DNA from: Patescibacteria group bacterium | Lineage (GTDB): Bacteria > Patescibacteriota > Gracilibacteria > UBA1369 > PNNO01 | DNA: 64,000 nucleotides | Assembly (NCBI GenBank): GCA_042577965.1 | Contig: JBHPDK010000003.1 | Coordinates: 9,266-73,265, forward strand | Reading direction: 5' to 3' | Shown here: one piece after another, positions 1 through 64,000 of the stretch | Numbering within the stretch: the first letter of the stretch is position 1 | How the letters are laid out: the number at the start of each line of letters is the position of its first letter | The notes under the pieces: model-generated | What the model was told of the DNA's origin: nothing | The model's database searches: none | The model's input: only the letters and a program-made list of their open reading frames with translations | Program-made: the position numbers and the translations under genes

Positions 1-531
1 GCTAACAAAACTGCGAAAATCGTAGAATAAACTCCTAATAAAGCGTATCTGTAATTCGCAATAATTTCAAAAATAAGAGCACTGGCAAGAACACTAAATA
101 CAATTTGAAGTCCTGCAGCGTACGACATAAATTCAAGTCCGATTCCTGTTGAAAACAAATAAATCGGAATCAAAACCAAGAAAACAACAATATTCACTAT
201 AAAAAGTTGAAAAAGTGAAGTTGTAACTCTTTGATATTTTCCGCGTCCTGTAAATGAAATAAAAAGCGGCGCAATAAGGTTAGCTGCAAGGGTTGAAGCA
301 AAAATCATGCCCATTAAAATAAATATAAAAAGAGGGCTTAAAGTTGCTCCTTCATCACCTGCTGGCGCTAAAACCGGTGCTACTATCGAAACACTCAAAA
401 TATAAATTACAAGCAGAACCACTGTACCAACAATGCCTCCTCCAAGGCCGGCAAGTGTTCTGGTAATTAACGAAAGAAATGTAAATTGAGGAATTTGATT
501 TTCCTGCTGTGTTTGTTCCATATTTATTAAT
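1..531 (-). CDS. Hypothetical polytopic membrane protein, partial (C-terminus lies beyond the window edge)
   Basis: Own reverse-strand translation from ATG (cat at 529-531): MEQTQQENQIPQFTFLSLITRTLAGLGGGIVGTVVLLVIYIL... It is open to position 1 and has several hydrophobic spans. Not in the ORF track because it is truncated. Confidence 0.5.
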
Positions 532-532
532 T

Positions 533-991
533 TTAAACTCTTTTTATTTTACCATAAAACAGCACTAAAAGGAAGATCCCAACAGTAATTGCAATATCAG
601 CAAGATTAAAAACAGGCCAGATCCAAACAGAAATATAATCAATAACAAATTTGTGAATCAAACGATCAGCATAATTACTGATTGCACCCCCTGCAATTGC
701 ACCAGTCACAATCAAAACAAACAGTTTTTCAAATTTAAGGTGTTTTAACACCATATAAAATCCAAATACAATAAGAGCCGGCACTAAAAATAATTGCACC
801 AAAAAAGGCAGCTGTAAGCCAAAAGCAACACCTGTGTTCTCACTATAAGTTAACCTAAAAAATCCATCAATAATCGAGATATCATTTATAAGATATTGAA
901 CCGCTACTTCTTTAAAAATGCGATCAAGCACAAACACAATAAGTGCAGTTATTACAAAAATTCCAATAGTTTTCGTGAAATTTTTATTCAT
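533..991 (-). CDS. lspA: Lipoprotein signal peptidase (signal peptidase II)
   Basis: 152 aa with 4 TM segments. Family motifs present: ENTGVAFGL, GGAISNYADRL, FNLADIAI. Confidence 0.85.
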   Translation of the reverse strand: MNKNFTKTIGIFVITALIVFVLDRIFKEVAVQYLINDISIIDGFFRLTYSENTGVAFGLQLPFLVQLFLVPALIVFGFYMVLKHLKFEKLFVLIVTGAIAGGAISNYADRLIHKFVIDYISVWIWPVFNLADIAITVGIFLLVLFYGKIKRV

Positions 992-1075
992 ATCGAAAGT
1001 AAGTATACCATGAAATATTGCCTCTCAAACCCTAAGTAGTGTAGTATTAGTTCCCGCAATAATTGGCGAAAATCT

Positions 1076-2284
1076 ATGCAAAAAACGAAATCAGATACTG
1101 TGCTTTTAATTATGGCTTTTGCGCTTCTTTTATTTGGAGTTGTGATGATTACCAGTATTGGTGTGCCAAAGTCGATTCAGCTTTCTGCTCCTAATATTTT
1201 GTATCCGAACTGCGAACAGGAAGGTGTAAATTGTTATCTTTTGTTTAAAAATCATGTAATAAGAATTATTGTTGGAGTAATAGCTCTGGTGATTTGTGCA
1301 AAAATTCCATATAAATTCTGGCGCAAAATTGCTCTGCCTTTTTTCGGATTCATTCTTTTGCTTTTATTAGTAGTTTTGGTTACTGGTAAAGGTTTTGGGA
1401 CTATCGCAAAGAGTTGGCTTGTTGTTTTCAATACTTCTTTTCAGCCTGCTGAATTTGCCAAACTTGCTCTGATTTTTTATCTGGCCAGGTGGATGGATGA
1501 AAAGAACAAAGATGTTGAGAGTTTCCAATATGGATTTATTCCTTTTTGTGTGATTGCAGGGTTACTGGTGCTGCCTGTTATTTTGCAGCCGGATCTGGGA
1601 TCAACTTTAGTACTTACCATAATAGCTGTTAGTATTTATTTTATAGCCGGAGCACGTGCAAGACATTTACTTTTAGGAGCTTTTGCTGCATTTTTAATTG
1701 CTTTGATGGTGATTGCGAATGTAACCCATGTTCGCGAACGTTTTGTAGCATATATAACTTTAGATAAAGATTGTGTTGAAGATTACTGCTGGCAGTCAGA
1801 ACAGGCAAATATTGCTGTAGGTAGCGGAGGATTCTGGGGCAAAGGTTTAACTCAGGGAGTTCAAAAATCATATTGGCTTCCACAGGCATCAGACGACTTT
1901 ATTTTTGCTGCATCAGCTGAAGAACTCGGTTTTATTAGAATATTCCTTGTAGTTATTGCATATGTGGTCATAGCATATCGTGGATTTAAAATTGCCAATA
2001 CAGCACCTGACCGCTTCTCCATGCTGCTGGCCACGGGAATTACAACCTGGATAATAGCTCAGGCCTTTATTAATATAGGTGTAAATACCGGTTTATTACC
2101 AGTTACTGGTATTACTCTGCCACTTGTCAGTTACGGAGGCTCATCCATATTATCAACTTTAATAGGTATCGGAATTCTTTTAAATATTTCAAAACACACT
2201 ACTCCATATGACACACATCGTTTTCACGGGAGGGGGAACAGCAGGCCATATAGTGCCCAATATCGCTCTCATACAGAAACTTAA
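1076..2284 (+). CDS. ftsW: SEDS-family peptidoglycan glycosyltransferase FtsW/RodA
   Basis: Motifs PAEFAKLALIFYLA, QPDLGS, SDDFIFAASAEELGF, ITLPLVSYGGSS. Lies immediately upstream of murG. The 3' tail overlaps murG by 77 nt. Confidence 0.85.
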   Translation: MQKTKSDTVLLIMAFALLLFGVVMITSIGVPKSIQLSAPNILYPNCEQEGVNCYLLFKNHVIRIIVGVIALVICAKIPYKFWRKIALPFFGFILLLLLVVLVTGKGFGTIAKSWLVVFNTSFQPAEFAKLALIFYLARWMDEKNKDVESFQYGFIPFCVIAGLLVLPVILQPDLGSTLVLTIIAVSIYFIAGARARHLLLGAFAAFLIALMVIANVTHVRERFVAYITLDKDCVEDYCWQSEQANIAVGSGGFWGKGLTQGVQKSYWLPQASDDFIFAASAEELGFIRIFLVVIAYVVIAYRGFKIANTAPDRFSMLLATGITTWIIAQAFINIGVNTGLLPVTGITLPLVSYGGSSILSTLIGIGILLNISKHTTPYDTHRFHGRGNSRPYSAQYRSHTET

Positions 2285-3260
2285 AAAAAGACATCCTGAA
2301 ACGGAAATTTTATATATTGGTTCCAAGCACGGACCAGAAGCTAAAATGATTCCTGAAATCGGAGTTAAATTTCGTGGAATAATGACAGGAAAGTTGCGAA
2401 GATATTTTTCGTGGCAGAATTTTGTGGATTTTTTCAAAATTCCAATTGGCGTTGTGCAAAGCTATTTTACTTTGCGAAAGTTCAAACCAGCAGCTTTATT
2501 TAGTAAAGGCGGTTATGTTGGGATTCCTGTTATTTATGCAGCGAGCTGGCTTAAAATCCCAATTGTTCTGCATGAATCTGATGTACTTCCTGGGCTTGCA
2601 AATCGCATGGCAGCTAAAAAGGCCTGCGTTATTTGCATGGCTTTTGATGAATGTAAGGTTAATTTTCCTAAAGATGTACGAAAAGTATTAACTGGTAATC
2701 CTGTTCGTGAATTTATTTTAAAAGGCGATCAAGACCAAGGATATAAAATAACAGGATTTAATGGAGGGAAGCCTGTGATTTTAGTTATGGGAGGAAGTCA
2801 GGGAGCAAAACATATAAATGAGGCGATAGTAGAAGCATTACCGCATTTAGATGCTCAGGTTGTCCATATAACCGGTAAAGGTAAAAAAGTGCATGATGAC
2901 ACTGATAAATACAAATCTTATGAATATTTAAATGAGGAACTGCCGGATATTTATGCAATTTCAAGAGTTGTGGTTACAAGAGCAGGAGCAAACAGTCTGG
3001 CTGAAATTGAAGCACTTGGAATTCCAGCAATTCTAATCCCGCTGGCAAAAGCGCAAAGCAGAGGTGAGCAAAGTTTAAATGCCATTTCTTATCAAAAAAT
3101 GCATCCTCAGACAATTATTATTAAAGATGAAGAATTAACTTCTGATAAACTTTTACAAAGCCTGTCACAAACTTTAAACACAGAGCCTAAAAAGCACACC
3201 CCAAATAACGCTGCAGAAAGAATAATTGAGGTTCTTGAAAAATATGTTGACAGAAACTGA
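2208..3260 (+). CDS. murG: UDP-GlcNAc:lipid I N-acetylglucosaminyltransferase MurG
   Basis: N-terminal FTGGGTAGHIVPNIAL, GGSQGA, and TRAGANSLAEIEALGIPAILIP. 350 aa; ends at TGA. Confidence 0.9.
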   Translation: MTHIVFTGGGTAGHIVPNIALIQKLKKRHPETEILYIGSKHGPEAKMIPEIGVKFRGIMTGKLRRYFSWQNFVDFFKIPIGVVQSYFTLRKFKPAALFSKGGYVGIPVIYAASWLKIPIVLHESDVLPGLANRMAAKKACVICMAFDECKVNFPKDVRKVLTGNPVREFILKGDQDQGYKITGFNGGKPVILVMGGSQGAKHINEAIVEALPHLDAQVVHITGKGKKVHDDTDKYKSYEYLNEELPDIYAISRVVVTRAGANSLAEIEALGIPAILIPLAKAQSRGEQSLNAISYQKMHPQTIIIKDEELTSDKLLQSLSQTLNTEPKKHTPNNAAERIIEVLEKYVDRN

Positions 3261-3366
3261 CAATCCATTGACTTATATGCCTTTTTAATAATATGATAGG
3301 GGTGACTAGGGCGAAAAGGGCGAAGATTTTTATAGAAAAGCAAAATGCTTAAGTTTTTGTGAATTT

Positions 3367-3618
3367 TTGCAATTATTTAACAAACTTCATATGACTCTTG
3401 TGCTAGTAACATCAATCATTGGAATAATCTCAATAGGATTTTGCCTGCTCAATATCAAACTTTTATATAGATATATTAATAAATATCGTTTTGATGAAAC
3501 CAAATATACCTTACTGTTTAGTTTTTTAAGGCTAAGGTATATCGCTTTGATGTACATATTATTAAGTGTAGGATTCGCAGTTGGCTCATCAATATTTATG
3601 TATTACATAATTTTATGA
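3367..3618 (+). CDS. Hypothetical small membrane protein
   Basis: 83 aa with two hydrophobic spans. Overlaps the next ORF by 4 nt (ATGA-type junction). TTGACT-N18-TATGAT promoter-like site at about 3269-3298. Confidence 0.3.
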   Translation: MQLFNKLHMTLVLVTSIIGIISIGFCLLNIKLLYRYINKYRFDETKYTLLFSFLRLRYIALMYILLSVGFAVGSSIFMYYIIL

Positions 3619-4274
3619 TTCCACAGGAAAATCATACAAACCGTCACTTTAAAGGACAGCACAATACTGAAGTTGTGCAGTGCTTTTGCCGAAAGCATTG
3701 GATTATTTTAATTAAAGATTTTTTGGGATTTTTTATTTTTCTCGGCTTTCTTATTTTAACATCACTGTTCCTTAAACCAATTTATAACTTCTTTGTACAA
3801 CAAGATTCTCTAATAATTCACTTAGTGGCTTTTTCAATTGTTGGTCTTTTTACTTTTTATATTCACAGATTCTTTTTAAGATTGATTCGGTACTTTTTGG
3901 AAATTATCATTGTTACTAATTATAGAATTGTTGTTCTTAATAAATCTCTATATTTAAAAGATTCAAAAGATGCAACTGATCTACCAAAAATCCAGGATCT
4001 CAAAAAACATCAAAATGGTATTTTAAGAAACTTTTTAAAATTTGGGGATATTGAAATTACGCTTTCAGCAACATCAACAACTAAATATTTAAAACATATC
4101 CCTAATCCGGATTATCACTTTAGAAAAATAAATTTATTAAAGCGTGAATATATTAAAGAGCGAATTGGATTTAAAAAGCCTAGAAAACAACAGCCAATAC
4201 AACAAGAAAATCTAAGACACCCCTTCCAAAGAGCACCAATTCCTAGTGAAGAAGCAATTTCTGGATTGTCATAG
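3615..4274 (+). CDS. Hypothetical membrane protein with possible bacterial PH-like (YdbT-like) domain
   Basis: 219 aa. Two TM helices followed by a soluble segment (IVVLNKSLYLKDSKDATDLPKIQDL...GDIEITLSA) reminiscent of membrane-flanked bPH domains. Confidence 0.4.
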   Translation: MIPQENHTNRHFKGQHNTEVVQCFCRKHWIILIKDFLGFFIFLGFLILTSLFLKPIYNFFVQQDSLIIHLVAFSIVGLFTFYIHRFFLRLIRYFLEIIIVTNYRIVVLNKSLYLKDSKDATDLPKIQDLKKHQNGILRNFLKFGDIEITLSATSTTKYLKHIPNPDYHFRKINLLKREYIKERIGFKKPRKQQPIQQENLRHPFQRAPIPSEEAISGLS

Positions 4275-4275
4275 A

Positions 4276-4310
4276 TTGACCATTGACTATTGACCATTGA
4301 CCATTGATAA
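4276..4310. repeat. Five tandem 7-bp units TTGACCA/TTGACTA/TTGACCA/TTGACCA/TTGATAA, running into overlapping TTGATA/TATCAA palindromes (to about 4341)
   Basis: Direct reading: TTGAC/TTGAT starts at 4276, 4283, 4290, 4297, 4304. TATCAATTGATA is a perfect 12-bp palindrome at 4311-4322. Lies just upstream of the lemA-like ATG (4345). Confidence 0.8.
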
Positions 4311-4344
4311 TATCAATTGATAAATGTTAAATATCAATTGTTAA

Positions 4345-4881
4345 ATGTCAAATGTTATCTTTGTTATTATCGGTGTTTTAGTACTGCTTATGTTTCTGTT
4401 TAGTATCTCAGTGATACATATTCGCGCACTTCGCGATGAAATAAATGTACGTTGGTATAATTTGGTAGATAAGCTTCAGTACAGGCAGGATTTATTTCCA
4501 GTTTTAATTGAAACAGCAAGGCTATTTATAACTAAGAATGCTGATGAATTTGAAACAATGGTTAAGGATACCGTTGCTGTGCGGGCGCGGGCAGGCAAAA
4601 ATACAAAAGCTTCAATGCAAAAAGTTGTTGTTGAGCATGATTTTAGCAGACACTTAAAAGAAATTTTACAATTCAGTGAGCAAATTGATGAGTTAAGAAT
4701 AAATACTAATTATCTAGAAGTTAAAAAACACTTACACGATATTAGTAAAGATCTTGAGAACTTAGCTACTGATTATAATAAAAAGGTAAGAAATCACAAT
4801 AAAGTGATAAAAAGGTTTTACAATGCTTTGCCAGCAACATTACTGGGGTATAAGAAAAGGGCGATTTTTGAGTTTGAATAG
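4345..4881 (+). CDS. LemA family protein
   Basis: N-terminal TM, then WYNLVDKLQYRQDLFPVLIETARLF, which matches the LemA core (W..I...L.RR.DLIPNLVETVK). Confidence 0.7.
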   Translation: MSNVIFVIIGVLVLLMFLFSISVIHIRALRDEINVRWYNLVDKLQYRQDLFPVLIETARLFITKNADEFETMVKDTVAVRARAGKNTKASMQKVVVEHDFSRHLKEILQFSEQIDELRINTNYLEVKKHLHDISKDLENLATDYNKKVRNHNKVIKRFYNALPATLLGYKKRAIFEFE

Positions 4882-4975
4882 TGAAGCGAGGCGAAAGCGA
4901 AGCGCCAGCGGAGCTCTTTGGAGCGAGGTCTTTTTGGCCGAGCGAAGCGGAAAAAAGGTTTTTTAAAAAAAAGCC

Positions 4976-5004
4976 TTGACGGTGAGTGCGACCTCACCTA
5001 TAAT
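4976..5004 (+). promoter_or_regulatory. Consensus sigma70-type promoter of lexA: TTGACG-N17-TATAAT
   Basis: TTGACG at 4976-4981, 17-nt spacer, TATAAT at 4999-5004. Sits 31 nt upstream of the lexA ATG at 5035. Confidence 0.7.
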
Positions 5005-5020
5005 GTGAGCGTACACTCAC
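4981..5020. promoter_or_regulatory. Two GTGAG-N6-CTCAC inverted repeats (candidate LexA/SOS operators)
   Basis: GTGAGtgcgacCTCAC at 4982-4997 fills the promoter spacer. GTGAGcgtacaCTCAC at 5005-5020 starts right after the -10. Confidence 0.5.
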
Positions 5021-5034
5021 TATTAATTTTTACT

Positions 5035-5649
5035 ATGGTTGAATTTTTAACTGACAAACAAAAAGCTGTTCTTAAATACATTGAAAAGTATCAGCTTAAA
5101 AATGGTAAATCCCCAACTATCCGCGAAATGCGTGAAAGGTTTAGTGTTAGTTCAGATAACAGTATTCTTAAACATTTAAAAGCTCTTGAAGAAAAGGGCT
5201 ACATCCACAAAGATGACACCCCGCGTGGAATCAAAATGCTTGATGAAGTTAAAAAACGTTTAGAAAGTGCTACTTTAAAGTTACCATTATTAGGTCATGT
5301 GCCAGCAGGTGGCCCTGTATTAACTGAAGAGTTTATTGATGCATGGTACGATGTCGGGCCTGACATTGCAAAACAAGAAAAAGACACATTTATTCTAAAA
5401 GTTAGAGGTGAAAGTATGATTGACGCAGGAATTCATGATGGAGATTTAGTGATTGTGGATAGTGCAAAGCGGGCACGCAATGGTGATGTTGTAGTTGCAC
5501 TTGTTGATAATCAAAACACTGTTAAAACTTTAGTGCGCAAAGAAGGCAAAACATATCTTAAACCAGAAAATCCTCAATTCGAAGATATTTATCCTGAGGG
5601 TGAATTAATTATACAAGGCGTGGTTACTTCATTACTGCGTTTTTACTAG
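5035..5649 (+). CDS. lexA: LexA repressor (S24 peptidase)
   Basis: wHTH ([10 protein letters not shown]...[14 protein letters not shown]), Ala-Gly cleavage site (VPAGGP), and catalytic GESM and VKTL. Start trimmed from the track's TTG at 4918 to ATG 5035, because the promoter lies inside the longer ORF. Confidence 0.9.
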
Positions 5650-5886
5650 CCCGACCAACCTTCATTTTAAGAAAGCCTAAAAATTGGCAAAAGCCATGCG
5701 TATTTTCTTAACTCCAAAAATTATGAACATCAGAATTCAAACAGCACCAAAATTATGGTTCGTACCAATATCAACAAATATGAAAAAAAGAACTCTTCGT
5801 CAAAGAGTAAGGCAATGGAAAAAAAACAATAAAAAAAAGAGATATGTTTTGAATGGGCAAATGCCGATATGGTAAAATAGCCATTG

Positions 5887-6210
5887 ATGGAATACAAATT
5901 TGTAAAAATCGCTGTTTTCATACCTTCCTCTCATGCGGATGATATTCGCAAAGTATTAAATGAAGCTGGGGCAGGCTGCTTGGAACAATATGACAATTGC
6001 TCTTTTTCTACAAAAGGCACAGGCAGATTTAGAGGACTTGAAGGTTCAAATCCTTTTATTGGAGAAGCTGGGAAAATTGAACAAGTTGAAGAAGATAAAA
6101 TTGAGGTAATTTGTCCTTTTGAAAAATACGAGCAGGTTATAGAAGCAGTTAAAAAAGCTCATCCTTATGAAGAACCTGCTATTGATATTTATCCTTTACT
6201 TAATAAGTAA
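5887..6210 (+). CDS. PII-like small protein of the COG3323 / YqfO(Nif3) insert-domain family
   Basis: KIAVFIPSSHADDIRKVLNEAGAG...YDNCSFSTKGTGRFRGLEGSNPFIGEAG...VEEDKIEVICP...AHPYEEPAIDIYPL fits the family pattern. TTGAAT-N18-TAAAAT lies at 5849-5878. Confidence 0.65.
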   Translation: MEYKFVKIAVFIPSSHADDIRKVLNEAGAGCLEQYDNCSFSTKGTGRFRGLEGSNPFIGEAGKIEQVEEDKIEVICPFEKYEQVIEAVKKAHPYEEPAIDIYPLLNK

Positions 6211-6224
6211 TGGAAATGGAAAAG

Positions 6225-6253
6225 TTGATATAATCTAGCGACTTCGCTATAGT
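6225..6253 (+). promoter_or_regulatory. Promoter-like TTGATA-N17-TATAGT upstream of mutS, with embedded palindrome TAGCGA-CT-TCGCTA
   Basis: TTGATA 6225-6230; TATAGT 6248-6253; 14-bp palindrome 6236-6249. Confidence 0.45.
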
Positions 6254-6289
6254 AAAAACCTGCAAAATAGGGTTAACTTTTTTAGCGAA

Positions 6290-8836
6290 ATGTCAACACC
6301 GATGATCAAACAATACGAAGAGATCAAAGCAAAGCATAAAGATGCAATTTTGCTCTTTAGGTTGGGAGATTTTTATGAAATGTTTGGCGATGATGCAGTT
6401 AAAGCTTCACAAATTTTGGATATCACTTTAACTGCGCGCAACAAAGGTGATGGCAAGATGCCAATGTGCGGAGTTCCTTTTCATGCAATTGAAAATTATA
6501 TTGCAAAATTAACGCGGAAAGGCTGTAAAGTTGCGATTTGCGATCAGGTTAGTGATCCTAAACTTCCTGGAATTGTTAAGCGTGAAGTTACGCGGGTTAT
6601 AACTCCTGGAACAACCTTTAATGATTCCGTTTTGGACCGAAAAACGAATAATTATCTTGCAAGTATTACTAAAGGCGAAGCAGGTTTTGGCTTTGCATAT
6701 GCGGATATTACTACAGGCGACTTTTTTGTGACTGAAATTTCCAATGAAGCAGAACTTATTAATGAAATGACGAAGATTTATCCAGCTGAATGCATTACGA
6801 GTGAAGAAAACGATACTTTTACAATGCTTAAAGATAGTTTTGAGCACACAAGTTTCTTTGCTTATGAAAATTTCAAGGATAGTGAAGAAGCTATAAAAGA
6901 TCAATATAAAGTTCATTCATTAAATGGATTCGGGCTTGAGAATAGGAAAGCAGCGGTTCAGGCTGCGGGATTTCTTCTTTTGTATTTAATCGAAACTCAA
7001 AAAAACGATCTAAAACATTTAAGGCAAATAAAATACTATTCAACTAAAGAGTATATGCCTTTGGATGAAGCAACTTTGCGTAATCTGGAACTTTTAACAA
7101 CTTTAAGAGATCAGGAGAAAGAAGGGTCACTTTTATCAGTTCTTGATGAAACTTTAACTTCAATGGGAGGCCGGATGCTTAGAAAATGGCTTTTAAAACC
7201 GCTTCTCAATGAGTCAAAAATTCAAAATCGGTTAGATGCTGTTGATGAATTACTCGGTAATTCAGGATTACTCGATAATTTACGTGAAATCCTAAAAGAT
7301 ATTCTGGATATTGAAAGGATTATTTCGCGTTTAAGCCTTGGGACCGGCAATGCCCGCGATCTGATTGCTTTAAAAAATACAATAAATAAGATTCCTGAAA
7401 TTAAAAAAGTGCTTGAAAGTGCAAGTTGTGAATTATTAAAAGTTAAATTTGATGATCTTGCTTCGCTCGCTGAATTAATTGAAAAATCAATCGAGCAGGA
7501 ACCTCCAATAATTTTGCGTGATGGCGGAATGATAAAACAAGGCCATAATCAGGAATTAGATGAACTTAAAAAGATTAGCCGTGAAGGTAAAACTTTTATT
7601 AAAGATCTGCAGGAAAAAGAAATTAAACGCACTGGCATAAGTTCGATGAAAGTTAAATATAACAAAGTGTTTGGATATTATATTGAGGTTAGTAAGGCGA
7701 ATACGCATTTAGTGCCTGAGGATTATATTCGAAAGCAGACTTTGGTTAATGCTGAAAGATATATTACTCCTGAGTTAAAAGAGTATGAAGAAAAGGTTTT
7801 GGGGGCTGAGGAAAAAATTGTAGAGCTTGAGTATGAATTATTTCAAAAAGTTCGCATAGAAACAGTTGAACATATTGGTGCAATCCAAAAAAATGCACAA
7901 ATTTTTGCGTGTTTGGATGTTTTATGCTCGTTTGCTTACATTGCAAAGCTAAATAATTACTGCAAACCAGAAATTAATGAAGATTCCACGATTGAAATTA
8001 AGGCTGGACGCCATCCTGTTGTTGAAAAAATGACGTTCTCAGGTGATTTTATTCCAAATGATATCATCGTAGATAATGATTCGAATCGACTTTTATTAAT
8101 TACAGGTCCGAATATGGGTGGAAAGTCGACAATACTTAGACAAGTTGCATTGACAGTCCTAATGTCGCATATAGGCTGTTTTGTACCTGCTGATAAGGCT
8201 AAAATTGGATTAGTGGACAGGATTTTTACGCGAGTTGGAGCAAGCGACAATTTAATTAAAGGTCAGTCTACTTTTATGGTTGAAATGCAGGAAGCAGCAA
8301 ACATTTTAAACAATGCTACTGAACGAAGCCTGATTATTTTGGATGAAATCGGTCGTGGAACTTCAACTTATGATGGTGTAAGTATTGCATGGGCTATTAC
8401 CGAGTATATTCATAATACAATCAAAGCTAAAACTTTATTTGCGAGCCATTATCATGAACTTATTGAAGTTGTTCAAAGCCTTCCGCACGCAAAAAACCTA
8501 AGCGTGGCAGTTAAAGAAAAAGATGATGGTGTGATTTTCTTATATAAACTTCAGGAAGGCGGAATCGATAGAAGTTATGGTATCGAAGTTGCGAGATTGG
8601 CCGGGCTTCCTAATGAAATAATTAAAAAGTCGATTGGAATTTTAAAAGATTTAGAAAGGACAGTGAAAGAGCCAAAGGTTAAGATTGATGAGGATCAGAT
8701 GGATATGTTTGGGGAACCGCGCATTCCTCAAAATTTAAACAAAATAAAAGAGGAGCTAAACCAGATTGATATAAACGGCTTAACTCCCCTTCAAGCTCTT
8801 CAAAAACTTGATGAGCTAAAGAAAAATTCTAATTAG
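6290..8836 (+). CDS. mutS: DNA mismatch repair protein MutS
   Basis: 848 aa. N-terminal TPMIKQYEEIKAKHKDAILLFRLGDFYEMF, Walker A GPNMGGKST, STFMVEM, DEIGRGTSTYDG. Confidence 0.95.
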   Translation: MSTPMIKQYEEIKAKHKDAILLFRLGDFYEMFGDDAVKASQILDITLTARNKGDGKMPMCGVPFHAIENYIAKLTRKGCKVAICDQVSDPKLPGIVKREVTRVITPGTTFNDSVLDRKTNNYLASITKGEAGFGFAYADITTGDFFVTEISNEAELINEMTKIYPAECITSEENDTFTMLKDSFEHTSFFAYENFKDSEEAIKDQYKVHSLNGFGLENRKAAVQAAGFLLLYLIETQKNDLKHLRQIKYYSTKEYMPLDEATLRNLELLTTLRDQEKEGSLLSVLDETLTSMGGRMLRKWLLKPLLNESKIQNRLDAVDELLGNSGLLDNLREILKDILDIERIISRLSLGTGNARDLIALKNTINKIPEIKKVLESASCELLKVKFDDLASLAELIEKSIEQEPPIILRDGGMIKQGHNQELDELKKISREGKTFIKDLQEKEIKRTGISSMKVKYNKVFGYYIEVSKANTHLVPEDYIRKQTLVNAERYITPELKEYEEKVLGAEEKIVELEYELFQKVRIETVEHIGAIQKNAQIFACLDVLCSFAYIAKLNNYCKPEINEDSTIEIKAGRHPVVEKMTFSGDFIPNDIIVDNDSNRLLLITGPNMGGKSTILRQVALTVLMSHIGCFVPADKAKIGLVDRIFTRVGASDNLIKGQSTFMVEMQEAANILNNATERSLIILDEIGRGTSTYDGVSIAWAITEYIHNTIKAKTLFASHYHELIEVVQSLPHAKNLSVAVKEKDDGVIFLYKLQEGGIDRSYGIEVARLAGLPNEIIKKSIGILKDLERTVKEPKVKIDEDQMDMFGEPRIPQNLNKIKEELNQIDINGLTPLQALQKLDELKKNSN

Positions 8837-8837
8837 T

Positions 8838-9809
8838 TTAGTGTCCATGTTCTTTACTCCATCCCTTATAAACGATGTAGTAGAACAGAACGCTTATTGG
8901 AGCTAATACAGCAGCAACTATAAAATTGAAAATTAACTGCCAGATAACCAGAGCTTCCATACTTCCTGCTAATGCTCTTGCAATTGGTGTTAATATTACA
9001 CCCATTACAACTCCTGAAATAATTCCAATAACAAGTCCAAATACAATCAAATATCCGATTAATCTCCAGATGTTTCCTTTTGTAATTTTTAAACTCTTTT
9101 CAAGTGCTTCTTTTGTTCCGATTTTTGGATCATCAAATAAAACATAAAAAGAGAACATTGCACGTAATGATCTGTAAATTACAAATACAAATAGTACTAA
9201 GAAAACCAATCCAACAATTGGATTAGACATAAATGCCGGAGTGAAATCAAAATCGCCTGATTCAAATCCACTAAAGTCCATTGCTTCCATAGCTGCAAGT
9301 CCTTCGGCATCATAACTATCCATAAATTCTGCTAACTCAGCTGGAATTTCAGTACCTTGAGCATTTGCAGTCCCTCCTGCGAATCCAAGTAAAGGTACAA
9401 GAATCATAAGTAAAATTAATACCCATGCTAATGAATACCAGAAAACGCGAAGTCCAAGAATTACATAATCCCAAACTCTGCTAAACGCAAATTTTAAACA
9501 TTCCATAATAGTGATTTTCTGACCACCATAAACAGCAGAAGAAGCTTTAATCATGCCTCCTAAGCTAAGTGCTCCAACAATAATTGAAACAGCAATGTAG
9601 AGTAGAAATACAAGGCCCATTAGACTAACAAAAGCCATTAAATCTCCTCCAAAAAGAGCCATTGGAATAGATAGAAGTATTCCTGATGGAATAAGGATTG
9701 CGTTGAAAATGATAAGTACAAGCATTGCAGCAACATAAACACCTGAAAAAAGCAAAGGCTTTTTAAAGTAGGTTTTGAAGCTGCCGCCCAGGGCTGTTCC
9801 TAGTTTCAT
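8838..9809 (-). CDS. Hypothetical polytopic membrane protein
   Basis: 323 aa with at least 6 hydrophobic spans and an acidic loop. No recognisable catalytic motif. Sits antisense between mutS and mutL. Confidence 0.5.
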   Translation of the reverse strand: MKLGTALGGSFKTYFKKPLLFSGVYVAAMLVLIIFNAILIPSGILLSIPMALFGGDLMAFVSLMGLVFLLYIAVSIIVGALSLGGMIKASSAVYGGQKITIMECLKFAFSRVWDYVILGLRVFWYSLAWVLILLMILVPLLGFAGGTANAQGTEIPAELAEFMDSYDAEGLAAMEAMDFSGFESGDFDFTPAFMSNPIVGLVFLVLFVFVIYRSLRAMFSFYVLFDDPKIGTKEALEKSLKITKGNIWRLIGYLIVFGLVIGIISGVVMGVILTPIARALAGSMEALVIWQLIFNFIVAAVLAPISVLFYYIVYKGWSKEHGH

Positions 9810-9895
9810 AGGAAGGGTTGGTTAGGTATACTTCACTGACTATATATTATTTTTTCTTGTTTTTAAAGTTTTATTGCATTATTTTCTTAAGCACT

Positions 9896-11614
9896 ATGAG
9901 CATAATCAAAATCCTACCTGAAAATCTGGTTAATCAAATTGCAGCTGGTGAGGTTGTTGAACGGCCTGCTTCGGTTGTAAAAGAGCTTTTAGAAAACTCT
10001 ATTGATGCGGGCGCAACGCGAATTACTTTGGAAGTTACTGGCGCTGGAGATGAAATGATTAAAATTACAGATAATGGAAGTGGGATGGATCGTGATGATG
10101 CCAGGCTGGCTTTTGAACGTCATGCCACGAGTAAAATTTCTTCAAAAGATGACCTTTTTAATATTTCGAGTCTTGGATTTAGAGGCGAGGCGATTGCAAG
10201 TATTGCTTCGGTTAGTCATGTAGTGTTGAAAACTAAAAGACGCGAAGATTCTATTGGTACTTTGATTTCATGTATAGGTGGGGAAATTGAAAAAAATGAG
10301 GATGTTAGTTGCAGTGATGGCACTCAAATTGAGATTCGAAATCTTTTTTATAATACTCCGGCACGTAAAAAATATTTAAAAACGCCCTCAACTGAATATC
10401 AGCATGTTATAGCGGTTTTTCAAGGCATTACCTTGATGCATCCTGAAGTTCATTTTAAGCTTATTCATAATGAAAAAGCATCGTTTGAGTATCCAAAAGT
10501 GGGCGAATTGATTGATCGTGTGCGGGATGTTTTAGGAAAAAATGTTTCTGAAAATCTGCTGCCGATTTTTTATGGAGGAAGCGAAATTCAATTACAGGGA
10601 TTTATTGGAAAACCTGAACTCAGTCGAAAAGGAAGCAAGCATCAGTATTTGTTTGTGAATGACCGTCATATAAATCATCATTTGTTTAGTTATGCTTTGG
10701 CAGAGGCTTATCATTCTTTGTTAATGGATGGAAAAAAGCCATTTTATTTAATTAATATTAAGATTAATCCGGCTTTGATTGATGTAAATGTTCATCCGAG
10801 AAAGTTAGAAATTAGATTTCAGAATCAAAATGAATTATTTAAAATTCTTTCGGGAGCAGCAAAAAAAACTTTAGAGAAAAATGTGCTAATGCCCTCATTC
10901 AGAGAACATCGCACGCATGAATCCCCATCCGAAAATCAAATAAAAGCAGTTCTGGATTTTACACAAAAAATAACAGGAGGCGCCCCTGAAATTGGTCGTC
11001 TTAATAAATATTCATACAAACAGGAAGAGCCAGAAGAGCTTAGCATGAAGCCATTAACTCAAATAGCGAAATCGTATATTTTAGCAGAGAATGAAGAAGG
11101 TTTAGTGTTGATTGATCAACATGCAGCGCATGAAAGAGTTCGCTACGAAGAATTAATAAACCAGCTTGAAAAGAAGTCGCCAGAAAAGCAGCAACTTTTA
11201 CTTCCTTTAGAAATCGAACTGTCTGCTTTAGAAGTTGAAATGTTTGAAAATAATAAAAAGGTTTTTGAGGATTTAGGATTTGAAATTGAAAGCTTTGGTG
11301 GAAACACATTTATAATTCACGCTGTGCCATCCCCTATATCAAATGAAAATATTCAAAATATTTTACAAGAGGTTTTAGCTGATTTAAGTGATGACAAATC
11401 AACGCGCGCAGTTAAAAATCCACAGGAAAAAGTGCTTGAATACATGGCATGCAGAAGCGCTATAAAATTCGGCAAAGATTTGAGTTATAATGAGATGGTA
11501 GAGCTAATTAAACAGGTGGACAAACTAAAACGTCCATATACTTGTCCACATGGCAGGCCATCTATGGTAAAATTGACTTACCATGAATTAGAAAAAATGT
11601 TTAAACGGAAATAA
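9896..11614 (+). CDS. mutL: DNA mismatch repair protein MutL
   Basis: IKILPENLVNQIAAGEVVERPASVVKELLENSIDAGA (GHKL ATPase). C-terminal CPHGRP motif. Start trimmed to ATG 9896; the track start is an upstream alternative codon. Confidence 0.95.
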   Translation: MSIIKILPENLVNQIAAGEVVERPASVVKELLENSIDAGATRITLEVTGAGDEMIKITDNGSGMDRDDARLAFERHATSKISSKDDLFNISSLGFRGEAIASIASVSHVVLKTKRREDSIGTLISCIGGEIEKNEDVSCSDGTQIEIRNLFYNTPARKKYLKTPSTEYQHVIAVFQGITLMHPEVHFKLIHNEKASFEYPKVGELIDRVRDVLGKNVSENLLPIFYGGSEIQLQGFIGKPELSRKGSKHQYLFVNDRHINHHLFSYALAEAYHSLLMDGKKPFYLINIKINPALIDVNVHPRKLEIRFQNQNELFKILSGAAKKTLEKNVLMPSFREHRTHESPSENQIKAVLDFTQKITGGAPEIGRLNKYSYKQEEPEELSMKPLTQIAKSYILAENEEGLVLIDQHAAHERVRYEELINQLEKKSPEKQQLLLPLEIELSALEVEMFENNKKVFEDLGFEIESFGGNTFIIHAVPSPISNENIQNILQEVLADLSDDKSTRAVKNPQEKVLEYMACRSAIKFGKDLSYNEMVELIKQVDKLKRPYTCPHGRPSMVKLTYHELEKMFKRK

Positions 11615-13699
11615 TTACTCCCTCCCCCACAGCGAAGCAAAGTGCTGATCACCTATTAAAGTTGTTTCGTATTTAATTACATCGCCTTTATCGTACATTA
11701 TCTCTTCAGGATAAGTGCGGTAATTTACTACACGCGGGTCTGCAATTAAACGTTTAATAAATCGAACGTCATTTAAAAGGCCTGGTTGTTTTTGGACAGT
11801 TAAACGGTATTCGTCTGCGACTTCTAAATCTAAATTATATGGAAGTTGATAAGTTAATGTAACTCGCGAAGTGTTTTGAGGCGCTACTTCACTGGTAAAA
11901 TAAAAATATCCTTTATCAACCGACTCTTCATATCCAACTTTTACATCAGCAAGTTCAACTCCCAAGGCATCTACAAGCTTAGCACCCTCTGGAACATAAA
12001 TTTTTAAAACTGATTTATTATTGCCGCGGCCAAGGATATTTTGAATCCATTCCGGAATGTCTTCGTAGCCAAATGGTGCTAATTGATCACGCCATTTAAG
12101 AATCACTGATGGATCCCATGTGTGCTCGCGCTCGATTGTAACAATATTATTAATTGTGCCTCCTTTTTCAATTAAAGTTTCGTGGGTAATAGTTGTATTT
12201 AGATACATATCACTTTTGTTGCCGCCGATATTAATTGAGCTTAAGGCAAAATAATCTTCATCATCTGCGAGACGGGTCATGTTTCCGCTCATTCCGATTT
12301 CAGTAAAAAAATGCTGAATATTATCGTCTTTTGACCATCCAAGAACGTTTTTACGCATGATTTCTTTTTGAATAACAGCAATAATGTTTTTAAAATATGC
12401 TTCGTCCGTAAGTTTTTCCTGTAGTTTTGGCATTACTCTATCAAGCACTTTTTTAGGTGATGTATCGCCTTCCAGTTTTGATTCAACAATGTAAGTTAGA
12501 ACCGTGTTGAAGTTTGAGGCGTCGAGCTGAGCATCCAATCCATCAATATCAATTGGGCCTGTAATGCTAAGTAAATCGCCAAGTAAGCTTTGGTTAATTG
12601 CAATAACTGTGTCGACCCCTGGGCCGCCCTCTTTTTCTAAGAACCATGCAGCCTGCTTTGCTGAAACCTCGAAATCAGGTGAAAAATTTGAATCGCGCAT
12701 TCGCCAGTTTGTTGTAAGTTCTGCGATTTCTTCAGGCGCTGGAATATGCTCATTTAGCTGACCATCAAAATCATAAATATCATGAAAATCAGCTTTAGTA
12801 ATGTAACCGTCATTTACATCAATAATTAAAAAACTGCCTATAAAACCACCTGTTGGACGAGATTCTGTGTTATTTTGAAATAAAATTAAATATCTGTGAG
12901 GATAGCGGTCGCCAAGCATCGAAAGAACTGCAGGAACTCTTTTTTGAAGTTCACCTAATACCTGGATGAGCTGATCTAAGCGGTCTTTTATATTGCTTGG
13001 TAGAATCAGGTCAGGCGCAGTACTAATTTTATTTTTTGCATCCTGAACGTCTTCGTATGCTAAATTAAATAAATTAAGTGAAGATTTAAGCTTTTCTGTT
13101 AATGAAACTTTTGCGCTTACTTCCTGATCTTTTAAAGCATTGTTTTCTAAAAATTGGATTGGAATTTCAGAAAGCCCACTCATGCCCTGTGTAAAATATG
13201 AAGCTGCGTCAGACAAATTTTCACCTGCTTCAAGTAAAGCATATGCTGTATCTGCTAAAGTTTCTTTTGCACCAATTTTAGTTTGGGTTCCTAAAAACCA
13301 GACTTCTTCTTTGGCTTTTTCAAAGGCAAAACTGGCAGATTCAAAATACTGAACAGCTCCTCCGAAATTAGAATCAACTGCGTCTTTTCCACCTTCAATA
13401 AAACTCTCATATCCTGTGAATGCATTTGCGGAAGCTTCTCCTGCAATTGTAAAAATACGGTTACCAACCTGCATTAAATTAAATACAAAAAGCACTAAAA
13501 CCGCCATCACAATAAAACCAAAATAATTTTTATTAAAGGCGCTACTAAAAAATTTTTTCTCTTCTGGCTGATGAATAATTGTAAAATCCTCTTTTTTCTG
13601 CTTCTTTTTCTTTTCTACTTTAAGCTCACGTTTTTTTTCCATATCCAGGATAAGGATTTTATTATGATCTCGCCTTTTAATATCCCTGACAATGGGCAT
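11615..13699 (-). CDS. DUF4012 domain-containing membrane-anchored protein
   Basis: N-terminal TM plus RYLILFQNNTESRPTGGFIGSFLIIDVNDG, the hallmark DUF4012 core. Its start overlaps the upstream stop by 1 nt (TAATG). Confidence 0.75.
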   Translation of the reverse strand: MPIVRDIKRRDHNKILILDMEKKRELKVEKKKKQKKEDFTIIHQPEEKKFFSSAFNKNYFGFIVMAVLVLFVFNLMQVGNRIFTIAGEASANAFTGYESFIEGGKDAVDSNFGGAVQYFESASFAFEKAKEEVWFLGTQTKIGAKETLADTAYALLEAGENLSDAASYFTQGMSGLSEIPIQFLENNALKDQEVSAKVSLTEKLKSSLNLFNLAYEDVQDAKNKISTAPDLILPSNIKDRLDQLIQVLGELQKRVPAVLSMLGDRYPHRYLILFQNNTESRPTGGFIGSFLIIDVNDGYITKADFHDIYDFDGQLNEHIPAPEEIAELTTNWRMRDSNFSPDFEVSAKQAAWFLEKEGGPGVDTVIAINQSLLGDLLSITGPIDIDGLDAQLDASNFNTVLTYIVESKLEGDTSPKKVLDRVMPKLQEKLTDEAYFKNIIAVIQKEIMRKNVLGWSKDDNIQHFFTEIGMSGNMTRLADDEDYFALSSINIGGNKSDMYLNTTITHETLIEKGGTINNIVTIEREHTWDPSVILKWRDQLAPFGYEDIPEWIQNILGRGNNKSVLKIYVPEGAKLVDALGVELADVKVGYEESVDKGYFYFTSEVAPQNTSRVTLTYQLPYNLDLEVADEYRLTVQKQPGLLNDVRFIKRLIADPRVVNYRTYPEEIMYDKGDVIKYETTLIGDQHFASLWGRE

Positions 13700-15450
13700 T
13701 ATTGGATTGTAATGTTAGTAATTGTTGAAATTCCGTCTTTAAAATAGTTTTTTCCGATACTTAAATATTTAAATGGCTCAATATAGGGGTCCATCCATTC
13801 AAATCCCTCAACTTTATAATTCTGTAATACATGATCCAAATCAAAAAACATTACTTCATCTGATGTTCTTATTACCGGCTGAATGCTTTCACGGGAAACA
13901 GGCCCTGCGTTAAAGCTTTCATTTTTATTTATAAACAAATCAATTGTCTGCTTCATTGAATCGAGCTTTGTTGTAATTATTAATTTATCATCAAGAATCA
14001 AATAATAAACTCCCCAAAGCTGAGTGCCAACATTTAAAACGTCAATTATATAACCTTTATATTCTTCCTGGGATTTAGTTATTTCTTCAGGAACAGTTTG
14101 AATTTCTTTTGAAATAGTTCCGTCTTCAAGTTCAACTTCAACAACTTTTGGAGATAAAAGTGCGCTTTTTCTTATAAAACTTTCAGCAATAACCTCAATT
14201 TTATCTTTATCGCGAAGAGGATCTTTAAGCCCTAAAACGATTGTTGTGGCCTGATCATCGCCTTCACCGTTTACAGCGATCAAATACTCACTTTGCATTA
14301 AAGGGTACAGATCTTCCTCTAAATTAATTTCCTCTCCAAAATATTCATTTTTAATAGAACGAAGAGCTCCTTCAAAAATCAAATAAGATACCTCGCCACC
14401 AACATTAAATATTTCTGAATATCTGTGAAACTGTTTTTGTAAATTAAGTCCACCAGCGTAAAGTTTTACATCCTGAGGAACCAAATCTAAAAAATGTGCT
14501 CTGAATTTACTATCAAAATTTAAAAAGTCACGACCTTCGAGATAATTATCATCAAGCATTGTAAAGCTTTGAACAGCAATATTATTGCTTTCCATTAAAG
14601 CAGTTGTGCCATATGCTTTGTAAATTCTTAAAAATGGTTCAAAAGCCAGAAGCTCACGGCCTTTTTCACTCATAAACTGATCATTATACTTTAGAAACTT
14701 AATTAGTTTTTCAATATCCACATAAGTAAAAACCAAAGTTGTAATAGGTAAATTCTGGCTAACTTTCTGATACTGCGGTTTTTCAATTAACTTAAGCTCT
14801 GAAGTTTTATCAGTATCGATTATTGTTTTTAAAACTTCATCATTATCAGCAACAATCAGATAATTATTTAAGAAAACAAAATTAAAAGTCTGGCTTAATG
14901 CGTATCTGTAAATATCAGCACCTTTGTAATTATCTGCAATTAAATAATCTTCCTTACTCTGCAAGCCTCTTGATTCCAGGAACTTCTTTGTTTCACCTTT
15001 ATCACGTGTTTCAACAAAGAATACAACATCAAATTCGCCATCTGCCTTAGGTTTTTCTAAAAGTGCGGCTCCAACCTGCCTGTTAAGCCATGGTTCCACA
15101 TCTTCTTCAAAATTAATTTCAAACTTTTCATTAAGTATATTTTGAATTGAAGTTGGATGATAAACTTCAAATTTATTTAAAATACTATAAAATCTTTTAA
15201 TCTGTTCATGCCTTGGATTCACGTTTATCTGCACTAATCCAATTGTTGAATCTTTTGGAAGCATTGTTGCAAAATCAATTGGCCGAAAAACTCTTGAAAC
15301 TGTATAAAAAATCACGAATAAAAGCAGAAAAACACCAATTAAACCAATTAAAAGACCAAGGATTCTTCTTTTAAAATTCTCTTTTTGCTGAGGGCTTTTG
15401 GGTTCTTTAATTTTTTTCGGTTTTTTTTCTTTAGTTTCCTTTGTACTCAT
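13699..15450 (-). CDS. Hypothetical N-terminally anchored protein (possibly DUF3352-like)
   Basis: About 583 aa from ATG 15450: a Lys-rich N-terminus, one TM helix, then a large soluble domain. Translationally coupled to the DUF4012 gene. The family call is tentative. Confidence 0.45.
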   Translation of the reverse strand: MSTKETKEKKPKKIKEPKSPQQKENFKRRILGLLIGLIGVFLLLFVIFYTVSRVFRPIDFATMLPKDSTIGLVQINVNPRHEQIKRFYSILNKFEVYHPTSIQNILNEKFEINFEEDVEPWLNRQVGAALLEKPKADGEFDVVFFVETRDKGETKKFLESRGLQSKEDYLIADNYKGADIYRYALSQTFNFVFLNNYLIVADNDEVLKTIIDTDKTSELKLIEKPQYQKVSQNLPITTLVFTYVDIEKLIKFLKYNDQFMSEKGRELLAFEPFLRIYKAYGTTALMESNNIAVQSFTMLDDNYLEGRDFLNFDSKFRAHFLDLVPQDVKLYAGGLNLQKQFHRYSEIFNVGGEVSYLIFEGALRSIKNEYFGEEINLEEDLYPLMQSEYLIAVNGEGDDQATTIVLGLKDPLRDKDKIEVIAESFIRKSALLSPKVVEVELEDGTISKEIQTVPEEITKSQEEYKGYIIDVLNVGTQLWGVYYLILDDKLIITTKLDSMKQTIDLFINKNESFNAGPVSRESIQPVIRTSDEVMFFDLDHVLQNYKVEGFEWMDPYIEPFKYLSIGKNYFKDGISTITNITIQ

Positions 15451-15550
15451 ATATATAAATTTATTAAAGTTTGTGTGGATACAATATGGCAAAAATCCTT
15501 GTTAAATACAAGAAAATTCTCTAGAATCATGGGTGCTAATTACGATGCAA

Positions 15551-15599
15551 ATTACTCAGTAATCCAGGATTACCCGGTAATCTGCAATTACCCGGTAAT
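15551..15599. repeat. Three 13-bp palindromes (ATTACTCAGTAAT, ATTACCCGGTAAT, ATTACCCGGTAAT) spaced by 5 nt (18-bp period)
   Basis: Direct reading: copies at 15551-15563, 15569-15581, 15587-15599. Lies in the divergent region between the 13699-15450(-) gene and alaS(+). Confidence 0.85.
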
Positions 15600-15609
15600 T
15601 TATTAAATT

Positions 15610-17412
15610 ATGAAAGCTTCAGAGCTCCGGCAAAGATATATCGACTTTTTCGTTAAAAAATATGATCATAAAGAGATAAAAGGTGCGTCTTTGATACCGG
15701 AAAATGATCCGACAGTTTTGTTTACTACTGCAGGTATGCATCCTTTAGTTCCTTTTTTATGCGGAGAAAAGCATCCAGCAGGCGTGAGGCTTGTAAATTA
15801 TCAAAAATGTGTGCGAACTGATGACATTGATGAAGTTGGCGATCTAACTCACTGTACTTTTTTTGAAATGCTCGGAAACTGGAGCCTTGGAGATTATTTT
15901 AAAAAGGAAGCGATTGAGATGTCTTATGAATTCCTAACTGAAGAATTGGGATTTGATCCAAAAAAAATTCTGGTTTCATGTTTTGAAGGTGACAACGATG
16001 CGCCAAAAGACGAAGAGGCTGCAAAAGTTTGGGAATCATTGGGATTTCATCGGGCTGAAAAAGGTGAATCTTGCAAAGGCAGACTCATTTATTTCTATGG
16101 GAAAGAAGAAAACTGGTGGGGTCCAGCTGGATTAACTGGTCCATGCGGCCCTGATACTGAAATTTTTTATGAAACTGATGCAGAAAAATGTTCTGATTGT
16201 GATAAAAATGGACCGGCATGCGAATGCGGCAAATATTTTGAAATCTGGAATAATGTTTTTATGCAATATAATAAAAAAGAAGATGGAAGTTTTGAAGAAC
16301 TGAACCAGAAAAATGTTGATACAGGCCTTGGACTTGAAAGAGTTACAGCTTTATTGCAAGGCGTTAAATCGCATTATGATACTGAGCTTTTTAAAGATGC
16401 ATTTGAAAAAATTCGTGAACTTGCAGGCAGTAAAGGTAAAGAGATTTCTGAGCGAATAATTGCTGATCATTTGCGCGCAGCAGTATTTATTTTAGGTGAT
16501 CCTTTTGGAGTTGCTCCTTCAAATACTGATCAGGGATATATTTTAAGACGTTTAATAAGGCGTGCAATCCGCCATGGGAAAAAAATGGGAATTGAAGGCG
16601 CTTTTTGCGAAGAGATTGCGAAAATTTACATAAATCTATATAGCCCGGTCTATCCTGAACTTGAGCAATTTAAAGATAAAATCCTTGATGAACTAAAAAA
16701 AGAAGAAGAGCAATTCAGCAGAACTTTAATTAAAGGAGAGCGTGAATTTGAAAAAATGCTTCCGAATTTAATGAAAAGCAAAGAGCCTGTTTTGCCAGGC
16801 CGACTTGCTTTTAAACTATATGACACTTATGGATTCCCAATTGAGATGACAGAGGAATTGGCTGAAGAAAACGGTTTAAAAGTTGATCGCGAGGGTTTTG
16901 ATAAAGCCTATGAAAAGCACCAGGAAATGTCACGCGCTGGTGCAAAAGAAAAATTTGCAGGTGGCCTTGCTGATCACAGCGAACAAACAACTAAACTTCA
17001 CACTGCCACTCACTTGCTGCATCAAGCTTTAAGGCAGGTTTTAGGTGATCATGTTGAACAAAAAGGTTCAAATATTACGGTTGAACGTCTGCGATTTGAC
17101 TTTACTCATCCGGAAAAAGTCAGTCGCGAACAACTTGATGAAATTGAAGTAATTGTTAATGAGCAAATCGAGAAAGGTCTTGATGTTGAATGCGAAGAAA
17201 TGAGCACGGATGAAGCAAAATCAAAAGGCGCAATCGGACTTTTTGAATCAAAATACGGAGATAATGTAAAAGTTTATACAGTTGGAGATTTTTCATGTGA
17301 AATTTGCGGAGGGCCGCATGTAGAGAACACAAAGGATCTAGGGAAATTCAAAATTAAAAAGGAGCAATCATCAAGTGCGGGTGTGCGCAGAATTAAAGCT
17401 ACAATTGAATAA
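15610..17412 (+). CDS. alaS: Alanine--tRNA ligase, short form lacking the C-Ala domain
   Basis: N-terminal FTTAGMHPLVPF, editing-domain HxxxH (TATHLLHQAL) and CGGPHV. Ends after SSAGVRRIKA at 600 aa. Confidence 0.9.
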   Translation: MKASELRQRYIDFFVKKYDHKEIKGASLIPENDPTVLFTTAGMHPLVPFLCGEKHPAGVRLVNYQKCVRTDDIDEVGDLTHCTFFEMLGNWSLGDYFKKEAIEMSYEFLTEELGFDPKKILVSCFEGDNDAPKDEEAAKVWESLGFHRAEKGESCKGRLIYFYGKEENWWGPAGLTGPCGPDTEIFYETDAEKCSDCDKNGPACECGKYFEIWNNVFMQYNKKEDGSFEELNQKNVDTGLGLERVTALLQGVKSHYDTELFKDAFEKIRELAGSKGKEISERIIADHLRAAVFILGDPFGVAPSNTDQGYILRRLIRRAIRHGKKMGIEGAFCEEIAKIYINLYSPVYPELEQFKDKILDELKKEEEQFSRTLIKGEREFEKMLPNLMKSKEPVLPGRLAFKLYDTYGFPIEMTEELAEENGLKVDREGFDKAYEKHQEMSRAGAKEKFAGGLADHSEQTTKLHTATHLLHQALRQVLGDHVEQKGSNITVERLRFDFTHPEKVSREQLDEIEVIVNEQIEKGLDVECEEMSTDEAKSKGAIGLFESKYGDNVKVYTVGDFSCEICGGPHVENTKDLGKFKIKKEQSSSAGVRRIKATIE

Positions 17413-17422
17413 CAATTAAAAT

Positions 17423-17791
17423 ATGGTGAATTCATTACGCTGGGGAGCACGCATTCTTACAATTATATTTATACTTTTTATAAGTATGTTTTCAATTGAT
17501 GTATTTTTTGAAGGATACTTGTTTCCTGAAGTACTAATTGCATTATTTATGCATATGATCCCATCTTTTTTACTTATTGCTGCACTAATAATCGCCTGGA
17601 AATACCCCAAAATCGGTGGAATTATATTTATATTATTTGCACTTTTTACTATATTTTTCTTTAAGACTTGCAAGGAGGTAATAACTTTTTTAATAATTAC
17701 TTTACCTCCTGCTTTAATAGGTTTACTTTTTTTATATGAATCAATTAGATCAGATACAATCAGAAATAAAAAAACTTCAGGAAAGAAATAA
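17423..17791 (+). CDS. Hypothetical small membrane protein
   Basis: 122 aa with 4 hydrophobic spans. Confidence 0.4.
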   Translation: MVNSLRWGARILTIIFILFISMFSIDVFFEGYLFPEVLIALFMHMIPSFLLIAALIIAWKYPKIGGIIFILFALFTIFFFKTCKEVITFLIITLPPALIGLLFLYESIRSDTIRNKKTSGKK

Positions 17792-17802
17792 CCGGATAAA
17801 AC

Positions 17803-19164
17803 TTAAGAAATAATCTCCCCTTCCAAAAGCCATTCTCTCGGGTTCAAAACTTTCACTTTAACTATTTGGCCTGTTAAATCTTCAGAGCTCGTGAAAGTTA
17901 CTGTTTTAAAATGCTCGCTTCTGCCTTCACATATCCCTTTGCGACATTTTTCAACTAAAACTTCTACTGTTCGGCCTTTAAATTTTTGATTTTGTTCACG
18001 TGCAATCTGCTTTAAGACTTCGTTTAATCGATGCCAACGATCTGCTTTGTCTTCGCGCGACACATCATCCGGAAGATTAGAAGATGCAAATGTACCAATT
18101 CGGTCAGAATACTTGGAAAGATAGCACATGTCCCAGTGGACATCTTTATAAAGCGAGATTGTATCCTGAAATTGGTCCTGCGTTTCGCTGCAAAATCCAA
18201 CAATTATATCAGTTGTAATAGCAATATCAGGAATGGCTTTGCGAAGCTTTGCAACAAGCTCTTTATACCACTCAACTGTGTAATTTCTATTCATTTTTTT
18301 AAGAATTGCATCATTGCCGGATTGAACAGGGAGGTGAATATACGGCATCAAAGTTTCAAGCTGCGCCATTGCATTAATTAATGCGTCTGATAAATCCTTT
18401 GGATGATTTGATGTAAAGCGGAGACGTTTTAAACCGTGAGACTTGAGTTTGTCGATTTGTGTCAAAAGCTCAACAAACGGATTCTCATAATCCTTAAACA
18501 TATCAGTTTTTTTATCATGATCACTAATGCCATACGAGTTGACATTTTGGCCAAGAAGCGTGATTTCAAGGCATCCACTCTTAACCAGTTTTTCGCATTC
18601 CTTTACTATTTCTGAGATTGGTCTAGACTTTTCACGATGTCGACTATATGGAACAATACAATATGTACAAAAATTATCACAACCTGTGCCTATTGGCACA
18701 AAAGCCTGTGCCTTATTTGAATAAATCGGATTAATATTAAAATAATTTTCAAGACTACCAGTTAATAATTCTGAACTATGGGTTTCTGGCCAAAGATCTT
18801 TAATTAATTTTGGAAGCTTTGGAAGATCTTCAATTCTAAAGACCATATCAATTTCTGTAAGACGTTTTACTAATTTATCTTTTTCCTCAGATTCACGGGT
18901 AGATGTCTTTCTAACCATACATCCTGTAATTCCTGCGATTATATGCGGCCGCTCTTTACGAAACTGTGTGATTTTTTTCATTTGTCCTAAAACCTTATCT
19001 TCTGCTTTTTGTTTAATGCTGCATGTGTTAAATAAAATTAGATCTGCTCCTTCCATTTGATCGGTTTTATTTAGACCAAGATTTTGAAGCACTGCATCAA
19101 TCCGCTCTGAATCAGAGTAATTCATCTGGCAGCCTAAAGTTTGAATGTAATAATTTCGCGGCAT
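17803..19164 (-). CDS. miaB: tRNA methylthiotransferase MiaB (radical SAM)
   Basis: YIQTLGCQMNYSDSE N-terminal cluster, radical-SAM CDNFCTYC, C-terminal TRAM-like segment. Start trimmed to ATG 19164, because the upstream extension covers the structured RNA region. Confidence 0.85.
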   Translation of the reverse strand: MPRNYYIQTLGCQMNYSDSERIDAVLQNLGLNKTDQMEGADLILFNTCSIKQKAEDKVLGQMKKITQFRKERPHIIAGITGCMVRKTSTRESEEKDKLVKRLTEIDMVFRIEDLPKLPKLIKDLWPETHSSELLTGSLENYFNINPIYSNKAQAFVPIGTGCDNFCTYCIVPYSRHREKSRPISEIVKECEKLVKSGCLEITLLGQNVNSYGISDHDKKTDMFKDYENPFVELLTQIDKLKSHGLKRLRFTSNHPKDLSDALINAMAQLETLMPYIHLPVQSGNDAILKKMNRNYTVEWYKELVAKLRKAIPDIAITTDIIVGFCSETQDQFQDTISLYKDVHWDMCYLSKYSDRIGTFASSNLPDDVSREDKADRWHRLNEVLKQIAREQNQKFKGRTVEVLVEKCRKGICEGRSEHFKTVTFTSSEDLTGQIVKVKVLNPREWLLEGEIIS

Positions 19165-19169
19165 TTTAC

Positions 19170-19425
19170 TATTTAGGTTTTGTGGAGAAAAACTTACCAG
19201 AAAGAACGGGTTTAAGCAAGATTTGCATAATCCCGTTATAAAGGGAAAGCGGGCCCCACGGCCCAAAATAAATTTTAAGCTATAGAGCCCGCTAAGGGGC
19301 TGATACACTAGATACCCGAAGGTATCTAAAGCATCAAGGGTATGATTCTAATCACTCCGAAGAGTAAAAAGAATCAAAGTTGTAAATCAGACTCGATAAC
19401 CGAAGCTATCAAATCATCATTACAC
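19170..19425 (-). ncRNA. Candidate structured RNA or 5' leader (class unknown) with three cUUCGg tetraloop hairpins
   Basis: Minus-strand hairpins at 19395-19410, 19344-19375 and 19309-19328 are each capped by C-UUCG-G. Further hairpins at 19286-19301, 19251-19264 and 19205-19237. Preceded by a consensus promoter. Confidence 0.45.
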
Positions 19426-19429
19426 TAAT

Positions 19430-19458
19430 ATTCTAACACAGATCGTGATGAATGTCAA
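19430..19458 (-). promoter_or_regulatory. Promoter TTGACA-N17-TAGAAT (minus strand)
   Basis: Plus-strand tgtcaa at 19453-19458 and attcta at 19430-19435. Located just after the stop of the 1149-aa gene. Confidence 0.6.
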
Positions 19459-19475
19459 ATAGATTTATGCTGATT

Positions 19476-22400
19476 TTATCCTACAAACCATTTTTTAGCT
19501 CTTCCCCATAAACCTTTTTTCTTTGGCTCTTTTGGTACGTCAGCCATTGCAGGTATTGGTGGTGGCCCAACCTTTGGTGGCCTATCATCTGTCATTGCAA
19601 CGTATTCAGGAGGAACAACTTCAGTATCTTCTCCACGTGGCACATCAATTACTGATGGTTTTGCATCAGCAGGAATTGGTGGAGCTTTAACTCCAAGTAT
19701 AGGTTTGATTTCTTTTGGAAGCGGCGCTGAACCATACATTTGAGGAACAGGCGCCATTTCTTTAACTGATCGAATCTGATCTTTAGAAACAGGAATCGAT
19801 TCAGGATCATCTACTTCATATGATACATAAGGTGGCACGTTGCCGCTTGTACCGCTAGGAACTAAAGCATCTACTGGAATCGGTGGAGGTGTTTGCCGTC
19901 TTTTTCTATCCATATCTGCAAGAACTGGCCTTAACTCATCTAAAGGTTGTGAACCGTAATCTGCTGGTTTTAACATTTGTTCTTTAAATATATCTTTACG
20001 TCTAATTTGATGAACTCTTGCATCTTTTGGAATCCTTGGAGGTTTTTTAGCAAGCATAGCTCCAAGTACTGATTTTAATTCAGGAACCGGAGCAGAACCA
20101 AAGTCTGCTGGTTTTTCAGGAGCAATAGGCTCAGCTGATAAAATATCGCTATCATCAATCTGATGAATTATAGTATCATCAGCATCATCAGGGATTGGTG
20201 GTGGAGCAGCTTGAGGTGCCGGCTCAGGTTGAGTTTCAGCAAACATCACATTAGTTGGTGCATCATCAATCGAACCTGTTTTCTTACCCTTAACCAAATC
20301 TGGCATTGGGAATGATTTTGCTTTCTTCTTTATTGCTAGTGCAAATCTCACATTAGTTTTTAAAGCTCTTCCATCTTCAAGAGTAAAAGGCACTTCTTCA
20401 TGAGACAATATATTGTCAGCACTTCTTTCAAGTCCAGTCAGTCCAGGAAATTCCATCAATTCAACTCCTCTTGCAAACAAATCTTTATATTTTTTGTAAC
20501 TTCTCCCTCTCTTTTTTGATTTCATTACTCTTTCATATTTTGAGAGGAGTCCTCTTGCCTGTCTTGCTCTCCCACGATGACTATCTTGATAATCATTCCA
20601 ATCCTTAAGCTGAGCAGCTTCTTTTTCTGTTAAGCCTTCCTTTGTTAATGCTTTTGCAACAAGTTTTTTCTCTTTTAATTTATTATAAATAAGCCATCCT
20701 TTTTGTAATTTCCCTAATTCTTGCTTGTATGCATATTTGGCTTTATATCTTTGAGCTCTTGGGAGTTTATTTATCATATCTTTAAATGCATTTTGTAAAA
20801 ATTCTGAATAAGAAACTCCATCCAATTTAAATTTTTTACCTTGCCACATTTGCTTATAGATTCCGTCTGGCAAATTATCAATAGTTTTAGTGTCGATTTG
20901 TGCAAATTTTGGATTAGACTGAGCACTTTTTACATTAACTGTCTTTTTAACAGGTTTTGGTGCTGGTGCTGGCTTAACTTTTTTAATCTTTTTTATTGGC
21001 TTTGGTCCTGTTAAATCTTTGTCTGCTTTCATAATTTCTTTTGGAGCTTTCATAACAACAACTTTCATAGCCGGCTTCATTGCCGGTTTCATTGCAGGCT
21101 TCATGCTTGTTTTCATTGGTGCCTTCATTCCTGGCTCTTTTTTATCTTTTGGAAGATCCTTAATTATCTTTTTTGAAGAATTATCAGTTGTGGATTTTGC
21201 TGCAATTTTATCTTTTCCCTTTTTTGAATCCACTTTTTTGGATCCTTTTGGAAACAAAGCAATGCCTAATACTACTACTATTGCAACAACGACACCCCAA
21301 ACAACTACTTTTACAGTTGTAGTAGTTTTTGGATGCTCTTTTTCCAATTCTTGTATTTTTTCTTTGATTATTGCTTTTTCTGGTGCTCCTAAATCATCAA
21401 TTGTAGGTGAAGGTGGGATAGTTGTATCTTTAACTCTTACTGTTTCTACATCTGCTGCTGCAGGCACTGGTGCTGGTTCGGTTGCTGGTTTAGGTGCTGG
21501 TTCAGGTGCTTTTAGTGCAACACCCTTTACTGGTGGAATAACATTTGTACGCCCTGGTTTAGGCTCTATATCTGATGCTTTCAAAGCCATACCTTTTATA
21601 GGTGGAATAACATCAGTGGTTTCATCTGCAGCTGGTTTTGGATCAGACTTTTTTGGCTGAGGTTCTACCAGTTTATCAGGTATCGGCGCATCCGGATCAG
21701 TTATTTCGTGTGGTCGTTCAGAATATCCAGTTGGGGAAATAGGTCCGGTTTTTTTTAATTTTGGTGGATCAGGAATATGTTTAGAATCTACCAAGGTCAC
21801 TTCTCCACTGCCTTCATCATCAGCTGGTTTTGGCTTAGGTTTTGGTTTAAGCTTTTCTAGTGTTACAGGTATACTAAAATGATCAACTTGTGTTATCTCC
21901 TCTTCACCGTCAGCAAAATCAGAATCTCCATCTTCCTGAAGAGGCTGTGTTACTTTTGCAGGCTCAGGAATTGCATGACCACCGATACTCCATTTAGATC
22001 TTGGGATTGGCAATGGAGTGTAGTCTTCTTCGAAGTCTGTTGATACATGAGCAGCAGCACTTTCACTTTCAGCACCATCAGCAGCTTCTGGTGATTCAGC
22101 TGCTTCAGCAGGTTCAGGACTTGGTTGGCTTAAAACCGCACCCATTCCTTGTCTTGTTACTTGTCTTACTCTTTTGGGTTTTTTCTTTATAGAAAGTGAA
22201 GTCATAAAATTTGCTTTTTGCTGCGTAAATTCAGTATCCAGAACTTCATTCATAATATTTCTAACCTCAGTTCCAGCAAATTCAATTTTAAGTCTCCTTA
22301 AAAAAAAGCAAAAAATATTCATTGAAGTTCCCTCACTAAGATGATTGAAAATCTCTTGATGCAAACCATCATTATCAGCAACAGATTCAAGTAATATGGT

Positions 22401-22925
22401 TCTTTGCCTAATCTCTTTTTCAGTTAAATCATCAACTGGTGTTTTTAAAATTCTTTCCCATTTTTTAAATAATTCTGATATAAATGGTGATAATTTTTCT
22501 CTTATATGATCTGAGTATAATTCTTCTTCTGCCATCATCATTTTTATTCCTGACCTAATAGCTAATAAAACAAAGTCTAAAAAAATTCTTGCGGTTTCAT
22601 CATCGCCATAAATTGAATCATTAATAAATTGCTCTAAATCAGTCTCAGTTTGCACCCACTCAGGAAACAAATAATCTCTTGCTTTTGAATCTTCAAATAA
22701 TTTTTTTATTACATTTTTAACAAATGGAGGCAGTCCATTTTTTTTAATTTCTGCATGTGAAAGCTTTTTGTCTAATAAAGCTTTTTCATGACCTAATGCA
22801 AGTAAATCAATTGGATCAATTAATTCAACTGTCTGTATTCTCATCTCTTCGTATTCAGAATCTCTATGCTCATAAGAATCCCATTCAATACCTGTATTTG
22901 TGCCTGTAAGTTTTTCTGGAGCCAT
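19476..22925 (-). CDS. Large hypothetical protein (1149 aa): helical N-terminal domain, Pro/Glu-rich linker, single TM, Lys-rich MKPA repeats, C-terminal proline-rich repeat modules
   Basis: Long uninterrupted ORF. TM segment VVVWGVVVAIVVVLGIALF. MKPAMKPAMKPAM run. Three modules [DM][FY]GSxP[LV]xE[LI][KR]x[VI]L...PP(P)IPxDA. No family recognised. Confidence 0.7.
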   Translation of the reverse strand: MAPEKLTGTNTGIEWDSYEHRDSEYEEMRIQTVELIDPIDLLALGHEKALLDKKLSHAEIKKNGLPPFVKNVIKKLFEDSKARDYLFPEWVQTETDLEQFINDSIYGDDETARIFLDFVLLAIRSGIKMMMAEEELYSDHIREKLSPFISELFKKWERILKTPVDDLTEKEIRQRTILLESVADNDGLHQEIFNHLSEGTSMNIFCFFLRRLKIEFAGTEVRNIMNEVLDTEFTQQKANFMTSLSIKKKPKRVRQVTRQGMGAVLSQPSPEPAEAAESPEAADGAESESAAAHVSTDFEEDYTPLPIPRSKWSIGGHAIPEPAKVTQPLQEDGDSDFADGEEEITQVDHFSIPVTLEKLKPKPKPKPADDEGSGEVTLVDSKHIPDPPKLKKTGPISPTGYSERPHEITDPDAPIPDKLVEPQPKKSDPKPAADETTDVIPPIKGMALKASDIEPKPGRTNVIPPVKGVALKAPEPAPKPATEPAPVPAAADVETVRVKDTTIPPSPTIDDLGAPEKAIIKEKIQELEKEHPKTTTTVKVVVWGVVVAIVVVLGIALFPKGSKKVDSKKGKDKIAAKSTTDNSSKKIIKDLPKDKKEPGMKAPMKTSMKPAMKPAMKPAMKVVVMKAPKEIMKADKDLTGPKPIKKIKKVKPAPAPKPVKKTVNVKSAQSNPKFAQIDTKTIDNLPDGIYKQMWQGKKFKLDGVSYSEFLQNAFKDMINKLPRAQRYKAKYAYKQELGKLQKGWLIYNKLKEKKLVAKALTKEGLTEKEAAQLKDWNDYQDSHRGRARQARGLLSKYERVMKSKKRGRSYKKYKDLFARGVELMEFPGLTGLERSADNILSHEEVPFTLEDGRALKTNVRFALAIKKKAKSFPMPDLVKGKKTGSIDDAPTNVMFAETQPEPAPQAAPPPIPDDADDTIIHQIDDSDILSAEPIAPEKPADFGSAPVPELKSVLGAMLAKKPPRIPKDARVHQIRRKDIFKEQMLKPADYGSQPLDELRPVLADMDRKRRQTPPPIPVDALVPSGTSGNVPPYVSYEVDDPESIPVSKDQIRSVKEMAPVPQMYGSAPLPKEIKPILGVKAPPIPADAKPSVIDVPRGEDTEVVPPEYVAMTDDRPPKVGPPPIPAMADVPKEPKKKGLWGRAKKWFVG

Positions 22926-22993
22926 ATTTTAAGAAAATTAGGGATATAATATCATTATTTATAAGAGTAGAAAGCCCTGTCTATTACAATTTT

Positions 22994-24154
22994 TTACACA
23001 AAATCAAAAACCCATCCAACTGCCAAACCTGCTTTTGATGAATTATCTGCAGAAGTTACTTTATGCCAATTTAATTCCCTGTCACCATAATCATCAGGAT
23101 TAGTATAAGAAACCTCAATAAAAGTTAGATCGTTTTCTTTGCCCAGTGCTAACCTAACAACCTGACTTCCTATCTCTCTAGCCTCCTGTTCATTTCTGGC
23201 AATTGAAGTACGCATAGCTTTATCAAATATTTGTACAGCACCGAGTGGTTGTAATTTATTTTGAGTTAAACCATTTTTTTCTAATGCTTCATTTAGGGCC
23301 TTAAGTGCTTCCATTTGCTCCTTTCCGCTTAAACCTGGGAATAAACCTTTATCAAATGTGATATATATTTCAGGTTGCATTGTATCAAGACTTCTTCTTT
23401 CAGTTTGTGAAGGCATCCATTTTTTTATCCATTTTTCCCACGTGGTCTCCTCAACTTCTTCATCTTGACCTTCCCCAGCAAGCATAAATTTTCTTACTCT
23501 TTGCAAATCAGGATATTTAAGTCTATCAAGTTCATCATGCTGAAGTCCCTGAAATCCAATATGTACCCCTAGATAAGAACAAAGTGCATGAACAAAGAAA
23601 TCCGGCTCATTATCTTCAATTTCTTTCCAGATTTCCGGATCAATAACTCCTAAATGAGCTACTTCTTCAAAAGCTTTTTTAAAATTAGCTGCAAACTGTT
23701 TATTTTTAAGTAAGGTATTCAGATATTTAGCTGCATCCAATCCAACTTCATAAATATATTTCATAAACCTTTTTACTAATCTAGAAGGTACGTCTCCTTT
23801 ACAAAGGTGTGCATACCATTCCAGATTTTTCCCAAGTCTAAATACATCTTCACCAAATACAGCCTGAAGCTCCTGAACATCCTCATTTAAAATTGCATCA
23901 GCATGAGCTTCTCTATTTTCAAATGCCAATAAATTCATTTGTCCTGGTTTTTTTGCTTCAAGAATAGAAATTAATTTTTCACGAACAAGTTGTTTAAATT
24001 TATTAGGAGTATCTTCATCAAAATACTCTTCAGGAATTGCAGGTACTTCTTTTGGCTTTCTAACATATTCAATTTCCTGTTCATTTATAATTCTATGAGC
24101 AAGAAGTTTAGCTTGTCGACTTTCAGATATACCCGTTCCAAATGTTTCAGGCAT
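22994..24154 (-). CDS. Hypothetical protein (386 aa), no recognisable domain
   Basis: Uninterrupted ORF with an ATG start. Own promoter-like sites on the minus strand: TTGACA-N18-TAAATT at 24187-24216 and TGcTATAAT at 24235-24243. Confidence 0.6.
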   Translation of the reverse strand: MPETFGTGISESRQAKLLAHRIINEQEIEYVRKPKEVPAIPEEYFDEDTPNKFKQLVREKLISILEAKKPGQMNLLAFENREAHADAILNEDVQELQAVFGEDVFRLGKNLEWYAHLCKGDVPSRLVKRFMKYIYEVGLDAAKYLNTLLKNKQFAANFKKAFEEVAHLGVIDPEIWKEIEDNEPDFFVHALCSYLGVHIGFQGLQHDELDRLKYPDLQRVRKFMLAGEGQDEEVEETTWEKWIKKWMPSQTERRSLDTMQPEIYITFDKGLFPGLSGKEQMEALKALNEALEKNGLTQNKLQPLGAVQIFDKAMRTSIARNEQEAREIGSQVVRLALGKENDLTFIEVSYTNPDDYGDRELNWHKVTSADNSSKAGLAVGWVFDFV

Positions 24155-24257
24155 ATTATTTGGATTATTAATAGGAAAGGTTTAAAAATTTATCATTTTT
24201 ATTGGACATTTGTCAATAAATTGACTGTTTGCAGATTATAGCAACTGAAGGACATTG

Positions 24258-24556
24258 GAAAAGCGGGCCGCGGTAGGAATGTTGTGCGGCCCGGGGATTG
24301 GTTGATTGGTGGTACACTCGGGGAATCGAATCAGTCGCGATCCGTGACTTGGCCTAGTGCTCTAGCGTGCTTCTTGCGTGCTAGTGCGCCAGGCTGCTCC
24401 TGCGGATTGTGGCCATCTTGGGCTGCTTCTGGGTTCGGGGGCTCGTTCTCACATCCATTGGTAGATACCTCCTACCATGTAAAGGGCGCCCCATTTCTGG
24501 GGCCAGACAGGGTTGATCCCGAGAGGGTTTCTTTGTTCCCCCCGGAAAAACAACTA
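24258..24556 (-). ncRNA. Candidate ~300-nt G+C-rich structured RNA, class unresolved
   Basis: 36 of 60 bases are G/C in 24361-24420, against AT-rich flanks. Multiple hairpins: 24362-24384, 24460-24476, 24485-24504. Long-range CTCGGG/CCCGAG pairing between 24317-24322 and 24528-24533. Minus-strand promoter TTGTTC-N16-TATTAA at 24563-24590. Terminator-like 8-bp GC stem at 24264-24293 followed by UUUU. Strand is uncertain (see findings). Confidence 0.5.
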
Positions 24557-24728
24557 TTACTCTTAATAATCCTTTTCCCAAAGGGAACAAATATATATCC
24601 AATCTTCCAAAGATCAGTAGAAATACACCATTCGAATAGAAAGCGTATAACATTTTATGACCACAAATATTGTATAGAAAAAGTTGGATTTGTCAAAATC
24701 TGGTGTACCACAGTAGGCGACGTTAGAA

Positions 24729-25799
24729 CTAAGCTTCTCCCCCATGATAAATACGTAAAGATTTCTTTGCAGCAACACGTACTTTAGCAGAAGGATCATT
24801 TTTTACTAAGGACTGCAACATATCAAAAGGCATTTTGTGGCTACCAGCTGCAACTTCCCTAACTTCAGCGTATGCATCCATTCCAAGTTGAACTATAGTA
24901 GTTTTTAATACATTTTTGTGCTTAGCTACAGCTTTTTTCATACTATTTATTTTGCTTTTTATTTCTGTAGGACGGAACCAATTATCTTTATTTGAAGTAA
25001 AATCTTTTACAATAAGTCTACTAATATAATCTAATGTTTTCCCTAATGTATTTGGATGTTTAGCTATTTTCAATATATCACTAATAAAGGTGTTTTTATG
25101 ATTTGCCAAATCATTAAGAATATCAGATGGAGTATTTGCAAATTCGCTAGTAAAGTATGAATGTAAGTAAATACCTACGTATTTTTTTTTATACAAGTAT
25201 CTTATAGTAGATACCCATGTTTTTCTGCTTTTAATTACATCACCTAAAATGACTAATTTTTTGCTTTTTTTTGCTATAATATCTTTTGCTTTCCCGCAAA
25301 TATGAGAGAGTTTAGCAAGTAGGTGAGCTTGACAACCTATACGTGCATAAGCTATTTGAGTTTTTTTAGAGGTATGCTTATTTTGTATAACAACAATTTG
25401 TACCATCCGATTCTTATCATTTGCTACTCTGTCTATAAGATTTGAATCTTTCGTATTCTTTACAGCTAAAGCTCTTAATACATACATTCTACTTCCTGCT
25501 AAAATTTTAAGATTCTTTTCATCTTTTAAATTTATATATCTTCCTAAAAATTTTATTACACTAGATAAATCATTTTCTTTAACAGCTCCTATTGGAGAAC
25601 TTAATTGTTTAATTTTCTTTTCAACTAACGCAAGCTTTTGTTTATTTAATGTACCAAGTTTTTTTGGTGAAAAAACTATGCCATTGGGCACAAAAAACCA
25701 TTTAGGTTTATCATAAATAAACCTTCCATAATGTAAAAAACATCGATTGTACAAATTATAAAAATGATTTTTTATTTCGGTTTTTGTTAACAAACACAC
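24729..25799 (-). CDS. Hypothetical protein with C-terminal HEAT/PBS-lyase-like repeats
   Basis: 356 aa. C-terminal DAYAEVREVAAGS...DPSAKVRVAAKKSL resembles HEAT-like repeats. Non-ATG (GTG) start in the track. Confidence 0.5.
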   Translation of the reverse strand: MCLLTKTEIKNHFYNLYNRCFLHYGRFIYDKPKWFFVPNGIVFSPKKLGTLNKQKLALVEKKIKQLSSPIGAVKENDLSSVIKFLGRYINLKDEKNLKILAGSRMYVLRALAVKNTKDSNLIDRVANDKNRMVQIVVIQNKHTSKKTQIAYARIGCQAHLLAKLSHICGKAKDIIAKKSKKLVILGDVIKSRKTWVSTIRYLYKKKYVGIYLHSYFTSEFANTPSDILNDLANHKNTFISDILKIAKHPNTLGKTLDYISRLIVKDFTSNKDNWFRPTEIKSKINSMKKAVAKHKNVLKTTIVQLGMDAYAEVREVAAGSHKMPFDMLQSLVKNDPSAKVRVAAKKSLRIYHGGEA

Positions 25800-25833
25800 T
25801 TAATTATATCATCTTTTGCGGACTTCGTCAATA

Positions 25834-25908
25834 TGGTGTCCCCAGCAGGAATCGAACCTGCATCTAGAGCTTAGGAGGCCCTCGTTCTATCCATTGAACT
25901 ATGGGGAC
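25834..25908 (-). tRNA. tRNA-Arg (anticodon CCT)
   Basis: Hand-folded cloverleaf: GTCCCCA acceptor, D arm GTTC/GAAC, anticodon loop CT-CCT-AA, T arm GCAGG-TTCGATT-CCTGC, encoded CCA. Confidence 0.95.
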
Positions 25909-25936
25909 TCGCAAAATTTCGTAAAAATCCTCAAAC

Positions 25937-26563
25937 TTATACTGCTTTTAGAACTACAAAATCAGTGCGGTCTTCAGGCAACGCACTTTTATCGGCAACT
26001 TCATAAGAATCCTGAACTTCGTGTTCAGTAACTCCCATTTCTTTTAATAGAGGTTCAAGTTCAGCATCGTCTTTATAATACATTGGAATTACAACCCGCG
26101 GATCAATTTCTTCAACTGCCTGATGTAATTGTTTTACTGTATATGCTTTTTTTCTTGCAGCTGGAACCATCAAAATATCAACATTTCCAATCTTTCCTAA
26201 GATTTCTTCATCAAGTTCCTGTCCAAGTTCGCCTAAATGACAAATCCTCACATCATCAACAAGTAAACTAAATATTACAATTCTTCCTTTATCAGTATCG
26301 CCTTCTTCTTTATCTTTTGTGTAAGCTGGGATTGCTACAATTGCAGCTCCTTTAACTTCGTATTCTCCAGGCCAGTTTATAACATCTAAATCCTCTGCTC
26401 CTTTTAATAATTTAGCTTTTTCGTGGTAGTCGTCAGTTAATAAAACTGTGTCAGCTTTTAATTCTTTTAATTTATGCTTACCGTCTTCTATAGGATCAAC
26501 AACAACAGTTGTTTTCTTGCCTTTAATAGTGAATGTGCTTTCGCCATGCCAGGTAATTTCCAT
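25937..26563 (-). CDS. MBL-fold metal-dependent hydrolase (UPF0173/COG2220-like)
   Basis: MEITWHGESTFTIKGKKTTVVVDP N-terminus typical of the family; 208 aa. Confidence 0.65.
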   Translation of the reverse strand: MEITWHGESTFTIKGKKTTVVVDPIEDGKHKLKELKADTVLLTDDYHEKAKLLKGAEDLDVINWPGEYEVKGAAIVAIPAYTKDKEEGDTDKGRIVIFSLLVDDVRICHLGELGQELDEEILGKIGNVDILMVPAARKKAYTVKQLHQAVEEIDPRVVIPMYYKDDAELEPLLKEMGVTEHEVQDSYEVADKSALPEDRTDFVVLKAV

Positions 26564-26648
26564 AATGTGTCAGTTAAAATGCACGCAAATTGTACTCGAA
26601 AATTTACTAAAACGCAAAAGCCTTTAAGTTTCCTTGAAGTTTAGCTGA

Positions 26649-27974
<1,326 letters not shown>

Positions 27975-28850
27975 ATGGGCCCAGGATCAATCACAACTTT
28001 ACGTAAACAACATATAAAAAAGGCTTTCCCTGCACGTGGCACTGATTCTCATAAAGGCCAAAACGGAAAAGTTTTAATAGTTGGTGGAAGCATTGAATAT
28101 TATGGCGCGCCTTTGCTTAGTGCTCTTGGCGCTTTATATAGCGGTGCTGACTTGGTTTATGTTTATGTGCCGGAATCGAATTTTGATGTTACCCGCAGTT
28201 TGTATCCTGATTTTATTGTGCGGAAATTTCCTGGCCAGTATTTAACTCATCAGGGGGTTGCTGAAATTCTGGAAATGTCTAAAAAATGCGACAGTGTTTT
28301 AATAGGGCCAGGCATGTACGATCGCGAAGTAACTGTTCGCGCTATTTTAGAATTAATCGAAGCACTTGAAGTGCCAACTGTATTGGATTCAACTGCAATT
28401 GAAGTTTTGAAACTGGTAAAAGAAGTGCCATTGAGCCAACCAATTGTGGTGTGCCCTCATAAAAACGAATTCGAAAATTTAACAATGCGTGACATTAAAG
28501 ATAAAAAGGATATTGAAGATTTAATAAAATTTGTTCGTACAATTGCAACTGAAATGCAGATAAATATTTTACTTAAAAGCCCAACTGATGTAGTGGCTTC
28601 GCCAAAAGGAGATGTGGCTTTAAATAAAACCGGTAATGCAGGTTTAACTGTAGGTGGAAGTGGCGATGTTTTAGCAGGTTTGATTGCGTCTTTGATTGCA
28701 CAGGGCGCTGCGCCTTATGAAGCATGTAAGCTTGCAGCTTACTTACTTGGCTTTACAGGTGATTATTTATATAAACAAAAAGATTACTGCTTTAGCGCGA
28801 CTGATTTAGCTTTGGAATTACCTTTTACTATTAGGCAGATAATGCAATAA
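27975..28850 (+). CDS. nnrD: ADP-dependent NAD(P)H-hydrate dehydratase (YjeF C-terminal family)
   Basis: HKGQNGKVLIVGGS...YYGAPLLSALGALYSGADLV and GGSGDVLAG motifs. Confidence 0.85.
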   Translation: MGPGSITTLRKQHIKKAFPARGTDSHKGQNGKVLIVGGSIEYYGAPLLSALGALYSGADLVYVYVPESNFDVTRSLYPDFIVRKFPGQYLTHQGVAEILEMSKKCDSVLIGPGMYDREVTVRAILELIEALEVPTVLDSTAIEVLKLVKEVPLSQPIVVCPHKNEFENLTMRDIKDKKDIEDLIKFVRTIATEMQINILLKSPTDVVASPKGDVALNKTGNAGLTVGGSGDVLAGLIASLIAQGAAPYEACKLAAYLLGFTGDYLYKQKDYCFSATDLALELPFTIRQIMQ

Positions 28851-28987
28851 AAAAGGCCCTGGTTTTTCGTCCAGGGCTCAGAGGGGCTATTGCCCCCATT
28901 CATTCGTCCACCTCATTGTGGGCCTCCGAGTCAAAATGGTTAAAACCAGTTTTGCTTGGTATGGCACCTCCTATGTTGAGTTGACAG
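28846..28987 (-). ncRNA. Mini transcription unit A (candidate sRNA or micro-ORF RNA, ~140 nt)
   Basis: Minus-strand TTGACA (29017-29022)-N17-AATAAT (28994-28999). Contains AGGAGGTGCC. Intrinsic terminator: GCCCTGG/CCAGGGC stem at 28856-28877 followed by U6. Confidence 0.5.
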
Positions 28988-29036
28988 AATGTTATTATTT
29001 CATATTTTGTTAATTTTGTCAAGTATAATATTTCAT

Positions 29037-29223
29037 AAAAAAAGGACCCCACATGATTTAGGTGGGGTCCAAGCCATCGACCGCTTCTTAAACCTGGTCA
29101 TGGTTTACCTCCTCGGGAGGAGTTTGAGGTTGAGGTTTCTAATCAGTTCAGTCGGCACCTCCTGTGCGATGTGGCACGAAAGCCATCACTGTTGCGTCGA
29201 ACCGCGACAGGATGACAAAAACA
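29037..29223 (-). ncRNA. Mini transcription unit B (candidate sRNA or micro-ORF RNA, ~185 nt)
   Basis: Minus-strand TTGACA (29252-29257)-N16-TATAAT (29230-29235). Contains AGGAGGTGCC. Intrinsic terminator: 9-bp GGACCCCAC/GTGGGGTCC stem at 29044-29070 followed by U7. Confidence 0.55.
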
Positions 29224-29250
29224 TAATTCATTATACTTAATTTTAGGATT

Positions 29251-29279
29251 TTGTCAAGTATATTTTTATGTTATATTAT
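29251..29279 (+). promoter_or_regulatory. Promoter TTGTCA-N17-TATTAT for pgeF; its -35 overlaps the minus-strand -35 of unit B
   Basis: TTGTCA 29251-29256; TATTAT 29274-29279. The ATG at 29285 is only 5 nt after the -10, which implies a leaderless or near-leaderless mRNA. Confidence 0.5.
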
Positions 29280-29284
29280 GAAGC

Positions 29285-29998
29285 ATGAAAACTGAAATTA
29301 TTAAACAAATTTTTACTCGGGAAGGAGGCGCAAGCCATCCCCCTTATGACTCTTTAAATGTACGTTTTGGCATTGGTGATAACGAAGATGATGTTCTTGA
29401 AAATCGGCGTCGGATTTGTGAAGAGCTTAGGATTGAAATGGGACAACTTGTTAGTTTGAATCAAGTCCATAGTGATCGACTTTTGTATGTTGATGAATTG
29501 GTTCAGGGTGAAATTGATGGATATGACGCTATGATCACTGATGTTAATGAGATTTTCCTTATGATTCAGGTTGCGGATTGTCAGGCAGTTATGATTTGGG
29601 ACCCTAAAGCTGAGGTTGTTGCAAATGTTCATAATGGATGGAAAGGTTCAGTACAAAATATTGTTGGAAAAACTGTACATAAAATGATTGAGGATTTTGG
29701 ATGTGAGCCAAAAAATATCAAAGTTGAGGTTTCGCCTTCACTTGGGCCGTGTCATGCTGAGTTTAGTGATCCATATAATGAACTGCCTAAAGAACTACAT
29801 GAGTTTATTGATGAAAATAATCATGTGGATTTTTGGAAAACCACAGAAAAACAATGTATGGATGAAGGAATTAAGCGAAAAAATATAAAAATCGCGCAAA
29901 TTTGTACTGTTTGCAATAAAAATAAATATTTTTCGCATAGAGCTGATATAAATAAACAAGGCACAGGAAGATTTGCATCTGTAATCGGAATGAGATAG
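29285..29998 (+). CDS. pgeF: Peptidoglycan editing factor / purine nucleoside phosphorylase YfiH (DUF152, LACC1 family)
   Basis: NQVHSD, ADCQAV, HNGWKGS, GPCHAEF. Confidence 0.8.
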   Translation: MKTEIIKQIFTREGGASHPPYDSLNVRFGIGDNEDDVLENRRRICEELRIEMGQLVSLNQVHSDRLLYVDELVQGEIDGYDAMITDVNEIFLMIQVADCQAVMIWDPKAEVVANVHNGWKGSVQNIVGKTVHKMIEDFGCEPKNIKVEVSPSLGPCHAEFSDPYNELPKELHEFIDENNHVDFWKTTEKQCMDEGIKRKNIKIAQICTVCNKNKYFSHRADINKQGTGRFASVIGMR

Positions 29999-30089
29999 AC
30001 TTTGGCTCGTACTTTTTTGGGTTTAATAAATATAAACGTCAAAAAGACAACTACGTGGCTTTTGCTCTTTTACATGCTCGGGGGAACTC

Positions 30090-30380
30090 ATGGACATCTA
30101 TAATTGGTTCGGAATAATCGGTACAGTATTTATTATTATTGGTGTAATTATGCTGCCATGGTTCAAGGATACAGGTTTTGCTGGCCTGGTTATTATTGGT
30201 GGACTATTTATGCAATTCCTGCACGTATTAATAAAATACGACAAGTACAGTTATTCAAATATTATCTCTGGTAGTATCTTCTTCTTTTTTTTAGCGCTCT
30301 ATGTTTTTATTAAAACTGCAAAAGTGCCTGAAGATGAAAAAACCACTGACAACCCGAGTGAAAGCCACGATGATCAATAG
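30090..30380 (+). CDS. Hypothetical small membrane protein
   Basis: 96 aa with 3 hydrophobic spans and an acidic tail. Confidence 0.4.
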   Translation: MDIYNWFGIIGTVFIIIGVIMLPWFKDTGFAGLVIIGGLFMQFLHVLIKYDKYSYSNIISGSIFFFFLALYVFIKTAKVPEDEKTTDNPSESHDDQ

Positions 30381-30381
30381 T

Positions 30382-30411
30382 CCTCGCGGAGCGCATTTGC
30401 GCTCCGCGAGG
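30382..30411 (+). terminator. Perfect 13-bp-stem hairpin CCTCGCGGAGCGC-ATTT-GCGCTCCGCGAGG (terminator-like or REP-like)
   Basis: Direct reading. Starts 1 nt after the upstream stop. No strong U-tract follows (caatcttct). Confidence 0.35.
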
Positions 30412-30432
30412 CAATCTTCTAAAATACAAACC

Positions 30433-31614
30433 ATGAACATAGTACTTATAGCAGCAGCAGGTGATAGTAAAAGAATGGATGCTAAAATCCCAAAACTTTT
30501 AATGCCTATCCACAAAAAACCGCTTTTATATTATACAATTGCGAATTTTTACGATCATCCAAAAATTGATCAAATTGTGCTTGTGATAAACCGAAAACTA
30601 AAGAAGCCTGTTGAAAAATTGGTTAAAACGTACTTTTCTGGTCATTCAAAAAAAATAAAATTTGTTCCTGGTGGTTTAACACGCAGCGAAAGTGTTCTTA
30701 ATGGCATTCAATATATTTCAAGATATCTGAATCCTAAATCTAAAGATCTTATTTTGGTACATAATGGAGCAAATCCTATAGTTACTCATAAAGAAATCGA
30801 AACAGGTATTAAAAAGGCTCAGGCTAAAGGTGTCTGCATTTTGACTCATCCTGTAAAAGAAACATTAAAAGAGGCTGGAAAGCAAAAAATTCACAAAAGT
30901 CATGATCGAAATAAATTTAAGCTTGCTCAGACTCCTCAAATTTTTACTTATAAAATTCTTAAAGATTCTCTTAAAAAGGTTGGTACAAAATATATTGATA
31001 TGACAGATGAAGCGAATCTTGTTGAGGCTGCTGGTTATCATGTTTATCATGTTCCGGCCAGTGATCATAATATTAAAATAACAACTCAAAAAGATTACGA
31101 GTTTGTGCGGCATGCTCTTGGTGATTTTCCGCAGGATTATTTGGTTGGAATTGGCCAGGACAGCCATGAATTCGCTAATAATGGCAATTTGATGCTTGGG
31201 GGCCTGGAATTCAAAACTGAAAATAAATTAAAAGCAAATTCTGATGGCGATGTGCTGCTGCATGCTTTATGCACAGCTTTATTACAGGCAATCGGTGAAA
31301 AATCCTTAGGTGCATTTGCTGATAAATGGTGCAAAGTCCAAAAAATTAAAGATAGTAGAAAATATTTATATAAAATTCTTAAAAAAGTCTCGAAGCATGG
31401 ATTTGAAATAAATAATATAGGATGCATGCTTGAAGGAAAACGTCCGAATATCGACTTAATATCTCCACAATTAAAAGCAAATCTGGCTCATTTATGCAAA
31501 ATACCGGAAAGACGAATAGGAATCACTGCCACTTCTGGTGAAAATTTAACTTCGTTTGGAAAAGGAAAAGGATTACAATGTTACTGCATAGTTTCACTGA
31601 AAAAACATGATTAA
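30433..31614 (+). CDS. ispDF: Bifunctional MEP cytidylyltransferase / MEcPP synthase IspDF
   Basis: IspD: VLIAAAGDSKRM. IspF: GIGQDSHEF, SDGDVLLHAL. Start trimmed to ATG 30433, downstream of the hairpin. Confidence 0.9.
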   Translation: MNIVLIAAAGDSKRMDAKIPKLLMPIHKKPLLYYTIANFYDHPKIDQIVLVINRKLKKPVEKLVKTYFSGHSKKIKFVPGGLTRSESVLNGIQYISRYLNPKSKDLILVHNGANPIVTHKEIETGIKKAQAKGVCILTHPVKETLKEAGKQKIHKSHDRNKFKLAQTPQIFTYKILKDSLKKVGTKYIDMTDEANLVEAAGYHVYHVPASDHNIKITTQKDYEFVRHALGDFPQDYLVGIGQDSHEFANNGNLMLGGLEFKTENKLKANSDGDVLLHALCTALLQAIGEKSLGAFADKWCKVQKIKDSRKYLYKILKKVSKHGFEINNIGCMLEGKRPNIDLISPQLKANLAHLCKIPERRIGITATSGENLTSFGKGKGLQCYCIVSLKKHD

Positions 31615-32464
31615 ATATGCGTTCGCAAAAGTAAATATAGCGCTTGATATTCTGGGTAAAGATAAAACCGGATATCATCAGATTCAGACAATTTTTGAGC
31701 AGCTCCCTTTAATGGATGAAATAATTTTTTCTGTTGATAAAGGTGAGGGTAAATTTAATGTGAGGTTTAGAGGAGAAGAGGCAAAGCTTATTGATCCGGC
31801 AAATAACACTGTTATTGATGCAATAAAGGCTCTTAACGAGTTTTGGACTTTTAAAAATGATTATGACATTATTGTTGATAAAAATATTCCGCTTGGAGCA
31901 GGCCTTGGAGGAGGAAGTAGTGATGCGGCTGAGATAATTAAGGCTTTGAATGAACGCGAAATTATGAAGCTCTCACCAAATGAAATGCGTGATATTGGCA
32001 AGAAAATTGGTATGGATGTACCGTTTTTTATTGAAGGTGAAACAGCTTTTGGTACAAATTATGGGGAAGAAATTAAAATTTTAACTAAGCTTTCGCTTTT
32101 TCCTGAGTGGAATAAAAAATATAAAATTTTAGTTATTCCTCAGCTTCGGAATTCAACTGAGAAAATGTATGCGAAGGTTGATTTAGCAAAATGTGGGGCT
32201 AACAAGGCGCAAACTGAAAATATTTTAAAAAATATGGAAGCTGACAATCCCGGATCGATATTAGAAGACATGCATAATGATTTTGAAAATTTTGCAAACA
32301 GCGGATTTGCGGAAATTAAAGCAAAGTTAACTCAAAATGGCGCAAAGCATGTAATTTTATGTGGAAGTGGCAGTGCTTTGCTTGCCTTATCTAGTAGTCA
32401 GTTCGATTTAAAAGCGCTTTCCCAAGTGTTACCGCATCAGCGTATTCTAAGTCTGAGCCGATAG
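31607..32464 (+). CDS. ispE: 4-diphosphocytidyl-2-C-methyl-D-erythritol kinase
   Basis: AKVNIALDILGK, GHMP kinase PLGAGLGGGSSDAA, CGSGSA. Overlaps ispDF by 8 nt. Confidence 0.85.
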   Translation: MIKYAFAKVNIALDILGKDKTGYHQIQTIFEQLPLMDEIIFSVDKGEGKFNVRFRGEEAKLIDPANNTVIDAIKALNEFWTFKNDYDIIVDKNIPLGAGLGGGSSDAAEIIKALNEREIMKLSPNEMRDIGKKIGMDVPFFIEGETAFGTNYGEEIKILTKLSLFPEWNKKYKILVIPQLRNSTEKMYAKVDLAKCGANKAQTENILKNMEADNPGSILEDMHNDFENFANSGFAEIKAKLTQNGAKHVILCGSGSALLALSSSQFDLKALSQVLPHQRILSLSR

Positions 32465-32987
32465 GAAGGCCGCGTGCGATTCTGGTAATTTTAATATCGC
32501 GGTCAGCAAAGTGTTTTTGAATGTAAAGTGCTGTTGCTTCGCCTTCTAAGCTTGGATTTGTTGCAAGAATAAGTTCTTTTATTTCTGGATTTTGATCAAC
32601 CCGGGTAAAAAGGTCAGCAATTTTCAATTGATCAGCAGTGATTCCGTCAATAGGAGAAAGAACACCATGAAGAACATGGTACAGACCTTTATATTTACCT
32701 GTTTTTTCAATTGCAATTACGTCCAAAACTTCTTCAACCACACAAATTTTCGAATTTTCACGCGAAGGATCTGTGCAAATTGAACAAGGCGACTCCTCGG
32801 TTACATGCCAGCAACTCTCACAAAAAGCGAGCCCTTCTTTTAAATTCAATAATGCTTCTCCAAGAGGTTGAATCCTCTGATGAGGGCTGCGTAAAAGAAA
32901 AACCGAGAGCCTTTGAGCTGTTTTAGGGCCTATTCCAGGCAGCCTTGCAAGTTCATCAATGAGTTTTTGAAGTGAAGGAGGTAGCAT
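32391..32987 (-). CDS. recR: Recombination protein RecR
   Basis: LPGIGPKTAQRL HhH, C4 zinc finger (CESCWHV...CSIC), Toprim segment, C-terminal GSDLEYADAVTL. Confidence 0.9.
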   Translation of the reverse strand: MLPPSLQKLIDELARLPGIGPKTAQRLSVFLLRSPHQRIQPLGEALLNLKEGLAFCESCWHVTEESPCSICTDPSRENSKICVVEEVLDVIAIEKTGKYKGLYHVLHGVLSPIDGITADQLKIADLFTRVDQNPEIKELILATNPSLEGEATALYIQKHFADRDIKITRIARGLPIGSDLEYADAVTLGKALLNRTDY

Positions 32988-32990
32988 AAA

Positions 32991-33545
32991 TTAACGTTCT
33001 AAATGTTTAAGAAATTCTGCGCGGGTTTTATCATTAGACTTAAAAATGCCTTTTACAGAAGATGTCGTAACTGTAGTATTTTGCTTTTCAACTCCGCGGG
33101 CCATCATACACATATGTTTAGCTTCTAAAATAACACCAACACCTTTTGGACTAAGTGCGTCATTTAAAGCATTTGCTATTTGCGAAGTTAAACGTTCCTG
33201 ATTTTGTAAACGACGTGAATAAATTTCAACAATTCGCGGAATTTTCGAAAGCCCGATTATTTTTCCATTTGGAATGTATCCCACATGAGCTTTGCCAAAA
33301 AACGGAATCAAATGATGCTCGCAAGTTGAATAAAACTCGATATCCTTAACCACAATCATCTCGTCATATTTTTCATCATCAAAAATAGTCAGAACATCCT
33401 CAGGCTTTTGATTGTAGCCTGAATATAGCTTATCCCAGGCCTTTGCAAATCTATCAGGAGTATCCTCAAGACCTTCGCGATTAGGATCATCGCCAATATG
33501 TTTAATAAATTGCTTTGTGAATTCTTTGATTTTGTCCTGATCCAT
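32991..33545 (-). CDS. folE: GTP cyclohydrolase I
   Basis: [22 protein letters not shown] and QERLTSQIA motifs. Confidence 0.9.
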
Positions 33546-33586
33546 AGTAAAGTTATTTTAGGCAAAGAACATATTAGCATTTTGGT

Positions 33587-34114
33587 ATGAAAATATACAC
33601 CAAAACCGGAGATAAAGGCAAAACTTCTTTATGCGATGGGGAGAAAGTTAGCAAATCATCGCTTCGCGTGTGTGCTTATGGAGATTTGGATGAGCTCAGC
33701 AGTGCGATTGGGTTTGCGATTGCGATTAATAGAGCGCGGGGTGTGAAAAAAGTTTTAGAGAAGGTTCAGCGGGATTTATTTTTAATGGCTTCTCATGTGG
33801 CAACATGTAATAAAGATGCGCACGATGTTTTGCCAAAATTTGATTTAACGAAAGTGCGCGAATTAGAGGCTGTGATCGATGATTTTAGCGAGGGGCTGCC
33901 AAAATTGCATAAATTTCTCCTCCCAGGAGGAACAAAAGCAGCTTGCGCTATCCACATGGCAAGAACTGTTTGCCGCCGCGCAGAAAGAACATGCGTACAA
34001 TTAAGCGAACATCAATATTTATACGAACCTGTACTGCCATATTTAAACAGACTTTCAGATATATTATTTGTGCTGGGAAGGGTGGCGAATAAGGGGAAAG
34101 ATAAATTTGCTTAA
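33587..34114 (+). CDS. PduO-type ATP:cob(I)alamin adenosyltransferase
   Basis: MKIYTKTGDKGKTSL...R..AYGDLDEL N-terminus, LPGG, RRAER. Confidence 0.8.
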   Translation: MKIYTKTGDKGKTSLCDGEKVSKSSLRVCAYGDLDELSSAIGFAIAINRARGVKKVLEKVQRDLFLMASHVATCNKDAHDVLPKFDLTKVRELEAVIDDFSEGLPKLHKFLLPGGTKAACAIHMARTVCRRAERTCVQLSEHQYLYEPVLPYLNRLSDILFVLGRVANKGKDKFA

Positions 34115-34635
34115 AACTTCTCAACTTGGTAAGTAAACACCTCTATTTCTTCATTTTTCCACGTATCCGGGCCTAAACCTGCTTTCATACAGAGGCTAGA
34201 CAAAAATTGTTCTTTGTCAGGGATATCTTCCCATACCTGAGGCAAATAAGTTGCTTTGTAGACACCCTGTTGAATGACAACACCATCCATTCCAGGGCGG
34301 ATTTTATCCACAGTGGATTTTTCAGGCAAAGTTAGCACTGATATTTCAATATCTATATCTTCAAATTCATCAACTGTGAGTGATGGAAAGCGGGGATCTC
34401 CAAATGCAGCCTCATGTGCATTGCGCTGAACCGCCTCCCACAAAGGGTAAACAGGTTCAATATTCCCAATGCAACCGCGTAAATTGCCTTCAATCTCCAA
34501 AGTGACAAAAACACCTCGCTTCTCTTTAAATTCCGATTCATGAAATCTCCAGTCTTTTAATTCTTCAATGTCGAGTTCTGCTGCAATTGTATTATGAGCA
34601 AGCTCCTTTAATTTAAATTTTTGTGATTTTTCCAT
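34111..34635 (-). CDS. amrA: AmmeMemoRadiSam system protein A (AMMECR1 domain)
   Basis: LRGCIGNIEP core and overall AMMECR1 pattern. Confidence 0.85.
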   Translation of the reverse strand: MEKSQKFKLKELAHNTIAAELDIEELKDWRFHESEFKEKRGVFVTLEIEGNLRGCIGNIEPVYPLWEAVQRNAHEAAFGDPRFPSLTVDEFEDIDIEISVLTLPEKSTVDKIRPGMDGVVIQQGVYKATYLPQVWEDIPDKEQFLSSLCMKAGLGPDTWKNEEIEVFTYQVEKF

Positions 34636-34638
34636 ATT

Positions 34639-35421
34639 TTATTTGGTAAAAGCATAACATCCATAGCCAACAACCCGGCTTTTGTCGCCAGCTGTGTCAC
34701 CTGAATTTTTATAATCAATCATTTTTCCTTTTAATCCTAATTTATTTACTAAATGAAGCAAAGTAAGAATACCTTTTATACCACATGCTTCAACATTTTG
34801 TGCATGCTCAATATCAGCAGACGGGAAGTATTTATTTGCCTGTTCATCCAGTTTAATAGCTTCATCGTAAGTATAAAAATGGCTTAAATCAGAGCTAACA
34901 ACAATAATCACATCATCCTGCTTTGAGAAATCTTCCAGCTCATTTGCCAAAGCCCGTGTATTAATCTCACCCAAACATAAAGGATATAAAGTGAAATCCT
35001 TTATAACTTTTTGCAAAAAAGGCACCTGAACTTCAAGAGAATGCTCCTCAACAAACGGATCCTCATATTCAACTATCAAATCGCTTACAGGCAATTTTTT
35101 TACTTGAACATTTCCGAGTGGGGTTTCCCAAATATTAGATTCCGGCACTGCTGCTCCTTTAAAAGGAACAAAATGTGAAGGTCCGAGTAATAAAACTTTC
35201 CATTTTTTTGATTGATCAAGCTTTGTAAGGCAGTTATATCCTGCTGCTGCTACAATTCCTGAATAAACGTAACCTGCATGCGGCACAATTATTGCTTTTG
35301 GGAGCCTTTTACAAATACAAACCGCATTCAGTTTTAAATATTCCTCTATCATATTTGAAAGAGTCTCTTTATCTTCCGGATAAAAAGCCCCTGCTACAGC
35401 TGGTTTTCTTATTTTTTCCAT
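34639..35421 (-). CDS. amrB: AmmeMemoRadiSam system protein B (MEMO1 family)
   Basis: KPAVAGAFYP, PHAGYVYSG, SSDLSH. Confidence 0.85.
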   Translation of the reverse strand: MEKIRKPAVAGAFYPEDKETLSNMIEEYLKLNAVCICKRLPKAIIVPHAGYVYSGIVAAAGYNCLTKLDQSKKWKVLLLGPSHFVPFKGAAVPESNIWETPLGNVQVKKLPVSDLIVEYEDPFVEEHSLEVQVPFLQKVIKDFTLYPLCLGEINTRALANELEDFSKQDDVIIVVSSDLSHFYTYDEAIKLDEQANKYFPSADIEHAQNVEACGIKGILTLLHLVNKLGLKGKMIDYKNSGDTAGDKSRVVGYGCYAFTK

Positions 35422-36473
35422 ACTCCTGGGATTTTATGGCCACATTTTTTACATTTACCTTTTTCATCAACATCGCATTTTTCACTTACAAGGCCCCATC
35501 TGGTAATAATTTCTTCTTCGCATTTAGGGCAGTTTGTGTTTTCACCTTTCATACCTGGAATATTACCAGTATAAACATATTTTAAACCTGCTTTTTTACC
35601 AATTTTATATGCGCGCTCCAGAGTTTCAGGAGGAGTAGGCTCAATATCCTGCATTTTATAATGAGGATAAAAAGCTGTTACATGCCATGGGATTTCATCA
35701 GAAACACTGGCAACAAACTCAGCAATCTGTGCGAGCTCCTGCTCAGAATCATTTTTGCCTGGTATTACCAGTGTTGTAACCTCAAGCCAAATTCCCATTT
35801 CATAAACACTTTTAATATTATCTAAAACAGGCTGCAACTTTCCGCTACAAATTTTTGTATAAAATTCATCGGTGAATCCTTTTAAATCTATATTAATGGC
35901 ATCGAGATAAGGGTGGATTTTTTTGAGTGCCTCTTTTGACTCAAATCCATTAGAAACAAAAACATTTTTAATACCTTTTTTATGAGCCAGCTTTGCAGTG
36001 TCGTATGCATATTCAAAAAAGATAGCTGGTTCATTGTAAGTGTATGCAATTGAAGGAATATCATTTTCCACACAGTATTCAACAATTTTTTCAGGTGGCA
36101 GATCCTGGCCCATTTCAGTTATTTCTCCTAATTTTATATTCTGTTTTTTAGGATCTGTTTGCTCCTGTTTAATCAAATGTGGAACCTGTGAAATATCCCA
36201 ATTCTGGCAAAAAAGGCATCTAAAATTGCATCCAACTGTGCCAATACTAAAAACTTCGGTTCCTGGTAAAAAATGGAATAATGGTTTTTTTTCAATCGGG
36301 TCCAAATGCGCTGCAATTGCCTTGCCATAAACCAGCAAATATAAATCCCCGCCTTTATTTTGCCTTACACCACAAATACCAGTAAGACCTTCAGGAATAT
36401 TGCAGTACCAGTTGCATGCCTGACACTCCACTTTTTTATCTTCCTTTTTTTTATAAAGAATGCACTTATGCAT
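35409..36473 (-). CDS. amrS: AmmeMemoRadiSam system radical SAM enzyme
   Basis: CNFRCLFCQNW radical-SAM cluster, N-terminal and C-terminal Cys clusters. Overlaps amrB by 13 nt. Confidence 0.85.
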   Translation of the reverse strand: MHKCILYKKKEDKKVECQACNWYCNIPEGLTGICGVRQNKGGDLYLLVYGKAIAAHLDPIEKKPLFHFLPGTEVFSIGTVGCNFRCLFCQNWDISQVPHLIKQEQTDPKKQNIKLGEITEMGQDLPPEKIVEYCVENDIPSIAYTYNEPAIFFEYAYDTAKLAHKKGIKNVFVSNGFESKEALKKIHPYLDAINIDLKGFTDEFYTKICSGKLQPVLDNIKSVYEMGIWLEVTTLVIPGKNDSEQELAQIAEFVASVSDEIPWHVTAFYPHYKMQDIEPTPPETLERAYKIGKKAGLKYVYTGNIPGMKGENTNCPKCEEEIITRWGLVSEKCDVDEKGKCKKCGHKIPGVWKK

Positions 36474-36474
36474 T

Positions 36475-36852
36475 TTAAGCTTTAATTTTTACAACTTTCC
36501 TTTTATTTAACTTCTTGCTAAGAAAAGGCCAAACCATAATATACACAATTCCCGCAAGTCCAAGATATCCAACAATTTCAATCTTCACAGGGAAAATAAA
36601 AATAAATGAAACAACTCCAATCACAAATTCAAGAATGAGCGACATAAAACCAAGTGTTTCGCGTGCTTTATAAAACTGCCCAATAATAGCAAGTACAATC
36701 AGCCCGATAAATAAAGGCTGCAGTAAAGCCGGATCCAAAAATCCTCCAAGCCCTATAGCAATAAAACCAGGTGTAATTAATGGAGCCCCAAGGCCCAGTA
36801 AACCAATAATAATTGCTAAAATATTCCCAATATAAACAAGTGAGCGTTTCAT
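36475..36852 (-). CDS. Hypothetical small membrane protein
   Basis: 125 aa with 4 TM segments. Ends 1 nt before amrS. Confidence 0.4.
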   Translation of the reverse strand: MKRSLVYIGNILAIIIGLLGLGAPLITPGFIAIGLGGFLDPALLQPLFIGLIVLAIIGQFYKARETLGFMSLILEFVIGVVSFIFIFPVKIEIVGYLGLAGIVYIMVWPFLSKKLNKRKVVKIKA

Positions 36853-36881
36853 GTGATAAAATTGTTAATTTCACCTTAAGA

Positions 36882-37790
36882 TCATAACATATTTTGTATA
36901 TTTCTTTTAAGCCCTTTTAATCCTGCACGCTTGAGTGGTGAGCCAGCGAATCGTCGCTTAAATTCTTCTTCGGTCATACTGGCGATTTCTTGAGGATTTA
37001 AAGATGGGCCAGCAATATGGTTTGTGAATTCAGGGATTTCAGTTTGCTTTGCGCGGCAATTATGTGGGCACACTTCCTGGCAGATATCGCATCCAAAAGC
37101 GCGATCTTTTATATCAACTGTTAGTTCGCCTTTATTTTCAATTGTTTGATACGAAATGCATTTGCGTGCATCAAGCTCGTAAGGCTTGTTCAATGCCTTT
37201 GTTGGGCAAGCATTGATACACTTTTCGCAAGAGCCACATTCGCCATGAAAGTCTCGTAAAACTTTAAAAGGTCCGAACTTTAAAGTAGTAATAATCTCAG
37301 CCAAAAATATCCATGATCCAAAATCTTTGTTTATTAAAGTGGTGTTCTTTCCAATAAATCCAAGACCTGCCTTAACTGCAAATCCGCGTTCCAATACAGG
37401 GCCTGCATCAGAATATAATTTAAAATCCTGTTTTGTTGCGGTTGCTTGCGATTTTTCAATAATAAACTGCCGGATCTTTTTCAATTTTTTTTCAAAAACT
37501 TTGTGATAATCCTTTCCAAAAGCATAACGTGCAACTTTACAATCTGCGTTGCCTGCGCCTTTTTGATAATAATTCATTCCTAGGCAAATTATTGACTTAG
37601 CTCCAGGTAGAATTTTTTGAGGATCAGTCCGCGCCTGCGAATTTTTTTCCATATATTCCATATCAGCGTCAAAGCCTTGCTGAAGCCAATCTTTTAAATG
37701 CTTTGCTTCAGTCGCGAGAGGCTTAGCCGGAATTATTCGAACAAGATCGAAGCCAAGTTTGAGTGCGAAATTTTTAATCTCTTTATGCAT
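36882..37790 (-). CDS. queG: Epoxyqueuosine reductase QueG
   Basis: Two ferredoxin-type clusters (CGSCEKCINACP, CDICQEVCP) and N-terminal DMEYMEKN...RTDP. Start trimmed to ATG 37790. Confidence 0.8.
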   Translation of the reverse strand: MHKEIKNFALKLGFDLVRIIPAKPLATEAKHLKDWLQQGFDADMEYMEKNSQARTDPQKILPGAKSIICLGMNYYQKGAGNADCKVARYAFGKDYHKVFEKKLKKIRQFIIEKSQATATKQDFKLYSDAGPVLERGFAVKAGLGFIGKNTTLINKDFGSWIFLAEIITTLKFGPFKVLRDFHGECGSCEKCINACPTKALNKPYELDARKCISYQTIENKGELTVDIKDRAFGCDICQEVCPHNCRAKQTEIPEFTNHIAGPSLNPQEIASMTEEEFKRRFAGSPLKRAGLKGLKRNIQNML

Positions 37791-37835
37791 GACTTTAAAA
37801 ATATACAGCAAAAAGGCAGCAAAAACGATAGTGCC

Positions 37836-39755
37836 CTAAGGCACTAAAGACTCGAATTCTGCAATTTTCTCAGCGGTAGCTTTATATGGATCTCTGATTT
37901 CTAATATTTCTTTATAAAAAGATAAAGCCTGAGGATACTCTTCATAGAATTCAAACATTTGAGCAGCTTTATAAATGTATAAAGGATTATTTCTACTATT
38001 GTCTTTTGCATGTAAAATAAATTCTTTAGCTTTAGCTGAGTATTCAGTATATTTTTCTTTATTTTCTTGATTTAAATCTGCTAAGCGTGAATTTACCAAT
38101 CCTATATTTGCTAACACATTTGGATAATTTGAATTTAGAAGTTTTGATAATTCATAATTATAGGCTGCATCTATTAAATAAGTACTTTGCGCTTCATCTG
38201 GCATTCTTATTCCTAATTCAAAAAGGAAGTCTCCGTGCCCTTCATAATACTTTGCCATATGCGGCATTAACTCCTGTGAGTTTTCAAAATGCTCAATTGT
38301 CTGCTCTAAATCCCCTTTTGCAGCATATGCACTTGCCTGCTTAAAATGATATTCAGCGCGAAGAGAATTTAATGAGTAGTATCCAAAAACAATAAACAAA
38401 GCAACTGCTGTAAGTAATATAATAAATTTTAAAATTATATTATTTTTAATCTGAATTTCTTTTTTATCAATTTCAGCATATGAAATTAAAGCTCCAATCA
38501 AAGTATAAAAAATAAATAATGTTGTTACTGTTCCAAAACTAATCGAGACCTGAATCAAATAAACCAAAAGTGCTGTTAATAATCCAAATACATAAATACG
38601 GTCTTTATCATCAGCCTTTTTCATATATCGAAGTGTGTACACAAACAACATCACGATCATTGCAGCATAAATTAAAAATCCAATAAGACCCTGTGTTGCG
38701 AAAATATTCAGATAATCATTATGAGCTGTTTCAGGCGTAATTTGATCCTGTGCATCATCAGGCACTCTGTAGTCGGTTCTGCGATATTTATTATAGATAT
38801 CTTTATATGATGAAAGCCCGTGACCTAATAATGGTTTATCTTTTATCATTTCAAAACTGCTGAACCACCAGCTTACTCTGTCAGGCACGTTGCCTTGCAA
38901 AACAAAAGTTATTGTAGAAGTTGTTCTTTCAACTACGCCTATTTTGCTTATTGGGCCGCTTAATAAAATGCCTAAAATTGCAGCTAAAATTAAACCTGCG
39001 ATTGTATATTTGAATGTTTTTTTAGATAGCTTTTTCTTTTTAAGAATAAAGATAAGCCAAAATACACCTGCTACCAAAACAGCAAATACACCTCCACGAC
39101 TTGCAGTTAAAATTAAAGTTAAACCAAGTAGAATTAAGCCAATCCAAAGTACGGTTTTAAATGTGCTCTTTTTTTCATTAAATATCAGGCTCAAAAGAAG
39201 CATTAAATTCATACCCAAATATGCTGCTGTGTGATTGCTGTGGCCGATTGTACTAAATACCCTATCCATTGGATTCATTGACCATGGAATAACATTCACA
39301 AATAAATTAAAATATTGAAGCAGGCCATATATAGCTATTAAAAAAGATGTAAAAACCGATACCCACATTAAATTTTTAATTTTTTCTTTTGAATTTAAAA
39401 AACTAAAAACTATGTATATCCAGAATAAAAGGTTAATTACTGTAAAAATCCCGATAAATCTGCCGTAAGTTCCAAATAAACTTGTATAAACATTAACTGT
39501 AACAAAAGTATTAACTATTGAAACACCTGCATAAGCAATTACTAACCAAAAAATTTTTGCGAATCGAATTTTTAACTTTTCATCAAATAAACAGCGCATG
39601 CCCCAAAGCAAAATTATCACTAAAGTTATTACTCTAAACAGGTAAAGCTTAGGCGTTGTAAAAACTGAATTAACCTGCGGCAAAAATAAAAGTGGTACTA
39701 ATATTACTGAAATATAAATTAACCATTCAATACCTTTATCTAAATATTTTTTCAT
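37836..39755 (-). CDS. O-antigen ligase/polymerase-like (Wzy_C) membrane protein with C-terminal TPR repeats
   Basis: More than 10 TM segments, TASRGG and GHGLSSY motifs, and a TPR-like C-terminus. Confidence 0.7.
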   Translation of the reverse strand: MKKYLDKGIEWLIYISVILVPLLFLPQVNSVFTTPKLYLFRVITLVIILLWGMRCLFDEKLKIRFAKIFWLVIAYAGVSIVNTFVTVNVYTSLFGTYGRFIGIFTVINLLFWIYIVFSFLNSKEKIKNLMWVSVFTSFLIAIYGLLQYFNLFVNVIPWSMNPMDRVFSTIGHSNHTAAYLGMNLMLLLSLIFNEKKSTFKTVLWIGLILLGLTLILTASRGGVFAVLVAGVFWLIFILKKKKLSKKTFKYTIAGLILAAILGILLSGPISKIGVVERTTSTITFVLQGNVPDRVSWWFSSFEMIKDKPLLGHGLSSYKDIYNKYRRTDYRVPDDAQDQITPETAHNDYLNIFATQGLIGFLIYAAMIVMLFVYTLRYMKKADDKDRIYVFGLLTALLVYLIQVSISFGTVTTLFIFYTLIGALISYAEIDKKEIQIKNNIILKFIILLTAVALFIVFGYYSLNSLRAEYHFKQASAYAAKGDLEQTIEHFENSQELMPHMAKYYEGHGDFLFELGIRMPDEAQSTYLIDAAYNYELSKLLNSNYPNVLANIGLVNSRLADLNQENKEKYTEYSAKAKEFILHAKDNSRNNPLYIYKAAQMFEFYEEYPQALSFYKEILEIRDPYKATAEKIAEFESLVP

Positions 39756-39767
39756 AAATTATTTGAA

Positions 39768-41138
39768 TTAAAATGCACCTTTTCCGGTTATTACAGCCCA
39801 CACAGTCTTAATTAATATTACTAAATCAAGAAGCAGGGACTGGTTTTGAATATAATAAAAGTCATATTCCATATTCTCATGAAGTGGCAGATCTTTTCTA
39901 CCTAAAATTTGCCAAAGCCCGGTTAAACCTGGTTTAACCTCTAATCTTTTTCGTTGCCATTTTGAATATTTTTTAACAATAAACGGCATTTCCGGGCGCG
40001 GGCCAACTAAAGACATCTCATCTTTTAATACATTTAATAATTGAGGAAGCTCATCCAAACTTGTTTTTCTTAAAAACCGCCCAATTCGTGTAATTCTTTT
40101 ATCTCCGGGTTTAAATGGAGCAACCTCATACGAACCCACTGCGGTTTTCATGGTTCTGAACTTATATAATTTAAATTCGCGGCCTTCAAGCCCAACCCTT
40201 TTGTGAATAAAATGAGCCTTACCTTTTGAATCCAGACGAATCAAAATTACAATTAAAAGCCAAACAGGCGATAATAAAACAATCATTATCAAAGAAGCAA
40301 AAATATCAATAAACCTTTTGGTTAAGCGGTATAAAATATTTGGCTTTCGCGGCTTAACATCAATTGAAGGAATCCCTTCAAGTTCACTTATATTAATATT
40401 CCCAACTAAAATTTCGTATAAAGATGAAACAAGTTTAAATTTAACATTCAAATTTCCGCACTCTGTCATAAGTTCGAGCATTTTTTCATGCGGCATCATT
40501 GGGTCAGAAACATAAACAATATCGATTTTGTGTTTTTTAATAATTTGTGCGAGTTTCTCTAACTTACCGAGTAACTTTACCCGATTCTTGCGCACATTAT
40601 CATCAACAAATCCAACAATCTGATATCCGAAATCCTTAAATTTCTCTATCTGCTGCGCTAATTTGCGACCCGGCTTACCAGCACCAATAATTAAAATTTT
40701 ACTAATTCCGCGGCCTTTTTTAATTAAAAATTTTTGATAAACCCGTATAAAATATCGACCCAAATTTAAAAACACTGCACTTGATCCAATAAAAATTAAA
40801 ACAAATCCACGGGAATAATCATATTTATATAAAAATGAACCAGCCATTAATAAAATTGCTGTCATTAAAATACCTTTTATTACTGCAAAGATTTCACTTG
40901 TACTTTCAACCCGGATTTTCTGTTCATAAAGTCCGGAAAAATAAAAAACAATTACCAAAATCAAGAATGCCACAGGCAGAGCTTTCATATAAATTAAAAT
41001 CGGCTGAATTGGCTCACTATAGGCGTTTCTTAAATAATAAGCACATACAAAACTAATCAGAAAAAATATTAAATCTGAAATAAGAAGTATAATTAAGGAC
41101 GGTTTTTTTTGATCAATAAGTCGGAGGAAGCTTTGCAT
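39768..41138 (-). CDS. Polyprenyl-phosphate glycosyl-1-phosphate transferase (WbaP-like bacterial sugar transferase)
   Basis: KRFIDIFASLIMIVLLSP, KFRTM, DELPQLLNVLKDEMSLVGPRP. Confidence 0.85.
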   Translation of the reverse strand: MQSFLRLIDQKKPSLIILLISDLIFFLISFVCAYYLRNAYSEPIQPILIYMKALPVAFLILVIVFYFSGLYEQKIRVESTSEIFAVIKGILMTAILLMAGSFLYKYDYSRGFVLIFIGSSAVFLNLGRYFIRVYQKFLIKKGRGISKILIIGAGKPGRKLAQQIEKFKDFGYQIVGFVDDNVRKNRVKLLGKLEKLAQIIKKHKIDIVYVSDPMMPHEKMLELMTECGNLNVKFKLVSSLYEILVGNINISELEGIPSIDVKPRKPNILYRLTKRFIDIFASLIMIVLLSPVWLLIVILIRLDSKGKAHFIHKRVGLEGREFKLYKFRTMKTAVGSYEVAPFKPGDKRITRIGRFLRKTSLDELPQLLNVLKDEMSLVGPRPEMPFIVKKYSKWQRKRLEVKPGLTGLWQILGRKDLPLHENMEYDFYYIQNQSLLLDLVILIKTVWAVITGKGAF

Positions 41139-42135
41139 ATTTTTCTAAATGTTTTGATTTGTAAATAAACCACTTGCGCATATCAAAACGCGTAACTCGT
41201 TTACGTTTCATTATTATTTTACGTGATTTCAATGTTTGAGGCAGCATTTTTAAATATTTAAACCAGCCTTTAAGCCAGTGGAGTTTTAAAAAACTTTTTG
41301 TGAGTCTTTTTTTTGAAAGAGACCAGAAATCACGAATCATAGTGCCGACAAATTCATTTTTCAATAGCATTAAGCGTTCATTTATTATAAATTGCCTCTT
41401 TTCAATTGCTTTGCTTTTTTCAATAGTTGCTTTTTTTCTAGTGTCCCTAAAATGATAGCTAACCATTGAAGGCTGAAAAAAAACCTTCCAACCAAATAAA
41501 TGCAAACGCCAGCATAAATCAACATCCTCTAAATATAAAAAGAAGTTTTCATCAAAATAATCCCCCATTATTCTTGCATCTTCGAGTGCACTTTTTCGAT
41601 AAAATCCGCAAATATTCCGAATACTAAAAATTTCCTGAGGATCCTCAAACTGACCTTCATCACGGGCTCCCCTTGCACTTAAAATTTCGCGATCAATATA
41701 AGCGTGAACACCAACTGTATCAAAATAAGGTGTTTTACCTGATGTATTAAAATCATATTGATAAACTTTACCCATCATTGCTGCAATATGCCTGTCGTGC
41801 TGCATTTTTTTAACTGCCTGTTCAAGGTAATCTTTTTCTAAAATCACATCAGGATTCATTAAAAGAACATATTCGCCGCTACAACATTTAATGCCCTGAT
41901 TTAAAGCTGGCCCAAAACCAATATTCTTCATATTGCGCACTGTGCTCACCCATTTATAATTTCTTTGAATATGGGCAATACTGCCGTCAAACGAAGCATT
42001 ATCAATAAAAATCACTTCAATATTTGCTGAATTATAAATTGTCTGATGCTGAATGGATTTCAAACAGGCATCCAGGTATTTTTTTGCTTTATACCCGACA
42101 ATAATTATTGAAATTTCTGGAAGCTGGATTACCAT
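41113..42135 (-). CDS. Family 2 glycosyltransferase
   Basis: SIIIVGYKAKKYLDACLKSI, DNASFDGS, and a DVD acidic motif. Confidence 0.8.
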   Translation of the reverse strand: MVIQLPEISIIIVGYKAKKYLDACLKSIQHQTIYNSANIEVIFIDNASFDGSIAHIQRNYKWVSTVRNMKNIGFGPALNQGIKCCSGEYVLLMNPDVILEKDYLEQAVKKMQHDRHIAAMMGKVYQYDFNTSGKTPYFDTVGVHAYIDREILSARGARDEGQFEDPQEIFSIRNICGFYRKSALEDARIMGDYFDENFFLYLEDVDLCWRLHLFGWKVFFQPSMVSYHFRDTRKKATIEKSKAIEKRQFIINERLMLLKNEFVGTMIRDFWSLSKKRLTKSFLKLHWLKGWFKYLKMLPQTLKSRKIIMKRKRVTRFDMRKWFIYKSKHLEKYAKLPPTY

Positions 42136-42284
42136 GGCTCAATTTTAACATAAATGCAGGAAGTGAGGTAGCGCCCTCGTTTAAAAGCTCCCTATACAAT
42201 TTGCTATAATTTTTATATAAATTTGTATATAGCACCTCTGAAGCACCTCTGGATTTATCCAATCCATTTTGTTAATATCGGTGC

Positions 42285-43433
42285 ATGAGTAAACATTATT
42301 TTACATCAGAATCCGTTACCAGTGGCCATCCTGACAAAATAGCTGATCAAGTTTCAGATGCAATTTTAGATGCGATTCTGGAACAGGATCCTTATGGACG
42401 TGTTGCATGCGAAACACTCGTTACAACAGGCCTTGTTTTTGTTGCAGGTGAAATTACTACTGATTGTTATGTGGAAATTCCTGAAATTGCACGAAAGGTG
42501 GTTAAGGATATTGGTTATACAAGGGCAAAATTCGGATTTGACAATGAAACATGCTCAGTAATCAGTTCGATCCATGAACAAAGTAAGGATATTGCTGTTG
42601 GTGTAAATAAAAAGCATGTTATTGATAAAAATCTGGGTGCAGGTGATCAGGGAATTATGATTGGATATGCCTGTGATGAAACTCCTGAGCTAATGCCGCT
42701 TCCAATTAGTCTTGCTCATAAGCTGGCAATGCGGCTTGAAGAAGTTCGGAAGAAGAAAATCATGCCTTATTTAAGGCCGGATGGAAAAACTCAGGTAACA
42801 GTTGAATATTCGGATGGGAAGATTAAGAGAGTTGATCAGGTTGTTGTTTCAGCTCAGCATAATCCAAAAGTTAAACAGCCTGAAATAGCACGCGATATTA
42901 AAAAGCATGTTGTTAAGCCGATTTGTGACGGACTTGTTGATAAAAATACGAAATACCATATTAATCCAACTGGTATTTTTACAATTGGAGGGCCAATGGG
43001 TGACACAGGACTCACAGGCAGAAAGATAATTGTTGATACATATGGTGGCTCAGCTGCTCATGGCGGCGGATGTTTTAGCGGAAAGGATCCAACTAAGGTT
43101 GATAGAAGTGCAACATACATGGCGCGTTATATTGCTAAAAACGTTGTTGCAAGCGGGATTGCGCAAAAATGCGAAATTCAGCTTTCTTATGCGATTGGAG
43201 TAACTCATCCGTTATCAATAGAAGTTAAAACTTATGGAACAGGAAAAGTAAGTGACCGTAAAATTGAAAAAATGATTCTTGATAATTTTGATTTAAGCCC
43301 TGCCGGAATAATTACTTACCTCAATTTACTCAGGCCGATTTACCAAAAAACTGCTTGTTATGGTCATTTTGGCCGTGAACTTGATGACTTTACCTGGGAA
43401 AAAACCAATAAAACTAACGTATTTAAAAAATGA
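42285..43433 (+). CDS. metK: S-adenosylmethionine synthase
   Basis: [48 protein letters not shown]. Confidence 0.95.
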
Positions 43434-44674
43434 CTAATGAAGAATTAATTAAACAGGGTCAAAACAATATGGCTTTGGCTGAAAGCAACATGGGTGCACT
43501 TTTAAAAATCCGCGAAAGATTTGAAAAAGAGCGGCCTTTGGAAGGTGTGCGAATCGGAATGGCTTTGCATATAACAAAAGAAACTGCAGCTTTAGTTAAA
43601 ACTTTGCAGGCAGGAGGCGCTGAGGTAGCAGTTGCTGGCTGCAATCCTTTATCAACTCAGGACGATGTAGCAGAGGCTCTTCGAAGCGAAAACATTAAAG
43701 CATATGGCAAAAAAGGCCAGACATCAGAAGAATATTATGATTGCCTTAATAGCGTTTTAGACTTAAAGCCTCATATTACAATTGATGATGGATGCGACCT
43801 TGTTACAGAAATCCATACAAAACGAACTGATTTGATGGATGAAATTATTGGTGGATGCGAAGAAACAACAACAGGAATTATCAGGCTCCATTCAATGGTT
43901 CGTGATGGCGCTTTAAAATACCCTGTTATTGCAGTTAACGACAACAATACAAAGCATTTAATGGACAACTACTACGGAACCGGGCAATCAACATGGGACG
44001 GTATATTAAGAGCTACAAACACGTTAGTTTGCGGCAAAACTGTTGTTATTGCTGGTTACGGCAGCTGCGGTAAAGGTTGTGCAATGCGTGCAAAAGGCAT
44101 GGGTGCAAATGTAATTGTTACTGAGGTTGATGCATTCCCTGCGCTTCAGGCACATATGGATGGATTCAGGGTAATGGAAATGAAAGACGCTGCGCCTCTT
44201 GGCGACATTTTTATAACTGTAACAGGTAATAAGCATGTAATCAGACCTGAGCATGTAAAAGTAATGAAAAAGGGCGCTATACTTGCGAATTCAGGGCATT
44301 TTGATATTGAAATTGATGTAAAGGGTATTCGTGAAACAGCAAGCAATACAGAGCAGGTAAGGCCGTTTATGGAGAAGTTTGAGGTTGATGGTCCTGAATA
44401 TATTTATATTCTTGCAGAAGGCCGATTAATTAACCTTTCAGCAGCTGAGGGGCATCCATCAGATGTTATGTCTATGAGCTTTTGCGGCCAGGTACTTGCA
44501 TGCGAATATCTGGTTAAGAATAAAGGCAAACTTGATCCCGCAGTTATTCAGCTGCCTGAAGAAATTGACGACGAGATAGCACAGCTTCAACTTGATGTAA
44601 TGGATGTTAAAATCGATAAACTCACAAAGGAGCAGATTGAATATTTAAACTCTTGGCAAGAAGGTACCAGTTAG
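43430..44674 (+). CDS. ahcY: Adenosylhomocysteinase
   Basis: EETTTG and the NAD-binding [10 protein letters not shown] motif. Overlaps metK by 4 nt. Confidence 0.95.
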
Positions 44675-44712
44675 TATATAATCAGCACCTAAATAATTTA
44701 ACAAATAATAAT

Positions 44713-45381
44713 ATGAAAAAGTTATTAGCTTTTTTAGTTGCAGCATCGGTTTTATTAGCTGGATGCGGCGGGCCTGAGGATCCAACAACTGATCTAAATG
44801 ACATTGATGAAACACTGCCGTATTACATTCATTTGATTGGTGATCCTGAATATCATGGTTGGTTTGATAATTTAAAAGAACAACGTGCAAATGCTACGCA
44901 AAGCTCAGGGGATATTTTTATTTTTCATAAAGTAGATTCAGCATTTGATTCAAAAGAATTAGTTGCTGATTTAGTAAATAAAAGATCGGATGGTTATGTG
45001 AATTTTATTTTTGTAGGACTTGGCCCGAATAATTATGAAGGCGGGACTCAGGAACAGGCAGAACAAAGTTTTAATAAGAATAAACAGTTTGTTAATGAAT
45101 TGATTGATCTTACTTTATATAATGATGTTGTTCTGTTAGTTAGCAATGGATATCCAAAACCAGCAGATCAGACTGATGAATATTTATTGTGGAATCATGA
45201 ACAAATGCTTTTATTTTTCAAAGAGCAAATGGAGGCAACCTACAGGGTTTATATGTTTAGTATCAAAAGACCTTTAGGGGATGATGCAGGTGCCTTGATT
45301 GATATGACTGATGAAGAAAAATATGGAAGTCTAACAAATGATTTTATTACTTACCTTACTTTAATAAAAAAGCGTATTTAA
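44713..45381 (+). CDS. Hypothetical lipoprotein
   Basis: MKKLLAFLVAASVLLAGCGG lipobox. Start trimmed to ATG 44713. Confidence 0.6.
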   Translation: MKKLLAFLVAASVLLAGCGGPEDPTTDLNDIDETLPYYIHLIGDPEYHGWFDNLKEQRANATQSSGDIFIFHKVDSAFDSKELVADLVNKRSDGYVNFIFVGLGPNNYEGGTQEQAEQSFNKNKQFVNELIDLTLYNDVVLLVSNGYPKPADQTDEYLLWNHEQMLLFFKEQMEATYRVYMFSIKRPLGDDAGALIDMTDEEKYGSLTNDFITYLTLIKKRI

Positions 45382-45403
45382 AAATTATTTTGATATAACA
45401 AAA

Positions 45404-45428
45404 GCCCCGCCTTACGGCGGGGCTTTTT
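45404..45428. terminator. Bidirectional intrinsic terminator
   Basis: GCCCCGCC-TTAC-GGCGGGGC stem flanked by an A-run and a T-run, between convergent genes. Confidence 0.75.
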
Positions 45429-45462
45429 ATAAATATCTGTTTTAAACTTTAATTTCGAATTA

Positions 45463-48400
45463 TTATCCGAAGAATAAAGTTGTATCAGATACTCCAGTAT
45501 CATTAGTTACACCAATATCAAGTATTCCTGTTGCATCAGTATCATCCCACAGGAATGCTGTTGGAACAGGGAGAGGCAATCCATCGTTATCAGCAATAGA
45601 AACTGACATTATATCAGGAGAAGTTGCATTGAATGTACATGCAGAAGTATCAGCTGTAACAAGGAAGTCGTCATCATTACCTCCAGATACCTGCAGACCA
45701 ACATTATTAGTGAAATCTGCAGCCATGAATGTATCAACAACCGGAACAGTTAATGCAGGACCAGGAATTAACCAGGTTTCTTCACGATATAATTCATAAC
45801 TTCCAGCAGGTGCACAAGTATTAGCTCCTCCACCTGTTGTTGTAAGCAATTCAATGTCATACATTGTCATTGAGTCAGTTCCTTCTACAGAAACATTAAA
45901 TCCAAGTACTGGATGATTAAGACGAGGACTCTGTAGTAATCCATATAGATCTGGACCAGTAGACAATTCGAAGTTTGTAGTGACCATTGGTTTGTTGTTT
46001 CTGATAGTGAAGACTTCAGAACCGCTACCATATACATCAGCTACATAACCTGCACCACCAAGGATGAAGTCATCTGCAAGAGGTAGTGGATAATTAGTAT
46101 CACCAAGATATCCTCCTCCTAGGAGTATTCCAGATGAAGCACCAACTGCTTCAATATCAATATCGTCATTATTGTAATCAGGAAGAACAGGAAGGGCCAA
46201 GGCATTTTCTAATAATTCTACACCCAGATTAACACAGTCTCCAGACATAGCACCTCCACCACCGATACTGTTAGTATCAACAGTTACAGGTAGAATGATT
46301 GTTCCGTCTCTTGGAACTCTTACTCTTCTGTCTCCAGCATCATCAAATGCAAATTCTACATCATTTGCTAATGACTGAAGTGAGAAAGAATATTCATCGT
46401 CTGCATTCGGATAAGGAATGTTAACTGAAGATATTCCAGAAGCATCACATAGCAATCCAGTAGCATCAATATCATTAGTTAGACGTAATTTTCTGATGTC
46501 AATTGGTTCAGCATCAGTTAATTCACGGATTGTGATTTCAGCAACAAGTACACCAGCTGTACCATCAAGAATAATTTCGTCATTTAATGTATCTTCAATA
46601 GATACTTCAATTGCACCATTAGCCATAAATGTCATTAATGGAGCTTCGCCATCAGCATATAGACAACCTTGAGATACTGCTGGACAAACATCAATCTGGT
46701 TAGTTAATGGAACAGCAGTAGCAAGTAATGCGAATCCAAATTCATCATCAGCAGCAACATCTGAATTAGTTGCTATTCCAAATGATACTTCATCACCAGC
46801 ATCAGGACTTGAAGTTCCATTAGCACGAGCTAATACTTTTTCAGTTTGTCCGCTTAGTGTATTAAGATTCACATTATTAAATACACCAAGTCCAGCTGAG
46901 AATGCAGAATCATCAAGGAAGAATAAGCTTCCTCCGTCTTTGTGATATAGTTCAAGATTTGTGAAGAAATCATCACAAGTTCCAGTAAGAACAACCGTTT
47001 CGTCAGTACATGTTAGTTGTATTGTTCTAACAATAAGATCAGAAGCAGTAGTAGCAGTAAGATCGTATCCTACTAAATCAAGTTCTGGTTGATTTCTAAC
47101 TACTGTTTGATCCCATGGAGCAGAAGAAACTTCAACTGTTAAATGTGGTGGAGCAACTGTCTGCCAGTTACCTACAAGAGGTAATCCAGAGATATCTGCT
47201 GCAAGCACCGGATCATCATCAACAGTGTATTCAGCAGTAACACCAACAACAGCGTCACCAAATCCTACTCTGTATTCTGCACCATCAGGAGCACTAGTAT
47301 CTACATCCATAGTAGCCATAAATGGAGTTGTTCCGGTAGATGGAAGAGTAATAATGTCTTCATAAGTCTGTACGCAAGAAGCAGGAACTGGCCATGCAGT
47401 ACATGTTCCATTTGCCGGATCTAATGCAGAAGCAGCAATTTTCCATGCTTCAGTACCTGTATCCCATCTCCATACTTTAAGGTCATCTACTTCTCCAGGA
47501 AGAAGTGCGTTTCCTTCATAGAATACAGTCATATCATATTCAGTAACATCTACAGCATCACCTGCAGTAGAAGCATTGAATCCTAAGAAGTCGTGGTCTT
47601 GTGCATTTGGAGCAACATCACCAACAGTTGGATTGTCAACTGATGTTGAGAATGCAAGACGTCCACCAACGATTTCACGTGGATCTGGTGGCATACTAGC
47701 ACCATCTTCTTCAACATTTAGACCATAGCCGTGTTGACCTCCGAGAATAAAGATATCAGTGTCTCTCTTAATATCCCAGGCAGCAGTGTTTCCAATACCA
47801 CCTACAACGTCATTTCTGAAGTCTAAATTCATTACACCTCCGTCAACAACACTTAGACCTGAACCTGTAAAGTCACATCCCCAGTAATCATCTGCCCAAT
47901 CACAATCAAGTCCTTCAATAGGAGCATTTTCGTAATACCATAGTAGGCTAGCAAAGTCTTCTGGGTCAGCGCTTCCGGTTTGCTTTATTGAAATAAATTG
48001 TAAAATACCATCTTCACCATCTACTTCAATTCTAAGACGAGTCATATCAACGTCAGTATCACCAACATTAATATCACCGCCAAAGTCAGTAGTTGTGTAA
48101 GTAACTGTACCTACAGTAGCAGAAGAAGTGTACATATATTCACCGCAAGCAGCGAAGCTTCCACCTACATCTACTAATTCACCTGAATTTGCACCATATG
48201 CAATTACATCTTCAGGTCCGTTGATACATAGAGCGTTTTCAGAATTTTCCATCGCATCCATGTCACCAACTGATCCTACAAGAAGTTTAGCACCTGGTGG
48301 AACCTGAATAGGAGTACCAGCAAGAGCAAAATCAGCTGAGTTTGAATCATTATTTATATTTTTCCTTGAACCTTGTTGCATACCATCAACATAAAGTCTT

Positions 48401-49263
48401 ACTTCATCGAAATCTTGTGGATCACCTAATCCAGTTCGATGAATAGTTAGTCCTTCGATATTGATTGGTTCATCATTTGAAGCTTCAAATCCCCAAACAG
48501 TGTAAAGTACACCACTTGCATTTCTTGGGATTAATGAGCTTGCTGGAGTAGAACCATCAACTGAAACTGTTAAAGCACCAGAAGGTCCTACGTAAGTTGT
48601 ACAATCTGAAGTTGGTTCAGCACCTCTGTGTACTACAGCAATACCTTCAGCACGTACAATGTTTCTTCCTGGTTCTAGGTTCATAGTTCCACCTACACCT
48701 TGGAATACACAATTGTCATATGCAATACCAGAAGTTTCGTCATACCAAACTCCTGCTACAACATCATTGAATACATCAGAAGCTAAAGAAGTTCCAAGTA
48801 GTCCGTACCCTTCAACTACAACCTTACCTGCTTCTGCACGAAGGATGTTGTCGTTTGGACGAACGTGTCCTGGTGTAGCTGATCCTGGACCGTCACCAGA
48901 AACTATTCCAGCTTCTGCTAACGCAGTAATCCATCCACATGCCCAGTGACCTGCATCCAGATCCAAGAAAGTTAGTTCGTCACAAGCAGCTTCTGGGATT
49001 CCAGCTCCTGCAGCAGTCATCTTAAAGAATTCTGCTCTTGTAGAGTTGTCACCACCTCTGAAAAAAGCTTGTGTCTCGTCGAGGATCCCGCTATCGAGTC
49101 CCCATTGAACGTCGTCAGCGTACCATTCGGTACCGTCGACATCCCCGTAAATATCTACAGCTACTTGAGCACTTGCTGATCCTACCACCATAAAACTGGC
49201 GATAATAGCAAGTACCGCGAAAGCTGCGATGTTTTTACGGATTGTTCGTAAAGAAAAATCCAT
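45463..49263 (-). CDS. S-layer-like surface protein with signal peptide and three N-terminal SLH domains
   Basis: Signal peptide ...VVGSASAQV. SLH-like segments (GTEWYADDVQWGLDSGIL...STRAEF; FLDLDAGHWACGWITALAEAGIVSG...ILRAEA; FNDVVAGVWYDE...IVRAEG). Long Thr/Asp/Gly-rich, beta-type remainder. Confidence 0.75.
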   Translation of the reverse strand: MDFSLRTIRKNIAAFAVLAIIASFMVVGSASAQVAVDIYGDVDGTEWYADDVQWGLDSGILDETQAFFRGGDNSTRAEFFKMTAAGAGIPEAACDELTFLDLDAGHWACGWITALAEAGIVSGDGPGSATPGHVRPNDNILRAEAGKVVVEGYGLLGTSLASDVFNDVVAGVWYDETSGIAYDNCVFQGVGGTMNLEPGRNIVRAEGIAVVHRGAEPTSDCTTYVGPSGALTVSVDGSTPASSLIPRNASGVLYTVWGFEASNDEPINIEGLTIHRTGLGDPQDFDEVRLYVDGMQQGSRKNINNDSNSADFALAGTPIQVPPGAKLLVGSVGDMDAMENSENALCINGPEDVIAYGANSGELVDVGGSFAACGEYMYTSSATVGTVTYTTTDFGGDINVGDTDVDMTRLRIEVDGEDGILQFISIKQTGSADPEDFASLLWYYENAPIEGLDCDWADDYWGCDFTGSGLSVVDGGVMNLDFRNDVVGGIGNTAAWDIKRDTDIFILGGQHGYGLNVEEDGASMPPDPREIVGGRLAFSTSVDNPTVGDVAPNAQDHDFLGFNASTAGDAVDVTEYDMTVFYEGNALLPGEVDDLKVWRWDTGTEAWKIAASALDPANGTCTAWPVPASCVQTYEDIITLPSTGTTPFMATMDVDTSAPDGAEYRVGFGDAVVGVTAEYTVDDDPVLAADISGLPLVGNWQTVAPPHLTVEVSSAPWDQTVVRNQPELDLVGYDLTATTASDLIVRTIQLTCTDETVVLTGTCDDFFTNLELYHKDGGSLFFLDDSAFSAGLGVFNNVNLNTLSGQTEKVLARANGTSSPDAGDEVSFGIATNSDVAADDEFGFALLATAVPLTNQIDVCPAVSQGCLYADGEAPLMTFMANGAIEVSIEDTLNDEIILDGTAGVLVAEITIRELTDAEPIDIRKLRLTNDIDATGLLCDASGISSVNIPYPNADDEYSFSLQSLANDVEFAFDDAGDRRVRVPRDGTIILPVTVDTNSIGGGGAMSGDCVNLGVELLENALALPVLPDYNNDDIDIEAVGASSGILLGGGYLGDTNYPLPLADDFILGGAGYVADVYGSGSEVFTIRNNKPMVTTNFELSTGPDLYGLLQSPRLNHPVLGFNVSVEGTDSMTMYDIELLTTTGGGANTCAPAGSYELYREETWLIPGPALTVPVVDTFMAADFTNNVGLQVSGGNDDDFLVTADTSACTFNATSPDIMSVSIADNDGLPLPVPTAFLWDDTDATGILDIGVTNDTGVSDTTLFFG

Positions 49264-49910
49264 GGCTTTCTAAAGTTAAAAAAATAATTGAAAAAATAAA
49301 ATCGGTTTGATTTAACGTCTAAACCAAATAAGACGTATATGTTAATGTTGCCAGCCGCTTTAAAAGCAGCAAACAACGGATTGTTGTTATACTTTCTTTC
49401 TGCCTGATTTTCAATGAGCGAATATATATAATAAGGTATGTATTTACGTTTATGACACGCAATAAGATTAGGCCCTCTTACGAGAACTCATTAAACTACC
49501 GGTTTTTCGCTATATTCAGATGGATTTTAAACAATTGAAAGTGCTTCGTCAATGCTATAAATTCGCTTTTCTCTTTATTCTAAGCGCCTTTTTTGCTATC
49601 ACATAATAATCTTTTCTTTCCTGCAATTTGGCTTTATCGTCTCTATATTAAGCTTTTTGCACTTCGTTCTAATTCACTAAAAAAAACTACAAATAGTGCA
49701 TTTTGTTTCGAAAATTGAATTGACAGGCCGGAGCTTTGACGCGTGATTCAAATACGCACCGATGTTTGCGAAGTTTTGCGAAGTATAGATAAATAGTACA
49801 TTCTAATTTTTGCTAGCTTTTTGCTAGCTTTTTTAGAGTGCATTGGTGTGTAATTTAAAAAATTACCGGGTAATTCCATTTAGCTCGGCACGCTTCGCAT
49901 GCTGCGCTCC

Positions 49911-49985
49911 TGGTAGCCCCAAGGGGAATCGAACCCCTGTTTCCGCCGTGAGAGGGCGATGTCCTAACCGCTAGACGATGGGGCC
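49911..49985 (-). tRNA. tRNA-Glu (anticodon CTC)
   Basis: GGCCCCATCGTCTAGCGGTTAGGAC..., anticodon loop CT-CTC-AC, T arm AGGGG-TTCGATT-CCCCT, encoded CCA. Confidence 0.95.
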
Positions 49986-49995
49986 AAGCTGACAA

Positions 49996-50030
49996 TTGAC
50001 CATTAACCTTTGACTTTTGACCTTTGACTG
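49996..50030. repeat. Five tandem 7-bp units TTGACCA/TTAACCT/TTGACTT/TTGACCT/TTGACTG
   Basis: Unit starts at 49996, 50003, 50010, 50017, 50024. Same heptamer family as 4276-4310. Confidence 0.8.
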
Positions 50031-50152
50031 CACGAGTAATTTAGCCAATATTTGCTTTTATTTCAATATATAATTAATATACCCAAGCAAAATCTATTTA
50101 CGCTCGCGATTATAATATCCGCTTGCGAGAGACTCATTAACATTCGTCTCTG

Positions 50153-51289
50153 ATGCCAAAAAATTTTTATGAAACTTTAGGAGTTGAAAGAGGAGCCTCT
50201 GATCAGGATATAAAACGTGCATATCGAAAAAAAGCACAAAAGTATCATCCTGATAAAAATAAAGGAGATAAAGCTGCTGAAACAAAATTCAAAGAAATAA
50301 ATGAAGCGTACGAAACTCTCTCTGATAGAAAAAAGAGGTCGTTTTATGATCAATTCGGGCAAACACAGGGGGCAGCAGGGCCAGGAGGAGCTCAGGGATT
50401 CGGAGGATTCAATGCTCAGGGATTTGATTTTTCTAACATGGGAGGCGGCTTTGCTGATATTTTTGAAACATTTTTTAGTGGAAGTGCAGGAGGTGCAAGA
50501 AGCAGGACAAGTAGAGGAGGCCCTGTTAGAGGTGAAGATATTCAGGCTCAAATCAGAATTAAATTTGAAGAAAGTGTAACAGGAACAGACAGGGAGCTTG
50601 AAATAACAAAAGCTGAAAAATGCGAACACTGTAAAGCAAAAGGTGCAGAACCAGGCAGTAAAATTATTACCTGCCCTGTTTGCAGCGGAACAGGTGAAAT
50701 AAAAGAAGTAAGGCAAACTTTACTAGGCCAAATCGCTACTTCACGAACTTGTGATACCTGTCGTGGTGAAGGAACAACTCCTGAAAAGAAATGCTCTGTT
50801 TGCCATGGCACTACGCGCACAAGAAAAAAAGAAAAAGTTAAAGTTAAAATTCCAGCAGGAATTAATGACGATTCAACAATACGTTTAAGCGGCAAAGGTG
50901 AAGCAGGTGTTAAAGGCGGGAGATATGGCGATTTATATCTACATATTAATATTGAACCGCATAGAGAATTTGTAAGAAGCGGTGATGATATTCATACTGA
51001 TCAAAAAATTCATTTAATTCAGGGTGTTTTGGGTGATGAAATTGAAATCCCAACTGTTTATGAAAAAATTAAATTAAAAATTCCATCAGGCACTCAAAGT
51101 GGAAAAGTATTTAAAATTAAGGGTTATGGAATGCCGCGATTAAACACAGAACAAAAAGGTGATCATTATTTAAAAATTATTCTGGATGTACCTGCAAAGC
51201 TTTCAAAAAAAGAAAAAGAATTGTATGCACAGCTTGCTAATGAAGCTGAATTGGATATTAAAGAAGGCAAAAAAGGGCTATTTGGATAA
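50153..51289 (+). CDS. dnaJ: Molecular chaperone DnaJ
   Basis: J domain ([13 protein letters not shown]), G/F region, four CxxCxGxG zinc-finger repeats. Confidence 0.95.
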
Positions 51290-51360
51290 ATTTTTATAAA
51301 TTCGAATCTTGCCAAATTTTTAAGTATATTATACTATAAGTATTGATCTAAATTAAAAGT

Positions 51361-51936
51361 ATGAATGTGAATCTATCCTGGGATTTATTTATTATTGTAT
51401 TTTTCGGCCTTATAGTTGCCTACAGTTTAATTATCGGCAGAAATAATAACATTAAAGTTATTCTGGCCACTTATGTTGCAGCGCTTTTTGCAGACGCTGT
51501 CGGGAATTTATTTGGAAAAACTTTAGCGCTTTCAGACAACTTTATGAAATTAATGAAACTCTTTTATATAGATTCACCGGAAGATGCGACCGTACTAGTG
51601 AAAATATTAATGTTAATTGTGATTATTGTGCTGTTGTCAGTTCGGGGCTCATACAATGTTGATGTAAATAAAGCAGGGCCTCCTGGTGTAAAAGTTGGTA
51701 TTAATATGTTATTTGGATTTTTAAATGCCTGTTTAATTGTAAGTATTGCACTTATTTTTGTATCTGGATCTTCTTTTATAGTTGGTGACCCTATTGTTAC
51801 AAGCAGTGCGTTTCAGGATATTTATAGTCAATCAAATATAGCGAGAATTTTAATAGATCAATATAGTGTCTGGTTCATGCTTCCGGCACTGGCTTTTATA
51901 GGAATAAGCTTTTTTTCAGAAAAAACAGAAAATTAA
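51361..51936 (+). CDS. Hypothetical membrane protein
   Basis: 191 aa with 5-6 hydrophobic spans. Confidence 0.45.
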   Translation: MNVNLSWDLFIIVFFGLIVAYSLIIGRNNNIKVILATYVAALFADAVGNLFGKTLALSDNFMKLMKLFYIDSPEDATVLVKILMLIVIIVLLSVRGSYNVDVNKAGPPGVKVGINMLFGFLNACLIVSIALIFVSGSSFIVGDPIVTSSAFQDIYSQSNIARILIDQYSVWFMLPALAFIGISFFSEKTEN

Positions 51937-51982
51937 CTTGCACTTAGAGTTAAGTATTCGTAGAATAGTGAAGCAAATTTAT

Positions 51983-52058
51983 GGGTCATTAGCTCAGTTG
52001 GTAGAGCGGCTCCCTTTTAAGGAGAAGGTCACAGGTTCGAATCCTGTATGACCCACCA
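51983..52058 (+). tRNA. tRNA-Lys (anticodon TTT)
   Basis: GGGTCATTAGCTCAGTTGGTAGAGC, anticodon loop CT-TTT-AA, T arm ACAGG-TTCGAAT-CCTGT, encoded CCA. Confidence 0.95.
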
Positions 52059-52101
52059 CCAGAGCGCAGCGAGGCTTTAAGCCGAGCGGAGCGGAAATAT
52101 A

Positions 52102-52126
52102 ACACGCAAATGCGTGTCTTTTTTTT
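52102..52126 (+). terminator. Intrinsic terminator after tRNA-Lys
   Basis: ACACGC-AAAT-GCGTGT stem followed by C plus T8. Confidence 0.6.
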
Positions 52127-52129
52127 AAA

Positions 52130-52178
52130 ATTACCGGGTAATCCAGGATTACCCGGTAATCGCACATTACTCGGTAAT
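52130..52178. repeat. Three 13-bp palindromes (ATTACCGGGTAAT, ATTACCCGGTAAT, ATTACTCGGTAAT) at 18-bp period
   Basis: Copies at 52130-52142, 52148-52160, 52166-52178. Spacers CCAGG and CGCAC. Same family as 15551-15599, plus a single copy at 49862-49874. Confidence 0.85.
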
Positions 52179-52185
52179 TAAAAAC

Positions 52186-55100
52186 CTATTGCGTGGAATA
52201 TGAAGAGCCCACCTCAGCCGCAGCAGCAGCTGCATCTTTTTCTTTTAGTAAACTAACTAATCTTTCTATTGCGAATATGAACTCGCCTCTTTCGTTGTCT
52301 TGTAAATCAATTCGTAATTGTTCAATTAATGCATCGTTTCTCATGATTGTATTCGAATGCCTGTTAACAAAATCTGATGCAGCTACTAGCCAGATCATTC
52401 GGGCATCAAGCGCGAATACTTCACCTCTTACCGCTGGATTATCTGCAAATGTAAATCTTGCTGGCGGGAAGTTGAATCTAACAAGATCAGTTAAGTTTTC
52501 ACAATCATATTCAGCTGCAAGCTCTCTTACATTCATTTCTGAATCATCAAAATCAGATGCTTCAACTACTTCTCTTGGCAAACACATTTCAGCATCAAGT
52601 TCAGTACATGAATACCCCGCAGCCATTGTTCTAATTGCCATTTCCTCTGTTGGGGCATAATCATCAAAACCATTAGCTAAAGCTAATTCTTCCGGTATAC
52701 ATACATCAGCTACAATCTTATTTTTTACTACCATTGGAATATATTGCGCATACCATTCATTTGGATCAGCATCATAGTAATAACTTCCCCATTTTGCTAT
52801 TGCTGCTTCCAGAATTTGTTCAGGAGTTAAGTTCTCGTCATCTTCTTCACCATGAAACTCCGCAAACCCAACTAATTCTTCCGGTGTGTACATAATTCTG
52901 TTTCTTGGGTCATAATCAAATGCATTTACGAATACTTTTAGTATTTCAGCACGAGTTATTTGATCTTCCCATTGTGCCTGCCATTCTCCATCATTACTTG
53001 AATCAACCATTAATGATTTATCCAACACTAATCTACCATCAATAATTCCCTTATCGTAAGCTGTATAGAATACATTTGTAATAAAATTCAATGTCTCTTT
53101 GTCTATTCTTTTATAATCCGGATGAGCACCAGTTACTCTACGAGGAAGTTCAGGAAAATCAGGTCTCGCGGTTAGTAATTCGCCTGCTTCAAGCCTTAGT
53201 TCATTTGTATAAATAGGTATACAAGCTGAAGTAAGTGCGATTTTTACTGTTTCAAATCTGTTTGTTAATTGAAGAGGTCTGATAGTTGTATCGTTTGTTG
53301 CATCAGAACTACCATAAAATGAGCCGCTTCCACTGATAATAAATTGATCTTTATCAGTCAGGTATATTCTACTTAAGAAATCCACATAATCCTTGGTCCA
53401 GATTTCTTCATTATCTGTATAAAGAACTTCTCTTAAAGGATTAAATTCAAGACATGTTTCCTGAGGTGGACCTGGATGTACTGGCGTAGGTCCGCCTGGA
53501 GGTGGTTCAAGTTTACAATGTTTATTACAACCATCACCATCTTGTCTGTTTCCATCATCACATTCTTCATTTGCTTCTACCTTGTTATTACCGCAAGATG
53601 AGCCGCCTGGAGGACGACTACCACCCTGAACCTCTACAGAGACTGTAGCAAGGCCTGAAACAGCTCCGTCATTGTCTTCAATTGTATATGTAAAGCTGTC
53701 ATTACCTACAAAACCACTATCAGGAGTATAAGTTACTTCTCCTGTTTGTGGATCTACTGATACTGTCCCATTTGGTGGCTCATCAACAATAGTTACTGTA
53801 GTTGGATCAATTGTTCCATCAGGATCTTCATCATTATTTGGAACATCGATAGTTACATCCTGACCTGCCGGAGTAGTAGCGCTGTCATTATTTGCTACCG
53901 GAGGGTCATTAACATCATTTACTCTTATTGAAACAGTTGCAGTATTAGAAGTTGCCGAGTCATCATCATCTACTTCGTATGTAAAGCTGTCTGAACCATT
54001 GTAATCAGAATCAGGAGTATAAGTTACAACACCTGTTGCCGGATGTACTGATGTGCTTCCATTATCAACATCATCAAGTATTACTACTGTTGTTGGATCA
54101 ATTGTTCCGTCTACATCTGTGTCATTTGCAGTTACATCAATATCAACAGGCACATCTTCATCTGTTGTTTCACTATCATCATTTGCTATTGGAGGATCAT
54201 TTACATCATTTATTGTTATGAAAACTGTTGCTTCGTTTGAAACAGCAGCATCATCATCTTCAATTGTATAAGTAAAGCTGTCACCGCCATGGTAATCTGC
54301 ATTCGGAGAATAAGTAATCACACCAGTACTTGCATTAATACCAGGAACACCATTTGCCGGAGGGATAACAATAGTTACTGTAGTTAAGTTAAGTGTACCG
54401 TCAATATCTGTGTCATTTCCAGGTACATTAATTGGAACAGGAGTGTCTTCATCTGTTGTTGCATTATCATTTACCGCAACCGGAGGATCATTAATTGGAT
54501 CAACAGTTAATGTAACAGTTGCTGTATTTGAAGTTGCTGAGTCATCATCATTAACTTTATAAGTGAATAAATCTGAACCATTATAGTTTGCATCAGGAGT
54601 ATAAGTTACAACTCCGGTAGTTGGATCAACATAAAGCGATCCATGAGCAGGATCATCAACAATAACTACGGTTGTTGGATCAACTGTTCCGTCTACATCT
54701 GTATCATTTGCAGTTACATCAACATCAACTGGCACATCTTCATCTGTTGTTTCACTATCATCATTTGCTATCGGAGGATCATTTACATCATTTATTGTAA
54801 TATCTACTGTTGCTTCATTTGAGATATTACCTTCATCATCCCGTATTTTGTATGTAAAAGAATCGCTTCCAAAGAAATCTGCATCTGGTGTATATGTTAC
54901 AACACCTGTTGTTGGATTAACTGAAACCAAACCATCTGATGGAGGAGTTTCAATTGATACTGTTGTTGGGTCAATTGTACCGTCAGGATCTGTATCATTA
55001 GCTGGCACATTTATATCAACAGGAGTATCTTCGTTTGTTGTTTCGCTGTCATCATTTGCTGTTGGAGGATCAACCACAGGCCCTATATTAATTGTTACAG

Positions 55101-58100
55101 TTGCTGTGTTTGACGTAGCTCCGTCATCATCCTGAATTGTGTATGTAAAGCTGTCTGAGCCATTATAATTCTCGTCTGGAGTATATGTTACAACTCCATT
55201 CCCAGGATTCACTGATACCAAGCCATGCGCTGGATCATCTATAATTTGTACAGTTGTCTGATCAACTGTTCCATCGATATCTGTATCATTAACTTTAACA
55301 TCAATTCCAACTGGAACATCTTCATCAGTTGAAGCAGTGTCATCATTTGCAATTGGAGGATCATTCACGTCATTAATTGTAATATTTACAGTTGCTGTGT
55401 TTGATGTAGCTCCGTCATCATCATCAATTGTATATGTGAATAAATCTGAACCATTATAATCAGCATCTGGTGTATAAGTTACTGCTCCAGTAGCTGGATT
55501 AACCTCAACAGTACCGTGAGTTGGATCATCCACTATTGCTACTGTTGTTAAATCAACAAATCCATCTATATCTGTATCATTAGAAGGAACATTTATAATA
55601 ACAGGATCATCTTCATCAGTTGTTCCACTGTCATTATTTGCAATTGGAGGATCATTTACATCATTAATTGTAATAGTTACTGTTGCTGCATTTGAAGTAG
55701 CTCCGTCATCATCATCAATTGTATAAGTGAAGCTGTCACCGCCATTGTAATTTAAATCAGGTGTATAAGTAATTTCACCTGTTGTTGGATTAACTGAAAC
55801 ACCGCCATTTGAAGGAGGAGTAGCAATTGCTACAGTTGTTGGATCAACTGTTCCGTCTATATCTGTATCATTCGCTGGAACATCAATTCCAACAGGTGTG
55901 TCTTCATCTGTTGTTTCGCTGTCGTCATTTGCAATTGGAGGATCATTTACATCATTAATTGTAATAGTTACTGTTGCTGTATTTGAAGTAGCCGAGTCAT
56001 CATCATCAATTGTATAAGTAAATATATCTGAACCATTATAATTTAAGTCTGGTGTATATGTTACTGCTCCAGTAGTTGGATTAACTGAAACAGATCCATG
56101 AGCAGGATCATCAACAATAGCTACAGTTGTTAGATCAACTGTTCCATCAACATCTGTATCATTCGCTGGAACATCAACTATAACTGGTGTGTCTTCGTCA
56201 GTTGAATCACTGTCATTATTTGCAACCGGAGGATCATTTACGTCATTTATTGTGATTGTTACAGTTGCAACATTTGAAATATTTCCATCATTATCATTGA
56301 CTGTATATGTAAAGCTGTCACTGCCATTGTAATTTAAATCAGGAGTATAAGTTACAACACCTGTTGTTGGATTAACTGATACACCACCGTCTGATGGTAA
56401 ATCTACAATTGCCACAGTTGCATCATCAATTGTTCCATCAGGGTCTGTATCATTTGCAGGTACATCAATGTCAACAGGTGTGTCTTCGTTTGTTGTTGCA
56501 CTGTCATCATTTGCAGTTGGAGGATCAACTACAGCACCAATATTAATTGTTACTGTTGCTGTGTTTGAAGTAGCCCCGTCATCATCATCAATTGTATATG
56601 TAAAACTGTCGCTGCCATTGTAATTTAAATCAGGTGTATATGTTACTACTCCAGTTGTTGGATTAACTGAAACACCGCCATCAGTTGGATGGTCTACGAT
56701 GGTTACTGTTGTTAGATCAACTGTCCCATCAATATCTGTATCATTTGCAGGTACATCAATATCAACCGCAACATCCTCATTTGTACTTGCAGTATCATCA
56801 TTTGCCACAGGAGGATCATTAACATCATTTATTGTGATTGTTACTGTTGCAACATTTGAAGTTGCTCCGTCATTATCATCAATTGTATATGTAAAACTGT
56901 CGCTGCCATTGTAATCGGCATCAGGTGTATATGTTACAACTCCTGTAGTTGGATTTACTGAAACACCGCCATCAGTTGGATAATCAACTATTGTTACAGT
57001 TGTTGGATCAAGAATTCCATCTACATCTGTATCATTAGCTTTTACAACAATTCCAACCGCTGTATCTTCGTTTGTAGTCGCAGTATCATTATTTGCAACA
57101 GGAGGGTCATTTACATCATTTATTGTGATTGTTACTGTTGCAACATTTGAAGTTCCCCCATCATTATCATCAATTGTGTATGTAAAACTGTCGCTGCCAT
57201 TGTAATTTAAATCCGGTGTATATGTTGCTACTCCAGTTGTTGGATTAACTGAAACGCTGCCATTAGAAGGCAGATCAACAATAATCACTGAAGTTAAATT
57301 TAAAGTTCCGTCTGAATCTGTATCATTTGAAGGCACATTAATAAGAACAGGTGTGTCTTCATCTGTAGTTGCACTGTCATCATTTGCTACTGGATCATCA
57401 TTAACACAGGTTACTGTTACATAAACTGTTGCTTCGTTAGAAGTTGCCGAGTCATTATCATCGATTGTATATGTGAATTCATCACTCCCGCAATATTCTG
57501 CATCAGGAGTATAAGTAACGCCTCCTGTACTTGGATTAACTGAAGTTGATCCATTTGTTGGACCACCTGTTACAGTAACAGATGATAGATCTAAAGTTCC
57601 ATCTATATCATCATCATTTGCAGGTACATCAATTACCACTGAATCATCTTCATCCACAGTTGCAAAATCATCATTTGCAACCGGAGGGTCATTTACATCA
57701 TTTACTGTAACGGTTACTGTTGCAATATTTGAAGTTGCACCGTCATCATCATCAATTGTGTATGTAAAACTGTCGCTGCCATTAAAATTTAAATCAGGAG
57801 TATAAGTTACTTCACCTGTTGTTGGATTAACTGAAACCGATCCATCAGATGGATGAGCAACAATAGCTACTGTAGTTAAATCTAAAGTTCCGTCTGAATC
57901 TGAATCGTTTGAAGGTACATTTATTCCTACTGGTGTATCTTCGTCTGTTGTTGCGCTGTCATCATTTGCTGTTGGAGGATCGTTTACATCACTAATTGTG
58001 ATTGTTACTGTTGCTTCATTCGAAGTATCTGCATCATTATCATCAATTGTGTAAGTAAAAGAATCTAAGCCATTATAACCTGCATTAGGTGTATAAGTCA

Positions 58101-58893
58101 CAACTCCTGTAGTTGGATTTACTGAAGTTGAGCCATTTGAAGGTCCGCCTGTTACAACTACTGTTGTTAAATCTAAAGTTCCGTCTGAATCTGTATCATT
58201 TGCAGGCACATCAATAAGAACTGAGGTGTCTTCGTCTGTTGATGCACTATCATCGTTTGCTACCGGAGGATCATTTATATCTATATAAACTGTAACAGTT
58301 GCCTGATTTGATACAGCCCCAAGGTTATCTCTAACACTGTATTGGAATGTATCAATACCACTAAAGTCTGTATCAGGAGTATAAGTTACAACTCCGGTTA
58401 CAGGATCAACCGAAACTGTTCCGTCGCCAGGTAAATCTGTAATTTGCACTGTTGTTGTATCAATTGTGCCGTCAGCATCTGTATCATTTGCCGTTACATC
58501 AATATCTACAGCTACATTAAGATCCGTAACTGCAGAATCATCATTTGCAACCGGAATCTCATTGGTCCCATACAAATTACAATCGTCATCATCAATATCT
58601 CCATCTTCATCCAAATCAAGTGCCGGGATAATATCCCCATGGTGCTGACTGTGATCATTTCCTCCCAATCCATCTATAGCAGTAGGACTTACTGATAAGT
58701 AAGTATAAGGATTAGATGATGAGCCAGTTACATGACAAATATCAATAGCTTCACCACTAGGTGCAGAAAAAGTTGTCATATATAATGCAGAAGCCACTAT
58801 GACTCCTAAAAAAACCACACTTGCTTTAATGTGCGGATGCCACTTTTTCAATTTAGAAAAGGGACTTTTAGGTGTTGCGTTACCTTTTTTCAT
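52186..58893 (-). CDS. Giant surface protein (2235 aa): signal-anchor, 17 tandem ~95-aa cadherin-like (tandem-95 type) repeats, Cys-rich CGNxxxExxEECDDGN repeat, SLH-like C-terminal region
   Basis: Repeat consensus VNDPPVANDDSATTDEDTPVxIDVPANDTDxDGTxDxTTVxIVxxPxxGxVSVNPTTGVVTYTPDxNYNGSDSFTYTIDDDDGATSNxATVTITI. Also CGNNKVEANEECDDGNRQDGDGCNKHC, and a C-terminal WTKDYVDFLSRIYL...ISGSG...TNRFETVKIAL segment. Confidence 0.85.
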   Translation of the reverse strand: MKKGNATPKSPFSKLKKWHPHIKASVVFLGVIVASALYMTTFSAPSGEAIDICHVTGSSSNPYTYLSVSPTAIDGLGGNDHSQHHGDIIPALDLDEDGDIDDDDCNLYGTNEIPVANDDSAVTDLNVAVDIDVTANDTDADGTIDTTTVQITDLPGDGTVSVDPVTGVVTYTPDTDFSGIDTFQYSVRDNLGAVSNQATVTVYIDINDPPVANDDSASTDEDTSVLIDVPANDTDSDGTLDLTTVVVTGGPSNGSTSVNPTTGVVTYTPNAGYNGLDSFTYTIDDNDADTSNEATVTITISDVNDPPTANDDSATTDEDTPVGINVPSNDSDSDGTLDLTTVAIVAHPSDGSVSVNPTTGEVTYTPDLNFNGSDSFTYTIDDDDGATSNIATVTVTVNDVNDPPVANDDFATVDEDDSVVIDVPANDDDIDGTLDLSSVTVTGGPTNGSTSVNPSTGGVTYTPDAEYCGSDEFTYTIDDNDSATSNEATVYVTVTCVNDDPVANDDSATTDEDTPVLINVPSNDTDSDGTLNLTSVIIVDLPSNGSVSVNPTTGVATYTPDLNYNGSDSFTYTIDDNDGGTSNVATVTITINDVNDPPVANNDTATTNEDTAVGIVVKANDTDVDGILDPTTVTIVDYPTDGGVSVNPTTGVVTYTPDADYNGSDSFTYTIDDNDGATSNVATVTITINDVNDPPVANDDTASTNEDVAVDIDVPANDTDIDGTVDLTTVTIVDHPTDGGVSVNPTTGVVTYTPDLNYNGSDSFTYTIDDDDGATSNTATVTINIGAVVDPPTANDDSATTNEDTPVDIDVPANDTDPDGTIDDATVAIVDLPSDGGVSVNPTTGVVTYTPDLNYNGSDSFTYTVNDNDGNISNVATVTITINDVNDPPVANNDSDSTDEDTPVIVDVPANDTDVDGTVDLTTVAIVDDPAHGSVSVNPTTGAVTYTPDLNYNGSDIFTYTIDDDDSATSNTATVTITINDVNDPPIANDDSETTDEDTPVGIDVPANDTDIDGTVDPTTVAIATPPSNGGVSVNPTTGEITYTPDLNYNGGDSFTYTIDDDDGATSNAATVTITINDVNDPPIANNDSGTTDEDDPVIINVPSNDTDIDGFVDLTTVAIVDDPTHGTVEVNPATGAVTYTPDADYNGSDLFTYTIDDDDGATSNTATVNITINDVNDPPIANDDTASTDEDVPVGIDVKVNDTDIDGTVDQTTVQIIDDPAHGLVSVNPGNGVVTYTPDENYNGSDSFTYTIQDDDGATSNTATVTINIGPVVDPPTANDDSETTNEDTPVDINVPANDTDPDGTIDPTTVSIETPPSDGLVSVNPTTGVVTYTPDADFFGSDSFTYKIRDDEGNISNEATVDITINDVNDPPIANDDSETTDEDVPVDVDVTANDTDVDGTVDPTTVVIVDDPAHGSLYVDPTTGVVTYTPDANYNGSDLFTYKVNDDDSATSNTATVTLTVDPINDPPVAVNDNATTDEDTPVPINVPGNDTDIDGTLNLTTVTIVIPPANGVPGINASTGVITYSPNADYHGGDSFTYTIEDDDAAVSNEATVFITINDVNDPPIANDDSETTDEDVPVDIDVTANDTDVDGTIDPTTVVILDDVDNGSTSVHPATGVVTYTPDSDYNGSDSFTYEVDDDDSATSNTATVSIRVNDVNDPPVANNDSATTPAGQDVTIDVPNNDEDPDGTIDPTTVTIVDEPPNGTVSVDPQTGEVTYTPDSGFVGNDSFTYTIEDNDGAVSGLATVSVEVQGGSRPPGGSSCGNNKVEANEECDDGNRQDGDGCNKHCKLEPPPGGPTPVHPGPPQETCLEFNPLREVLYTDNEEIWTKDYVDFLSRIYLTDKDQFIISGSGSFYGSSDATNDTTIRPLQLTNRFETVKIALTSACIPIYTNELRLEAGELLTARPDFPELPRRVTGAHPDYKRIDKETLNFITNVFYTAYDKGIIDGRLVLDKSLMVDSSNDGEWQAQWEDQITRAEILKVFVNAFDYDPRNRIMYTPEELVGFAEFHGEEDDENLTPEQILEAAIAKWGSYYYDADPNEWYAQYIPMVVKNKIVADVCIPEELALANGFDDYAPTEEMAIRTMAAGYSCTELDAEMCLPREVVEASDFDDSEMNVRELAAEYDCENLTDLVRFNFPPARFTFADNPAVRGEVFALDARMIWLVAASDFVNRHSNTIMRNDALIEQLRIDLQDNERGEFIFAIERLVSLLKEKDAAAAAAEVGSSYSTQ
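53640..58557 (-). repeat. 17 tandem ~285-bp coding repeats inside the giant gene
   Basis: Counted 17 ANDD/ANND repeat starts in the translation. The DNA shows recurrent near-identical blocks (e.g. aatgatgtaaatgatcctcc on the reverse complement). Confidence 0.85.
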
Positions 58894-59028
58894 TTTGTTT
58901 TTGGTTATTTTTTTATTTATTTTTATATCAAACTACGTATATTTTACCATAATTCATTATTTTCGTCAAATAGTAAAATATGTAAATTTATTGTAAAATC
59001 CAGCTGAAATTACTAATTTTTTACAATT

Positions 59029-60003
59029 ATGAACAAATGGGACTTGAAATCGCAGTTTTTGGAGGCTGTAAAGGCAAAAGGGGGCTTTGTTAACTGTCAT
59101 GCACACTTTGATAAAGCTTTTTACATTACTAAAGAAGAACTTGATAAAAGTATGCTGGATATGGAAGCAAAATGGCATATGAGTGATGATATTAAGCGAA
59201 ACTCAACCCAAGAAGAGGTTGAAGAGAGAATTCGAACTGGGCTTGATATTATGGCTAATCAAGGAGTAAAAGTGTGTGCTTCATTTATTGATGCTTATGA
59301 TGCTGTTGGTCATAAAAATATTGATGCAGCTAATAAGGTTAAAGAAGAATATAAAGGTAGAGTGGATTTTGTAACAATGACTCAGCCTTTAGGGGGAATG
59401 ATTGATAAAGAGGCTCGTGATTTATATGAAGCAATCACCGCAAAAGCAGATATTGCCGGAGGCCTACCTTCCCGGGATCGTCCAAATGATGATGAGAACT
59501 ACGATTTAATGTTTAGTATTGCTAAAAATCTTGACAAAAAGCTTCATGTTCATATTGATCAGGAGAATAATCCAAATGAAAGAGATACTGAAAAACTATT
59601 AGATTATGTTGAAAAACATGGATATCAAGGCAAAGTAACAGCTGTTCATGTAATTTCAGTTTCTGCTCAAGAGAAATCATATAGAACTGAAATCTATAAA
59701 AGAATGGCAGACAACGGTGTTTCTGTTGTGGTATGCCCAGGAAACGCCCTAGGCATGCGACAATTAGATCAATTTAAAGCACCAGTCCACAATTCAATAG
59801 CAAATGTACCTGAAATGCTGGAAGCTGGCTTAACAGTGGGATTAGGAGTAGATAATGTGTTTGATTTCTATCATCCTTTCCTTGATGGTGACTTATGGGT
59901 AGAAATGCGAATGTTAATGGAAGGATGCAGATATTATGATTTTGATGAATTAGTAGGAATCGCTTCAGTAAACGGCAGAGCAATACTTGGCAAAACCCAA
60001 TAA
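59029..60003 (+). CDS. Cytosine deaminase-family amidohydrolase
   Basis: Metal ligand pattern NCHAHFD, LHVHIDQ, TAVHVIS, and GVDNVFDFYHPF (compare CodA HDDVFDPWYPLG). Confidence 0.7.
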   Translation: MNKWDLKSQFLEAVKAKGGFVNCHAHFDKAFYITKEELDKSMLDMEAKWHMSDDIKRNSTQEEVEERIRTGLDIMANQGVKVCASFIDAYDAVGHKNIDAANKVKEEYKGRVDFVTMTQPLGGMIDKEARDLYEAITAKADIAGGLPSRDRPNDDENYDLMFSIAKNLDKKLHVHIDQENNPNERDTEKLLDYVEKHGYQGKVTAVHVISVSAQEKSYRTEIYKRMADNGVSVVVCPGNALGMRQLDQFKAPVHNSIANVPEMLEAGLTVGLGVDNVFDFYHPFLDGDLWVEMRMLMEGCRYYDFDELVGIASVNGRAILGKTQ

Positions 60004-60006
60004 AAT

Positions 60007-60393
60007 ATGAAAGAAATCGATCCGCATAAATATTCAGGTCCGATTGAAGATTTAGAAAAGCATCAAAGGATGAATCCTAAACAAAATAACAGCTTAAGAA
60101 GAACTATGATGATTTCAATCGGGGTAGCAGTTTTATTATTGATAGGGGGGATTGTTGCATATATGAGCTATTCAGGCGGGAATCCAATTGAAAGCATTGA
60201 AGATGATGCAACTGTGTTATTACCTTTTATCCCGGTTTGGTTTGCGATTTTTATTCCTTTAATAATAGGCAGCAAAAAGAAGAAAAATAAATTATCTCAA
60301 AACAGACGTATTTTAGTTATATTTTTGGTAATGGGTATGCTTGCGGTAATTGGCCTTACCGGGCTTATTTTTTTTATAGCTGCATCTCGTTAA
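60007..60393 (+). CDS. Hypothetical membrane protein
   Basis: 128 aa with 3 TM segments. Confidence 0.4.
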   Translation: MKEIDPHKYSGPIEDLEKHQRMNPKQNNSLRRTMMISIGVAVLLLIGGIVAYMSYSGGNPIESIEDDATVLLPFIPVWFAIFIPLIIGSKKKKNKLSQNRRILVIFLVMGMLAVIGLTGLIFFIAASR

Positions 60394-60448
60394 TTTTGAC
60401 TTTCCAACTTTTTAAACTATTATATGGCCGACCTCTAACCATAAAAAA

Positions 60449-61510
60449 ATGAAAAAAACATTTATTAACATGATGTTAATTTTTTCGATTTTGATTATTT
60501 CAAGTACAGCTACTGCAAATGCTCAAACTTTTTCTGACTTGTCACCTGATCATCCAAGTTACAACACAGTTATGAATTTAGTAGCAGCAGGTATTGTTGA
60601 TGGATATCCCGATGGCACTGTTAAACCAGATCAATACATTGTACGTGCTGAACTTATGAAAATTATTGTAGAAGGAATGAGTCTTTACCCTCATCCACTT
60701 GATTACAACAGGTGTTTTGAAGATGTTCAGATTTTGAGTGACTGGTATATAGGTTATGTTTGTTATGCAGAAACAGAAGGATGGATTGTTGGATATCCGG
60801 ATGGCACTTTTGGACCTGAAAACAATATAAATAATGTTGAAATTTTATCAATGATTTTTAATTCATACGGCTTACAAATGCCTGGGCAGTGGGATTATGA
60901 TGCCAGGCCATTTACTGATGTACCTGAGGATGAATGGTATTTTAAATATGTCTGGTTCGCAAAAGAAAACGGAATAATTGACAGTGATTCAGACACTTAT
61001 AATCCAGGAGAAATTGTTACAAGAGCACAGGCTTTTGAAATTCTCGAAAAAACACTAGCATATATTAATGGGCTTTCTGTGCCTACAACAAGCACAATTG
61101 ATAACATAGCTTTCACTCATCCAAAATCATACCAACTAGAAAGCACAGATGATTTAGGAATGGATTTCGTTGTATATATGAATGAGGATGAAGACGGAAT
61201 AGGATTTGTTCCTGAATCAGTTTTTGAGGAATTTATGACTGAATTTGATATGGATTGGGAAATGCTCTTTGAGGGAATGGAAGGGCAGATTGTGGATATT
61301 AAAGTTAAAGAAGGAAAGGTTGAAAAACTTACTGAATACTACGAGTATGTTGATGACGATCCTTATTATGGAGACACTGAAGGTATGTTTATATTTAAAA
61401 TCAGCCCAGAAAGCGGCAGTGGAGAAATCTATTATGTTGTTGCTCATTATATTTATGAAACAACCCGATCAGAAATCCTGGAAATGATTAAAACCATTGA
61501 AATAAAGTAG
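60449..61510 (+). CDS. Secreted protein with three SLH domains
   Basis: Signal peptide ...STATANAQ. SLH-like FSDLSPDHPSYNTVMNLVAAGIVDGYPDGTVKP...VRAEL; FEDVQILSDWYIGYVCYAETEGWIVGYPDGTFGP; FTDVPEDEWYFKYVWFAKENGII...VTRAQA. Confidence 0.75.
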   Translation: MKKTFINMMLIFSILIISSTATANAQTFSDLSPDHPSYNTVMNLVAAGIVDGYPDGTVKPDQYIVRAELMKIIVEGMSLYPHPLDYNRCFEDVQILSDWYIGYVCYAETEGWIVGYPDGTFGPENNINNVEILSMIFNSYGLQMPGQWDYDARPFTDVPEDEWYFKYVWFAKENGIIDSDSDTYNPGEIVTRAQAFEILEKTLAYINGLSVPTTSTIDNIAFTHPKSYQLESTDDLGMDFVVYMNEDEDGIGFVPESVFEEFMTEFDMDWEMLFEGMEGQIVDIKVKEGKVEKLTEYYEYVDDDPYYGDTEGMFIFKISPESGSGEIYYVVAHYIYETTRSEILEMIKTIEIK

Positions 61511-61512
61511 TT

Positions 61513-61905
61513 TTACCAAATTTCGCGTTGAACAGGCAATTTGAATGTCCAGTATTTATTTACTGTAAAATTCCAAATCAGAACAATAAACGTTGTGAAT
61601 ATCTTCGCGAGCATGTACCAGATTCCCACAACACTAATAAAAAAGTACATAAATGAAAGTGTCAACAGAAGTCCGACTAATGAAACCATGAAAAATTTTA
61701 AAAACTGTCTTGTATATTTTTGGGAATTATCCTGAAATGTCCAAAATTTATTTAAGGTAAAATTGTTAAATACAGCAATAATAAAAGATATTGTTGCAGC
61801 AATAAATACATTGATATGGGCATATTCAACCAATAAATATAATATAGTTAAATCAACTATAGTTCCGGATGCACCAACAATTGAATATTTGATAAATAAT
61901 TTCAT
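61513..61905 (-). CDS. GtrA family membrane protein
   Basis: KYSIVGASGTIVDL..., two NKFWTF/NKYWTF motifs, 4 TM segments. ATG 61905 is preferred. An alternative ATG at 61941 would overlap the divergent gene. Confidence 0.75.
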   Translation of the reverse strand: MKLFIKYSIVGASGTIVDLTILYLLVEYAHINVFIAATISFIIAVFNNFTLNKFWTFQDNSQKYTRQFLKFFMVSLVGLLLTLSFMYFFISVVGIWYMLAKIFTTFIVLIWNFTVNKYWTFKLPVQREIW

Positions 61906-61939
61906 ACTTCTATAATAAGTCAGATGATAAAATAATTCC

Positions 61940-63040
61940 ATGAAAGCAAAAGTGCAAGTAATAAAATTTTTAAAAACAGATTTAGGATTTGTAATTTGTG
62001 CATTTTTAATCTGGAGAATACTTTTGTTTGCTATTGGATGGGCTGCTAATTTAAGTTTTGATTATGTTTCACTTCCTCACCCTTTTAACGAAGGTAATTT
62101 TTTAAGTGTTTGGGCAAATTGGGATGGAGGACATTATATAAATATTGCTTATAATGGATATATTGGGCCAAACCTGACTGCTTTTTTCCCTATGTATCCA
62201 ATGCTTTTAAGATTTGTTTCATTGATTGTTCAATATTCTGTTATTTCTGGTTTAATTGTTTCTGGAGCTGCGATAGTGATGGCAGGATATTGGTTAATTA
62301 AATTAGTTAAGCTGGATTTTTCAGAAAAAATTGCCAGGAACAGCTTTATATTACTTTTACTTTTCCCTACTGCTGTATTTTTAGGAGCAGTTTATTCAGA
62401 ATCATTATTTTTAATGACAACAATTGGTGCAATTTATTTTGCCCGCAAAAAGAATTGGTGGGCTGTGTTATTTCTTGGATTTGCTGCTGGTCTAACGCGA
62501 AATCTAGGAGCCTTTCTGGTGTTCCCTCTTTTATACGAATACTTTATGCAATTTAGATTCAAAATAAGATGGCCAATTTTAGCAGTTGGTTCACCCGGAT
62601 TCGCAATAGTGTCATACATGGTTTATCTTTGGGCTCAATTTGGAGACCCTCTGTTATTTCTTCATCAGCAGGTAAATTGGGGCAGAAAAATTGTGGTAAA
62701 TGTCTTTTGGAGATTCCAGGAAGCCTTTAATAGTGCACTTAATTCTATAGAAAAAATTGAATTTATTTGTGTGGTTTTTGCAGTTATTTTGATTATTTTG
62801 ATGATTAAAAAACTAAGGCCAAGCTACATTATATGGAGCATTATTTTACTTTTAATTCCAGTTATGCAAAACACCTGGATAAGTATGAATCGTTTTGTGC
62901 TTGTTATATTTCCGGCTTTTATAATTCTTAGCTTTTTTGGAGACAGATATAAATACTTAAATCACATTTTATATATTCTTTTTGGAGCAGGCCTAATTTA
63001 CTATACTGCCTTATTTGTGAATTTGGGATGGGCAGGGTAG
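61940..63040 (+). CDS. GT-C fold membrane glycosyltransferase, PIG-V-like mannosyltransferase
   Basis: More than 9 TM segments, and WANWDGGHYINIAYNGY resembling the PIG-V family WD..WY..IA..GY motif. Confidence 0.55.
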   Translation: MKAKVQVIKFLKTDLGFVICAFLIWRILLFAIGWAANLSFDYVSLPHPFNEGNFLSVWANWDGGHYINIAYNGYIGPNLTAFFPMYPMLLRFVSLIVQYSVISGLIVSGAAIVMAGYWLIKLVKLDFSEKIARNSFILLLLFPTAVFLGAVYSESLFLMTTIGAIYFARKKNWWAVLFLGFAAGLTRNLGAFLVFPLLYEYFMQFRFKIRWPILAVGSPGFAIVSYMVYLWAQFGDPLLFLHQQVNWGRKIVVNVFWRFQEAFNSALNSIEKIEFICVVFAVILIILMIKKLRPSYIIWSIILLLIPVMQNTWISMNRFVLVIFPAFIILSFFGDRYKYLNHILYILFGAGLIYYTALFVNLGWAG

Positions 63041-63049
63041 ATTAATATT

Positions 63050-63754
63050 ATGAATAATAAATCATTACTAAAAATTGGATTAGGACTTGGGGTCGGATTA
63101 GTAGCAGGCAAACTAATGTATGACTATTCTCAGCTTAATAAAAAGCAGAAAGTAAGAGTGCTTTATAAAAACTGGGCATGGTTTTATGATTCTTTCTTAT
63201 CACCCTGGAATTATTTTTTAGCAAATGGAGCTGAAAAAGATCTGCATGATTATCTTAAAAAAAACATGAAAAAAAGTTTGGATATTTTGGATGTTGCATG
63301 CGGGACCGGAGTGAATTATGCACGAACAAAAAAACTCAAACTTAAAGTGAATTCATATACAGGTATTGATTTAAGCCCGGATATGCTTTCCAGAGCAAAA
63401 GAAAAAGCTACTGAAGATAAAAAAACAAAATTTATGATAGCTGACCTTTTCAAACTTGAACCAAAAAAGAAGTTTGATTTAATTTATGCTACCTGGACTT
63501 TTTCTCACTTTAAAAAACCAAGTGAAATAGTTAAAAAATACCTTAAATTCCTTAAAAAAGGTGGCAAAATGGTTGTTATTTTTCAGGCAAGACCATCAAG
63601 ATTCAAATTAATCTCAAATATTACTGATGCGATAATGGGATTTTTTGAAGCCAAACTTGTTCAAGAATCAGAAATCCGAAAAATTCAAAAAAACGCTGTT
63701 GTAAGCAAAAAATATGTATCAGGCTATATTCGGATGATGGTTTTAGAAAGATAA
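63050..63754 (+). CDS. Class I SAM-dependent methyltransferase with N-terminal TM
   Basis: Motif I ILDVACGTGVN; motif post-I GIDLSPDML. Confidence 0.75.
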   Translation: MNNKSLLKIGLGLGVGLVAGKLMYDYSQLNKKQKVRVLYKNWAWFYDSFLSPWNYFLANGAEKDLHDYLKKNMKKSLDILDVACGTGVNYARTKKLKLKVNSYTGIDLSPDMLSRAKEKATEDKKTKFMIADLFKLEPKKKFDLIYATWTFSHFKKPSEIVKKYLKFLKKGGKMVVIFQARPSRFKLISNITDAIMGFFEAKLVQESEIRKIQKNAVVSKKYVSGYIRMMVLER

Positions 63755-63794
63755 ATGGTGTGGCAGAGTAGATCACGTTAGAACTAAAGCATTA

Positions 63795-64000
63795 TTAATC
63801 CACCCACTTCACATGAAGTGTTCCCCGCCAATTTAAAATTGTAAACATCCATGTAGCTCCAGGTTTAGATGAAAAATGTGGTTCTTTAGCTGGCATGTCC
63901 AAAGCACAACCCATTCGAGACCCCTCAATTGCATGGTCCTTAAGGCGTAAATCTAATGGTGTTTTAAGATATGTATAAGCCCATGTATCAAATTTTTCGT
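63795..64000 (-). CDS. Partial CDS (C-terminal 68 codons), unknown function
   Basis: Own reverse translation, open to the window edge: ...KFDTWAYTYLKTPLDLRLKDHAIEGSRMGCALDMPAKEPHFSSKPGATWMFTILNWRGTLHVKWVD*. Confidence 0.35.
   Translation of the reverse strand, partial: EKFDTWAYTYLKTPLDLRLKDHAIEGSRMGCALDMPAKEPHFSSKPGATWMFTILNWRGTLHVKWVD

What the first reader, a model, noticed from the sequence alone, without database searches (positions are those of the whole stretch)
19170..19425. Highly structured ~250-nt RNA region with three cUUCGg tetraloop hairpins between a consensus promoter and miaB
- **Promoter:** directly after the stop of the 1149-aa gene lies a near-perfect minus-strand promoter, TTGACA-N17-TAGAAT (19430-19458).
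- **Hairpins:** the following ~250 nt before the miaB ATG (19164) contain six hairpins.
- **UUCG caps:** three of the six are capped by the ultra-stable C(UUCG)G tetraloop, and only when read on the minus strand. They are GAUAGC-UUCG-GUUAUC (19395-19410), ACUC-UUCG-GAGU inside a GAUUC/GAAUC outer stem (19344-19375), and the perfect 8-bp UAGAUACC-UUCG-GGUAUCUA (19309-19328).
- **Possible 3' end or attenuator:** GGGCC-GUGG-GGCCC (19251-19264) is followed by a U-rich run (GCUUUCCCUUUAUAA).
- **Family search:** I could not find any known family signature (RNase P, SRP, tmRNA).
- **ORF track:** the track's extended miaB start (19308) runs through this structure and is probably wrong.
Basis: seen in the sequence. 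Interest (0 to 1): 0.62.

Follow-up and report, generated by a model that had tools for sequence, protein, structure and literature searches.

The report
New structured small RNA in Peregrinibacteria
The region is a free-standing gene for a roughly 190-nucleotide, four-hairpin small RNA with its own promoter and terminator; it is conserved and transcribed in one clade of Peregrinibacteria (CPR), matches no known RNA family, and is not a leader of the neighbouring miaB gene.

Summary
A near-consensus minus-strand promoter (TTGACA-17-TAGAAT with a TG extension, 19458-19430) is followed by an RNA that folds far better than chance (z = -8.4). It carries the only three stem-capped cUUCGg loops in the 64-kb window.

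The RNA runs from about 19424 to 19237 (188 nt), not 250 nt up to miaB. I found 18 homologues in metagenomes and MAGs of a Peregrinibacteria clade whose MiaB is at least 60% identical to the window's. Each folds on its own into the same four hairpins, P1 to P4. Of 43 consensus pairs, 27 show compensatory changes and 95.6% of cells are paired; slid controls give about 40%.

It is a separate gene. Every copy has its own consensus promoter and a GC-rich terminator hairpin. In 4 of the 17 loci other genes lie between it and miaB, and one genome has two tandem copies. miaB has its own conserved promoter. Contigs from five RNA runs cover only the RNA.

No Rfam family matches. Function is unknown. 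Conserved unpaired CCCUU motifs between the hairpins and a tandem G·A loop in P1 suggest a trans-acting RNA that binds a protein or G-rich RNA. The extended miaB start at 19308 is spurious.

The parts
19430..19458 (-). sRNA promoter: -35 TTGACA (19458-19453), 17-nt spacer, TG (19438-19437), -10 TAGAAT (19435-19430). The inferred start is at about 19425-19423.
   Evidence: Every homologue has an equivalent TTGACA/TTGCTT-17-TGnTAnnAT promoter directly upstream.
19237..19424 (-). The small RNA gene, about 188 nt: P1, J1/2, P2, J2/3, P3, J3/4, P4, tail.
   Evidence: Covariance-model hit of 162.5 bits. 18 homologues found. 27 of 43 pairs covary. No ORF longer than 3 codons on the sense strand.
19381..19424 (-). 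P1: outer stem UGUAA/UUACA; symmetric internal loop UGAU (19419-16) / UGAU (19389-86) read as tandem G.A flanked by U.U; 11-bp inner stem; cUUCGg loop (UUCG 19404-19401).
   Evidence: The outer pair switches AU to GC in 9 versus 9 sequences. 8 of 9 inner pairs covary. GA/GA is kept in 15 of 18 sequences.
19343..19376 (-). P2: UUGAUUC/GAAUCAU base and ACUC-UUCG-GAGU top (UUCG 19361-19358). The apical part varies in length among relatives.
   Evidence: all 6 basal pairs covary..
19300..19337 (-). P3: GAUGCUU/GUGUAUC base and UAGAUACC-UUCG-GGUAUCUA top (UUCG 19320-19317). This is the hairpin best conserved in sequence.
   Evidence: 12 pairs, 7 covary, 99% of cells paired.
19338..19342 (-). J2/3, unpaired UACCC, followed by UU of the P3 stem. 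One of the repeated C-rich CCCUU motifs.
   Evidence: CCC is present in 14 of 18 sequences.
19294..19299 (-). J3/4, unpaired CCCCUU. The most conserved single-stranded motif.
   Evidence: CCC is present in 18 of 18 sequences.
19248..19293 (-). P4: long hairpin AGCGGGCUCUAUAGCUUAAAA-UUUA-UUUUGGGCCGUGGGGCCCGCU with a GC-rich base. Inferred to be the intrinsic terminator.
   Evidence: L082 has GAGGGC...GCCCUC, a compensatory change. L198 lacks the local GGGCC arm but keeps the long helix.
19237..19247 (-). 3' tail UUCCCUUUAUA: a U-rich run interrupted by a conserved CCC (19245-19243).
   Evidence: CCC is present in 17 of 18 sequences.
19191..19219 (-). miaB's own promoter: TTGCTT (19219-14), 17-nt spacer, TG, TAAGTT (19196-91). 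The non-conserved hairpin 19237-19205 overlaps it.
   Evidence: TTCTGGTAAKTTT is conserved 25-35 nt upstream of miaB, including in L001, L082 and L192, where the RNA is not adjacent.
17803..19164 (-). miaB CDS, 453 aa. The true start is ATG 19164 (MPRNYYIQTLGCQMN). The GTG 19308 extension is spurious.

Best explanation
Shown: this is an independent gene for a stable, non-coding small RNA of about 190-235 nt, restricted to one Peregrinibacteria clade. It has its own promoter sequence, close to the sigma-70 consensus with an extended -10. It ends in a long GC-based hairpin (P4) followed by a U-rich tail.

The RNA is four hairpins in a row. P1 to P3 are usually capped by UUCG-type loops. The hairpins hold short pyrimidine-rich linkers unpaired: (A/U)CCC, UCCCCUU, ACCCCUUUA and a UUUCCCUUU tail. 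P1 carries a conserved symmetric UGAU/UGAU loop, read as tandem G.A pairs.

Inferred, not shown: the RNA acts in trans as a scaffold or decoy. It displays three or four CCCUU sites and the P1 G.A loop to a protein partner, titrating or assembling it, in the way CsrB/RsmZ displays GGA sites. Candidate partners, from general knowledge only, are KH-domain proteins (KhpA/B, Era), Rho or cold-shock proteins, and an L7Ae-like protein for P1.

My confidence that it is a free-standing, expressed, structured sRNA is about 0.9. The figure given for this explanation applies to the protein-binding mechanism.
For: Structure:
- z = -8.4.
- All 18 homologues fold by minimum free energy on their own into exactly four hairpins.
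- On the MAFFT alignment, 23 of 43 pairs covary.
- On the model-fitted alignment, 27 of 43 pairs covary, 95.6% of cells are paired, 0 of 500 shuffles reach this, and slid controls give 35-47%.

Independence from miaB:
- Each copy has its own promoter.
- A convergent ferritin gene lies between the RNA and miaB in L082 and L192.
- In L142 a 296-aa gene plus ferritin intervene; in L162 an 849-aa gene does.
- L194 has two tandem copies, each with its own promoter.
- miaB has its own promoter.

Expression: contigs of 155-179 nt from five RNA runs lie wholly inside the L002 homologue, with nothing on miaB or the flanks. Three of the five are labelled metatranscriptomic; four studies are represented.

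Non-coding: no conserved ORF.

Features that point to the mechanism:
- CCC is present in the linkers in 15, 14, 18 and 17 of 18 sequences, and GA/GA in P1 in 15 of 18.
- About three quarters of the nucleotides sit in stable helices.
- The promoter sequence is close to consensus, and I saw no conserved operator-like repeat by eye.
- Duplicated copies occur, as with other titrating sRNAs.
Against: - No partner protein is identified, and none is encoded consistently next to the RNA.
- L082 has lost the P2 base and the J2/3 CCCC motif, and the window's J1/2 is ACUU, so not every motif copy is essential.
- The second L194 copy has weaker motifs.
- Loop sequences vary, so the loops are probably not read specifically.
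- The expression evidence comes from assembled contigs of a relative (L002). It is not from the window organism, and strand and transcript ends are unresolved.
- No sequencing run holds the window sequence.
Confidence: 0.35

Rival explanations
1. A base-pairing regulatory sRNA. The unpaired C-rich motifs (CCCCUU) would be seed regions that pair with G-rich sites (AAGGGG-like) in target mRNAs, as the C-rich motifs of RsaE/RoxS or FsrA do.
For: - The unpaired motifs are conserved in sequence while the flanking stems covary.
- The RNA has its own promoter and terminator.
- G-rich 6-mers are rare in this 36% GC genome: 10 AAGGGG sites on both strands outside the RNA gene itself. A short seed could therefore be selective.
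Against: - Genes in the window have essentially no Shine-Dalgarno sequences, so the usual C-rich sRNA target class is missing.
- No AAGGGG, AAAGGG or CAAGGG site lies at a translation start in the window.
- Predicted duplexes with the miaB start region are no better than shuffled controls in 10 of 12 genomes, with no consistent site.
- The RNA is larger and more structured than typical seed-type sRNAs.
Confidence: 0.3
2. A decoy that mimics the 3' end of 16S rRNA. The P2 3' strand plus J2/3 (GCGGAUCA-CCCCUU) resembles the h45 3' strand plus tail (GCGG..GGAUCACCUCCUU). It could bind factors that recognise that tail (Era, 3'-end maturation nucleases, bS21) or SD-like RNAs.
For: - Sequence resemblance seen in L142, L081, L002 and L162 (GCGGAUCA(N0-3)CCCCUUU). 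The 16S sequence is from memory, not from this genome.
- L086 and the second L194 copy have CACCUCUU in J1/2.
Against: - The motif is CCCC, not CCUCC, in most copies, so pairing with GGAGG is imperfect.
- GAUCA is base-paired in P2.
- L082 lacks this segment entirely.
- The window copy reads GAAUCAUACCCUU.
- The 16S rRNA of this clade was not available for comparison.
Confidence: 0.08
3. A highly divergent copy of a housekeeping RNA (6S, SRP, RNase P or tmRNA) that Rfam models miss.
For: - The promoter sequence is close to consensus.
- The length, about 190 nt, is similar to 6S RNA.
- No such RNA is found elsewhere in the 64-kb window.
Against: - No Rfam hit even at E <= 10 in the window, nor at E <= 1 in 8 homologue loci.
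- ARAGORN finds no tmRNA.
- The fold is four serial hairpins. It is not a rod with a central bubble, and it has no P4-type pseudoknot or GNRA/AGCA SRP motif.
- The outgroup L197 (MiaB 56% identical) has tRNA-Arg directly followed by miaB, with no RNA within 6 kb either side. The RNA is therefore clade-specific at this locus.
- One genome has two copies.
Confidence: 0.04
4. A cis-acting leader or attenuator of miaB. Transcription from the strong promoter would read into miaB unless the GC hairpin terminates it.
For: - The RNA is adjacent to and co-oriented with miaB in 13 of 17 loci.
- The 3' strand of P4 can alternatively form a local GGGCC/GGCCC hairpin, and L081 shows a swap to GGCCC/GGGCC. 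Two competing folds are therefore conceivable.
Against: - Other genes, including a convergent ferritin gene, separate the RNA from miaB in L082, L192, L142 and L162.
- miaB keeps its own promoter motif whether or not the RNA is adjacent.
- RNA-run contigs stop inside the RNA.
- L198 lacks the local hairpin.
Confidence: 0.03

Closest known systems
CsrB/RsmY/RsmZ-type protein-titrating sRNAs
   Same: - Free-standing sRNA with its own promoter and terminator.
- A string of stable hairpins that display several copies of one short unpaired motif.
- Paralogous copies occur.
   Different: - The motif is pyrimidine-rich (CCCUU) and sits in the linkers; it is not GGA in loops.
- No sequence or model match.
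- No CsrA-like partner is known here.
RsaE/RoxS and FsrA (C-rich seed sRNAs of Firmicutes)
   Same: Several conserved unpaired C-rich motifs between hairpins, ending in an intrinsic terminator.
   Different: - About twice as long, with four hairpins.
- No Rfam match.
- The host genes lack the SD sequences that those sRNAs target.
- No targets were found.
Box C/D (K-turn) RNAs
   Same: P1 has AUGAUGA near the 5' end and CUGA about 30 nt downstream, closed by a terminal stem. They can form the same G.A, A.G, U.U, G-C stack. cmscan gave a weak snoU43 alignment.
   Different: - The loop is symmetric (4 x 4), without the 3-nt bulge that makes a K-turn.
- There are no C'/D' boxes and no guide segment; the space between the boxes is a self-paired hairpin.
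- The hit is not significant: E = 5.8, 17.9 bits against a gathering score of 45.
- The host is a bacterium.
6S RNA
   Same: Similar length, a near-consensus promoter sequence and likely abundance; duplicated in some genomes.
   Different: - Not a rod with a central bubble.
- No Rfam 6S match.
- Restricted to one clade.

Membership tests
Any Rfam 15 family (4227 models) | Covariance-model score at or above the family's gathering threshold | tested here: not met
   Whole window at gathering thresholds: only 3 tRNAs. Region at E <= 10: only hits far below threshold, with E of 5.8 or more. Eight homologue loci at E <= 1: nothing on the RNA.
cis-regulatory leader/attenuator of miaB | Always lies in the 5' UTR of the regulated gene, in one transcription unit | tested here: not met
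   Ferritin (convergent) or other genes lie between the RNA and miaB in L082, L192, L142 and L162. miaB has its own promoter.
cis-regulatory leader/attenuator of miaB | Transcript continues into the downstream gene | tested here: not met
   Contigs from five RNA runs cover L002 5708-5884 only, and none covers miaB. These are contig data for a relative, not the window.
cis-regulatory leader/attenuator of miaB | Mutually exclusive terminator and antiterminator folds | tested here: inconclusive
   A local GGGCC/GGCCC hairpin competes with the long P4. Both show one compensatory change (L081, L082). L198 has only the long helix.
Box C/D K-turn RNA | C box RUGAUGA and D box CUGA forming tandem sheared G.A pairs next to a terminal stem | tested here: met
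   The window has AUGAUGA...CUGA closed by UGUAA/UUACA. GA/GA is kept in 15 of 18 sequences. The pairing geometry is inferred.
Box C/D K-turn RNA | Asymmetric loop with a 3-nt bulge, C'/D' boxes, and a guide complementary to rRNA or tRNA | tested here: not met
   The loop is symmetric, UGAU/UGAU. The sequence between the boxes is a self-paired hairpin. The snoU43 hit has E = 5.8.
6S RNA | Long irregular rod with a central bubble, formed by pairing of the 5' and 3' halves | tested here: not met
   All 18 sequences fold into four serial hairpins. No 6S model hit.
SRP RNA / RNase P RNA / tmRNA | Family-specific conserved cores (domain IV, P4 pseudoknot, tRNA-like ends plus tag) | tested here: not met
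   No model hits. ARAGORN finds no tmRNA. The RNA is absent within 6 kb either side of miaB in outgroup L197.
RsaE/RoxS-like C-rich sRNA | Several unpaired C-rich motifs | tested here: met
   CCC is present in J1/2, J2/3, J3/4 and the tail in 15, 14, 18 and 17 of 18 sequences.
RsaE/RoxS-like C-rich sRNA | Motifs pair with the SD regions of target mRNAs; homology to the RsaE model | tested here: not met
   No SD upstream of 48 window genes. No G-rich sites at starts. No Rfam hit. Whole genomes were not available.
CsrB/Rsm-type sponge | Many GGA motifs that bind CsrA/RsmA | tested here: not met
   The repeated motif is CCCUU, not GGA. The partner cannot be tested with these tools.
Intrinsic (Rho-independent) terminator | GC-rich stem followed by a U-rich run at the 3' end of the unit | tested here: met
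   The scan flags 19265-19250 plus CTTTCCCTTT. The GCGGG/CCCGC base and U-rich tail are present in all 18 sequences. Actual termination was not measured.

The most novel reading that the evidence does not exclude
The RNA is the hub of a so far unknown post-transcriptional control system in CPR bacteria that lack Shine-Dalgarno sequences. It would be a CsrB-like decoy built on a pyrimidine (CCCUU) code, titrating a global RNA-binding protein such as Rho, a KH-domain protein or a factor that binds the 16S 3' tail. A second specific protein would bind the box C/D-like G.A loop in P1.
Probability: 0.2. Interest if true: 0.75.

Novelty: new variant of a known kind. Interest (0 to 1): 0.55.

Why it matters
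I know of almost no described regulatory RNAs in the Candidate Phyla Radiation. These bacteria are uncultured, have very small genomes and are thought to have little regulation. My literature searches found no description of this RNA.

This is a well-supported new RNA family, with 18 members, 27 covarying pairs and transcript evidence. Its architecture is simple and testable. If the CCCUU linkers and the G.A loop turn out to be protein-binding sites, the RNA would give a handle on post-transcriptional control in an SD-less CPR lineage.

On the practical side, the family should be added to annotation pipelines. Gene callers currently place spurious ORFs over it: the 501-aa 'extended miaB' in this window and a 93-aa ORF in L193.

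Tried and rejected
- Rfam, at gathering thresholds and at permissive E-values, on the window and on 8 homologue loci: nothing.
- BLAST of the region against phage genomes: no match.
- The conserved pattern in viral contigs: 5 chance matches, none confirmed by the model.
- The metagenome pattern scan gave 104 stretches; only 5 were true members.
- The model found no members next to miaB in more distant CPR or Firmicutes loci L003-L080, no second copy in the window, and none in outgroup L197.
- Pairing between the sRNA and the miaB start region with RNAduplex: energies are no better than shuffled controls in 10 of 12 genomes, with no consistent site. The method is also poor for long RNAs.
- Search for complementary G-rich sites at gene starts in the window: none.
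- The anti-SD seed idea is weakened because window genes have no SD.
- RNA or DNA runs for the window itself: no run holds it (best word share 0.12). L086 could not be submitted. No RNA run was found for L173. Raw reads of X25, sampled at 1 in 100, gave no hits.
- The last look-up (P0050) returned no DNA.
- Pairwise MAFFT misaligned the 5' half, so I used multi-sequence and model-based alignments.
- Hammerhead (CUGAUGA-like strings), TIGR/tigRNA array, retron RNA and omega-RNA ideas were considered from memory and dropped. There is no GAAA core, no hypervariable spacers, and no RT, TnpB or IscB gene nearby.
- Literature searches found no description of this RNA.

Full report
**What is in the window**

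Read on the minus strand, the stop codon of a 1149-aa proline-rich, low-complexity membrane protein (19476-22925) matches no Pfam family above threshold. It is followed by TTGACA (19458-53), a 17-nt spacer, TG and TAGAAT (19435-30). About seven bases later a strongly structured segment begins.

The 261 nt before the miaB ATG fold at -95.5 kcal/mol, against -56.5 ± 4.6 for dinucleotide shuffles (z = -8.4). The opposite strand gives only z = -4.0.

Of the ten CTTCGG/CCGAAG sites in the 64-kb window, only these three close stems, of 11, 6 and 9 pairs. The other seven have 3 pairs or fewer.

**Organism and true miaB start**

- MiaB (radical SAM plus UPF0004 plus TRAM) starts at ATG 19164 (MPRNYYIQTLGCQMN).
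- Its closest relatives are MAGs labelled Peregrinibacteria. GC content is about 36%.
- The 501-aa ORF that starts at GTG 19308 runs through the RNA and is not supported by any homologue.

**Homologues**

I fetched the DNA around MiaB relatives. I also scanned the metagenome collection with a pattern built from the conserved 3' part (5 true hits among 104 stretches).

Together these gave 18 copies of the RNA in 17 loci: the window, L002, L081, L082, L084, L086, L136, L142, L162, L173, L184, L192, L193, L194 (two copies), L195, L196 and L198. A covariance model built from 16 of them scores all 18 at 67-204 bits.

The model finds nothing in the following:
- the rest of the window;
- miaB loci of more distant CPR bacteria and Firmicutes (L003-L080);
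- viral contigs;
- L197, whose MiaB is 56% identical.

In L197, tRNA-Arg(CCU) is followed directly by miaB. The RNA therefore belongs to the clade whose MiaB is at least about 60% identical to the window's. It sits in the region between tRNA-Arg(CCU) and miaB.

**Structure**

- Each of the 18 sequences, folded alone, gives exactly four hairpins in the same order.
- RNAalifold on the plain MAFFT alignment predicts 43 pairs, of which 23 have compensatory changes.
- On the model-fitted alignment, 27 of 43 pairs have compensatory changes and 95.6% of cells are paired. None of 500 shuffles reaches the observed values. Sliding the partners by 1-3 columns drops pairing to 35-47%. That alignment leans towards the structure, but the MAFFT result and the independent folds agree with it.

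In window coordinates the helices are:

| Helix | Coordinates | Features |
|---|---|---|
| P1 | 19424-19381 | Outer stem; symmetric UGAU/UGAU loop; 11-bp stem; UUCG loop |
| P2 | 19376-19343 | Variable apical part in relatives |
| P3 | 19337-19300 | Best conserved in sequence |
| P4 | 19293-19248 | Long hairpin with a GCGGG/CCCGC base |
| Tail | 19247-19237 | UUCCCUUUAUA |

CCCCUU (19299-19294) is an unpaired linker. GGGCC-GUGG-GGCCC is part of the 3' strand of P4.

The long P4 is supported by L082 (GAGGGC...GCCCUC) and by L198, which has no local GGGCC arm. L081 has a swap that would also keep the local hairpin. An alternative fold cannot be excluded, but it is not needed.

The loops of P1 to P3 are UUCG in the window and in many relatives. 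They are CUCGU in the L002 group and CUCG, UCCG or U-rich elsewhere. The hairpins are conserved; the tetraloop identity is not strictly conserved.

**Conserved unpaired features**

- The P1 internal loop keeps GA opposite GA in 15 of 18 sequences. With the flanking U's, G-C and terminal stem, it reads AUGAUGA...CUGA, the box C/D string. This explains the meaningless snoU43 hit. Unlike a K-turn, the loop is symmetric.
- Every linker is pyrimidine-rich with a CCC core:
  - J1/2, (A/U)CCC(U): 15 of 18 (counting CUC variants);
  - J2/3, UCCCCUU: 14 of 18;
  - J3/4, ACCCCUUUA: 18 of 18;
  - the tail, UUUCCCU: 17 of 18.
- From base composition I estimate that three CCCTT sites in 190 nt is about 27 times the expectation (my arithmetic).

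**It is a gene of its own, not a miaB leader**

- Every copy has its own TTGACA/TTGCTT-17-TGnTAnnAT promoter.
- In L082 and L192 a convergent ferritin gene lies between the RNA and miaB.
- In L142 a 296-aa gene and ferritin intervene. In L162 an 849-aa gene does.
- L194 has two tandem copies, each with its own promoter.
- miaB keeps a conserved TTGCTY-17-TGGTAAKTT promoter motif 25-35 nt upstream of its ATG whether or not the RNA is next to it. In the window this is 19219-19191. The window's last 'hairpin' (19237-19205) overlaps this promoter and is not conserved.
- No ORF is conserved in the RNA. The window copy has none longer than 3 codons on the sense strand.

**Expression**

No public run holds the window sequence. 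For the L002 homologue, five RNA runs hold contigs of 155-179 nt. The runs are two wastewater 'RNA-Seq cDNA' libraries and three metatranscriptomes (freshwater sediment, sediment and river), from four studies.

The contigs lie entirely inside the RNA, at L002 5708-5884 of the RNA's 5689-5921. Nothing lies on miaB or the upstream spacer.

Contig data cannot give strand, exact ends or abundance. Even so, coverage confined to the RNA in five of five runs is what a discrete, relatively abundant transcript would give.

**Comparison with known RNAs**

- No Rfam family matches at any threshold.
- The fold excludes 6S RNA (no rod with a bubble). It also excludes SRP RNA, RNase P RNA and tmRNA.
- Clade restriction and duplication argue against a universal housekeeping RNA.
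- By architecture, the closest known kinds are protein-titrating sRNAs (CsrB/RsmZ) and C-rich seed sRNAs (RsaE/RoxS, FsrA). It is not a member of either family.
- Literature searches found no description of it.

**How it most likely works**

The following are shown or directly read from sequence:
- independent transcription signals;
- a conserved four-hairpin fold;
- conserved unpaired CCCUU motifs;
- a conserved G.A loop in P1;
- transcript evidence from a relative.

Inferred: it acts in trans.

I favour a protein-binding scaffold or decoy (about 0.35), for four reasons. Most of the molecule is rigid helix that merely spaces repeated short motifs. Two elements, the P1 loop and the P3 top, are conserved in sequence beyond what pairing requires. 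The promoter sequence is close to consensus and I saw no conserved operator-like repeat by eye. Gene duplicates occur.

A base-pairing role for the C-rich motifs is nearly as likely (about 0.3). It lacks its usual targets, because genes here have no Shine-Dalgarno sequences, and I found no complementary sites at gene starts in the window.

A resemblance of the P2 3' strand plus J2/3 (GCGGAUCA-CCCCUU) to the 16S rRNA 3' end is a lead from memory only. The miaB-leader idea is essentially refuted.

**Verdict**

This is a real, conserved, transcribed structured sRNA family, previously undescribed and specific to one Peregrinibacteria clade. Its mechanism is open.

Noticed in passing
window 28850-29257 (minus strand): Two tandem small transcription units lie in an intergenic gap. 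Each has a near-perfect promoter (TTGACA-16-TATAAT at 29257; TTGACA-17-AATAAT with TG at 29022) and a GC hairpin plus U-run terminator. Both carry AGGAGGUGCC near the 5' end, although other genes here lack SD sequences. Unit 1 may encode a 22-aa peptide. Fold z-scores are -3.2 and -3.4, and there is no Rfam match.
   Followed up: partly
window, 48 ORF starts: Almost no gene has a Shine-Dalgarno sequence; upstream regions are A/T-rich. This lineage appears to initiate translation largely without SD pairing.
   Followed up: no
L194 2475-2692 and 2750-2968: Two tandem copies of the sRNA, each with its own promoter. The second is more divergent: J3/4 reads CCCGAUC and the P1 loop has changed.
   Followed up: partly
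window 19191-19219; same motif in L001, L081, L082, L192 and others: A conserved TTGCTY-17-TGGTAAKTT element lies 25-35 nt upstream of miaB. It is probably miaB's own extended -10 promoter and would give a very short 5' UTR.
   Followed up: partly
window 19476-22925 (minus); homologues in L081, L082, L084, L192, L195, L198, L162: A large (about 850-1220 aa) proline/lysine-rich protein with a central hydrophobic segment (possibly a single transmembrane span) and no Pfam family above threshold usually neighbours the RNA. It is upstream in most loci but downstream in L162.
   Followed up: no
L193 2664-2945 (minus); window 17803-19308: Gene callers place ORFs over the RNA: a 93-aa ORF in L193, and the 501-aa extended miaB in the window. 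Both are likely spurious.
   Followed up: yes
L082 2406-2882, L192 2384-2806, L142 2381-2938: A ferritin-like gene is inserted convergently right after the sRNA terminator and before miaB, a radical-SAM enzyme that by general knowledge carries Fe-S clusters. Its stop codon abuts or overlaps the RNA tail, so P4 may terminate both transcripts.
   Followed up: no
window 25834-25908; L002, L086, L136, L162, L184, L197, L198: tRNA-Arg(CCU) is a conserved upstream landmark of this neighbourhood. In the outgroup L197 it directly precedes miaB, which suggests the sRNA (and the big protein) arose or were inserted between them.
   Followed up: partly

Follow-up and report, generated by a model that had tools for sequence, protein, structure and literature searches.

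A G+C-rich island inserted beside tRNA-Arg(CCT) in a CPR bacterium: a plausible non-coding RNA of an orphan mobile cassette

Introduction

What is encoded by a 300-nt tract of G+C-rich DNA that sits between two genes of an AT-rich CPR genome? In the window, by which we mean the whole 64-kb stretch of DNA that was analysed, positions 24258-24556 form the longest and strongest G+C island, with 57.5% G+C versus 35.9% across the window. A sequence-only reading had singled out this tract, counting 36 G/C among the 60 letters of 24361-24420 and placing it between two hypothetical genes. Our recount gives the same 36 of 60, and the flanking genes, at 22994-24154 (386 aa) and 24729-25799 (356 aa), are both without a Pfam match. 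Their NCBI locus tags, ACFLZH_01400 and _01405, are consecutive if the numbering proceeds in steps of 5, which suggests that NCBI annotates nothing between them.

The island is probably a non-coding RNA gene that falls outside the recognised classes. As the best explanation of the whole locus we propose that it is the cargo of an ORF-less mobile cassette and is transcribed from the minus strand as a non-coding RNA, a reading to which we assign a probability of about 0.5; an orphan mobile-cassette RNA is plausible here, if weakly supported. Were it true, this would be a case of an RNA gene travelling as a tiny cassette of its own in a CPR bacterium; in that group, non-coding RNAs and mobile elements have hardly been explored.

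Results

The island belongs to a lineage-specific insertion of ~1.58 kb (24250-25833, minus strand) directly 3' of tRNA-Arg(CCT), which ARAGORN and Rfam both recognise at 25834-25908 on the minus strand, has an encoded CCA and marks with its 3' end the start of the inserted DNA. The window sequence on either side, 24164-24249 and 25834-26566, aligns to adjacent sequence in relatives, the gap being 5 nt in L001, 34 nt in L007 and 84 nt in L002; at the tRNA 3' end, where the window has its insertion, the site is empty in all three. The insertion is also absent from L004/L005, L023-L026, L044 and L045. The synteny set comprised the tRNA-Arg/MBL-fold/enolase neighbourhood in 10 enolase-anchored loci (L001-L014, L044-L047) and in 8 GTDB Peribacteria/Peregrinibacteria loci, and neither blastn nor nhmmer found the element in any of them. 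tRNA-Arg(CCT) adjoins an MBL-fold gene in all relatives, and the 386-aa gene has a homologous 434-aa counterpart in relatives that lack the element. The same site in relatives carries different cargo, and their contigs break inside or beside the tRNA. Two candidates at these loci were rejected: in L027, an island of high G+C that follows the tRNA turned out to be the coding strand of a 252-aa ORF rather than an RNA, and a 90-aa ORF in L044 is an ordinary AT-rich gene. The insertion has no recombinase domain, and a Pfam scan of the window's 37 longer ORFs found no integrase, transposase or reverse transcriptase, which counts against the cassette explanation.

Two cassettes make up the insertion, one with the 356-aa gene and one with the RNA unit. 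The gene (24729-25799, minus strand; 354 aa from a TTG at 25793 according to NCBI, MFC1810134.1) is an orphan with a weakly HEAT/LRV-repeat-like product and its own promoter, TTGACG-17-TATAAT (25831-25803, minus strand). Among 1.84 billion representatives the protein has one true homolog (P0122, 56% identity, a singleton cluster), and IMG/VR holds none. Gene and RNA unit are separated by a 30-nt cassette-boundary repeat, AGTTCTAACGTCGCCTACTGTGGTACACCA (24701-24730, minus strand), beginning at the 356-aa ORF's stop codon. There is a single copy in the window, and in L015, the only other contig with a homolog of the 356-aa gene, three identical direct copies delimit gene cassettes. An exact scan of GTDB genomes and JGI contigs for the 30-nt repeat found none, and its 16-mer core gave chance matches only in IMG/VR. 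When its upstream bases are included, the repeat can be aligned with the 3' half of tRNA-Arg(CCT) (shuffling gives p = 0.004). Whether taken as RNA or as DNA, the repeat regions are no more stably folded than shuffled sequences (z from +0.8 to -0.9), and attC-like imperfect hairpins were not found in them. Two unrelated contigs have cassettes delimited by one and the same repeat, a hint that some mechanism captures genes at tRNA-Arg(CCT).

At the far end of the RNA cassette, on its distal edge, lies a tRNA-3'-end-like tail, GAUUCGAUUCCCCGAGUGUACCACCA (24307-24332, minus strand). It had been noticed earlier that the minus-strand RNA would end like a tRNA, in a manner recalling tmRNA; the ending GATTCGATTCCCCGAGTGTACCACCA is indeed present at 24332-24307, but a tmRNA-like functional end finds no support. 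Since the tail has no T arm and no acceptor stem and lies exactly at the distal edge of the insertion, it is better read as an att or cassette boundary, and most simply its ...ACCACCA marks such a boundary rather than a working acceptor end. Repeat and tail have the core GTGGTAC(C)ACCA in common, and one stretch of the tail, GTGTACCAC, is exactly the reverse complement of GTGGTACAC in the repeat; this 9-nt inverted match is about what chance provides in 500 nt. Compared with the repeat the tail gives p = 0.55 and compared with tRNA-Arg p = 0.12, neither being significant alone; its 22-mer has no match in IMG/VR.

A sigma-70-type promoter, TTGACA-16-TACAAT (24696-24669, minus strand; 11/12 matches), precedes the RNA unit and would start transcription near 24662. 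Just 8 sites in the 64 kb, both strands counted, score at least 11/12, this one among them, and 4 of these 8 are placed to drive the RNA unit, the 356-aa cassette and two small RNA-like units. The sequence-only reading had chosen TTGTTC-N16-TATTAA at 24590-24563, which exists as a sequence but fails the promoter scan, falls inside a 27-bp hairpin and is far poorer than TTGACA-16-TACAAT, located ~105 nt further upstream. With the promoter at 24696-24669, the transcript would be ~350-400 nt long and have an AU-rich 5' part. At the opposite end, a G+C hairpin, CGGGCCGC-N14-GCGGCCCG, followed by CUUUU (24260-24293, minus strand), has the look of a weak intrinsic terminator. The stem previously proposed as terminator-like at 24264-24293 is there, with a pair probability of 0.99, but only four U follow and it fails the T-run criterion of the scan. 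An ancestral tRNA-Arg trailer or terminator may survive in this hairpin; in L007 a partial match to the hairpin region, AATC..CGGGCCG, stands directly after the tRNA. The earlier claim of an independent minus-strand unit is borne out to the extent that a strong promoter and a hairpin with U4 bracket the element, and from such sequence signals the RNA unit would be transcribed from the minus strand, with the approximate ends given here.

An arrangement of promoter, structured RNA, terminator and gene could also mean that the element controls the downstream 386-aa gene in cis, as a leader or attenuator of that gene, with which it shares its orientation and whose ATG lies ~105 nt downstream of the hairpin and UUUU. 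However, the 386-aa gene has a separate promoter, as had been proposed and as the scan found at 24216-24187 (TTGACA-18-TAAATT, minus strand), and this promoter lies in sequence conserved in relatives that have the homologous 434-aa gene but no insertion; nor does any riboswitch, T-box or leader family match the element. We consider a leader role exceedingly unlikely.

In the minimum-energy fold of this single sequence, the unit is predicted to begin with an AU-rich 5' leader (24612-24662, minus strand) that forms a small hairpin domain (pair probabilities 0.86-0.97). There follows H1, a 27-bp hairpin with an AAGA loop (24532-24591, minus strand; 21 Watson-Crick pairs, 6 G-U pairs and 1 mismatch), and then a G+C-rich core of 207 nt (24317-24523, minus strand; 58.9% G+C), closed by a helix of CUCGGG (24523-24518) and CCCGAG (24322-24317). 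The pairing of CTCGGG with CCCGAG had been suggested before and is retained, but CCCGAG actually lies at 24518-24523 and not at 24528-24533. Within the core, hairpins are predicted on the minus strand at 24503-24488, 24477-24459 (which carries AGGAGGU), 24394-24352 and 24344-24327; the three local hairpins earlier found by eye recur in this fold, at 24362-24384, 24459-24477 and 24488-24503, with pair probabilities of 0.85-1.0. A further helix, GAUUGG/CCAAUC, is predicted to close the RNA from 5' to 3' (P 0.87).

Against shuffled sequences, the folding z of H1 is -7.6 for the minus and -4.7 for the plus strand. All but one of its seven non-Watson-Crick positions are G-U pairs on the minus strand alone, and as DNA it is only 75% complementary and needs its G-U pairs. 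With nearly all of its mismatches being G-U pairs on the transcribed strand, H1 points to selection at the RNA level. The 207-nt core is at z about -1.5 to -2.6 against same-composition shuffles (-1.8 on the minus and about -2.6 on the plus strand), folding slightly better on the plus strand, and the whole unit is at z = -4.2, with none of 100 shuffles equally stable. The description of the element as structured is therefore convincing for the 27-bp H1 but not for the G+C core, and the conflict between strands that had been reported for its G-U pairs is real, as individual stems disagree. Here a limit of the G+C-island heuristic becomes visible: the island is genuine, yet the thermodynamic support comes from a flanking AT-rich hairpin and not from the G+C core. 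On the minus strand the core is C/A-rich and U-poor (U = 13.5%), a composition that is unusual for a compactly folded RNA.

The composition is strongly asymmetric between strands, the plus strand of the element being G+T-rich, and this, with the location at a cassette boundary, would suit an element that works as DNA, either as a recombination site made of a folded single strand or as a single-strand replication origin (compare the integron attC and the plasmid sso). The hexamer TAGCGT at 24363-24368 is in line with the latter, as it is, presumably, the CS-6 consensus of ssoA origins, but a 6-mer match of this kind has a chance probability of ~0.15. Folded as DNA, moreover, the sequence reaches only z -2.5 and -1.8, and the low DNA complementarity of H1 argues the same way. 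Such a G+C segment is missing from the 356-aa cassette and from the protein-coding cassettes of L015, although these carry the 30-nt repeat, and it is thus no general requirement of a cassette. On balance we find an action at the DNA level very unlikely.

The class of the element had been called unrecognisable by eye, and Rfam 15 likewise gives no match at gathering thresholds. Searched at these thresholds, the whole window has tRNA matches only; at E<=10, 24150-24700 yields only junk miRNA and snoRNA matches on an AT-rich hairpin. With cmscan, no RNase P RNA, SRP RNA or 6S RNA matches on either strand, be it at gathering thresholds or at E<=10, and ARAGORN reports no tmRNA in the element, even at 60% thresholds (-m, ps60). 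For a group I intron in a tRNA gene, ARAGORN with introns allowed gives none at default settings and plus-strand noise only at ps80, and RF00028 does not match. Hand comparison with group I P/Q/R/S, SRP helix 8 and T-box sequence produced isolated short matches, which were dropped after the Rfam result. A T-box leader was rejected as well: the plus strand does contain GGUGGUAC (24308-24315), but this lies at the element's 5' end, no plus-strand gene follows downstream, and RF00230 does not match.

With tmRNA (RF00023, permuted forms included) the element shares a length of ~300-400 nt, G+C richness in an AT-rich genome, a T-loop-like UUCGAUU and a tail ending in ACCA. It differs in having no acceptor stem, T arm, tag frame, covariance-model match or ARAGORN match, and in not being conserved in relatives. 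The sole complement to GUGUACC is GGUGUAU (24629-24623), which would pair with 3 G-U pairs and with U3-A70 instead of G3-U70, and which is paired elsewhere in the minimum-energy fold. ACUGA before UUCGAUU cannot pair with the CCCCG that follows, and the distance between this loop and the CCA end is 17 nt instead of 16. In the three minus-strand frames, the residues before the stop codons are ...SSLAH, ...QEAR and ...TDRD, none of them tag-like. As for tmRNA being a core gene, at least 8 Peribacteria relatives lack the element at the syntenic site. Taken more broadly, size, G+C richness, the T-loop-like UUCGAUU and the ACCACCA end would fit a CPR housekeeping RNA (tmRNA, RNase P RNA, SRP or 6S RNA) so divergent that it escapes current models. 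Yet none of the corresponding Rfam models matches at E<=10, ARAGORN is negative down to 60%, neither a T stem nor an acceptor stem nor a plausible tag frame is present, and a lineage-specific insertion, absent at the syntenic site in every relative, is a misfit with an essential core gene. The chance that the element is such a housekeeping RNA is next to negligible.

Searches for homologs of the element itself with blastn in distant mode gave no match in phage and plasmid collections. Its open +0 frame, compared with the protein database in order to catch spurious ORFs over homologs, found none, and when the +0 pseudo-protein was written as six degenerate patterns and scanned against JGI metagenome contigs and IMG/VR, there were pattern hits but none was confirmed. 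RNA homologs were thus found in none of the collections reached, and whatever we say on function is drawn from this one sequence. The ORF at 24284-24787, suspected earlier to be a G+C artefact, does exist, but its codon score is negative where those of real genes are positive: the log-odds of the two ORFs of the element are -0.15 and -0.16, and those of real genes +0.24 to +0.45. These ORFs have no Pfam or protein-database match, and the element shows no 3-base periodicity, for which reason the idea of a coding remnant was rejected.

One of these ORFs, of 90 aa (24653-24381), starts 9 nt past the predicted transcription start, and a 25-aa ORF has its AUG at 24458, 8 nt after a perfect AGGAGGU that lies inside hairpin 24477-24459. 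The unit might be a highly structured mRNA for one of these products, a toxin-like or regulatory peptide, with a 5'-3' fold-back as in type I toxin mRNAs. The AGGAGGU and AUG and the closing helix GAUUGG/CCAAUC favour such an mRNA, as does a neighbouring small RNA-like unit with a conserved GGAGG-led ORF of 8-9 codons. Like hok-type toxin mRNAs, the unit is of ~400 nt, has a predicted 5'-3' closing helix and a Shine-Dalgarno sequence half-buried in a hairpin before a small ORF. This resemblance is architectural only, as the peptide is basic, unlike a membrane toxin, a gene for an antisense RNA was not identified and no family matches. The peptides are, moreover, of low complexity, whereas classical type I toxins are hydrophobic; no Pfam match was found; the 90-aa ORF has a codon score of -0.15 and no 3-base periodicity; and a Shine-Dalgarno-like sequence precedes only 4 of 47 ordinary genes here, so that initiation at such sequences is not the norm of this organism. 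A small-protein mRNA appears quite unlikely. In the neighbouring small RNA-like unit, the GGAGG-led ORF is kept in one relative, including a synonymous change.

The element may also have no function. Left at an insertion hot spot as foreign or recombination-site DNA in decay (for instance, an old attP arm or the fragment of a lost element), it would be G+C-rich by accident and transcribed fortuitously, if at all. That no search found a relative of this singleton, that the stability of its core is not significantly above that of shuffles, that the hot spot is variable and holds unrelated cargo in relatives, and that the tail resembles a degraded tRNA 3' end 1 nt too long would all agree with a remnant. 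However, a 300-nt tract of 57% G+C should decay toward 36% unless it is recent or under selection, and one of the window's 8 best promoters precedes the element. The nearly exclusive G-U nature of the H1 mismatches on the transcribed strand suggests selection on the RNA, and the missing 3-base periodicity speaks against the remains of a G+C-rich gene. We regard a remnant as unlikely.

Discussion

In the explanation we prefer, the island would be the cargo of a ~390-bp ORF-less cassette (24700-24307), inserted with the adjoining cassette of the HEAT-like orphan gene at the 3' end of tRNA-Arg(CCT) in a Peribacteria-like lineage. Transcription of the minus strand from the cassette's own near-consensus sigma-70 promoter would give a non-coding RNA of ~350-400 nt, laid out as an AU-rich leader, the 27-bp G-U-rich hairpin and the 207-nt G+C-rich core with its 6-bp closing helix. 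H1 is a likely site for double-strand-specific processing, and the transcript would end at the GC hairpin and UUUU, possibly an old tRNA trailer. The tail ...UUCGAUUCC...ACCACCA would then be a boundary of cassette recombination, a partial-tRNA or att-like scar, and not be aminoacylatable. As for a role, our guess is an accessory or regulatory RNA of the mobile cassette that acts in trans; the exposed AGGAGGU hairpin is a candidate interaction site, Shine-Dalgarno sequences not being used in this genome.

An established pattern at tRNA genes is that partial tRNAs flank successive integrations, older elements being pushed outward (bioRxiv 10.1101/2020.12.28.424599). Our locus resembles tycheposons, genomic islands and other elements that target tRNA 3' ends in that the CCA end of tRNA-Arg(CCT) is precisely where the insertion begins, two units stand in tandem, relatives carry differing cargo at the same hot spot, the boundary repeat resembles a tRNA 3' half and the distal edge has a T-loop...CCA-like fragment. 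In contrast to such elements, a Pfam scan that covered the insertion and the window's 37 longer ORFs found no integrase, the units are tiny (~0.4 and 1.1 kb), and the repeats are loosely tRNA-like, the tail not being significantly similar to tRNA-Arg.

Integron cassette arrays offer a second comparison. L015 shows small units of one to three genes in one orientation with a conserved repeat between them, and the RNA unit would be the counterpart of an ORF-less integron cassette. However, attC sites are imperfect palindromes, whereas the repeat here is an identical 30-nt direct repeat without a significant hairpin; each unit comes with a promoter; the known loci number only two; and neither IntI nor attI was seen, L015 being 4.5 kb long. 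One may go further and take the element as the first member of a new class of structured RNA, borne on an ORF-less cassette of an undescribed integron-like gene-capture system of Peribacteria (CPR), in which small promoter-bearing cassettes with a tRNA-Arg-derived 30-nt repeat would accumulate 3' of tRNA-Arg(CCT), but this extension strikes us as rather improbable.

ROOL, GOLLD and HEARO are large G+C-rich non-coding RNAs of mobile elements and prophages, often near tRNA genes, with lengths of 300-800 nt and strong covariation support. The element is like them in having been spotted as a G+C-rich intergenic island that is associated with a mobile element, lies beside a tRNA and has a function not obvious from its sequence. 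It differs in that those families are in Rfam and none of them matches, and in being a singleton with a weakly supported core. The other non-coding G+C islands of the window are all tRNAs or small RNA-like units bounded by a promoter and a terminator.

An insertion at tRNA-Arg(CCT)

The window has the gene content of an ordinary chromosome (MutS, MutL, AlaRS, enolase, DnaJ, SAM synthetase) at 35.9% G+C, and a Pfam scan of its 37 longer ORFs found no integrase, transposase or reverse transcriptase. Its nearest enolases and MBL-fold proteins belong to Candidatus Peribacteria and Peregrinibacteria MAGs. The region was aligned with relatives retrieved by way of their enolase or MBL-fold gene. In these, the stretch with the promoter of the 386-aa gene (24164-24249) adjoins the sequence from 25834 onward, namely tRNA-Arg(CCT) (25834-25908) and then the MBL-fold gene; the gap between the two flanks is 5 nt (L001), 34 nt (L007) or 84 nt (L002). 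Given this adjacency, the alignment indicates that 24250-25833, ~1.58 kb starting precisely where the tRNA ends in CCA, is extra in the window. In other relatives this spot is empty or holds either a 90-aa gene or a homolog (434 aa) of the 386-aa gene, and the tRNA-Arg(CCT) site is a variable hot spot. Several close relatives (L009-L014; positions 1-25 in L012 and L014) have contigs that stop in or beside this tRNA, near the MBL-fold gene, which fits strain heterogeneity or repeats at an insertion hot spot. Partial tRNAs bordering successive integrations beside a tRNA are a known pattern (bioRxiv 10.1101/2020.12.28.424599). The present setting is a variant of tRNA-targeted integration, its cassettes being very small, promoter-bearing and without an integrase.

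The 386-aa gene itself (22994-24154) lies on a contig of 74,426 bp and is listed by NCBI as 'hypothetical protein ACFLZH_01400 [Patescibacteria group bacterium]'. A word-indexed protein search made it look like an orphan; tblastn shows 30-32% identity to the 434-aa gene that takes its place in relatives (L001 7763-9067, L002 7609-8913). The locus tags of the genes on either side of the candidate RNA element, ACFLZH_01400 and ACFLZH_01405, are consecutive if tags advance in steps of 5, which suggests that NCBI annotated nothing between them. In the 1149-aa gene at 19476-22925 the C-terminal half is conserved (50-72% identity), and the N-terminal half is Pro-rich and fast-evolving.

Cassettes bounded by a 30-nt repeat

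The first unit of the insertion is a 356-aa orphan gene (24729-25799), weakly HEAT/LRV-like, with its own promoter (25831-25803). Among 1.84 billion representatives its protein has a sole real homolog, P0122 (56% identity), encoded on L015, a 4.5-kb JGI contig (JGI 3300040953). Directly past the stop codon, both loci read AGTTCTAACGTCG(C/T)CTACTGTGGTACACCA and then a TTGAC promoter; window and L015 agree at 29 of the 30 bases of this repeat, whereas the adjoining proteins are just 56% identical. On L015 the 30-mer occurs as three perfect direct copies (905-934, 3074-3103, 4202-4231), each followed by a promoter TTGAC-N17/18-TATAAT, and these bound units of one to three genes. One unit holds a TrmB-like regulator with two ORFs, another the 356-aa gene's homolog, and a third one more ORF. 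Upstream of the repeat, copies 1 and 2 share another ~40 nt. No integrase was found on this contig. Taken together with its upstream bases, the repeat can be aligned to the 3' half of tRNA-Arg(CCT) (shuffling p = 0.004). By itself it does not fold significantly, and exact scans of GTDB genomes and JGI contigs returned no copy.

The second cassette is the RNA unit, running from the repeat (24701-24730) to a tRNA-like tail (24332-24307). The tail includes GTGTACCAC, and the repeat includes its exact reverse complement, GTGGTACAC; each is one base off the palindrome GTGGTACCAC. Together they make a perfect 9-nt inverted repeat (24309-24317 / 24703-24711) enclosing the cassette, a match no better than chance gives in 500 nt. 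Should transcription read through from the 356-aa gene, the two could pair as a stem, with the whole unit looped out. Similarity of the tail to the 30-nt repeat, or to the tRNA, was not significant. Since the hairpin past the tail partly resembles the sequence right after the tRNA in L007, the transcript may simply run into an old tRNA trailer.

With the cassette repeat known from two loci and the RNA from one sequence, we put at roughly even odds (about 0.5) the reading that an ORF-less mobile cassette encodes a ~350-400-nt minus-strand non-coding RNA, the tRNA-like tail being a recombination boundary. A more far-reaching reading, in which Peribacteria have an integron-like capture system and the element belongs to a new class of structured RNA within it, is rather improbable.

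A candidate structured RNA

The G+C island described in the sequence-only reading is real (36 of 60 G/C in 24361-24420; 57.5% G+C over 24258-24556). It is the longest and strongest of the window, whose remaining non-coding islands are three tRNAs and the paired small promoter-terminator units at 28845-29290. The local hairpins, the GC stem at 24264-24293 and the tail GAUUCGAUUCCCCGAGUGUACCACCA were likewise all found, and the enclosing helix exists, although on the RNA its 5' strand occupies 24523-24518, a shift of ten bases from the position first given. The transcription signals fared worse: the proposed promoter TTGTTC-N16-TATTAA lies within a 27-bp hairpin and failed the promoter scan, and the proposed terminator, with just four U after its hairpin, failed the terminator scan. 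A promoter TTGACA-16-TACAAT with 11/12 matches instead stands at 24696-24669; the two strands of the 64 kb have only eight sites of this quality. The unit might also be the leader of the 386-aa gene; with a separate promoter region at that gene, we regard this as very improbable. An 11/12 promoter also occurs at 4976-5004, just within the listed ORF start of a LexA-like repressor gene (4918-5649), whose true start codon is therefore probably downstream of the listed TTG.

The best single evidence for a minus-strand RNA is the 27-bp hairpin (24591-24532; z = -7.6), which on that strand has 21 Watson-Crick pairs, six G-U pairs and one mismatch. The chance of six of seven non-Watson-Crick positions being G-U on a given strand is, by our own calculation, ~1e-4, assuming G-U compatibility at about one in six such positions. 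As DNA the complementarity is just 75%, and we hold a site acting at the DNA level to be quite improbable. The hairpin supplies most of the folding signal of the whole unit (24662-24255; z = -4.2, minus strand). By contrast, the G+C core (24317-24533) gives only z = -1.8 on the minus strand and -2.55 on the plus strand, its stems conflict over strand, and its minus strand is C/A-rich with 13.5% U. A decaying remnant is an explanation that we consider unlikely beside the 11/12 promoter. Single-sequence prediction gives a leader hairpin, the 27-bp hairpin, the CUCGGG/CCCGAG helix and four internal hairpins, with a GAUUGG/CCAAUC helix closing leader and tail.

Known classes and coding potential

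No Rfam 15 family matches the element at gathering thresholds; at E<=10 the matches are only miRNA and snoRNA, confined to the AT-rich hairpin. ARAGORN, with or without introns and at thresholds down to 60%, found no tmRNA and no credible tRNA. The UUCGAUU of the tail lacks a closing T stem and lies one base further from CCA than a tRNA allows, and no frame holds a tag-like peptide. The element is outside every described RNA family, and a divergent housekeeping RNA, which the tRNA-like tail might recall, is extremely improbable.

The two ORFs crossing the island have codon log-odds of -0.15 and -0.16, against +0.24 to +0.45 for real genes, and the absence of 3-base periodicity rules out a fragment of a G+C-rich gene. 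A structured mRNA with a small ORF, for which an AGGAGGU would speak, seems rather improbable. In the search for relatives of the element, a query with the open frame found none in a 5.8-billion-protein set. None was found either in phage and plasmid collections or in the 47 fetched loci, nor by degenerate scans, with six patterns, of JGI metagenome contigs and of IMG/VR.

AGGAGGT and the units at 28845-29290

For the cassette RNA we favour, by inference, an accessory or regulatory role in trans, and one concrete lead on its function is the AGGAGGU within its hairpin at 24477-24459. GGAG, GAGG or AGGA occurs within 25 nt upstream of the start in only 4 of 47 window ORFs, so the organism is essentially without Shine-Dalgarno-led genes. 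Four of the eight AGGAGGT sites in 64 kb fall in this element and the two units at 28845-29290.

Those G+C-rich, small-RNA-like units lie in tandem on the minus strand and take up the 435 nt that separate the NAD(P)HX dehydratase gene from the Cu-oxidase_4-like gene; in L001, L002 and L004 these two genes abut. Their promoters are near-perfect (29257-29230, 12/12; 29022-28994, 11/12), each has a strong intrinsic terminator, both contain AGGAGGUGCC, and neither matches Rfam (best E 0.096). The promoter-distal unit (28845-29035) is 72% identical to L010 3060-3270, on minus strands, with promoter, UAGGAGGUGCCAU motif and terminator conserved. So is a tiny ORF led by GGAGG (MRWTNEWGQ* / MKWINEWG*, one synonymous change), and this unit may be a micro-peptide or leader-peptide RNA.

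What the first reader, a model, noticed from the sequence alone, without database searches (positions are those of the whole stretch)
28846..29223. Two tandem promoter-to-terminator mini transcription units antisense to their neighbours, sharing AGGAGGTGCC
**What the sequence shows**
- Both units sit on the minus strand between nnrD(+) and pgeF(+).
- Unit B: TTGACA-N16-TATAAT (29230-29257), about 185 nt, then a 9-bp GC stem plus U7 (29037-29070).
- Unit A: TTGACA-N17-AATAAT (28994-29022), about 140 nt, then a 7-bp GC stem plus U6 (28846-28877).
- No minus-strand gene lies downstream, so these are not 5' leaders.
- Both carry the identical 10-mer AGGAGGTGCC (plus strand ggcacctcct at 28964-28973 and 29155-29164), and each carries a second GGAGG.

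**Possible micro-ORFs**
- In unit B, GAGGAGG-6 nt-ATG opens a 22-codon ORF (MTRFKKRSMAWTPPKSCGVLFL). Its SD is paired with an upstream CUCCU (hairpin at about 29109-29123).
- In unit A, GGAGG-6 nt-ATG opens a 9-codon ORF (MRWTNEWGQ).

**Why it stands out**
- Strong SD-like sequences are conspicuous here because almost none of the bona fide genes in this window has one. I checked the regions upstream of lspA, ftsW, mutL, eno, metK, dnaJ, the S-layer gene and the giant gene.
- The conserved box ATTTTGTCAAGTATA (29013-29027 and 29248-29262) supplies TTGACA for the minus strand. At 29251 it also supplies TTGTCA for the plus-strand pgeF promoter, whose -10 ends 5 nt before the ATG. That implies leaderless pgeF.

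**Possible roles (inference only):** sRNAs, micro-protein genes, a type I toxin-antitoxin-like pair, or ribosome/CsrA-type decoys.
Basis: seen in the sequence. Interest (0 to 1): 0.7.

Follow-up and report, generated by a model that had tools for sequence, protein, structure and literature searches.

The report
Two small-gene cassettes in a CPR bacterium
A 434-base spacer in a Peregrinibacteria (CPR) genome holds two unannotated small genes, a mini-mRNA for a conserved 9-residue tryptophan-rich peptide and a structured ~185-nt RNA, which carry the only strong ribosome-binding sequences found in this 64-kb window; their function is unknown.

Summary
Two minus-strand units, each running from a promoter to a terminator, sit between nnrD and pgeF.

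The organism is a Peregrinibacteria-type CPR bacterium. In many relatives nnrD and pgeF overlap by one base, so the 434-bp block looks like an accessory insertion. Five lineages carry it, always at this junction.

- **Unit A (~138 nt).** It recurs in all five lineages. Its 9-codon ORF keeps a core M-(K/R)-W-x-(N/D)-E-W, and apart from the free fourth codon the changes are only synonymous or conservative. The 5' UTR hairpin drifts. I read unit A as a mini-mRNA or dual-function sRNA.
- **Unit B (~186 nt).** It is a distant paralogue of A. Against a 97%-NnrD relative, its 85-nt core differs at 2 sites, whereas neutral sites differ by 29%. Every substitution is in a loop, compensatory or wobble. 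Its 22-codon ORF is not conserved, so B is a structured non-coding RNA.

Rfam gives no family hit. A trp-type attenuator, a type I toxin-antitoxin pair and an L10 leader were each tested and not met.

Gene starts in this window essentially lack Shine-Dalgarno sequences (1 of 37), so the four GGAGG boxes stand out. The outer promoter box probably also drives a leaderless pgeF.

Function is unknown, and I could not test transcription or translation. I class it as a new member of a known kind, of moderate interest.

The parts
29230..29257 (-). Unit B promoter, TTGACA-16-TATAAT. The -35 lies inside the shared box TATACTTGACAAAAT.
   Evidence: 12/12. The same promoter is 12/12 in L025 and in L020 unit D.
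29037..29222 (-). Unit B RNA, about 186 nt: a structured non-coding RNA. The transcription start is inferred from the -10 element.
   Evidence: The 85-nt core differs at 2 sites from L025, against 29% at neutral sites (P about 1e-10).
29182..29216 (-). Unit B helix P1, the 5' hairpin.
   Evidence: A G-C pair becomes A-U in L025, a compensatory change.
29154..29163 (-). Unit B 5' SD-like box AGGAGGTGCC. No start codon follows it. Its GAGGU is predicted to pair with ACCUC (helix P3, 29132-29161).
29108..29120 (-). Unit B helix P4: CCUCC pairs with GGAGG, so the second SD is sequestered. A conserved, apparently single-stranded C/U-rich stretch at 29121-29131 precedes it.
29074..29103 (-). Unit B helix P5, CCAUGACC...GGUCGAUGG, which encloses the 'start codon'.
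   Evidence: A C-G pair becomes U-A in L025, a compensatory change that alters the 'ORF' (T to I).
29037..29070 (-). Unit B intrinsic terminator: 9-bp stem, 9-nt loop, U7.
   Evidence: All loop substitutions in L025 leave the stem intact.
28994..29022 (-). Unit A promoter, TTGACA-17-AATAAT with an extended TG, and the same 15-nt box.
   Evidence: The box and the -10 are conserved in L005, L015, L020 and L025.
28849..28986 (-). Unit A RNA, about 138 nt: a mini-mRNA or dual-function sRNA. The transcription start is inferred.
28963..28972 (-). Unit A 5' SD-like box AGGAGGTGCC, about 15-25 nt from the inferred 5' end. No start codon follows it. Its GG.UGCC is predicted to pair with GGCCC at the true SD.
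   Evidence: no ATG, GTG or TTG within 4-12 nt; helix 1, 100% paired, no covariation.
28917..28927 (-). Unit A Shine-Dalgarno GGAGG plus a 6-nt spacer.
   Evidence: GGAGG lies 5-6 nt before the ATG in all five lineages.
28887..28916 (-). Unit A micro-ORF MRWTNEWGQ*.
   Evidence: The orthologues read MKWTNEWGQ, MKWINEWG, MKWHDEWPDKG and MKWHDEWPCKG. Synonymous changes: AAG/AAA, GAT/GAC, GAA/GAG, ACG/ACA.
28881..28898 (-). Unit A post-ORF hairpin. It starts inside the second Trp codon.
   Evidence: Two columns switch G-C to C-G, while the encoded residue changes from Gly to Pro.
28849..28877 (-). Unit A intrinsic terminator. Its U-tract runs to within two bases of the nnrD stop codon.
   Evidence: Compensatory pairs are shown.
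29251..29287 (+). pgeF promoter TTGTCA-17-TATTAT, which shares the palindromic TTGNCAA with the unit B -35. The ATG at 29285 lies 5 nt after the -10, which predicts a leaderless mRNA.
   Evidence: Equivalent -10-like hexamers lie 4-6 nt before the ATG in L005, L015, L020 and L025.

Best explanation
The 434-bp spacer is an accessory insertion. It split an ancestral nnrD-pgeF gene pair, which overlaps by one base in relatives, in a subset of closely related Peregrinibacteria.

It carries two self-contained minus-strand small genes. Each has a near-consensus sigma-70-type promoter, sharing the -35 box ACTTGACAAAAT, and an intrinsic terminator.

**Unit A** is a mini-mRNA, possibly also a regulatory RNA. 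A strong SD (GGAGG, 5-6 nt upstream of the ATG) drives an 8-11-codon ORF. Its product keeps the core M-(K/R)-W-x-(N/D)-E-W. A hairpin that begins in the second Trp codon and a terminator close the transcript.

**Unit B** is a diverged paralogue that works purely as a structured RNA of five helices plus a terminator. Its SD and AUG are buried in stems.

**The 5' box.** Each unit also has, near its 5' end, an 8-nt perfect complement to the canonical 16S 3' tail (AGGAGGUG), with no start codon behind it. Gene starts in the window otherwise lack SD sequences. I therefore infer that this box docks 30S subunits, acting as a STAB-SD-like stabiliser or standby site. In unit A it is partly paired with the true SD, so it could gate translation.

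**pgeF.** The outermost promoter box is palindromic (TTGNCAA) and also supplies the -35 for a new plus-strand promoter. That promoter would give pgeF a leaderless mRNA.

**Shown:** the motifs, their conservation, purifying selection, the secondary structure, and the presence/absence pattern. **Inferred:** transcription, translation, 30S docking, and any cellular role of the peptide or of RNA B.
For: **Insertion**
- nnrD and pgeF overlap by one base in L001, L002, L009, L016, L018 and L023.
- The units are present at the same junction in the window, L025, L005-8, L015 and L020/21.
- L005 carries the units yet has 94% identical NnrD to the unit-less L001, L009 and L018.

**Promoters, terminators and the box**
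- Promoters and terminators.
- Across 23 loci, the box occurs only at these units.

**Unit A is coding**
- Five orthologous peptides share the 7-residue core, and the third-position changes in codons 2, 4 (ACG/ACA, window vs L025), 5 and 6 are synonymous.
- Between the window and L025, the ORF keeps its peptide while the UTR hairpin is about half changed.
- No overlapping ORF has a Pfam hit.

**Unit A structure**
- 91.6% of cells are paired, against 83.6% in shuffles.
- The covariation score is 0.308 against 0.173 (0 of 500 shuffles reach it).
- The slid-partner controls score far lower.

**Unit B is non-coding**
- 2 of 85 core differences against 29% at four-fold sites, P = 1.6e-10.
- About 20 changed columns, none of which breaks a predicted pair; 2 are compensatory.
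- The ORF is not conserved.

**Paralogy:** nhmmer with the A profile hits B at E = 1e-4, and hits the L025 B at 1e-3.

**SD context**
- 1 of 37 long ORFs has a 4-mer SD core.
- No start codon lies 4-12 nt after either 5' box.
- The STAB-SD precedent is described in PMC4113751.
- The Peregrinibacteria clade usually lacks bS21, while the anti-SD is generally retained in CPR bacteria (PMC9297842).
Against: - There is no expression, translation or peptide evidence of any kind.
- Only five lineages are known, two of which are close pairs, so covariation and codon statistics rest on few events.
- The 5' box is predicted to be partly base-paired in both units. This sits uneasily with simple 30S docking.
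- The 16S 3' end and RNase J of this organism were not seen.
- Parts of the unit A ORF also lie in RNA helices: the 5' end pairs with codons 3-4 in the predicted folds, and the post-ORF hairpin overlaps the ORF end. RNA constraints could therefore mimic some of the coding signal.
- An 8-11-residue peptide with no partner gene nearby has no obvious job.
- Unit B is found only in the window and L025. Its orthology to unit D of L020 rests on the promoter and a short motif.
Confidence: 0.55

Rival explanations
1. Both units are purely non-coding, trans-acting or protein-binding small RNAs. On this reading the apparent ORF in unit A is conserved only because those nucleotides form helices or a seed, and the GGAGG boxes are structural.
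For: - The post-ORF hairpin shows RNA-level covariation while the encoded residue flips from Gly to Pro.
- In the minimum-energy folds the transcript's 5' end pairs with codons 3-4 in all the orthologues folded.
- Unit B shows that the same architecture can be non-coding.
- Genes in this window do not use SD sequences, so GGAGG-N6-AUG need not mean translation.
Against: - Third-position changes in codons 2, 5 and 6 are all synonymous, and the first- and second-position changes are R/K and N/D only.
- The SD-to-AUG spacing is kept at 5-6 nt in five lineages, and the 21-nt core has no indels, although the flanks have several.
Confidence: 0.2
2. Unit A is a ribosome-mediated sensor of the trpL attenuator or arrest-peptide type. 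Ribosome progress over the two Trp codons would decide whether transcription reads through the terminator. Read-through would enter the next unit or run antisense into nnrD-eno.
For: - Two Trp codons lie among seven conserved codons.
- A hairpin overlaps the end of the ORF and is followed by a terminator.
- In L015 and L020 the segments GGCCC / GGGCU / AGCCCCC / GGGGGCU could pair 1:2, 2:3 and 3:4.
- rnTrpL/peTrpL shows that attenuator RNAs and their leader peptides can act in trans (PMC7968998 and PMC7298713, listed).
Against: - Folding with a ribosome parked at W3 or W7 leaves the terminator intact in the four orthologues folded (window, L025, L005, L015; the script stopped before L020). No antiterminator appears in the window, L025 or L005.
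- The distance from the stop codon to the terminator varies from 4 to 26 nt.
- No minus-strand gene lies downstream.
- Residues other than Trp are also conserved.
Confidence: 0.1
3. The units are 30S (anti-SD) sponges. They would be abundant RNAs whose perfect AGGAGGUG boxes titrate free 30S subunits or the 16S 3' tail, in an organism whose mRNAs do not use SD sequences.
For: - There are four GGAGG boxes in 434 bp, against 0.29 expected.
- Two are 8-nt perfect complements to the canonical anti-SD and have no start codon behind them.
- The window's genes are SD-free.
- Both promoters are near consensus.
Against: - There are only two boxes per RNA, and both are predicted to be partly paired.
- The box is altered to UGGAGGUGCU in L025 unit A.
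- The cassette is dispensable in close relatives.
Confidence: 0.08
4. It is a functionless remnant or a mobile promoter-terminator insert. Its only selected effect would be to uncouple pgeF from eno-nnrD and give it a promoter.
For: - Presence is patchy among close relatives, and always at one junction.
- The same junction holds an unrelated 552-579-residue ORF in L012 and L014.
- The box doubles as the pgeF -35.
Against: There is strong purifying selection inside both transcribed bodies, far from the pgeF promoter, and compensatory changes in stems.
Confidence: 0.05
5. The two units form a type I toxin-antitoxin-like pair, with one unit encoding a toxic peptide and the other an antisense RNA.
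For: Two adjacent small transcripts; SD sequestration in unit B.
Against: - The unit A peptide is 8-11 residues and charged, not a membrane helix.
- The unit B ORF is not conserved.
- The units are tandem, not overlapping. The A-B duplex energy is no better than shuffles in L025: 78% of shuffles do as well.
- L015 has unit A alone.
Confidence: 0.02

Closest known systems
Dual-function small RNAs and small-ORF genes (for example SR1/SR1P and RNAIII/hld; reviews PMC12310071 and PMC12612679, listed)
   Same: A short, independently transcribed RNA bounded by a terminator, with conserved structure, that also carries a conserved small ORF behind a real SD.
   Different: The ORF is only 8-11 codons, well below the usual 25-45. 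No base-pairing target is known. There is no sequence or Rfam relationship. The element is an accessory cassette in a CPR lineage.
rnTrpL / peTrpL of Sinorhizobium meliloti (PMC7968998, PMC7298713)
   Same: An RNA of about 110-140 nt made up of a Trp-codon-containing mini-ORF, a hairpin and a terminator. It exists as a free RNA, and its leader peptide has its own function.
   Different: rnTrpL is released from a genuine attenuator upstream of trpE(G). Here there is no downstream gene and no antiterminator, the Trp codons are not adjacent, and the neighbouring residues are conserved too.
STAB-SD 5' mRNA stabiliser of Bacillus thuringiensis cry3A (PMC4113751)
   Same: [quoted passage not shown]
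   Different: STAB-SD acts in an SD-using Firmicute with RNase J1. Here the genome region is SD-free, the box is predicted to be partly paired, and neither RNase J nor stabilisation was tested.
The lone strong SD of rpsU in Flavobacterium johnsoniae (PMC9976891, PMC13000453)
   Same: An organism whose genes lack SD sequences keeps a very few strong SDs, and those few mark specially regulated translation.
   Different: There the anti-SD is sequestered by bS21 and the SD gene is rpsU itself. The Peregrinibacteria clade mostly lacks bS21 (PMC9297842), and the SD-led ORF here is a 9-codon orphan.
Rfam L10_leader (RF00557)
   Same: A weak colinear match of unit B, covering ACAGGAGGUG, CUCCUCCCGAGG and the terminator.
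   Different: It scores 23.6 bits (window) and 16.1 bits (L025), against a gathering score of 44. No rplJ lies downstream. I treat the match as noise.

Membership tests
Ribosome-mediated transcription attenuator (trpL type) | A leader ORF enriched in the regulatory codon. | tested here: met
   Two Trp codons lie among the seven conserved codons in all five orthologues.
Ribosome-mediated transcription attenuator (trpL type) | An antiterminator helix that is mutually exclusive with the terminator and is favoured when the ribosome stalls. | tested here: not met
   Constraint folding with a ribosome at W3 or W7 keeps the terminator in the four orthologues folded. Only L015 and L020 have a possible 2:3 pairing, seen by eye.
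Ribosome-mediated transcription attenuator (trpL type) | A regulated gene downstream on the same strand. | tested here: not met
   The terminator abuts the convergent nnrD stop codon. The next minus-strand ORF starts at 26563.
Type I toxin-antitoxin | A small, hydrophobic, membrane-active toxin ORF that is conserved. | tested here: not met
   The unit A peptide is 8-11 residues with K, N/D and E. The unit B ORF is not conserved and loses its stop in L025.
Type I toxin-antitoxin | An antisense RNA complementary to the toxin mRNA. | tested here: not met
   The units are tandem and co-oriented. RNAduplex of B against A gave 3.7% of shuffles as good in the window and 78% in L025. This is a crude full-length test.
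Rfam L10_leader RF00557 | A covariance-model score at or above the gathering threshold (44 bits), and a position upstream of rplJ. | tested here: not met
   23.6 bits with E = 0.17 and 16.1 bits with E = 3 in L025. No rplJ lies downstream.
Housekeeping RNAs (6S, SRP, RNase P, tmRNA, tRNA) | A match to the Rfam model or to ARAGORN. | tested here: not met
   The gathering-threshold scan found only three tRNAs elsewhere in the window. E-value scans up to 10 over the spacer and its orthologues gave nothing for these families. ARAGORN found nothing.
Csr/Rsm-type protein-sponge RNA | Many GGA motifs presented in hairpin loops. | tested here: not met
   Each unit has two GGAGG boxes, and both are predicted to lie in stems. 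Whether csrA is present was not examined.
STAB-SD-type 5' stabiliser | An SD-like sequence near the 5' end that is not followed by a start codon. | tested here: met
   The boxes at 28963-72 and 29154-63 have no ATG, GTG or TTG within 4-12 nt downstream. In unit A the box lies about 15-25 nt from the inferred transcription start.
STAB-SD-type 5' stabiliser | Pairing with the organism's own 16S 3' end, and protection from a 5'-3' exonuclease. | not testable with these tools
   Neither 16S rRNA nor RNase J is in the window. The complementarity is to the canonical CACCUCCU only (general knowledge, plus PMC9297842 for anti-SD retention in most CPR bacteria).
Small-ORF gene / dual-function sRNA | An ORF conserved at the amino-acid level with synonymous substitutions, and a retained ribosome-binding site. 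| tested here: met
   Five orthologues share the core M(K/R)Wx(N/D)EW. The synonymous pairs AAG/AAA, GAT/GAC, GAA/GAG and ACG/ACA occur, and GGAGG lies 5-6 nt upstream in all. The sample is small.
Small-ORF gene / dual-function sRNA | Evidence of translation. | not testable with these tools
   This needs Ribo-seq, a reporter fusion or peptidomics.

The most novel reading that the evidence does not exclude
In a bacterium whose mRNAs have abandoned Shine-Dalgarno initiation but whose ribosomes probably keep a free anti-SD (the clade usually lacks bS21), these cassettes would be a dedicated anti-SD-addressed system. Highly expressed RNAs would capture 30S subunits through perfect AGGAGGUG boxes. 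One of them would use that exclusive channel to make a conserved 8-11-residue Trp-rich peptide. Together they would form a horizontally exchanged translation-control module with no described counterpart.
Probability: 0.1. Interest if true: 0.8.

Novelty: new member of a known kind. Interest (0 to 1): 0.5.

Why it matters
- I found no characterised regulatory small RNA or micropeptide from Candidate Phyla Radiation bacteria (one literature search). This gives two concrete candidates backed by comparative evidence, with exact coordinates and testable predictions.
- They carry the only strong Shine-Dalgarno sequences in a 64-kb stretch whose genes lack them. That makes them a natural probe of what SD/anti-SD pairing is still used for in such lineages.
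- The locus also shows how an inserted cassette can break a translationally coupled gene pair and rescue the downstream gene with a leaderless mRNA.
- The caveat is a narrow distribution: five lineages, at one junction, and dispensable in sister genomes. The biological reach may therefore be small.

Tried and rejected
**Known families and collections**
- Rfam at gathering thresholds over the whole window, and in E-value mode on the spacer and on the L020 and L025 orthologues: no credible family. L10_leader scored 23.6 and 16.1 bits against a threshold of 44.
- ARAGORN: nothing in the spacer.
- Plasmid collection: no match.
- Phage collection: only a 55-nt promoter-region match to phi29-like Bacillus phages. 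I judge it to be convergent strong-promoter sequence.

**Searches for more copies**
- Metagenome scan with AGGAGGTGCC-N-AAGC-N-GGTTTTAA: one hit (L019), the 5' UTR of an unrelated long ORF, taken as chance.
- Viral scans with box-plus-10-mer and with SD-plus-peptide patterns: nothing, or a chance in-ORF hit.
- Window and 23 loci: no further copies of the box, the 10-mer or the units by pattern search or nhmmer. No other M(K/R)Wx(N/D)EW ORF was found apart from the chance phage hit.

**Hypotheses tested and dropped**
- The micro-ORF is an N-terminal remnant of the 552-residue ORF that fills the same junction in L012 and L014. Rejected: that protein starts MPTCNQC.
- Trp attenuator: constraint folding gave no antiterminator.
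- Base pairing between B and A: not above shuffles.
- SRP-like and 23S GTPase-centre-like resemblances in unit B, noticed by eye: not supported by any model and not pursued.

**Other checks**
- Pfam on the overlapping ORFs (83 residues on the plus strand, 50 on the minus strand): no hits.
- Orthology of unit B with unit D of L020: the promoters are near identical, but the bodies align no better than shuffles. This is left open.
Full report
**1. The observation**

The spacer between the nnrD-like ORF (27975-28850, +) and the pgeF-like ORF (29285-29998, +) is 434 bp. A consensus scan of 3 kb around it ranks two minus-strand promoters first:
- TTGACA-16-TATAAT at 29257..29230 (12/12);
- TTGACA-17-AATAAT with an upstream TG at 29022..28994 (11/12).

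The scan also finds the unit A terminator at 28877..28856 plus T6. The unit B terminator has a 9-bp stem, a 9-nt loop and U7 at 29070..29037. It is plain in the sequence but lies outside the scan's loop limit.

The 15-nt box is at the stated places. Both micro-ORFs read as stated.

On their own the two short repeats are weak evidence: 3/100 and 12/100 shuffles match them. The context is not weak.
- The transcribed bodies are 49-51% G+C, against 36% for the window and 16-18% for the promoter spacers.
- Four minus-strand GGAGG fall in the spacer where 0.29 are expected (P about 2e-4).
- Both RNAs fold better than shuffles (z = -3.0 and -2.8).

**2. Organism and locus history**

PgeF and NnrD homologues place the window in Candidatus Peregrinibacteria / Patescibacteria. 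The window's own PgeF is an NCBI 'Patescibacteria group bacterium' protein on a 74-kb contig.

The eno-nnrD-pgeF-ispDF neighbourhood is conserved, but the nnrD|pgeF junction is not.

| State of the junction | Loci |
|---|---|
| nnrD and pgeF overlap by one base | L001, L002, L009, L016, L018, L023 |
| An unrelated 552-579-residue Cys-rich minus-strand ORF | L012-L014 |
| pgeF absent | L026, L028 |
| Minus-strand small units | window, L025, L005-8, L015, L020/21 |

L005 carries the units, yet its NnrD is 94% identical to those of the unit-less L001, L009 and L018. In a PgeF tree the carriers are not monophyletic.

The simplest reading is an accessory cassette inserted into an ancestral overlapping (probably translationally coupled) gene pair. 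It would then have moved among relatives by homologous recombination through the flanking genes. That last step is inference.

**3. Unit A is conserved and looks coding**

All five lineages share the same parts:
- the -35 box (T)ATACTTGACAAA;
- the extended -10;
- a 5' SD-like box (TAGGAGGTGCC; TGGAGGTGCT in L025);
- a hairpin;
- GGAGG 5-6 nt before an ATG;
- a short ORF;
- a hairpin that starts in the last conserved codon;
- a terminator ending close to the nnrD stop codon.

The five peptides are MRWTNEWGQ, MKWTNEWGQ, MKWINEWG, MKWHDEWPDKG and MKWHDEWPCKG.

Within the seven-codon core, the substitutions fall as follows:
- the third-position changes in codons 2, 5 and 6, and ACG/ACA in codon 4, are synonymous (AAG/AAA, GAT/GAC, GAA/GAG, ACG/ACA);
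- the first- and second-position changes are R/K and N/D;
- only codon 4 is free.

There are no indels in the 21-nt core, although the flanks have several.

L025 gives a neutral yardstick: its NnrD is 97% identical and its four-fold sites differ by 29% from the window. Against L025 the peptide is kept (R to K, two synonymous changes, TAG to TGA), while the 5' UTR hairpin is about half replaced.

RNA structure is also constrained. On the five sequences the RNAalifold consensus has 91.6% of cells paired, against 83.6% in column shuffles. Its covariation score is 0.308 against 0.173 (0 of 500 shuffles reach it), and the slid-partner controls collapse.

The post-ORF hairpin switches GGGG/CCCC to GGCC/GGGC while the encoded residue changes from Gly to Pro. 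Beyond codon 7, therefore, it is the RNA that is selected, not the peptide.

Helix 1 pairs GG.UGCC of the 5' box with GGCCC at the true SD. It is invariant except for wobble changes, so it is compatible with the structure but unproven.

**4. Unit B is a structured non-coding paralogue**

A three-sequence profile of unit A hits unit B colinearly, from promoter through box, second SD and ATG to terminator, at E = 1e-4. It hits the L025 unit B at 1e-3.

Unit B is present in the window and in L025. Its 85-nt core, from ACAGUGAUGG to CCCGAGGAGG, differs at 2 positions where about 25 are expected (P = 1.6e-10). The longest identical run is 52 nt.

The two-sequence consensus has five helices and the terminator. 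About 20 columns changed, and none breaks a predicted pair. Two changes are double compensatory (G-C to A-U in P1, C-G to U-A in P5) and two give G-U pairs. The G-U pairs fit the minus strand only.

The second SD is paired with CCUCC (helix P4), and the AUG sits in helix P5.

The 22-codon ORF has 5 non-synonymous and 4 synonymous differences, and it runs on to 47 codons in L025. I conclude that it is not a gene.

L020 has a unit D whose promoter is almost identical to that of unit B, including the spacer and the +1 region. Its body aligns no better than shuffles, apart from GGAG(G)UAnnCCAUGACCwGGU. Orthology is possible but open. L005 has a different short unit C.

**5. What it is not**

| Candidate | Result |
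|---|---|
| Any Rfam family | None reaches threshold. The L10_leader hit on unit B (23.6 bits; 16.1 in L025; threshold 44) is driven largely by the terminator, and there is no rplJ. |
| trp-type attenuator | Two Trp codons and an ORF-overlapping hairpin suggest one. But a ribosome parked at either Trp codon leaves the terminator as the optimal fold in the four orthologues folded. The stop-to-terminator distance varies from 4 to 26 nt, and nothing lies downstream on that strand. |
| Type I toxin-antitoxin | No hydrophobic toxin, co-oriented non-overlapping units, no A-B duplex signal in L025, and unit A occurs alone in L015. |
| Csr-type sponge | Only two GGA boxes per unit, both predicted in stems. 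|
| Overlapping protein-coding ORFs | No Pfam match. |

**6. The Shine-Dalgarno context**

Of 37 ORFs of at least 180 codons in the window, one has GGAG, GAGG or AGGA in the 15 nt before its first ATG (2.7%). Inside ORFs the figure is 10.2% of control windows. Of 86 GGAGG pentamers, about one precedes a plausible long-ORF start.

Published surveys report that the Peregrinibacteria / Gracilibacteria / Absconditabacteria clade usually lacks bS21, while the anti-SD is generally retained in CPR bacteria outside one Parcubacteria subgroup (PMC9297842). In Bacteroidia, SD-blind ribosomes keep a lone strong SD on rpsU for autoregulation (PMC9976891 and PMC13000453).

By analogy, the few strong SDs here should mark something special. 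The 5' boxes have no start codon within 4-12 nt. They resemble the STAB-SD 5' stabiliser, which binds 30S subunits and blocks RNase J1 (PMC4113751).

I could not see this organism's 16S 3' end or its RNase J. That step is inference.

**7. The effect on pgeF**

The box contains the palindrome TTGNCAA. On the plus strand it gives TTGTCA-17-TATTAT, which ends 5 nt before the pgeF ATG. In all five carrier lineages a -10-like hexamer (TATTAT or TAAATT) ends 4-6 nt before the ATG.

Where the cassette is absent, pgeF overlaps nnrD and has no room for a promoter. A leaderless pgeF mRNA made from a promoter that arrived with, or arose next to, the cassette is therefore a reasonable inference.

**8. Verdict**

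The finding is real. It is supported by comparative evidence and matched no Rfam family or Pfam domain. Mechanistically it remains open.

My best account has confidence 0.55:
- unit A is a 30S-addressed mini-mRNA for a conserved micropeptide;
- unit B is a structured sRNA paralogue;
- both are carried on an accessory cassette that also re-promotes pgeF.

The main rival, at 0.2, is that both units are purely non-coding. The kind of thing, small RNA and small-ORF genes, is known; this family is new. Its distribution is narrow. I score interest at 0.5.

Noticed in passing
window, whole 64 kb (gene starts listed): Gene starts are essentially free of Shine-Dalgarno sequences. Only 1 of 37 long ORFs has a 4-mer SD core in the 15 nt before its first ATG, which is below the 10% background. 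The upstream regions are A/T-rich.
   Followed up: partly
L012 2961-4619 (-) and L014 751-2490 (-): In two relatives the same nnrD|pgeF junction holds a 552-579-residue Cys-rich ORF (it starts MPTCNQCK and has many CxxC motifs). It has no Pfam match, and it is unrelated to the small units.
   Followed up: partly
window 28988-29042, compared with Bacillus phage Stitch KX349901.1 about 120-170 (L029 401-451): The unit A promoter region is 87% identical over about 55 nt (E = 2e-6) to a region near the left end of 21 phi29-like Bacillus phages. That region lies just downstream of a terminator-like hairpin. It is probably convergent strong sigma-A promoter sequence, but the match is striking.
   Followed up: partly
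window 30090-30413; L005 about 4279-4583: Downstream of pgeF lies a conserved small membrane-type ORF (96 residues, no Pfam hit). It is followed by a conserved perfect inverted repeat, GTCCTCGCGGAGCGCATTTGCGCTCCGCGAGGC.
   Followed up: no
window about 53900-58265: A motif (GGAGGATCATTTACATCATT on the plus strand) recurs with a strict 291-nt period, about 15 times, inside the 2235-residue minus-strand ORF. This implies a 97-residue tandem domain repeat.
   Followed up: no
window 49870-49910 and 52059-52120: G+C-rich blocks with an AGCGCAGC-type motif follow directly after tRNA-Glu and tRNA-Lys. One ends in a terminator-like hairpin. I found no clear repeat family.
   Followed up: partly
L026 and L028, 3870-4270: Some relatives have lost pgeF altogether. 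In these, nnrD abuts ispDF or is followed by the small membrane ORF. pgeF is therefore dispensable in this clade.
   Followed up: no
L005 3262-3430 (-): L005 has a third kind of short unit (C). It has TTGACA-17-CATACT, the hairpin AAUCCGUACUAGUACGGGAUU, and GGGGAGGUGAUUUUU with no ORF. It may be a decayed relative of unit B, with which it shares ACTGAACT.
   Followed up: no
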